Positions 1 through 64,000 of a DNA stretch of 64,000 bases are shown here, piece after piece. The first letter of the stretch is position 1. Each line of letters begins with the position of its first letter. The DNA lies in NCBI GenBank assembly GCA_964016885.1, contig OZ024757.1, forward strand, positions 7,564,001 through 7,628,000. The letters run 5' to 3'. The notes under the pieces are model-generated. The model had not been told where the DNA came from. It made no database searches and was given only the letters and a program-made list of their open reading frames with translations. Both the position numbers and the translations under genes were made by a program. This DNA comes from Eledone cirrhosa (taxonomy: Eukaryota).

Positions 1-142
1 ATGGCAGGGTTATCGAGTGAGATTGAAAGAACAAGTCATGAAGACAAACTGACCCAAGTTTGATAAATAAATCTTAAAAAACAAAACTATTGTTATTTTT
101 TCCTAGACAGTAATCTTGCGAATAATTATCGTCCGCACCCTG
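1..142 (+). mobile_element. Right end of a Tc1/mariner element (paralog of 19384-20244)
   Basis: Near-identical to 20101-20244; ends in TIR ...TTATCGTCCGCACCCTG followed by TA. Confidence 0.8.
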
Positions 143-225
143 TATGTATACATATATAATATATGATATATAATATATATATACTTTGTTCATACTGCCT
201 CTCTGTTTTGTTCCCGTTCAATTTT

Positions 226-270
<45 letters not shown>

Positions 271-282
271 GTGTGTATATAT

Positions 283-1769
283 AAAAAGGGGATGCTCTGG
301 AGAGGAACAATTATAGGGGTATAAAACTGATGGATCGGGTTATGAAAGTGGCAGAAAGGATATTAGCACAACTGATTAGAGAAAGGGTCAAACTTGATGA
401 AATGCAGTTTGGTTTTGTGCCTGGGAAGAGAACAACAGATGCCCTCTTCTTGGTGAGACAATTGCAAGAGAGGTTCTTAGAGAAGAATAAGTCACTATAC
501 TTAGCCTTTGTTGACCTAGAGAAGGCCTTTTGATAGGGTGCCCCGATCTGACATCTGGTGGTCCCTAAGGAAACTTGCTGTTGTGGAATGGCTTGTAAGG
601 ACAGTGCAAACTATGTACATGGGTGCTGTCAGTAAAGACAGAGTAGGAATGGAGTTTAGTGAGGAATTCCAGATATAAGTAGGAGTACATCAAGGTTCGG
701 TCCTCAGCCCGCTCTTGTTCATTATAGTCCTCCAAGCCATAACAGAGGAGTTTAAGACTGGCTGTCCATGGGAACTTCTCTATGCTGACGATCTGGTTCT
801 TATAGCAGAATCAGTAGAGTTGCTAGAGAATAAATTCTGGCTATGGAAACAGCAGTTGGAAGCAAGAGGACTGAGAGTGAACCTAGCTAAGACAAAAGTG
901 TTGATGAGTAGAAAACAGGACAAAACTCTGATTCCGTCAGGGAAATGGCCATGTTCGATATGCAGAAAAGGAACTGGCATAAATTCTATAAAATGCACAC
1001 AATGCAGATCCTGGGTACACAAGAGATGTAGCGGGATAGCAGGCAAACTAACAGGTAGGGAGAAATATGTATGCAGTAGATGTACAGGGAAAGTTGGCAG
1101 TAGTAATCGTAGTGATAGACACATTTTTCAAATACAGTTGGGTTCTATAGAAGTGGTGGATAGCCTCCGGTACCTAGGAGATCAGATTAGCATGGGAGGA
1201 GTGTGTTCCGAGGCCATAGTATCTAGAATAAGGACGGGTTGGAAGAAGTTTAGGGAGCTGATTCCTCTGCTGAAGAAGGTTTTCTCCCTGCGTATGAAAG
1301 GCCGGTTGTATGATGCCTGTGTGAGGAGCGCGATGCTGCATGGTAGTGAGACATGTCAGCAAATGCAGAGGATATGCTACGGCAGAAGAGAAATGAGGCA
1401 AGCATGCTCAGTTGGATGTGCAGTGTATATGTGCTTGAACAACCCAGCATAAATGTGTTGAGAGAGAAACTTTGTCTGAGAGGGATAGAATGTAGTGTAC
1501 GGGAGAGGAGACTGAGGTGGTATGGACATGTGATGAGCATGGAGGATGACTGATGGGTGAAGAAGTGCCAGGAAATGCCAGTTGAAGGAAGACGTGGTAG
1601 AGGTAGACCACGAAAAACATGGGCGGAGGTGGTGAGAACAGACCTCAGATGATTGAAGCTCACTATGGAGATGACGAAGGACCGTGACGAGTGGAGAGAT
1701 GCTGTGCTGAATAAGAGCCGTCCCACCCTTGTAAGCAGGGAAAAGCGAACGTAAAATGATGATGATGAT
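283..1769 (+). mobile_element. 5'-truncated, decayed RTE-clade LINE, subfamily A (RT, PHD-like finger, C-terminus)
   Basis: ORF pieces with QFGFVPG, AFVDLEKAF, LLYADDL, YLG and ERRLRWYGHV; stops and frameshifts; ends GTAAAA(TGA)n next to (TA)n. Confidence 0.9.
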
Positions 1770-1785
1770 ATATATATATATATAT

Positions 1786-2010
1786 CATCAACATCAGTGT
1801 TTTACGTCCGTTCTTCTATGCTAGCATGGGTTTGATGGGTTGTCCTGTTGTGGGCAGTGTCCGGTTGGCTGACCTTGTCTTGCTCATATGGGAACTGATT
1901 TTGGCTTGATTTCTACAGATGGATGCCCTTCCTAACACCAACCTTATTTACAGTGAGTGCTGGGTGCTTTTCTTCCGTGGTGCCTACATGTCCACTTTAT
2001 AGTGTGGGTT
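1786..2010 (-). mobile_element. RTE subfamily B 3' UTR, tail-to-tail with the preceding element
   Basis: Reverse complement of the 3' UTR at about 25880-26100. Confidence 0.8.
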
Positions 2011-2125
2011 GATATATATATAATATATATATATAACATATATATATATATATAATATATATATATCATATAATATATATATATCATATAATATATATAA
2101 CATATATATATAATATAATATATAT

Positions 2126-2704
2126 ATCTGAGAGAGAGACTGAGCATAAGAGGAATCAAATGCTGTGTGCAGGAGAGGCAGTTGCGTTGGTATGGACATG
2201 TGATGCGTATGAAGGATGACAGCTGCATAAAAAGGTGCAGAGCACTAGAAGTCGATGGAAGCCGCGGAGTGGGGAGACCCAAGATGACCTGGGATGAGGA
2301 GATAAAAGCCGACCTTACCCAATTACATCTCTCAAAGGTGATGACACACGACCGTGACCTCTGGCGTCACGCAGTAATACAGAATACCCGACCTCCCATG
2401 GGTACAAGCTGAAGCATATAGACAATATGCCCCCTCACTCCCCACTGCAAGGTGGTCGTGGAGGTGCCACGGCAAAAAAGCACTCAGCCCACACTGTAAA
2501 GTGGACGTGTAGGCGCCACGAAAAAGCACCCAGCACTTACTGTAAATGAGGTTGGTGTTAGGAGGGCATCCAGCTCTAGAAATCAAGCCAAATCAGTTCC
2601 TTTATGAGCAAGGAATGGTCAGCCGACCAGACACTGCCCAGAACAGAACAACCCGTCTAACCCATGCTAGTGTGGAAGAATGGACGTAAAACGGTGATGA
2701 TGAT
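2126..2704 (+). mobile_element. RTE subfamily B 3' end
   Basis: ERQLRWYGHVMRM...GRPKMTW ORF piece, 3' UTR and (TGA)n tail; matches 25530-26100. Confidence 0.85.
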
Positions 2705-2828
2705 ATCTAAAATAGAGAATGTCTAAAACTCAAGAACCAACCAACCGATTGTTTTCAAATTTACACATGTAATATTTATAGTCCTGTGAGTGTTTTTCAA
2801 ATTTTCAATGCCCTAGGGACCGCATTAG

Positions 2829-4668
2829 GTTAATCCTAACTTTGCTGACTGCTCCCCAAAACATGGCTTTCACAAGCCATTCATCTACTCCTAGTTTTCT
2901 AAGAGCCCACCAGATTACAGCATGTCGAACTCTGTCAAAGGCTTTCACAAGGTCGACAAATGCCAAGTAGAGTGGCTTACTTTTAGCTAGGTACTTTTCC
3001 TGTAACTGCCTCAGAAGGAAGAGGGCATCAGTGGTGCCTCTTCCTGGTACAAACCCAAATTGCATCTTGTCTATTTTCACCCGGTCCCTAATCAACTGTG
3101 CTATAACTCTTTGTTACTTTCATGACCTGGTCCATCAGCTTCATACCTCTCAAGTTTCCTCTATATAGTGCATCGCCTTTACCTTTGTAGCAGTTGACAA
3201 TGATGCTACTGCACCAATCTTTTGCTATGACACCTAGTATTACCTGGTTAACAATACGTGTGGTTATAGTGTGACCTACAGACCCAGATGCCTTCAGCAT
3301 CTCGGCAGCTATACTCGATGGACCAGTTGCCTTCCCCATCTTCATATCTTTGATTGCCTTACTTACTACGTTGCTGCTGACTTGTACTGCTGGCCCCTCT
3401 ATAGGGTCTACTTGGGGTAGGGTCTCTTCTTCCCATGCATTCTCCTCATTTAGTAATCTCTCATAATGACTCTTCCATGCATCTTTCTTCTCAACACTTG
3501 TGAGGGCAAGCTCACCTTTATCATTCCGGATACACTTCTCTCCAATGACATCACAACTATCTCTGACACACTGCCTCGCAATCTTGAATACCTCCTGTTT
3601 CTGGCCCTCAGGTTGCAAAACATGCTTGAATTTTCTATCCTCTGCTTCCCTCCTAGCTAAGTATACTTGTCCCCTAACTTCCCTCTTGGTCTCTATGTAA
3701 TGTACCCTGCTCCCCCCATTCTTCCATTCTTTCCATGCCTGTCTCTTGGCCTTAACTGCTTCATCTACCTTATTGTTCCACCACCAAGTCACTCTCCTCC
3801 TGCTTGAGGTCTTACTCCAGCCACAGACCTCATCCGTCGCCTCTAGTAAATTATTTTTTAGGAACTCCCAGTTCTCTTCTACATTGAATGTCTCTATCTG
3901 TTCTTCTTTACTGTCGTAGGCATTGAGTAAAATATCTTTAAATCTGTTACTGGTTGAGGGGACTTTCATCTTCCAGATCTTTCTTCTCCAGGTTGGTCTC
4001 TGTTTCCAGGTTCGACTAGTTCTGGCCGTGAGGTCGCTGACAACTAAGCTATGTTGGGATGTACATTCCTCACTAGGGAAGGCTTTTGTGTTTACGACCG
4101 TCCATCTGTCACGTCCTCTGATGAGGATAAAATCTATCTGACTGGAGTGCTCCCCTGATCTATAGGTGATCAGGTGGTTGTCGGGTTTTTTAAAGTTTGT
4201 GTTACATATCGACATGTCATTGGCGTCGCAGAATTCTAGAAGTCTGAATCCCTCCTCATTTCTTGTGCCAACCCCTTGGCCTCCATGTACTCTATTGAAG
4301 CCGTCGCAGTGTTTACCTACGTGTCCGTTAAAATCTCCTGCGATGATTAGGAAGTCATTGTCGTCTGTTAGAGCAGTAGTGTGCATTAGGGACTCGTAAA
4401 ACCTATCCTTAAGTTCGGCTGGCAGCCCCGATTGGGGTGCGTCAGCTGATATTATTGTGGTAATTGTTTTATGCAGGACTAGTCTGAGTTTAATGATTCT
4501 TGCATTTACCCTGTACACTGAGATTACTTTATCTACCTACTTGTCAGCTAGTAGTATACCTACACCACCCATCCCATCGTCATTTGTCACCCAGAAAAAT
4601 TCGTAGCACCGACTTTTTCCTACAAGGACTCTGGCACACTCTCCTCTCCATCTAGTCTCTTGCACACA
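2829..4668 (-). mobile_element. RTE subfamily B, APE endonuclease to RT segment, inverted
   Basis: ORF 3088-4518 (GDFNGH, SQIDFIL) is near-identical to part of ORF 22827-24740; frameshift near 3090. Confidence 0.9.
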
Positions 4669-4829
4669 TGTATATATATATTATACAGATATATATGTGT
4701 CACTTGCTGGATCTGCTAGAAGGACCCAGATAATATGAGATGTTCTCCCGGCTGTATCATATACTGCAAATCTATGCAGATGTATACACATATATACACA
4801 GACACATAAACATACACATGTAATTATAC

Positions 4830-5222
4830 ACACATTGAAGTGGTTGATAGCTTCTGTGACTTAATTAGCAGTGGAGGATGACTGTATAACACCTGCCAAT
4901 AAAATATGATGCTGCATGGTAGTGAAACATGGGCTGTGACAGCAGAAAAAAGTGTAGACTGGAGAGGAATGAAGCAACCATGATTCATTGGATGTGGGTG
5001 AAGAAGTGCCAGGACATCCCGGTAGAAGGAAGCCATAGTAGAGGTAGACCAATAAAGATCTGGACAGAGGCTGTGTGAACTGACTTCAAATGACTGACTC
5101 TCACAGAGGAGATGACAAAGGAACACGACAAGTTGAAAGATGCCATGTTGAGAAGGACATGTCCAACCCAAGGAAGCATAGAAAAACAGACATAAAAACA
5201 GTGATGATGTTGATGAAGATGA
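4830..5222 (+). mobile_element. Old, decayed RTE 3' fragment (subfamily D)
   Basis: MLHGSETW and GRP-like remnants with a (TGA)-type tail; paralog at about 27195-27720. Confidence 0.7.
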
Positions 5223-5272
5223 CGTACATATACACACATACATAATAAATAAATCAAATACAGATATGCACA

Positions 5273-5607
5273 GTGGAGGCACATGGCTTAGTGGTTAGAG
5301 CATTGGCCTTGCAATCGAAAGGTTGTGAGTTCAATTCTCAGACCGTGTGATGTGTTGTTTCCTTGAGCAAGACACTTTATTTCACATTGCTCCAGTTTAC
5401 TCAGCTGTAGAAATGAGATGATAGGGACTGGGGTTCATATTATTCCACTGCAAAGTGGCCGTGGAGGTGCCACGGCAAAAAAGCACCCAGCACTCTCTGT
5501 AAATGAGGTTGGTGTTAAGAAGGGCATCCAGCTGTAGAAATCAAGCCAGAATCAGTTCCCGTCCCACCCTTGCAAGCAGGGAAAAGCGGACATAAAAAGA
5601 TGATGAT
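5273..5607 (+). mobile_element. tRNA-derived SINE with an RTE-derived 3' tail
   Basis: A box TGGCTTAGTGG, B box GAGTTCAATTC, TCCTTGAGCAAGACACTTT core and RTE 3' UTR with (TGA)n; flanked by GATATGCACA/GATATGTACA; absent at paralogous site 27762. Confidence 0.8.
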
Positions 5608-5869
5608 GATATGTACATACTTATATACAAACATATACATGGACACAAATTTCTACACACATACATTCACATATAGCATATGTCAATTCTGAACAATACA
5701 GTTTTGTCAGCACAAGTCTTGGTTAAAACATCTAAAATAAAATGAAAGAAGAATAATTTCTTAGTAAAACAGTTTTATTCAAGATATTAACAACATTTTA
5801 GGTGAGTGACATGGTTTTTATCTTGTCTGATTGTGTTTGTGTTGCATCAAGTAACCTTTACAAGAGAAT

Positions 5870-6300
5870 TATTTATCACAGACACCACAGTGATATGGTT
5901 CCTCTCTTGTATGTGCTAGTGTGTAGGGAAGCCACAACATTTAGAGAAGGATTTATCACAGTGATATGCTTCCTCTCCTGTATATGTTAGTGTGTAGTGA
6001 AGCCACAACATTTAGAGAAGGATTTACCACAGACACCACAGTGATATGGTTCCTCTCCTGTATGTTAGTGTGTAGTGAAGCCACAACATATAGAGAAGGA
6101 TTTATCACAGACATCACAGTGATATGGTTCCTCTCCTGTATATGTTAGCGTGTAGGGAAGCCACAATATATAGAGAATTATTTACCACAGACATCACAGG
6201 GATATAGTTCCTCTCCTGTAAGTTATTGTGTAGTGAAGCCACAACATTTAGAGAAGGATTTACCACAGACATCACAGTGATATGGTTCCTCTCCTGTATG
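5870..6300 (-). repeat. About 78-80 bp minisatellite derived from a degenerate C2H2 finger, about 6 copies
   Basis: GTGATATGGTTCCTCTCCTG-like motif recurs at about 5890, 5961, 6041, 6119, 6199 and 6277; resembles the reverse complement of TGEKPYHC codons. Confidence 0.75.
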
Positions 6301-6712
6301 TTAGTGTTTGGTGAAACCAAAATTAGAAAATGAATTACATGGACTGAGGTGGTAAGGGCAGACCTCTGAACCTCACGGTGTAGATGACAAAGGACCGTGA
6401 CAAGTGAAGAGATGCTTTGCTGAATAGGACCCATCCCACCCTTGCAAGCAGGGAAAAGCGGACGTAAAATGATGCTGATGATGATGATGATAATATGGTT
6501 TCCCTCATCTATGCATATATTTAGTTAAATTGCTGCATTAAAAGATATATTTTCCAAACATATCAAAGTGATATGGCTTCCCACCTGTATATGTTTGTGT
6601 GAAGTTAATGTAGCATTGAAAGAGAATGATTTACCATAGATATTACACTGATATATATTTGTATTCTCATTAATTCACAATTTTGAGAGGATTTATCACT
6701 GATGTCAATGCG

Positions 6713-8930
<2,218 letters not shown>

Positions 8931-9652
8931 ATATTTTCTTCAACAGAATATACAATTGATTTACTTGTAATATTTCTTATATTATATTCCTAAAAAATAT
9001 ATCTTCTATATTTCCCTCAACTGTGATTTCAGTTAATATCTGAAGATAATACAAACTTATGTTTCACCCAAGTTTAGTTAAAATACAAAACCATCTCATA
9101 GTGAAGAAAATAAACTCAGTTCTGAGGAAATATTTCACAGTAATTGAACTATAGATTTATATAAACAGTGTTATATAAGTTCTGTTTAAAATGTTTTAGT
9201 CTTCAAATGATAAATATAGGTGGTGTATCCAAGATTGAAAATAATACTTTATGCCAATGTCATCTGGTATTCTGAAATGAAAAAGAAACAGTATGAGATA
9301 ATACAGAATACTTTAGAAGTAGAGATAGATTTAACAGTGGACATTTTATATTTCTATGTTGATAAACTATAGATGTCAACTTTCCTGTCCAGAGCAATTC
9401 TCTCCAATGTAAGCAGTGGTATTCAAGCAAGCTCTGTAAATTATATCCTTCTATCTCTAGAGAGGTCTGCTCTACGGCAGTTTAGTGAAAAATTCATTCT
9501 GATAGGACTTTCTAACGTAGCTATCATCTCCTCTCCTGGTGACATGTCCATACAGGTTTAACATATACATATATAAATATATATACACACACACACATAT
9601 ATATACACATATATATAAATATATATACACACACATACATACATATACACAC

Positions 9653-9682
<30 letters not shown>

Positions 9683-9684
<2 letters not shown>

Positions 9685-10788
9685 GCAACTTTTACAAACA
9701 ACCGCAATGACAGAGGATGGAGACATAATTATGCTAGCAGGGGACTTCAATGGTCATGTTGGACAGCTCCAGGATGGTTACATTGGGGTACATGGTGGGC
9801 ACGGTTACGGCTCAAGAAATGAAGAAGGAGTGAGACTTCTTGAATTTTGTGATGCAAGTACACTGACTGTTTGCAACACAAACTTCCAGAAACCTGCCAA
9901 TCCCCTAATAACCTACAAATCAGGCGAGCAAATAAGCCAGATTGACTTCTTACTAGTTAGGCAGCGGGACAGGCGTCAAATACCAAGGCATACCCTGGGG
10001 AAGAATGTACCCCACAGCATAGGTTAGTCGTTAGTGATATCTCAGTAAGCAAGAGATGGAATGAGACATACAGGAAGGTATGGAGAAGAAAGGTCTGGAA
10101 GCTAAAAGAGCTTTCACTAAAATACAAATTAAGGAAAGCTCTTCAAGATGTGTATGATGAAAAATTAGAGACAAAAGACTATCATGGAAAGCTTGGAAAA
10201 AGGGTGGGAGTAGAGAAGGATATACAGCCGCTAAGTGAGAAGCTAGACGTCAGGTGTACTTAGCACGCATGGAGGCTGAGAGTAGAAGGTTTGCCAATGT
10301 TCTTCGATGGGAAGATCAGAGGCGTGCGGTGTTCCACATTGCAAGGCAGTGTGTCAATGTAATGTTGCAGGAGATAAATGTGTCCGGAATGATGCCGGTG
10401 TACTTAGTGTCACGAATGATCAGAAAAAGGAGGCCTGGAAATGTCATTATGAAGACTGATGAATGTGGAGCACGAATGGGAGAGAGAGAAATTACCCTCA
10501 GTAGATCCAACAGAGGGACTAGCTATTGAGAGTGACGAATATAGGGTACAAGAGGCGACTAAGGAAATGAAAAATGGTAAGGCTTCTGGACCATCGGGGA
10601 TAGTTGCTGAGATGCTGAAGGCATCAGGGGATGTAGGCACTAAACTGGTTGTACGCATCATCAATCAGGCTATATATGGTGGTGACATACCCAAAGACTG
10701 GTGCAGCAGTATTCACATAAATTGCTACAAAGGTAAAAGGGATGCTCTAGAGAGGAGCAATTATAGGGGTATAAAACTGATGGATCAG
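9683..10788 (+). mobile_element. RTE LINE endonuclease-to-RT fragment
   Basis: AGDFNGH, QIDFLL, ASGPSGI and NYRGIKLMDQ pieces. Confidence 0.85.
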
Positions 10789-12145
10789 CTTGCAAGGGTG
10801 GGACGGGTCTTATTCAGCACAGCATCTCTCCACTTGTCACGGTCCTTCGTCATCTCCACTGTGAGTTTCAGCAATCTGAGGTCTGTTCTCACCACCTCCG
10901 CCCATGTTTTTCGTGGTCTACCTCTAATACGTCTTCCTTCAACTGGCATTTCCTGGCACTTCTTCACCCATCAGTCTCCCTCCATGCGCATTACATGTCC
11001 ATACCACCTCAGTCTCCTCTCCCGTACACTACATCCTATCTCTCTCAGACACAGTTACTCTCTCAACACATCTCTGCTGGGTCGTTCACACACATTGACA
11101 TTGCACATTCAACGGAGCATGCTTGCTCATTTCTCTCCAGCCGTCGCATATCCTCTGCAGTTGCTGCCCATGTCTCACTGCCATGCAGCATTGCGCTCCT
11201 CACACGGGCATCATATAATCGGCCTTTCGTACGCAGGGAAAAACCTTTCCTTGACAGCAGCTCCCTAAACTTCTTCCAACCCGTCCTTATTCTAGATACT
11301 ATGGTCTCGGAACAGCCCCCCCCCTCCCATGCTAATCTGATCTCCTAGGTACCGGAAGCTATCCACCACTTCTATAGCACCCACCTGCATTTGAAAAATG
11401 TGTCTATCACTGTCTACGTATTTCTCCCTACCTGTTAGTTTGCCTGCTAACCCGCTACATCTCTTGTGTACCCAGGATCTGCATTGTGTGCATTTCATAG
11501 AATTTATGCTAGTTCCTTTTCTGCATATCGAACATGGCCATTTCCCTGACGGAATCAGAGTTTTGTCCGCTTTTCTACTCATCAACACTTTTCTCTTAGC
11601 TAGGTTCACCCTCAGTCCTCTTGCTTCCAACTGCTGTTTCCATAGCCAGAATTTATTCTCTAGCTCCTATTCTGATTCTGCTATAAGAACCAGATCGCCA
11701 GCATAGAGAAGTTCCCATGGACAGCCAGTCTTAAACTTCTCTGTTATGGCTTGGAGGACTATAATGAACAAGAGTGGGCTGAGGACCGAACCTTGATGTA
11801 CTCCTACTTGTATCTGGAATTCCTCACTAAACTCCATTCCTACCCTGTCTTTACTGACAGCACCTCTGTACAAAGTTTGCACTGTCCTCACAAGCCATTC
11901 CTCAACACCTAGTTTCCTTAGGGACCATCAGGTGACAGATCGGGGTACCCTATCAGAAGCCTTCTCTAGGTCAACAAAGGCTCAGTATAGAGTATAGTGG
12001 CTTATTCATCTCTAAGAACCTCTCTTGTAATTGTCTCACCAAGAAGAGGGCATCTGTTGTACTTTTCCCAGGCACAAAACCAAACTGCATCTCATCTAGT
12101 TTAACCCTTTCATAACCTGATTACCACTTTCATAACCTGATCCAC
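10789..12145 (-). mobile_element. RTE subfamily A RT-to-3' segment, inverted relative to 9683-10788
   Basis: VHQGSVLSP, PHD-like motif and GRPRKTW on the minus strand; begins at TGGATCAG, where the plus fragment breaks. Confidence 0.85.
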
Positions 12146-12291
12146 ATATATATATACATATATATATACATATATATATATACATATATATATACATATA
12201 TATATATATATACATATATATATACATATATATCTAACCCATGCTAGCGTGGAAGAACGGACGTAAAACGGTGATGATGATGATGATGATG

Positions 12292-12366
<75 letters not shown>

Positions 12367-12367
<1 letters not shown>

Positions 12368-13632
12368 GTCTAAGACTAAAGTCCTAGTTTGTAGAAAGGA
12401 AAATAGGGCACAGGTACCCCCAGGGAAATGGCCATGATCAGTGTGTAGGAAAGGAGTAGGCAGAAATTCCATTTTATGTCCCAAATACAAACTATGGGTA
12501 CATAAAAGATGTAGTGGGATCACAGGTAAAACTATCTAAGAACGTAGACTTTATATGTGGCCGATGCTCAGGTGCAATAAGTAGCAAGTGTCCACAGGAT
12601 ACTAGCTCCTTCTATTGCCCAGAGGGTTCTATAGAAATAGTAGACACTTTCCGTTACCTGGGTGCTGAAATCAGCAGTGGTGGAGGGTGCTCTGAAAGTA
12701 CAGTGGCCAGAGTCAGAACGGGATGGAAAGAGTTCAGAGAGCTTATACCGCTGTTGGCCGCTAAAGGGTTCTCTCTAAAAATGAAAGGCAGATTGTATGA
12801 TGCTTGTATATGAACAGAAATGATACAATGCAGTGAGACACGGGCATTGTGTGAAGAGGACCTGCGTAGACTGGAAAGGGACGAAGCATGCATGCTCCGT
12901 TGGATGTGTAATAGTAATATACGTGAACGGCAAAGCATAAATGAACTAAGTCAGAAATAAGGAAAAAGAGGGATCAGATGTGTTTACTCGAGAGAAGACT
13001 ACGTTGGTATGACCACGTGATGCGCATGCAAGACGATAGCTGCATAAAAAAGTGCAGGGCAATCAAAATTGATGGTAGTTACGGAGTAGGTAGACCCAGA
13101 AAAACCTGGGACGATCTGATAAATTCCGACCTCACACACTTACACCTCTCTAAGACAATGTCACTGGACCGAGATCCTTGACGCTACGCAGTAATACAGA
13201 AGACCCGCCTTCCCTATGTACACAGTGAAACCTACAGTCAGTAGGCACCTCATAACCAAATATACACCCCAATCCACTACCCCTACCCTATCCTCCCACT
13301 ACCACCAACACCACCCTCTCTCTATAAAGTTGGTACCACAACATCCAGTCCAAATAAATGAGATAATGAGATCGAGATCGTGTAGGTATCCTAAAAAAAA
13401 CACACAGTCCACGCTGTAATGTGGTCATGTAGGTAACACGGTAAAAAGTTCCCAGTTCCACACTGTAAATGTGGTTGGTGTTAGGAAGGGCACCCAGCCG
13501 TAGAAAACCTGCCAGATAGTCCTATATGAGCGAGACACGGTCACCCGACCAACCTTGCCTCAAGTGGGACAACTCCCGTCTAATCCATGCTAGCGTGGAA
13601 AATGGATGTTAAACGAAGATGATGATGATGAT
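12367..13632 (+). mobile_element. RTE subfamily C 3' portion
   Basis: FRYLG and ERRLRWYDHV pieces, long 3' UTR and (TGA)n tail. Confidence 0.85.
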
Positions 13633-13638
13633 ACATAC

Positions 13639-13669
<31 letters not shown>

Positions 13670-13715
13670 TATACATATATATATACATATACATTTGTAT
13701 ATATATATACATATA

Positions 13716-14518
13716 TACATGGCTTGTATAGCTCTCATAAGCGTTTCATCTACACCTAGTTTTCTAAGAGCCCACCAGATAATGGAGCGGAGGTCTCTGT
13801 CAAAGGCTTTCTCCAGGTCTACAAAAGCTAAGTAGAGGGGTTTACTTTTAGCTAGGTACTTCTCCTGTAGTTGCCGTACAAGGAAAAGAGTGTCTGTGGT
13901 ACTTTTACCCGACACAAACTCAAACTGCATTTCATCTAGATCAATTCGCTCTCTGAAACCTTGATGACCTGGTCAACTAACTTAATGCCTCTATAGGTTC
14001 CCCTATCTAGAGCATCCCCTATACAGTTAATGACTGCTACACCAGTCCTTTGGTATGACCCCATTCTGTATTACTTGGTTTACTATCTGGGTGACCATAG
14101 TGTGTCCCACCATACCAGATGCCTTCAACATCTCAGCAACTATCTCCGAAGGCCCAGCTGCCTTGCCTGTCTTCATATCTTTGATTGCCTTACTTACTAT
14201 ACTACCTTTAACTTGCACCGCTGGTCCTTCTATTGGATCGATTTGGGGCAGACTATCTTTTTCCCAGTTATTCTCCTCATTTAGTAGCCTCTCGTAGTGA
14301 CACTTCCAAGCTATCTTCTTATCAGTATCAGTGAGGCTAAGTACACCATTATCATTACAGACTCACTTCTCCCCGACAATATCACGATTTTCCTTGACAC
14401 ATTGCCTAGCAATCCTGAGCACCTCACGTTTTTGGTCCTCTTGTTGTAGAAAATGCTTGATCTTTCTATCCTCTGCTTCCCCCTTTGCAAGGTACACTTG
14501 TCTCCTAGCTTCTCTCCA
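13716..14518 (-). mobile_element. RTE subfamily C internal fragment
   Basis: AFVDLEKAFD and KAAGPSEI pieces. Confidence 0.8.
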
Positions 14519-14520
14519 TA

Positions 14521-14990
14521 AAAGAACTAGAGAACAAGTGACCCTCTGCATATGTAGGAAAGGAGTAGGCATAAACTGTACACAATGATAGCATCTTGCT
14601 ATCTAGGTGGAGAGAAATGGAGCAACCATGCTTCGTTGGATGTGCAACGTAAATGTGAGAGGAAGGCACAGCTTGGATAAATTGAGGAAGAATTTGGACT
14701 TCAGAGGAAACCTAAGTGGTGTGCAAGAAAGAAGAATGCTTTTGTAGGGATATGTGATATCCATGGATGGTGATCACTGGTTAAAGAAGTGCCAGGTAAT
14801 ATCAAAGGAGGGAAACGATAGTAGAGGTAGACCAAGGAAGACCAGGATAGATGTGGTGAGAGCTGATCTCAAATTGCTGAGACTCAAAGAGGAGATAACG
14901 AAGGAACAAGCGAGTGGGGAGATGTTGTGCTTAAAAGAACACATCCAACCCATGCCAGGAGTGAAAAACGGGCGTAAAATTATGATGATG
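14521..14990 (+). mobile_element. Decayed RTE 3' fragment (subfamily D)
   Basis: GRPRKT piece and (TGA)n tail; paralog at about 35230-35800. Confidence 0.7.
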
Positions 14991-15052
14991 TAGATCAAGT
15001 AAATTATATCAAAATAGATTTAGACTAAAACGAACAAAACTTCTCTGAAAAA

Positions 15053-15372
15053 ACAACAAGGTACAGCTAAATATAAACTATATTTTATAATGTAAGGTAG
15101 TGAACCACATAATTAAATAGACGGAGGTAATTTAAATGATAAATATATCTTTAATTTACTTAAAGCAACAACAAGGTACAGTTAAATATAAACTATATTT
15201 TATAATGTAAGGTAGTGAACCACATAATTAAATAGACAGAGGTAATTTAGATAATAAATATATCTTTAATTTACTTAAAGCAATAACAAGGTACAGCTAA
15301 ATATAAAATATATTTTATAATGTAAGGTAGTGAACGACATAATTAAATAGACGGAGGTATTTAAATAATAAA
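15053..15372. repeat. About 118-bp tandem repeat, about 3 copies (about 2 copies at paralog 35863-36070)
   Basis: CAACAAGGTACAGCTAAATATAAACTATATTTTATAATGTAAGGTAGTGAAC recurs. Confidence 0.85.
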
Positions 15373-15904
15373 GACAGTCATGATAACAATATATTTTATA
15401 TCACATGTAACAGTGGAATCTGGTTAATTACTGGATCGTTTTACGGTTCACATAATTATATTATTTACACACATTAATATAGACATGAAGTAAATCTTTG
15501 TCAACTTACCTCCTTCACATATAATCAATGTGTTGTGTTGTTAGTTGTTACTAAACAACCAAAGAAATAATCTCTTTGTTATCAAATTAGAAGTTTCAAT
15601 GTTATCAGCTTTATTTCACGACATTAACGTTGGTGTATCTTCTTCATCTTTAGTCATAAATTGATATCTTGTCAGAATGAAGTAGTGAGGCTGACTTTAT
15701 GTCTTTAGCTACAGATTTGATAGGAAATATATATTAGGTTGATATGTGGTCTAAAATATATATATTGTCTATAAATGACTGATAGCAGATGTTCTGGTGA
15801 AATAGTAGTTTTACTACTACAGATTGTAATGGAACTCTTAGTAGACACAATTGTAAAGTAAGAATAGATATGACAGTGTAAGACTGATGTCGGGGAATTA
15901 ATAT

Positions 15905-15957
<53 letters not shown>

Positions 15958-16778
15958 AATTGTTACACAAGATATAATTAGATTCAGAAGACAGCAGGTA
16001 CTCGATGTCGTTGGAAATGATTTAACTCCCTTACCGGTGTCATTAGTTAATAGTCCCTGATATAATTTAAAACATCCAGACGGTTCCAATAGTATTTAAT
16101 CGATAGTAAATGAAAAGTTATCACTCAGTAAAATATCAATTATATATCGACGTTGTCTCTCTGACTGCTAGAAATAGCAGTGAAATTATCCATTATAGAC
16201 TTTTCTTTATTTAAACTCTTACGTTTAGTAAATGTTTGTGTTGAGAATGTGTGTATTTGTGTATTGTATGACGGAAGTCACCATTGAAGATGTTAAAAGC
16301 AATGTTGTGGAAAATAGCATCGTGTGACTTTGTAATTGTTTATATATAATTTATTTACAGATTACAAAGGTTAGAAGAATGTCTCTTGAGAGGATAGTTA
16401 ATGTTATCAATAAAAAGGTTATAAAGATTTAAAGACGTACGGTCAACTGGCTGAGGCGTTAGCCAGACCTGTAGTGATATCTGTTGCTACACATTGTCTA
16501 TGCTTGAGGAACGAAAGCAAGAGATGTTTACCTTCACGGTGTCGAGCTGCAAGAGAGAGAGTTTCGAATCTCTGCGGGAATTTTTCCTTCTGAGCTGGGT
16601 TGAGATACATTTTCCTACGCTGGTAGCGATTGGTTGAACTGATCCAAACAACGCACAGAGAATGTATCCATGAGCCCTCTGAATGTAGGTCACTACAATA
16701 CCCTCTATTTAGTCTGCAAGACGATATATAAGATTGAATCAGCAGGAAAAAGGCTTAAAGAGAGGACATCAATGAATA

Positions 16779-19300
16779 TCATCATCATCATCGTTTAACG
16801 TCCATATTCCACGCTTGCCTGGGTTTGGACGGGAGTTTTCCCACTTGAGGCAAGAGTGTTTGTCTTGTTCGCATAGGACTGTCTGGCGGATTTTCTACGG
16901 CTGGATGCCCTTCCTAACACCAACCACATTTACAGTGTAGAACTGGGAGGTTATTACCGTGTTACCTACACGGCCACATTACAGCGTGGACTGTGTTTTT
17001 TTGTCGTGAGACCTACACGACCTCATTTGTTTCGGGCTGGATGTTGTGGTACCAACGTAACTTTACATGGAAAGAGGTGAAGTGGATAGGGTGTGGGTAT
17101 ATTTTGTTAGGTGTCTACTGACTGTAGTAGGTTTTACTTTGTATTTAGGTAAGGCGGGTCTTCTCTATTACTATGTAGCGCCAAAGATCTCGGTCCAGAG
17201 ACATTGTCTTGGAGAGGTGTAAGTGTGTGAGGTCGGAATTTATCAAGTCGTCCCAGGTTTTTCTGGATCTGCCTACTCGGTGGCTACCGCCTATTTTTAT
17301 TGCCCTGCACTTTTTTATACAGCTGTCGTTTTTCATGCGCATCACGTGACCATACCAACGTAGTCTTCTCTCGAGTAAACAACATCTGATCCCTCTTATT
17401 CCTAATTTCTCCCTTAGTTTGTTTATGCTTTGCCGTTCACGTATATTACTATTACACATCCAGCGGAGCATGCAAGCTTCGTTCCTCTCTAGTCTGCGTA
17501 TATCCTCTGCACACAATGCCCAGGTCTCACTGCCATGCAACATTTATGTTCGTATGCAGGCATCATACAGCCTACCTTTCATTTTTAAGGAGAACCCTTT
17601 AGCGGCTAATAGTGGTATAAGCTCTCTGAACTTTTTCCATCCAGTTCTGACTCTAGCTACTGTACTTTCAGAGCACCCTCCCCCACGGCTGATCTTGTCA
17701 CCCAGGTAACGGAAGCTGTCCACTATTTCTATAGAACCAGCTGTGCAATGGAATGAGCTAGTATTCAGTGGGCACTTGCTGCTACTTATTGCACCAGAGC
17801 ACCGACCACATATAAAAGCTATGTTCTTAGTTAGCTTACTTGTGATCCCCCTACATCTTTTATGCACCCATACTTTGCATTTGGGACATAAAATGGAGTT
17901 TCTACCTACTCCTTTCCTACACACTGAGCATGTCCATTTCCCGGAAGGGACCGGCGCCCTATTTTCCTTCCTACAAACTAGAACTTTAGTCTTAGACAGG
18001 TTAATTTTAAAGCCTTTTGATTCTAGGCCATGCTTCCATGTTTGGAATTTCTTCTCTAGTTCGGCCATTGATTCAGCTATGAGCGTTAGATCATCTGCGT
18101 ATAGGAGTTCCCATGGGCAGCCGGTCTTGAACTCCACTGTTATAGCCTGAAGGGCAATAATAAATAGTAGGGGGATAAGAACGGAACCCTGATGAACACC
18201 AACTTTTACGCTAAAATCTTCACTATATTCGTTGTTAATTCTAACCTTGCTGACTGTTTCTTTATACATGGCTTGTATAGCTCTCACAAGCCATTCATCA
18301 ACACCTAGTTTTCTAAGAGCCCACCAGATAATGGAACGGGGGATTCTGTCGAAGGCTTTCTCCAAGTCGACAAAACCTAAGTATAGGGGTTTACTTTTAG
18401 CTAGGTACTTCTGTAGTTGTCGTACAATTAAAAGAGCGTCTGTGGTACTTTTGCCAGACACAAACCCGAACTGCATTTCATCTAGATCAATTCTCTCTCT
18501 GATTAGTTGCACTATTACTTTTTCTGTGACCTTCATGACCTGGTCGATTAATTTAATGCCTCTATTGTTACTCCTATCTAGGGCATCTCCTTTACCCTTG
18601 TAGCAGCTAATGATGATGCTGCTACGCCAGTCCTTCGGAACAACCCCATTCTGTATGACTTGGTTTACTCTCCGTGTGACCATGGTGTGTCCCACCGTTC
18701 CAAGGCTTTCAGCATTTCAGCAACTATTTCCGAAAGCCCTGCCACCTTACCCGTCTTTATATCTTTGATTGCCTTACTTATTATACTACCTTCGACTAAC
18801 ACTGCTGTTCCCTCTATTGGGTCGATGTGGGGGAAACTGTCTTTCTCCATTTATTCTCCTCATTTAGTAGCCTTTCGTAGTGACACTTCCAAGCTACCTT
18901 CTTATCAGCGTCAGTGATGGCAAGTACGCCATCATCATTAAGTACACACTTCTCCCCGAAAATATCACGGTTTTCCTTGACACATTGCCTAGCAATCCTG
19001 AACACCTCACGTTTTTGGTCCTCGCGTTGTAGAACATGCTTGAACTTTCTTTCCTCTGCTTCCCTTCTTGCGAAGTACACTTGTCTCCTAGCTTCCCTCC
19101 TGGCCACCAGATAGTGTTCTATACTTCCCCCATCCCGCCATGCTTTCCAAGCCTGCTTTTTGGCCTTAATTGACTCCTCCACCTTACTGTTCCACCACCA
19201 TGTTACTCTCCTCCTGCCTATAGATCTGCTCCAGATACAGATTTCATCTGCTGCCATCAGCAAGTTTGCTTTCAGCAATTCCCATTGTTCCTCTATATTG
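16779..19300 (-). mobile_element. RTE subfamily C, long 5'-truncated copy
   Basis: ORFs 18814-19416 (part), 17544-18695 (RT with YADD and PHD-like finger) and 17145-17543; (TGA)n tail at about 16779. Confidence 0.92.
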
Positions 19301-19383
19301 TACATATATATGTGTATATATATATGAATATAGATGTATATATATGTATATATAAATGTATGTATATATGATATATATATGTA

Positions 19384-20244
19384 CATGTGTGGACGATATT
19401 TGGTCGCAATTTTCAACTGCTAATTTTATGCAAATTTTTTTAACTCCGTTGTCACTCTTGTCCTCATAAAAACAGTGACTATATTTCCATTATTTATTTT
19501 CAGAATAATTGATTATGAATAATTTTGAACCTCCAAATTTGTGGCAGAGACACGGAGTTCTTCTTGTAATCTGCGCCGGGAGGACAAATAAGACCAGAAT
19601 ATCAACTCCCAGAACAACAGGTGGCTTGCTGTCTCATCCAAAGACGTGCCCAGAGTCATACAGATAAAGTTTCCACCGACAACATTGGTCTTAGGTGTCG
19701 TCATGCCACCTGACTGCTTCCCTGAGGGTCTCAAGCTGAACACCGATGGCTACATTCGCGTTCTGAGTGAGGTAGTAAAGCCCTGGATCAACCAGGTTGC
19801 TGCAGGTAGGCCGTACGTGTGGCAGCAAGACTCAGCGCCCTGCCATACCAGCTGAAAGATCCAAGCCTGGCTGACAGAGAACTTCGTCGACCTCACCGCC
19901 CCTGACATCTGGCCTCCCAGCTAGCCTGACTGCAATCCTCTCGACTTCTTTGTGTGGAGCGCAGTGAAACAAGACACCAACAGATCTAGCTACAATACGA
20001 AAGACGATCTGAAGGCCAGGATTACAAGTGCCTTTAGGGGCCTAAGTAAGGGGACAGTGACGAAGGCCTTTAGCCGGTTTCGAGGCCGTCATCAAAGCCA
20101 ATGGCAGGGTTATCAAGTGAGATTGAAAGAACAAGTCATGAAGACAAACTGACCCAAGTTTGATAAATAAATCTTAAAAAACAAAACTACTGTGTTATTA
20201 TTTCCTAGACAGTAATCTTGCGAATAATTATCGTCCGCACCCTG
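19384..20244 (+). mobile_element. Internally deleted Tc1/mariner-superfamily DNA transposon (maT/DD37D-like motifs)
   Basis: YVWQQDSAPCHTS and WPP..PDCNPLDFFVWS transposase motifs; imperfect 26-27 bp TIRs (CATGTGTGGACGATA... / ...TATCGTCCGCACCCTG); TA flanks. Confidence 0.85.
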
Positions 20245-20267
20245 TATGTATACATATATAATATATG

Positions 20268-20297
<30 letters not shown>

Positions 20298-20298
<1 letters not shown>

Positions 20299-21788
20299 AA
20301 AAGGGGATGATCTGGAGAGGAGCAATTATAGGGGTATAAAACTGATGGATCGGGTTATGAAAGTGGCAGAAAGGATATTAGCACAACTAATTAGAGAAAG
20401 GGTCAAACTAGATGAGATGCAGTTTGGTTTTGTGCCTGGGAAGAGTACAACAGATGCCCTCTTCTTGGTGAGACAATTGCAAGAGAGGTTCTTAGAGAAG
20501 AATAAGTCACTATACTCAGCCTTTGTTGACCTAGAGAAGGCCTTTGATAGGGTTCCCCGATCTGTCATCTGGTGGTCCCTAAGGAAACTAGGTGTTGAGG
20601 AATGGCTTGTGAGGACAGTGCAAACTATGTACAGAGGTGTTGTCAGTAAAGTCATGGTGGGAATAGAGTTTAGTGAGGAATTCCAGATATAAGTAGGAGA
20701 ACTTCAAGGTTCGGTTCTCAGCCTGTTCTTGTTCATTATAGTCCTCTAAGCCATAACAGAGGAGTTTAAGACTGGCTGTGCATGGGAACTTCTCTATGCT
20801 GACGATCTGGTTCTTATAGAAGAATCAGTAGAGGAGATAGAGAATAAATTCTGGCTATGGAAACAGCAGTTGGAAGCAAGAGGACTAAGAGTGAACCTAG
20901 CTAAGACAAAAGTGTTGATGAGTATAAAAGAGGACAAACTCTGATTCCGTCAGGGAAATGGCCATGTTCGATATGCAGAAAAGAACTGGCATAAATTCTA
21001 TAAAATGCACACAATGCAGATCCTGGGTACACAAGAGATGTAGCGGGATAGCAGGCAAACTAACAGGTAGGGAGAAATATGTATGCAGTAGATGTACAGG
21101 GAAATTAGATAGTAGAAGTCGCATTGATAGACACATTTTTCAAATGCAGGAAGGCGCTATAGAAGTGGTGGTTAGCTTCCGGTACCTAAGAGATCAGATT
21201 AGCATGGGATGAGGGTGTTCCGAGGCCATAGTGTCGAGAATCAGGACGGGTTGGAAGAAGTTTAGGGAGCTGCTTCCTCTGCTGACGAAGAAGGGTTTCT
21301 CCCTGCGTACGAAAGGCCGGTTGTATGATGCCTGTGTGAGGAGCGCGATGCTGCATGGTAGTGAGACATGGGCAGCAACTGCAGAGGATATGTGACGGCT
21401 GGAGAGAAATGAGGCTAGCATGCTCCGTTGGAGGTACAGTGTAACTGTGCGTGAACGACTCAGCATGAATGTGTTGAGAGAGAAACTGTGTCTGAGAGGG
21501 ATAGAATTTAGTGTACGGGAGAGGAGACTGAGGTGGTATGGATATGTGATACGCATGGAGGATGACCGATGGGTGAAGAAGTGCCAGGAAATGCCAGTTG
21601 AAGGAAGACGTGGTAGCGGTAGACCACGAAAAACATGGGCGGAGGTGGTGACAACAGACATCAGATGATTGAAGCTCACGGTGGAGATGACGAAGGACCG
21701 TGACGAGAGGAGAGATGCTGTGCTGAATAAGACCCGTCCCACCCTTGCAAGCAGGGAAAAGCGAACGAAAAATGATGATGATGATGAT
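20298..21788 (+). mobile_element. RTE subfamily A fragment (paralog of 283-1769)
   Basis: Same 5' truncation point and flanks as 283-1769. Confidence 0.9.
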
Positions 21789-22074
21789 ATATATATATAT
21801 AATCATCACTGTTTTACGTTCGTTCTTCTATGCTAGCATGGGTTAGACAGGTTGTCCTGTTGTGGGTGTGTCCGGTTGGTTGACCTTGTCTTGCTCATAT
21901 AGGAACTGGTTCTGCCTTGATTTCTACAGCTGGATACCCTTCCTAACACCAACCTTATTTACACTGAGTACTTTTCTTCCGTGGTGCCGACATGTCCACT
22001 TTATAGTATGGATTGATATATATATAATATATATATATTATATATATATATATTATATATATAATATATATATT

Positions 22075-22762
22075 TAAAAACAAATAACGAAACGAAATTA
22101 AATTTCGTTTCGCTTCTAACTCACTTTTGTATGACTGACGCTTAAACAATTAAGTTAAAGTGTACATCTACATATGTATACGGAAGTATTAGTATGCATA
22201 TAAATACACACATGTATACATATGTACATGTACTCAGCTTTTCACTAGACACTTTACAGTGAGTGTCAGCTAGTCTGTATGTAACCACACAGGCGGACCG
22301 GGTCAGTCATACAAAAGTGAGTTAAAAGCGAAACGAAATTTAATTTTGTTTCGTTATTTGTTTTTATCGTTTCCGCTGAACCGGTGCGTACAATGACTCG
22401 CGTTCTATGCAAATTAGTCTACCCACTACTAATTTTCATAGAAAAAGCATATAACGATATGTGCTTTTACAATTCTCCAGAGAAGCCGGAAGATGGGTAA
22501 ATATTGCTGATGAGATGTAATAACATCGAAACTAGTCCAATATTCCTGTCTGGCCCTCTGGAGAATAGAGGAAATGTGTTTCCTTGAAAACTCGTATGAC
22601 TCTAAAACCCGGTCCGCCTGTGTGGTTACATACAGACTAGCTGACACTCACTGTAAAGTGTCTAGTGAAAAGCTGAGTACATGTACATATGTATACATGT
22701 GTGTATTTATATGCATACTAATACTTCCGCATACATATGTAGATGTACACTTTAACTTAATA
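22075..22762. mobile_element. Hammerhead-bearing non-coding element (retrozyme/PLE pLTR-like), head-to-head arrangement in (TA)n
   Basis: 22076-22140 is the reverse complement of 22302-22365 and 22150-22302 that of 22607-22760; hammerhead at 22500-22544. Confidence 0.75.
22500..22544 (+). ncRNA. Minimal type-I hammerhead ribozyme
   Basis: AATATTG-CTGATGA-GATGT(AATA)ACATC-GAAA-C(TA)G-TC/CAATATT: perfect 7-bp helix I, 5-bp helix II, intact core, GUC site, palindromic ACTAGT helix III. Confidence 0.9.
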
Positions 22763-22799
22763 TATATTTAACATATATATATATATATGTATATTTCAT

Positions 22800-25700
22800 A
22801 TACGAAGAGCAGGAGAAATCGTAGAAATGCTAGAGCGAAAGGAAATTGATGTATGCTGTGTGCAAGAGACTAGATGGAGAGGAGAGTCTGCCAGAGTCCT
22901 GGTAGGAAAAAGTCGGTGCTACAAATTTTTCTGGGTGGGAAATGACGATGGGATGGGTGGTGTAGGTATACTACTAGCTGACAAGTGGGTAGATAAAGTA
23001 ATCTCAGTGTACAGGGTAAATGCAAGAATCATTAAACTCAGACTAGTCCTGAATAAAACAATTACCACAATAATATCAGCTTACGCACCCCAATCGGGGC
23101 TGCCAGACGAACTTAAAGATAGGTTTTACGAGTCCCTAATGCACACTACTGCTCTAACAGACGACAATGACTTCCTAATCATCGCAGGAGATTTTAACGG
23201 ACACATAGGTAAACACTCCGACGGCTTCAATAGAGTACATGGAGGCCATGGGGTTGGCACAAGAAATGAGGAAGGATTCAGACTTCTAGAATTCTGCAAC
23301 GCCAATGACATGTCGATATGTAACACAAACTTTAAAAAACCCGACAACCACCTGATCACCTATAGATCAGGGGAGCACTCCAGTCAGATAGATTTTATCC
23401 TCATCAGAGGACGTGACAGATGGACGGTCGTAAACACAAAAGCCTTCCCTATTGAGGAATGTACATCCCAACATAGCTTAGTTGTCAGCGACCTCATGGT
23501 CAGAACTAGACGAACCTGGAAACAGAGGCCAACCTGGAGAAGAAAGATCTGGAAGCTGAAAGTCCCCTCAACCAGTAACAGATTTAAAGATATTTTACTC
23601 AACGCCTATGACAGTAAAGAAGAACAGATACAGACATTTAATGTAGAACGGAACTGGGAGTTCCTAAAAAATAATTTACTAGAGGCGACGGATGAGGTCT
23701 GTGGCTGGAGTAAGACCTCAAGCAGGAGGAGAGTGACTTGGTGGTGGAACAATAAGGTAGATGAAGCAGTTAAGGCCAAGAGACAGGCATGGAAAGAATG
23801 GAAGAACGGGGGGAGCAGGGTACATTACATAGAGACCAAGAGGGAAGCTAGGCGACAAGTATACTTAGCTAGGATGGAAGCAGAGGATAGAAAATTCAAG
23901 CATGTTTTGCAACGTGAGGACCAGAAACAGGAGGTATTCAAGATTGCGAGGCAGTGTGTCAGAGATAGTTGTGTTGTCATTGGAGAGAAGTGTATCCGGA
24001 ATGATAAAGGTGAGCTTGCCCTCACAAGTGCTGAGAAGAAAGATGCATGGAAGAATCATTATGATAGATTACTAAATGAGGAGAATGCATGGGAAGAAGA
24101 GACCCTACCCCAAGTAGACCCTATAGAGGGACCAGCAGTACAAGTCAGCAGCAATGTACTAAGTAAGGCAATCGAAGATATGAAGATGGGGAAGGCAACC
24201 GGTCCATCGGGTATAGCTGCCGAGATGCTGAAGGCATCTGGGTTTGTAGGTCACACTATAACCACACGTATTGTTAACCAGGTAATACTAAAAGGTGTCA
24301 TACCAAAAGATTGGTGCAGTAGCATCATTGTCAACTGCTACACAGGTAAAGGCGATGCACTAGATAGAGGAAACTATAGAGGTATAAAGTTGATGGACCA
24401 GGTCATGAAAGTAACAGAAAGAGTTATAGCACAGTTGATTAGGGACCGGGTGGAAATAGACGAGATGCAATTTGGGTTTGTACCAGGAAGAGGCACCAGT
24501 GATGCCCTTTTCCTTGTGAGGCAATTACAGGAAAAGTACCTAGCTAAAAGTAAGCCACTCTACTTGGCATTTGTTGACCTTGAGAAAGCCTTTGACAGAG
24601 TTCCACGTGCTGTAATCTGGTGGGCTCTTAGAAAACTAGGAGTAGATGAATGGCTTGTTAAAGCGGTACAAGCCATGTATAGGGGAGCAGTCAGCAAAGT
24701 TAGGATTGGCAATGAGTATAGCGAGGAATTTAGCGTATAGGTTGGGGTCCACCAGGGCTCTGTTCTTAGCCCCCTCCTGTTCATCATATTCCTGCAGGCA
24801 ATAACGGAGAAGTTTTAGACCGGATGCCCAAGGGAACTCCTGTATGCTGATGACCTCACACTCATAGCTGAATCTATGGTAGAACTAGAGAATAAATTCC
24901 AAACTTGGAAGCAGGGACTAGAAAGAAAGCGTCTCAAAGTCAACATGACAAAAACTAAGGTCCTTGTAAGTACATGAGAAAACAGAACCCAGATCCCCTC
25001 AGGGAAATGGCCTTGCTCAGTATGTAGGAAAGGTGTAGGTAGGAACTCCATTCTCTGCCCCAAATGCAAACAAGGGGTACACAAGAGATGTAGCGGGATC
25101 TCAGGAAGCTTAATTAAGAATGTAGGCTTCACATGCAGCAGCTGTGCTGAGACAGCAAGCAGCAAACAGCCACAGAAAACAAGTACCACCAATCTCTGGG
25201 AGGGCTCTGTAGAAACAGTAGATAGCTTCTGCTACCTAGGTGACCAAATTAGCAGTGGAGGTGGGTGTCCAGAAAGTACAATAACTAGGGTAAGAACGGG
25301 ATGGAAGAATTTAGGGAACTACTGCCACTGCTAGCTGCAAAAGGCTTCTCCCTCAGAATGAAAGGCAGACTGTATGATGTGTGTATCCGAAAAGCAATTT
25401 TGCATGGTAGTGAGACCTGGGCGCTGAAGGTGGAAGACTTACGTAGATTAGAGAGAAACGAAACCTGCATGCTCCGATGGATGTGTAACAGTAATATATG
25501 TGAACGACAAAGCATAAATGAATTGAGAGAGAGACTGAGCATAAGAGGAATCAAATGCTGTGTGCAGGAGAGGCGGTTGCTCTGGTATGGACATGTGATG
25601 CGTATGAAGGATGACAGCTGCATAAAAAGGTACAGAGCACTAGAAGTTGATGGAAACCGCGGAGTGGGGAGACCCAAGATGACCTGGGATGAGGTGATAA

Positions 25701-26102
25701 AAGCCGACCTTACTCAATTACACCTCTCAAAGGCAATGACACACGACCATGACTTCTGGCGTCACGCAGTAATACAGAGTACCCGACCTCCCATGGGTAC
25801 AAGCTGAAGCATATAGACAATATGCCGCCTCACCCCCCACTGCAAGGTGGTCGTGGAGGTGCCACGGCAAAAAAGCACCCAGCCCACACTATAAAGTGGA
25901 CGTGTAGGCGCCACGAAAAGCACCCAGCACTCACTGTAAATGAGGTTGGTGTTAGGAAGGGCATCCAGCTGTAGAAATCAAGCCAAATCAGTTCCTGTAT
26001 GAGCAATGCATGGTCAGCCGACCAGACACTGCCCACAACAGCACAACCCGTCTAACCCATGCTAGCGTGGAAGAACGGAGGTAAAACGGTGATGATGATG
26101 AT
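22800..26102 (+). mobile_element. Near full-length RTE subfamily B LINE, inactivated
   Basis: 637-aa APE+RT ORF, then a CAG>TAG stop at 24738-24740 and further lesions (about 24814, 24975, 25300); coding remnant ends 25807; 3' UTR and (TGA)n tail. Confidence 0.93.
22827..24740 (+). CDS. RTE ORF: apurinic endonuclease plus N-terminal RT, prematurely stopped
   Basis: VCCVQETRW, SAYAPQ, GDFNGH, SQIDFIL, NYRGIKL, QFGF and AFVDLEKAFD motifs. Confidence 0.85.
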   Translation: MLERKEIDVCCVQETRWRGESARVLVGKSRCYKFFWVGNDDGMGGVGILLADKWVDKVISVYRVNARIIKLRLVLNKTITTIISAYAPQSGLPDELKDRFYESLMHTTALTDDNDFLIIAGDFNGHIGKHSDGFNRVHGGHGVGTRNEEGFRLLEFCNANDMSICNTNFKKPDNHLITYRSGEHSSQIDFILIRGRDRWTVVNTKAFPIEECTSQHSLVVSDLMVRTRRTWKQRPTWRRKIWKLKVPSTSNRFKDILLNAYDSKEEQIQTFNVERNWEFLKNNLLEATDEVCGWSKTSSRRRVTWWWNNKVDEAVKAKRQAWKEWKNGGSRVHYIETKREARRQVYLARMEAEDRKFKHVLQREDQKQEVFKIARQCVRDSCVVIGEKCIRNDKGELALTSAEKKDAWKNHYDRLLNEENAWEEETLPQVDPIEGPAVQVSSNVLSKAIEDMKMGKATGPSGIAAEMLKASGFVGHTITTRIVNQVILKGVIPKDWCSSIIVNCYTGKGDALDRGNYRGIKLMDQVMKVTERVIAQLIRDRVEIDEMQFGFVPGRGTSDALFLVRQLQEKYLAKSKPLYLAFVDLEKAFDRVPRAVIWWALRKLGVDEWLVKAVQAMYRGAVSKVRIGNEYSEEFSV

Positions 26103-26156
26103 ATAATATATATAACATATATATATATATAATATAATATATATATCTATATATAT

Positions 26157-26654
26157 CTGAGAGACAGACTGAGCATCAGAGGAATCAAGTGCTGTGTGCA
26201 GGAGAGGTGGTTGTGTTGGTATGGACATGTGATGCGTATGAAGGATGACAACTGCATAAAAAGGTGCAGAGCACTAGAAGTCGATGGAATCCGCGGAGTG
26301 GGGAGACCCAAGAAGACCTAGGATGAGGTAATAAAAGCCGACCTTACCCAATTACACCTCTCAGACAATATGCCCCCTCAACCCCCACTGCAAGGTGGTC
26401 GTGGAAGTGCCACGGCAAAAAAGCACCCAGCCCACACTGTAAAGTGGACGTGTAGGCGCCACGAAAAAGCACCCAGCACTCACTGTAAATGAGGTTGGTG
26501 TTAGGAAGGGCATCCAGCTGTAGAAATCAAGCCAAATCAGTTCCTTTATGAGCAAGGCATGGTCAGCCGACCAGACACTGCCCAGAACAGGACAACCTGT
26601 CTAACCCATGCTAACGTGGAAGAACGGACGTAAAACAGTGATGATGATGATGAT
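26157..26654 (+). mobile_element. Second RTE subfamily B 3' end, tandem to the previous copy
   Basis: Repeats 25530-26100 with an internal deletion of about 80 bp near 26362. Confidence 0.85.
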
Positions 26655-26655
26655 A

Positions 26656-26820
26656 TCTAAAATAGAGAATGCCTAAAACTGAAGAACCACCCAACCGATT
26701 GTCTTCAAACTTTACACATGTAATATTTATAGTCCTGTGAGTGTTTTGAGTGTTTTTCAAATTTTCAATGCCCTAGGGACCGCATTAGGCGATTTAGCGA
26801 TCTCCGGGCCATTCTGCTAG
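26656..26820 (+). mobile_element. Short non-autonomous Helitron
   Basis: 5' A|TC, 3' CTAG|T with a GC-rich subterminal segment; truncated paralog at 2705-2829. Confidence 0.6.
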
Positions 26821-26829
26821 TAATATATA

Positions 26830-27030
26830 TAGTGGTTAGAGCATTGGGCTTGTAATTTAAAGGTTGTGAGTTCAATTCTCGGACCGGGTGATGTGTTATG
26901 TCCTTGAGCAAGACACTTTATTTCACGTTGCTCCTTCTACCTGGAGTTGTGACCAATAGATAGTATTAGCAATTGGAAAGACCAATGGAAACATTGTTTC
27001 TTCAGTCCAATTTGACGAAAGTCGATCGAC
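26830..27030 (+). mobile_element. tRNA-derived SINE
   Basis: TAGTGGTTAGAGC and GAGTTCAATTC boxes with TCCTTGAGCAAGACACTTT core; same body as 31246-31460. Confidence 0.75.
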
Positions 27031-28577
27031 TGACGATATATGTATATATATATATTATACATATATATATATATATATATGTGTCACTTGCTGGATCTGC
27101 TAGAAGGAGCCTGATAATATGAGATGTTCTCCCGGCTGTATCATATACTGCAAATATGCAGATGTATACACATATATACACAAGTAATTATACACACATA
27201 GAAGTGGTTGATAGCTTCTGTGACTTAATTAGCAGTGGAGGATGACTGCATAACACCTGCCAATAAAATATGATGCTGCATGGTAGTGAAACAAGGGCTG
27301 TGACAACAGAAAAAAGTGTAGACTGGAGAGGAATGAAGCAACCATGCTTCATTGGATGTGCCATTTAAGTGTGAGAGAAAGGCAGAGCTTGGACAAGTTG
27401 AGGGAGAAGCTGGGTTTAAGAGGGAACTTAAGAGATGTGTAAGAGAGAAGACTGCATTGGTACGGACATGTGATACACATGGATAATGTCAGCTGGGTGA
27501 AGAAGTGCCAGGACATCCCAGTAGAAGGAAGCCATAGTAGAGGTAAACCAAGAAAGACCTGGACAGAGGCTGTGTGAACTGACTTCAAACAACTGACTCT
27601 CACAGAGGAGATGACAAAGGAACACGACAAGTTGAAAGATGCCATGTTGAGAAGGACATGTCCAACCCATGGAAGCAAAGAAAAACGAACATAAAAACTG
27701 TGATGATGTTAATGAAGATGACGTACATATACACACATACATAATAAATAAATCAAATACAGATATGCACATACTTATATACAAACACAGATACAACATA
27801 TACATGGACACAAATTTCTACACACATACATTCACATATATATAGCATATGTCAATTCTGAACAATACAGTTTTGTCAGCACAAGTCTTGGTTAAAACTT
27901 CTACAAATAAAATTAAAGGAGAATAATTTCTTAGAAAAAAACAGTTTTACTCAAGATATTAACAACATTGGTGGCACTATTTTAGGTGAGTGACATGGTT
28001 TTTATCTTGTCAAAGTTGTGTTTGTATTGCATCAAGTAACCTTTACAAGAGAATTATTTATCAGATACCATAGTGATATGGTTCCTCTCCTGTATGTTAG
28101 TGTGTAGGGAAGCCACAACATTTAGAGAATGATTTACCACAGACATCACAGGGATATGGTTCCTCTCCTGTATATTAGTGTTTAGTGAAACCAAAATTAG
28201 AAATTTATTTACATGGGTGGAGGTGGCGAGAGCAGACCTTTGAAGATCACGGTGTAGATGACGAAGGACCATGACAAGTGGAGAGATGCTTTGCTGAATA
28301 GGACCCATCCCACCCTTGCAAGCAGGGAAAAGCGGACGTAAAATCATGATGATGATGATATGGTCTCCCTCATCTATGCATATATTTAGTTAAATTGCTC
28401 CATTAAAAGATATATTTTCCAAACATATCAAAGTGATATGGCTTCCCACCTGTATATGTTTGTGTGAAGTTAATGTAACATTGAAAGAGAATGATTTACC
28501 ATAGATATTACACTGATATATATTTGAATTCTCATTAATTCACAATTTTGCGAGGATTTATCACTGATGTCAATGCA

Positions 28578-55489: not shown

Positions 55490-56636
55490 TAAGTGTGTAT
55501 GCGTTTGTGTGTTTATCTCTACTCTTTACATTTAACACCACCATTTTAGTCTCTTAGTTATCTTTAGTGGAAGGTATGCTGTTACAAATATTTGGACCAC
55601 ACCTCAGGGTTTTAACCCTTTCGTTTCCATAATTCTAATGAAAAGTTTTGCCTATGATTTTCAAATAATTTTGAAAATCAGTTAAGAATTTGTATTAATT
55701 AATATTAACTTTCTCTTATTTATCTAGAGTTTGGAAAATAAAAGCTGTATTATTTAAAAGTATTTATATTTATCTAAAAAGAAAAAAAAAATTCCATTAT
55801 GATTTTGCTCGGGTATTAAATAGCAGTTATGTATACCATTTATGTCAATACTTCAGTGCTGCTTCGAAAACTATACTTTTACAAAATCATCGGCTTTTTC
55901 CCAAAGGGGGTTCCTGCCCACAGGGTCCCCTACTCAATGTGTCACGTTTTATGAAAATCGGTTGTGAACTCCCAGAAGTCATGACGTTTTGTTGCATTGC
56001 ACAGCAGTGCTTCAGTCGACTCCAAGGAAGCGGTTGAAAGGGGGTTATCTGCCGGGTTATCCTATAGTCAATATCTGGAAAAATGAAAGTGCCCATGACC
56101 ATCCGGGGTACATAAGTAAGCTATGTCTTAAGTTTGGTGAAAATACTGTAGAAATGCATAAGGCTTACACACACACACGTGCGTGTGTGTGTGTTTGTGT
56201 GTATGTATTTGTGTGCGTATGTATGTGTATGTCCGTCAGCGCATATGTATGAACTGGCCTAAATCTTCACTATTTACTTTTACTATTTTAATAACCTCTG
56301 TCATTTTCATTTTCAATTTTATTTACATTCTTAAACTCTGCGGGCTGGAAATCATTCGGTTATTTTAAATAGAATATTAGTCTAACTCCATTTATACCAT
56401 AAACTTGACCTTGTCTTTGCATGAAATTGTTCTTCTCAGTCCACATAACGACGTATTATCATCGCTTTTTTCCCCTTCATTGCCAAGGAACGTCTTCACG
56501 AACCAAAATATCGTCTTTCTGTTTTCCTTTGGTTGCAACGCTTCTCGAAATACTTACTTCTGCATTCACAGATTTCAGAAGATCCCTTTAATGTTGAAAG
56601 CAGCGATTCTTTGCTTAAACTTAAATCTGTTCTTAT

Positions 56637-56759
<123 letters not shown>

Positions 56760-57259
56760 AGAGAGAGAGATGCTTTGTACGGCTTTTGGAGGAAGGAGTG
56801 ACCAGCAGTACGTTCTTCGGTATTATTACGAAAAGGTATAGCAGAGAATCCCGCGTGAACTAACAGCTCGGGAGGAAACTGCTTATCTCGAACATTCATT
56901 CGCCATCGTTCTTGTCAACGCTCCGTTTTTTTTGTATTTGTTGGTCTACAGTTTGATGAATGGCACACAAAGGGTTAATGTTTATTGGCAAGAAGTTTTT
57001 TGAATAATAAAAGACGGGTTAAAGCAACCTACAATGTATCTGTATATATATATATCTATATATATCTATATATATATAAATGTAAGTGTGTACGTACATG
57101 CATGTATACAGACGTACAGTAGTATGTATATATATATATATATATACATACATGCACACATATATGTACGTATGGGTTTACCGAACATTTATTAGACAAA
57201 CCGAACATTTATTAGACAAACCGAACATTATAATAAATGTTCGGTCAACCCATACGTAC

Positions 57260-57290
<31 letters not shown>

Positions 57291-57519
57291 CATGTGTGTA
57301 TATATATACATGCTACTGTATGTCTGTATACTTGTATGTATGTACGTATACATACTTACATTTAAGTATATTTTCCGCCTACACATAAATATAGTAAAAT
57401 TTTTAATAGAAATACTATTAAAATTTCTTACTCTACGACTCCTAACCTTGCACATAACATCACAGCTTCAAATTTAGCTAAACTACCTAGCCGTAGGAAC
57501 ACGTGCAACCCTGTAGTTA

Positions 57520-57967
57520 GTACTAACTGTAATTGTAGGAATCGGGCTGATTGCCCCTATCCGGAAAATGCCTCTCTAGTAACATTGTCTACAAATGTAA
57601 GGTTGTAACACCCACGTCCCGTAGGGCCTACACAGGGTTAACCGCCAATAGTTTCAAGCAGCGTCTTTACTTGCATACCCATTCTTTTCGTTACCCTCTA
57701 AGAAGGAATATGACGTCACTTTCAGCTTATATCTGGAGTCTAAAAGACAACCACACCCAATATAAGTTACACTGGGAGATCCTAGCTAGGGCTAGATCGT
57801 ATAACGGAAATAAAAGACCATGTGACCTCTGCGCCGCTGAGGCCCTGGAAATACTCTACGCTACACACCACATCTTAAACAAAAAATCTGAGGCAATTTC
57901 GGCTTGTAAACATAAATTGCACAAAACTTTCCTGTATTACAGCCCCACGTTATACCCTAACGGATAG
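57520..57967 (+). mobile_element. Penelope-like element remnant: GIY-YIG endonuclease
   Basis: CNCRNRADCP(frameshift)LSGKC, NIVYKC...YTGLT..FKQR..H, CDLC..E and LNKKSE motifs. Confidence 0.85.
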
Positions 57968-59088
57968 CACGATCTATACGTGGATATTTTACGTCTTGAT
58001 GTGGGAGCTAAGTATATGTTTTGTTTATTTCTTTACTTATTTGCATAGGTAAGTATATATTACCCGTATGTTTTGTGAAGGTATGTATACCTTCTCTTAC
58101 GTATATTTGACTGTTATAGCATATCATTTTTACATATTCTAGTATTTAGGGTTTGGCTGTGTATACGGGAGTTTTTCGTCCGCGTGAGTGTGCAGGTTCG
58201 TACGTATGGTGGGTGTGTGTATATGTGTACTTCTTGTTTTAGTTGACTTACGTCTCCGAACATTCGTGTATTTATATGTAGGTATGCGTGTGCGCTTGTT
58301 ATATACGTATTTATTTACTTATATACGTTTATATAATTATTTATTTATTTGTACACAAGCAAACACACACACACATATTTATATGTGCGTGGTTTTGTAT
58401 ACCCATGGTAAGGTTTTGCGTATGCTTGTGTATGTACGTATCTGTTTGCGTGTATGTATTTATTTGTTTCTATTACTTCTGTATTGTATTTATTTACTTT
58501 GTTCTTAACTCTGTAGCGGAGATTCATTTGGTCTCCTAGTTAGAATTTTAGTCTACGACTTCTGCTATACCATTTACGTGGTTTTGTCTTTGCGTGCTAT
58601 TGTTCTCCACGCTCCACATATGACTTATTATCTTCGTTTTTTCGTTCATTGGCAGAGAACGTCTTTATGCACCACCTAAGAGAACATTAGTCTACGACCT
58701 CTTTTATACCATAAACGTGGTTTTGTCTTTGCGCGTAATTGTTTTTCACCGCTCCTATTAATGACGTATTATTCGTTTTTTCCCGTTCTTTGCCAGCGAA
58801 CGTTACCACGAACCAAAGTATCGTCTTCCTGTCTTCCTCCGGTTGCAATGTTTTTTTAAATATCCAGTTCTGCGTTTACAGATTGACTTTGTTAGTTTCA
58901 GAAGATCCCGTTAAGGGTGAAAGCAGCGATTCTTTGCTTAAACTTTAATCTGTTATTTTAATAAATATTTGCTCTACGGTTCTTATATATTTGATATATA
59001 TTTTCCTTATCGAGGCCTCTTTGGATTTTAGTCTTCAATTTTATTATTATTACTATATACAGATACATATATATATATATGTGTGCAT

Positions 59089-59130
<42 letters not shown>

Positions 59131-59476
59131 ATATATACATATATTTTTATGTGTATATCTATATGTGTATATGTTTGTATATATATATATGTAAATGTGT
59201 GTATGTTTGTATATATATATATATGTGTGTGTGAATATGTATATATGCATATATAAGTATGTGTGTGTGTGTGTGAATGTAGCGAAGATAATACGTCAGC
59301 AATGACGTGTTCGTCAGAATGTCGTTATGCAGAGAGCCAGACATACAGACAGATATTATAAGGGCTCGACGGGGATCAATAACCGGCGCCAAACACCTCT
59401 TTAACAACAGAACATTGAAAAATAAAAGCTGTAGTTAGTATCTTTAGACCACAAGGAATATATAAGTGCAATTCTA

Positions 59477-60737
59477 AACATGGAAGCATGGCGTAGAATC
59501 TAAAGGCCTTAAAATTAACCTGCCTAAGACCAAAGTTCTAGTATGTAGGAAGGAAAATAGGGCACTGGTCCCATCTGGGAAATGGCCATACTCAGTGTGT
59601 AGGAAAGGAGTAGGCAGAAACTCCATTTTATGTCCCAAATGCAAAGTATGGGTGCATAAAAGATGTAGGTAAGCTATCTAAGAATATAGATTTTATATGT
59701 GGCCGGTGCTCAGGTGCAATAAGTAGCAGCAAGTGCCCACAGAATACTAGCTCATTCCATTGCACAGATGGTTCTATAGAAATAGTGGACACCTTCCGTT
59801 ACCTGGTTGAAAAAATCAGCAGTGGTGGAGGGTGCTCTGAAAGTACAGTAGCTAGAGTCAGAACAGGATGGAAAAAGTTCAGAGAGCTTATACCACTATT
59901 GGCCACTAAAGGGTTCTCTCTAAAAATGAAAGGCAGGCTGTATGATGCCTGCATACGAACAGCAATGTTACATGGCAGTGAGACTTGGGCATTGTGTGCA
60001 GAGGATCTACGTAGACTGGAGAGGAACGAAGCTTGCATGCTCCGTTGGATGTGTAATAGTAATATACATAAACGGCAAAGCATAAATTAAATAAGTGAGA
60101 AATTAGAAATAAGAGGGATCAGATGCTGTTTACTCGACGGAAGACTACGTTGGTATGGTCACGTGATGTGCATGAAAGACGACAGCTGTATAAAAAAGTG
60201 CAGGGCGATCAAAATAGACGGTAGCCACGGAGTAGGCAGACCCAGAAAAACCTGGGACGACTTGATAAATTCCGACCTCACACACTTACAACTCTCCAAG
60301 ACAATGTCACTGGACAGAGATCTTTGGCGTTACGCAGTAATACAGAAGACCCGCCTTGCCTAAGTGCAAAGCGAAACCTACAGTCAGTAGGCACCTCTTA
60401 CCAAAATTCACCCCGTCCCACTACCCCTACCCCATTCACACCACCCCTTTCGATGTAAAGTTACGTTGGTACCACAACATCCAGTCCTAAATAAATGAGG
60501 TCGTGTAGGTGTCACGACAAAAAACACACAGTCCACGCTGTAATGTGGCCGTGTAGGTAACACGGTAAAAACCTCCAAGTCCACACTGTAAACGTGGTTG
60601 GTGTTAGGAAGGGCATTCAGCCGTAGAAAACCCACCAGACAGTCTTATACGAGCAAGACAACCAATCTTGCCTCAAGTGGGAAAATTCCCGTCCAAACCC
60701 ATGCCAGCGTGGATGATGGACGTTAAACGATGATGAT
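59477..60737 (+). mobile_element. RTE subfamily C 3' portion
   Basis: PHD-like, FRYL, MLHGSETW and GRPRKTW pieces; 3' UTR; (TGA)n tail. Confidence 0.9.
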
Positions 60738-60825
60738 CATAAGTTTGAAGTCAATCGGAGTAGAAATGTGGATTTGTATAGACTTTGCAAAAATGAGGAC
60801 ACACACACAGACAACATCAGTTTTA

Positions 60826-63800
60826 TATCTGCTTATGCACCCCAATCTGGTCTACCTGATGTTATAAAGGACAGGTTCTATGAGATGCTAATGCACACTA
60901 CCTCCCAAATAACCGACAGTGACTACTTAATTATTGCTGGCGATCTAAACGGTCATGTTGGACAACATAGTGATGGCTATGATGGAATCCATGGAGGCTA
61001 TGGGGTTGGAAATAGAAATGAGGAGGGCTTCAGAATCCTGGAATTCTGTGACACAAATAGCCTCACTATCTGTAACACAAACTTCAAAAAACGTGAAAAC
61101 CACTTGATCACCTATAGATCAGAGGAACACGCCAGCCAGATGGATTATATCCTTATTAGAAGACGGGTCAAAATGTCTGTTGTAAACACTAAATCCCTCC
61201 CCCGTGAAGAATTCACCTCCCAACATAGCCTAGTAGTTAGTGACCTCATAGTCAGGAATAGACGTACTCGACGACAGAGGAGGCCTAACTTGAGGAGAAG
61301 AATATGGAAGTTGAAGGACCCCATAGCCAGTGACAAATTTAAAAGCCTATTACTTGATGCCTTTGACAATAAGGAAGAGTAATTAGAGACGTGCAATATA
61401 GAGGAACAGTGGCAGTTCTTGAAAGTGAACCTGCTGAAAGCAACTGATGAAATCTGTGGCTGGAGCAGACCTATTGGCAGGAGGAGAGTAACTCGGTGGT
61501 GGAACAGTAAGGTGGAAGAGACAATCAAGGCCAAAAAAGCAGGCTTGGAAAGTATGGCAGGATGGGGGAAGTAGAGAGCACTATCAAGTGGCCAGGGGAC
61601 AAGCTAGGCAACAAGTGTACCTTGCAAAAAGGGTAGCAGAGGATAGAAAGTTCAAGCATGTTCTACAACGTGAGGACCAAGAACGTGAGGTGTTCAGGAT
61701 TGCTGGACAATGTGTCAATGAAAACTGAGATATTGTCGGAGATAAGTGTGTCTGTAATGATAATGGTGTACTTGCGCTCACTGATACTGATAAGAAGATA
61801 GCCAGGAAGTGTCACCTACGAGAGACTATTAAATGAGGAGAATAAATGGGAAAAAAGAAAGTCTGCCCCAAATCGATCCAATAGAAGGACCAGCGGTGCA
61901 AGTTAAAGGTAGTATAATAAGTAAGGCAATCAAAGATATGAAGACAGGCAAGGCAGCTGGGTTTTCGGAGATAGTTGCTGAGATGTTGAAGGCATCTGGT
62001 ATGGTGCGACACACTATGGTCACCCGTATAGTTATCTAAGTAATACAGAATGGGGTCATACCAAAAGACTGGCGTAGCAGCATCATTATTAACTGCTACA
62101 AGATAGGGGAAACTATAGAGGCATTAAGTTAGTTGACCAGGTCATGAAGGTCACAGAAAGAGTTATAGCGTAACTAATCAGAGAGCGAATTGATCTAGAT
62201 GAAATGCAGTTTGGGTTTGTGCCAGGTAAAAGTACCACAGACGCTCTTTTCTTTGTATGACAACTACAAGAGAAGTACCTAGCTAAAAGTAAACCCCTCT
62301 ACTTAGCTTTTGTAGATCTGGAGAAAGCTTTTGACAGAGTCCCCCGCTCAATTATCTGGTGGGCTCTCAGAAAACTAGGTGTAGATGAATGGCTTGTGAG
62401 AGCTATACAAGCTATGTATAATGAAACAGTCAGTAAGGTTAGAATTAACAATGAATATTGTTAAGAATTTAGTGTAAAATTTGGCATTCATCAAGGCTCT
62501 GTCCTTAGCCCCCTCTTATTTATTATTGCCCTTCAGGCTATAACAGAGGAGTTTAAGTCCGGCTGCCCATGGGAACTCCTATACGCTGATGATCTAACAC
62601 TCATAGCTAAATCAATGGCTGAACTAGAGAAGAAATTCCAAACATGGAAGCATGGCCTAGAATCAAAAGGCCTTAAAGTTAACTTGTCTAAGACGAAAGT
62701 TCTAGTTTGTAGAAAGGAAAATAGGGCACAGGTGCCCTCGGGGAAATGGCCATGCTCAGTGTGTAGGAAAGGAGTAGGTAGAAATTCCATTTTATGTCCC
62801 AAATGCAAAGTATGGGTACATAAAAGATGTAGTGGGCATCACAGGTAAAACTATCTAAGAACGTAGACTTTATATGTGGCTGATGCTCAGGTGCAATAAG
62901 TAGCAAGTGTCCAAAGGATACTAGCTCCTTCTATTGCCCAGATGGTTCTGTAGAAATACTAGACACTTTCCGTTACCTGGGTGACGAAATCAGCAGTGGT
63001 GGAGGGTGTTCTGAAAGTACAGTAGCCAGTCAGAACGGGATGGAAAAAGTTCAGAGAGCTTATACCGCTGTTGGCCACAAAAGGTTGCTCTCTAAAAATG
63101 AAAGGCATATTGTATGATGCTTGTATATGAACAGCAATGCTACATGGCAGTGAGACATGGGCATTACGTGCAGAGGACCTGCGTAGACTGGAAAGGAACG
63201 AAGCATGTATGCTCCGTTGGATGTGTAATAGTAATATACGTGAACAGCAAAGCATAAATGAACTAAGTGAGAAATTAGGAATGAGAGGGATCAGCTTCTG
63301 TTTACTCGAGAGAAGACTACGTTGGTATGGCCACGCGATGCGCGTGAAAGACGACAGCTGCCTAACAAATCAGTAGGGCGATCAAAATTGATGGTAGTTA
63401 CGGAGTAGGTAGACGCAGAAAAACCTGGGATGAAATACAGAAGACCCGCCTTGCCTATGTACAAAGCGAAACCTATAGTCAGTAGGCACCTCTTGACCAA
63501 ATATACACCCCAGTCCACTACCCCTACCCTATCCTCCCACTCCCACCAACAGCACGAGAAAATGAGCTCGATATCGTGTAGGTGTCACGACAAAAAAACA
63601 CACAGTCCACACTGTAATGTGGCCGTGTAGGTAACACGGTAAAAAGTTCCCAGTTCCACGCAGTAAATGTGGTTGGTGTTAGGAAGGGCATCCAGCCGTA
63701 GAAAACCTTCCAGATAGTCCTATATGAGGAGACGGTTACCCGACCAGCCTTGCCTCAAATGGGACAACTCCCGTCTAACCCATGCTAGCGTGGAAAATGG

Positions 63801-63837
63801 ACGTTAAACGATGATGATGATGATGATGATGATGATG
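60826..63837 (+). mobile_element. RTE subfamily C, near full-length but heavily frameshifted
   Basis: SAYAPQ, GDLNGH, RT, PHD-like and C-terminal pieces in order; long (TGA)n tail at about 63810-63837. Confidence 0.92.
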
Positions 63838-64000
63838 AATGGAATGTTTGATTTTTCCTTTTAGATAAATGTCATTCTATATATAAATTTCAGCGACTTC
63901 TGTCTCACACACATACACACACTGTGTGTGTGTAAAAGGAAAGAAGGATGGAGAAAAACTATAGCAAAACGGTCACTGGTGTTCCATTTGATATGCTGTG

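Follow-up and report, generated by a model that had tools for sequence, protein, structure and literature searches.

The window, as we call the complete stretch of 64,000 nucleotides from Eledone cirrhosa that was analyzed (assembly GCA_964016885.1, contig OZ024757.1, positions 7,564,001 to 7,628,000), contains many fragments of LINEs of the APE-endonuclease/RT type, C2H2 zinc-finger arrays (28578-30311, with a paralog near 7574-8044) and TA microsatellites. One of the (TA)n runs is interrupted by an insert at positions 22075-22761, in which an inverted part on the minus strand is followed, in head-to-head orientation, by a copy on the plus strand. The plus copy comprises 460 nt, begins with segment A (22302-22366), continues through segment B, which contains a ribozyme, and finishes with segment C (22607-22761), the 3' part of the unit. 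Its end at 22761 is the first of two 3' ends of the insert and lies 224 nt past the predicted cut site of the ribozyme. Read leftward from the inversion junction, the minus-strand part consists of an inverted, 5'-truncated copy of C that lacks the ribozyme (C', 22149-22303), of a linker of 9 nt (22140-22148), by which C and A were connected in the source template and which forms the inner tail, and of the first 65 nt of a next unit (A', 22075-22139), which form the outer tail and carry the second 3' end. C' is identical to 22607-22761 at 154 of 155 positions and A' to 22302-22366 at 63 of 65, so that the C arms differ by one mismatch and the A arms by two. At the junction (22302-22303) the two halves overlap by a microhomology of 2 nt. 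The sum of plus copy and linker gives a unit length of 469 nt, with a GC content of 37%; the linker amounts to 10 nt if a shared T is counted, as was done in the first-pass annotation of this DNA. The tail of 74 nt is present at the left end only.

These data bear out that earlier annotation where it had proposed an inverted copy of a unit of about 470 nt within a TA run, with the 3' ends of both strands facing outward and with no meaningful ORF. The longest ORF starting with ATG encodes 63 amino acids on the plus strand and 24 amino acids on the minus strand, and the former starts at 22574 and crosses low-complexity DNA into the flank. A second copy of the element was not found in the 64-kb window.

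Two types of small element were considered for the insert and rejected. A MITE or another DNA transposon does not fit because in-register terminal inverted repeats are absent, the left arm beginning 74 nt inside the insert, and a tRNA-type SINE does not fit because the element has neither a Pol III A or B box nor a poly(A) signal on the sense strand.

The TA run to the left of the insert (22014-22074) is broken by AA/TT and the run to the right (22762-22800) is followed by a 5'-truncated copy of a LINE with APE endonuclease and RT. A direct repeat of 12 nt on the plus strand, ATATATATTTAA, which the first-pass annotation had missed, flanks the insert at 22066-22077, where its last 2-3 nt overlap the end of the element, and at 22760-22771, where its first 2 nt do so. 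The 12-mer lies in low-complexity DNA and occurs four times in the 64 kb, two of these at the junctions, and its 9-nt core is present in 6 of the 118 TA runs of the window; this rarity makes it a credible target-site duplication. The remaining copies of the 12-mer are located at 40681-40692, which is the end of a TA run, and at 45528-45539, and they might mark the ends of related TA-targeting insertions.

The window also harbors a segmental duplication (1-8600 versus 20100-30900) that includes a gene for a C2H2 zinc-finger protein, with an ORF of 577 aa on the minus strand (28578-30311). The zinc-finger part of the duplication is inverted, and several of the breakpoints are located in TA runs. 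The paralogous TA run (2012-2128), which had been described as free of the element, is indeed free of it and retains the landmark to the right of the insertion. However, the LINE copy of 3.3 kb that borders the element (~22800-26100) is missing there as well, and the paralogous run therefore either never received the two insertions or has undergone a deletion. Whereas the arms of the insert differ at 3 of 220 positions (1.4%), the duplicated left flanks differ at 74 of 989 (7.5%; Fisher p = 2e-4), which indicates that the insertion is younger than the segmental duplication, unless the arms have been converted.

Hammerhead ribozyme, predicted initiator and intron, and RNA fold

A perfect minimal hammerhead with a GUC site had been claimed for the plus copy, and our analysis agrees with this claim, as a complete type I core is found at 22500-22544 on the plus strand, with a minimal palindromic helix III of the dimer type and a predicted cut after C22537. 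Helix I consists of 7 bp (22500-06 with 22538-44), the core CUGAUGA starting at 22507 is intact, helix II consists of 5 bp with a 4-nt loop and is followed by GAAA, and helix III is reduced to the 6-nt palindrome ACUAGU, with GUC at 22535-22537. The Rfam model Hammerhead_HH9 matched with 31.8 bits (E = 5.3e-6 in a search of 751 nt), which is below its gathering score of 52, and an Rfam search of the whole window yielded no hammerhead at gathering score. A stem-checked hammerhead descriptor matched the real window three times, but neither any of 2,000 shuffled versions of the element nor any of 20 shuffled windows, and the single match within the element is on the plus strand. The 101-nt hairpin that encloses the ribozyme folds with a z-score of -5.6. 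Matches to Rfam miRNA families (mir-297 and others) were far below gathering scores and were dismissed, since they arise from TA/TG-rich hairpins.

The other two descriptor matches, also of type I, are located at 38550-38600 (plus strand, core at 38557) and at about 39485-39550 (minus strand, core at 39542), and helix III of the latter is palindromic. Their folding z-scores are only 0.9 and 0.3, and neither coincides with an Rfam hammerhead match; possibly they are decayed ends of Penelope-like elements (PLEs).

Dimer cleavage of PLE hammerheads is said to have been described by Luense in 2017. A minimal, palindromic helix III characterizes the hammerheads of metazoan PLEs, and such minimal hammerheads are reported to cleave poorly as monomers (Cervera 2014, PMC4209133). 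The palindrome of helix III forms a self-duplex of -4.8 kcal/mol, and when two hammerheads were cofolded, helix II, not helix III, was paired between the molecules, so that the case for dimer cleavage here draws on the palindrome and on the literature. This hammerhead would be efficient only as a dimer or with the help of a protein, so that the single-ribozyme copy would probably cleave poorly.

At the very start of the plus copy, the motif TCAGTC (22303-22308, plus strand), is initiator-like and is the sole match to the initiator consensus in these 460 nt. Transcription would then start at about 22305, and the plus copy begins 1-3 nt upstream of this putative +1. A predicted intron of 164 nt (22317-22480, plus strand) shows a GTGAGT donor, a branch-like CTAAT at 22429 and a pyrimidine-rich CAG acceptor. 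The acceptor at 22480 is the best pyrimidine-rich one and belongs to the stem at the base of the hammerhead hairpin. Initiator, donor and acceptor were jointly present in 4 of 20,000 shuffles, although the criteria for this count were set post hoc, when the motifs had already been seen. The order of the motifs, from which promoter and splicing are predicted, matches the promoter-intron-ribozyme order of Penelope, for which an internal promoter is reported together with an intron 46 nt downstream of the start (Schostak 2008, PMC2377424); in D. virilis the intron is described as ending at helix I (Cervera 2014, PMC4209133). Within the predicted intron, there is a hairpin of 13 bp (22327-22355), which pairs perfectly in the left copy and has a G-U pair in the right copy, and the tail ends about 10 nt past this hairpin.

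The A-B part of the plus copy (22302-22606) is predicted to form a multibranch RNA domain with four long hairpins, closed by pairs between about 22305-22312 and 22595-22602, with an MFE of -102.0 kcal/mol (z = -8.2, 60 shuffles). The start of A and the end of B form a stem in this fold, and the inverted arm sets in 4 nt past its foot. When the unit was folded as a circle, an MFE of -148.0 was obtained, compared to -95.1 ± 5.2 for 60 shuffles (z = -10.2), with 68% of the nucleotides paired versus 60% in the shuffles, and the resulting fold was branched and not rod-like.

Probable affiliation with Penelope-like elements and retrozymes

The insert is young and well preserved and is probably a non-autonomous PLE insertion, in which the 469-nt unit would be a pLTR-type module, composed of initiator, 5' intron, minimal hammerhead and 3' segment, that was moved in trans. 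That the element is of the PLE type, whatever its mode of mobilization, we regard as very likely. It shares with the endonuclease-bearing (EN+) PLEs (Penelope/Poseidon, Neptune, Hydra) the head-to-head inverted truncated copy, the tail at one end, the short target-site duplication and the (TA)n or AT-rich target, and also the minimal hammerhead of type I that precedes the 3' end. The initiator and 5' intron that lie ahead of the ribozyme in those PLEs are predicted in our case from motifs. According to the account by Arkhipova, a typical Penelope insertion contains an adjacent shorter inverted pLTR and, optionally, a tail on one arm only, the head-to-head arrangement is the commonest and target-site duplications in A. 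vaga are 8-10 bp long (Arkhipova 2013, PMC3846280). Inverted 5'-truncated copies, tails and a (TA)n bias are also described for PLEs by Craig, who mentions that hammerheads are universal in canonical PLEs, Hydra among them, and reports that non-autonomous, pLTR-forming PLE derivatives exist (Craig 2021, PMC8557442). Unlike the EN+ PLEs, the element lacks an ORF for RT-GIY-YIG, its longest ATG ORF having 63 codons; its tail of 74 nt is about twice as long as the published PLE tails of 30-40 nt, and its candidate target-site duplication has 12 nt, including the overlaps of 2-3 nt, versus 8-10 bp. As the unit leads back into its own start after 469 nt, the tail corresponds to the start of a next unit and not to that of an ORF. 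Among 16 ORFs of the window there was no match to GIY-YIG, and the RT ORFs tested were of the LINE type, so that these ORFs include no autonomous partner of the element.

Animal non-LTR retrozymes have been defined by Cervera and de la Pena (Cervera 2020, PMC7229834) and by Li, Clavereau and Pollet (bioRxiv 2026), and the latter text derives them from pLTRs. The best reading of the element is that of such a retrozyme, present as one unit plus tail. Like the animal retrozymes, it is a non-coding and strongly self-paired unit with a GC content below 50% and one type I hammerhead, it has a candidate target-site duplication of more than 4 bp and its C-linker-A junction points to a head-to-tail or circular source. 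Its length of 469 nt compares with a range of 150-450 nt given for retrozyme units, or of 51-972 nt in the account of Li 2026. In contrast to the canonical hammerheads of those retrozymes, the hammerhead of the element is minimal, and an inverted arm, a tail or an intron do not figure in the available descriptions of retrozymes in Cervera 2020 and Li 2026. With one ribozyme at the locus, the element does not qualify as an 'active' dimer by the two-ribozyme criterion of Li. Another comparable element is MRC1 of the Chlamys elements, which also is a non-coding PLE derivative, and elements of the MRC1 type are described as forming pLTRs and head-to-tail insertions; unlike the element from Eledone, however, the Chlamys elements are green-algal and, as presented there, mostly without hammerheads (Craig 2021). 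Most likely, therefore, we are dealing with a new family of a known kind and not with a new type of system.

Plant LTR retrozymes and viroid-like RNAs also combine a hammerhead with a small, self-paired, non-coding unit, and both were considered and rejected. The former carry a type III hammerhead, direct LTRs, PBS/PPT and a target-site duplication of 4 bp, whereas the element has a single type I hammerhead, inverted arms and a 12-nt repeat. Viroid-like RNAs lack a DNA phase, and an integrated one would be expected to show ribozymes of both polarities and a rod-like fold, whereas in the element the ribozyme is of one polarity and the fold is branched.

In a search of the openly accessible literature, the family of the element was not found in print, and it may already be catalogued in Repbase, subscription journals or bioRxiv supplements. 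The ribozyme motif had no match in the supplement of Craig 2021, where line breaks could mask one, and that paper was the only one retrieved on hammerhead-containing Penelope elements in octopus; none was retrieved that ties octopus Penelope to C2H2 genes. The octopus Hydra element, as given there, carries a different hammerhead (Craig 2021, PMC8557442).

Template and mode of insertion

The presence of the C-linker-A junction in the minus part and of an uncut ribozyme site in the plus copy means that the template was longer than a cut monomer. To this extent, the first-pass annotation was right in deducing a tandem concatemer or a circle from the C-to-A junction, as a template of more than one unit is needed. 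A circle is not required, since linear read-through of the order A-B-C-linker-A accounts for all features, including the stop of the plus copy at the initiator, and we lean towards a linear RNA on which priming took place twice. The same annotation had singled out the unit as circularly permuted, which is not supported as a special feature, as the layout is that of a standard PLE insertion and no more than 3 nt separate the beginning of the plus copy from the initiator-like motif, with which an intron-like stretch opens; to judge from its motifs, the unit is probably not permuted and would start at its own transcription start.

A purified PLE protein has been shown to cut AT-rich DNA on both strands and to extend both; it copies uncut RNA, from two internal positions that delimit the tail (Frangieh 2024, PMC11167929). 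In the mechanism that we propose, Pol II would use the initiator with which A begins to transcribe a tandem or partially tandem source and would read through (A-B-C-linker-A and so on), and the RT/GIY-YIG protein of an autonomous PLE would bind the unspliced and uncut RNA in trans and nick both strands of the (TA)n run about 10 nt apart. One target end would then prime cDNA synthesis at the end of C, with extension up to the 5' end of the RNA, and the other would prime where the next A ends, 74 nt past the first site, with synthesis stopping at the foot of the A-B stem. Joining of the two cDNAs via the 2-nt microhomology, followed by fill-in, would generate the head-to-head arms, the one-sided tail and the target-site duplication. 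Tandem copies could, in addition, release 469-nt monomers, which may circularize.

If instead the template was a ribozyme-cut and re-ligated circular RNA of 469 nt, copied by a PLE RT from two starts, in line with the first-pass annotation's circle and the rolling-circle model of retrozymes, a single molecule would contain both the intact cut site crossed by the plus copy and the C-to-A junction crossed by the minus copy. Such a circle would be strongly folded, as the z-score given above suggests, circular RNAs are documented for retrozymes of coral, mussel and axolotl (Cervera 2020, PMC7229834), and circular templates have already been proposed for PLEs (Cervera 2014, PMC4209133). However, the plus copy stops on the initiator-like motif with which A begins, where a circle would offer no end, and the cut site coincides with no boundary of the insert. 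Also, given the poor cutting by monomeric minimal hammerheads (Cervera 2014, PMC4209133), the finding that the PLE of anole needs no cleavage and that no reads end at its cut site (Frangieh 2024, PMC11167929), and the 8 of 9 Xenopus retrozyme dimers reported as uncleaved (Li 2026), a circular template seems unlikely. A further proposal retains the element and the enzyme and ascribes the inversion to self-priming, in which an antisense template folds back (Arkhipova 2013). It would account for the head-to-head arms and for the retention of the intron (Arkhipova 2013, PMC3846280), and an odd palindrome of 9 nt (4 bp) at about 22296-22304 overlaps the junction; yet the junction palindromes described in that work measure 15-38 nt. 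As the arms join via a microhomology of only 2 nt, and as C, with which the inverted arm starts, lies 305 nt away from where the plus copy begins, we consider self-priming quite improbable.

Twin priming is known for L1 and copies an upstream part of the template in inverted orientation. A structured RNA might have been moved in this L1-like way by the machinery of RTE-like LINEs, as the window is full of such LINEs beside TA runs and one of them lies directly to the right of the element. This route is very improbable, because the element shares neither a 3' end nor a (GAT)n tail with the LINEs of the window and because twin priming would give neither outward-facing 3' ends 74 nt apart nor a hammerhead of the PLE type. 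Least credible of all, to the point that we would be astonished if it were true, is an inverted part produced by misassembly or by a chimeric read; inverted PLE structures are reported to trouble assemblies (Craig 2021, PMC8557442), but here there are 3 differences between the arms over 220 sites, 9 nt of the left arm are absent from the right copy and the 12-nt direct repeat flanks the whole insert.

Mobilization of animal retrozymes by PLE enzymes has been hypothesized from co-occurrence and from similarity to pLTRs (Cervera 2020, PMC7229834; Li 2026), and the authors of Li 2026 describe their data on the retrozyme life cycle as limited. The insertion described here joins, at a single locus, a unit of the size of a retrozyme with a PLE footprint, i.e., inverted arm, tail, target-site duplication and TA target, and with an apparent promoter-intron-ribozyme layout. 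It thus links retrozymes to PLE enzymes and provides a compact substrate for testing PLE trans-mobilization and template choice. As such it exemplifies known biology well, and specialists would readily recognize the layout. It is doubtful whether it belongs to an active retrozyme family that is nearly unchanged across several species and has its own Pol II initiator and a retained intron, a circular RNA of 469 nt and the full Penelope footprint. If it did, the mobility of retrozymes would be tied directly to PLE enzymes, and the copies of that family would decide between linear read-through and circular template and also whether splicing switches the ribozyme, the acceptor being part of the hammerhead hairpin's closing stem.

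Related sequences and the surrounding window

In a word search of public sequencing runs, 5 of the 22 listed runs, from 3 studies and with 3 organism labels, contained 52-57% of the 56 words sampled from the element, and four further runs contained 21-29%. The 22 rows included 16 runs with words, from 12 studies, and 7 rows with small shares were not used. No RNA run was among those listed, which has no bearing on expression. The shares in the five best runs indicate that a near-identical sequence exists outside the assembly, with the restrictions that one of these runs may derive from the source sample and that the shares bear on related sequence and not on the junctions.

The ribozyme motif of the element itself had no match in metagenome contigs, and a relaxed motif of core and helix III was found in 109 stretches of metagenome contigs and in 2 of viral contigs. 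When 106 of the relaxed-motif loci were compared with A-B, no homology was detected beyond one core match of 31 nt. An RT ORF on the hammerhead strand was present at 26 of 45 loci with a helix I of at least 4 bp, versus 5 of 33 loci with a weaker helix I; these counts refer to 78 metagenome loci of at least 1 kb, include several near-duplicates, and 11 of the 26 had seeded the profile. Pfam RVT_1 was recognized in 12 of 20 of the metagenome RTs and GIY-YIG in none, a PDB search gave weak, generic RT matches and no clade was assigned by the tool. Their DK(N) motif resembles DKG, a PLE motif according to Craig 2021. All that these loci show is that ribozymes of this type accompany retroelements and small tandem units.

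Several of the metagenome contigs (L017, L020, L031, L036, L055 and others), of 3.1-4.3 kb, encode one long RT ORF with the motifs ADKN, QxxGTAMG and RYIDD; in this set no GIY-YIG was found, a hammerhead is located downstream and the termini form direct repeats of about 127 nt. They are either tandem or circular endonuclease-free Penelope-like elements or the outcome of assembly overlap. Other loci (L018, L029, L032, L035, L038, L057, L059, L074 and L080) consist of RT-free direct repeats with hammerheads, have periods of 491-1902 nt and resemble retrozymes.

Elsewhere in the window, the region 42600-51000 is a very large TA/TG-rich repeat block with a GC content of 10-22% and a GC skew of up to 0.87, and part of it belongs to an inverted duplication involving 41.5-42.5 kb and 47.4-49.1 kb. 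The LINE RT ORFs at 679-1452 and 17544-18716 show a PHD-finger-like match right after the RT domain. Finally, a tRNA-like head at 5281-5349 (Rfam, 29.2 bits) is repeated near 26830-26934 and 31340-31460, and these repeats probably represent a tRNA-derived SINE.
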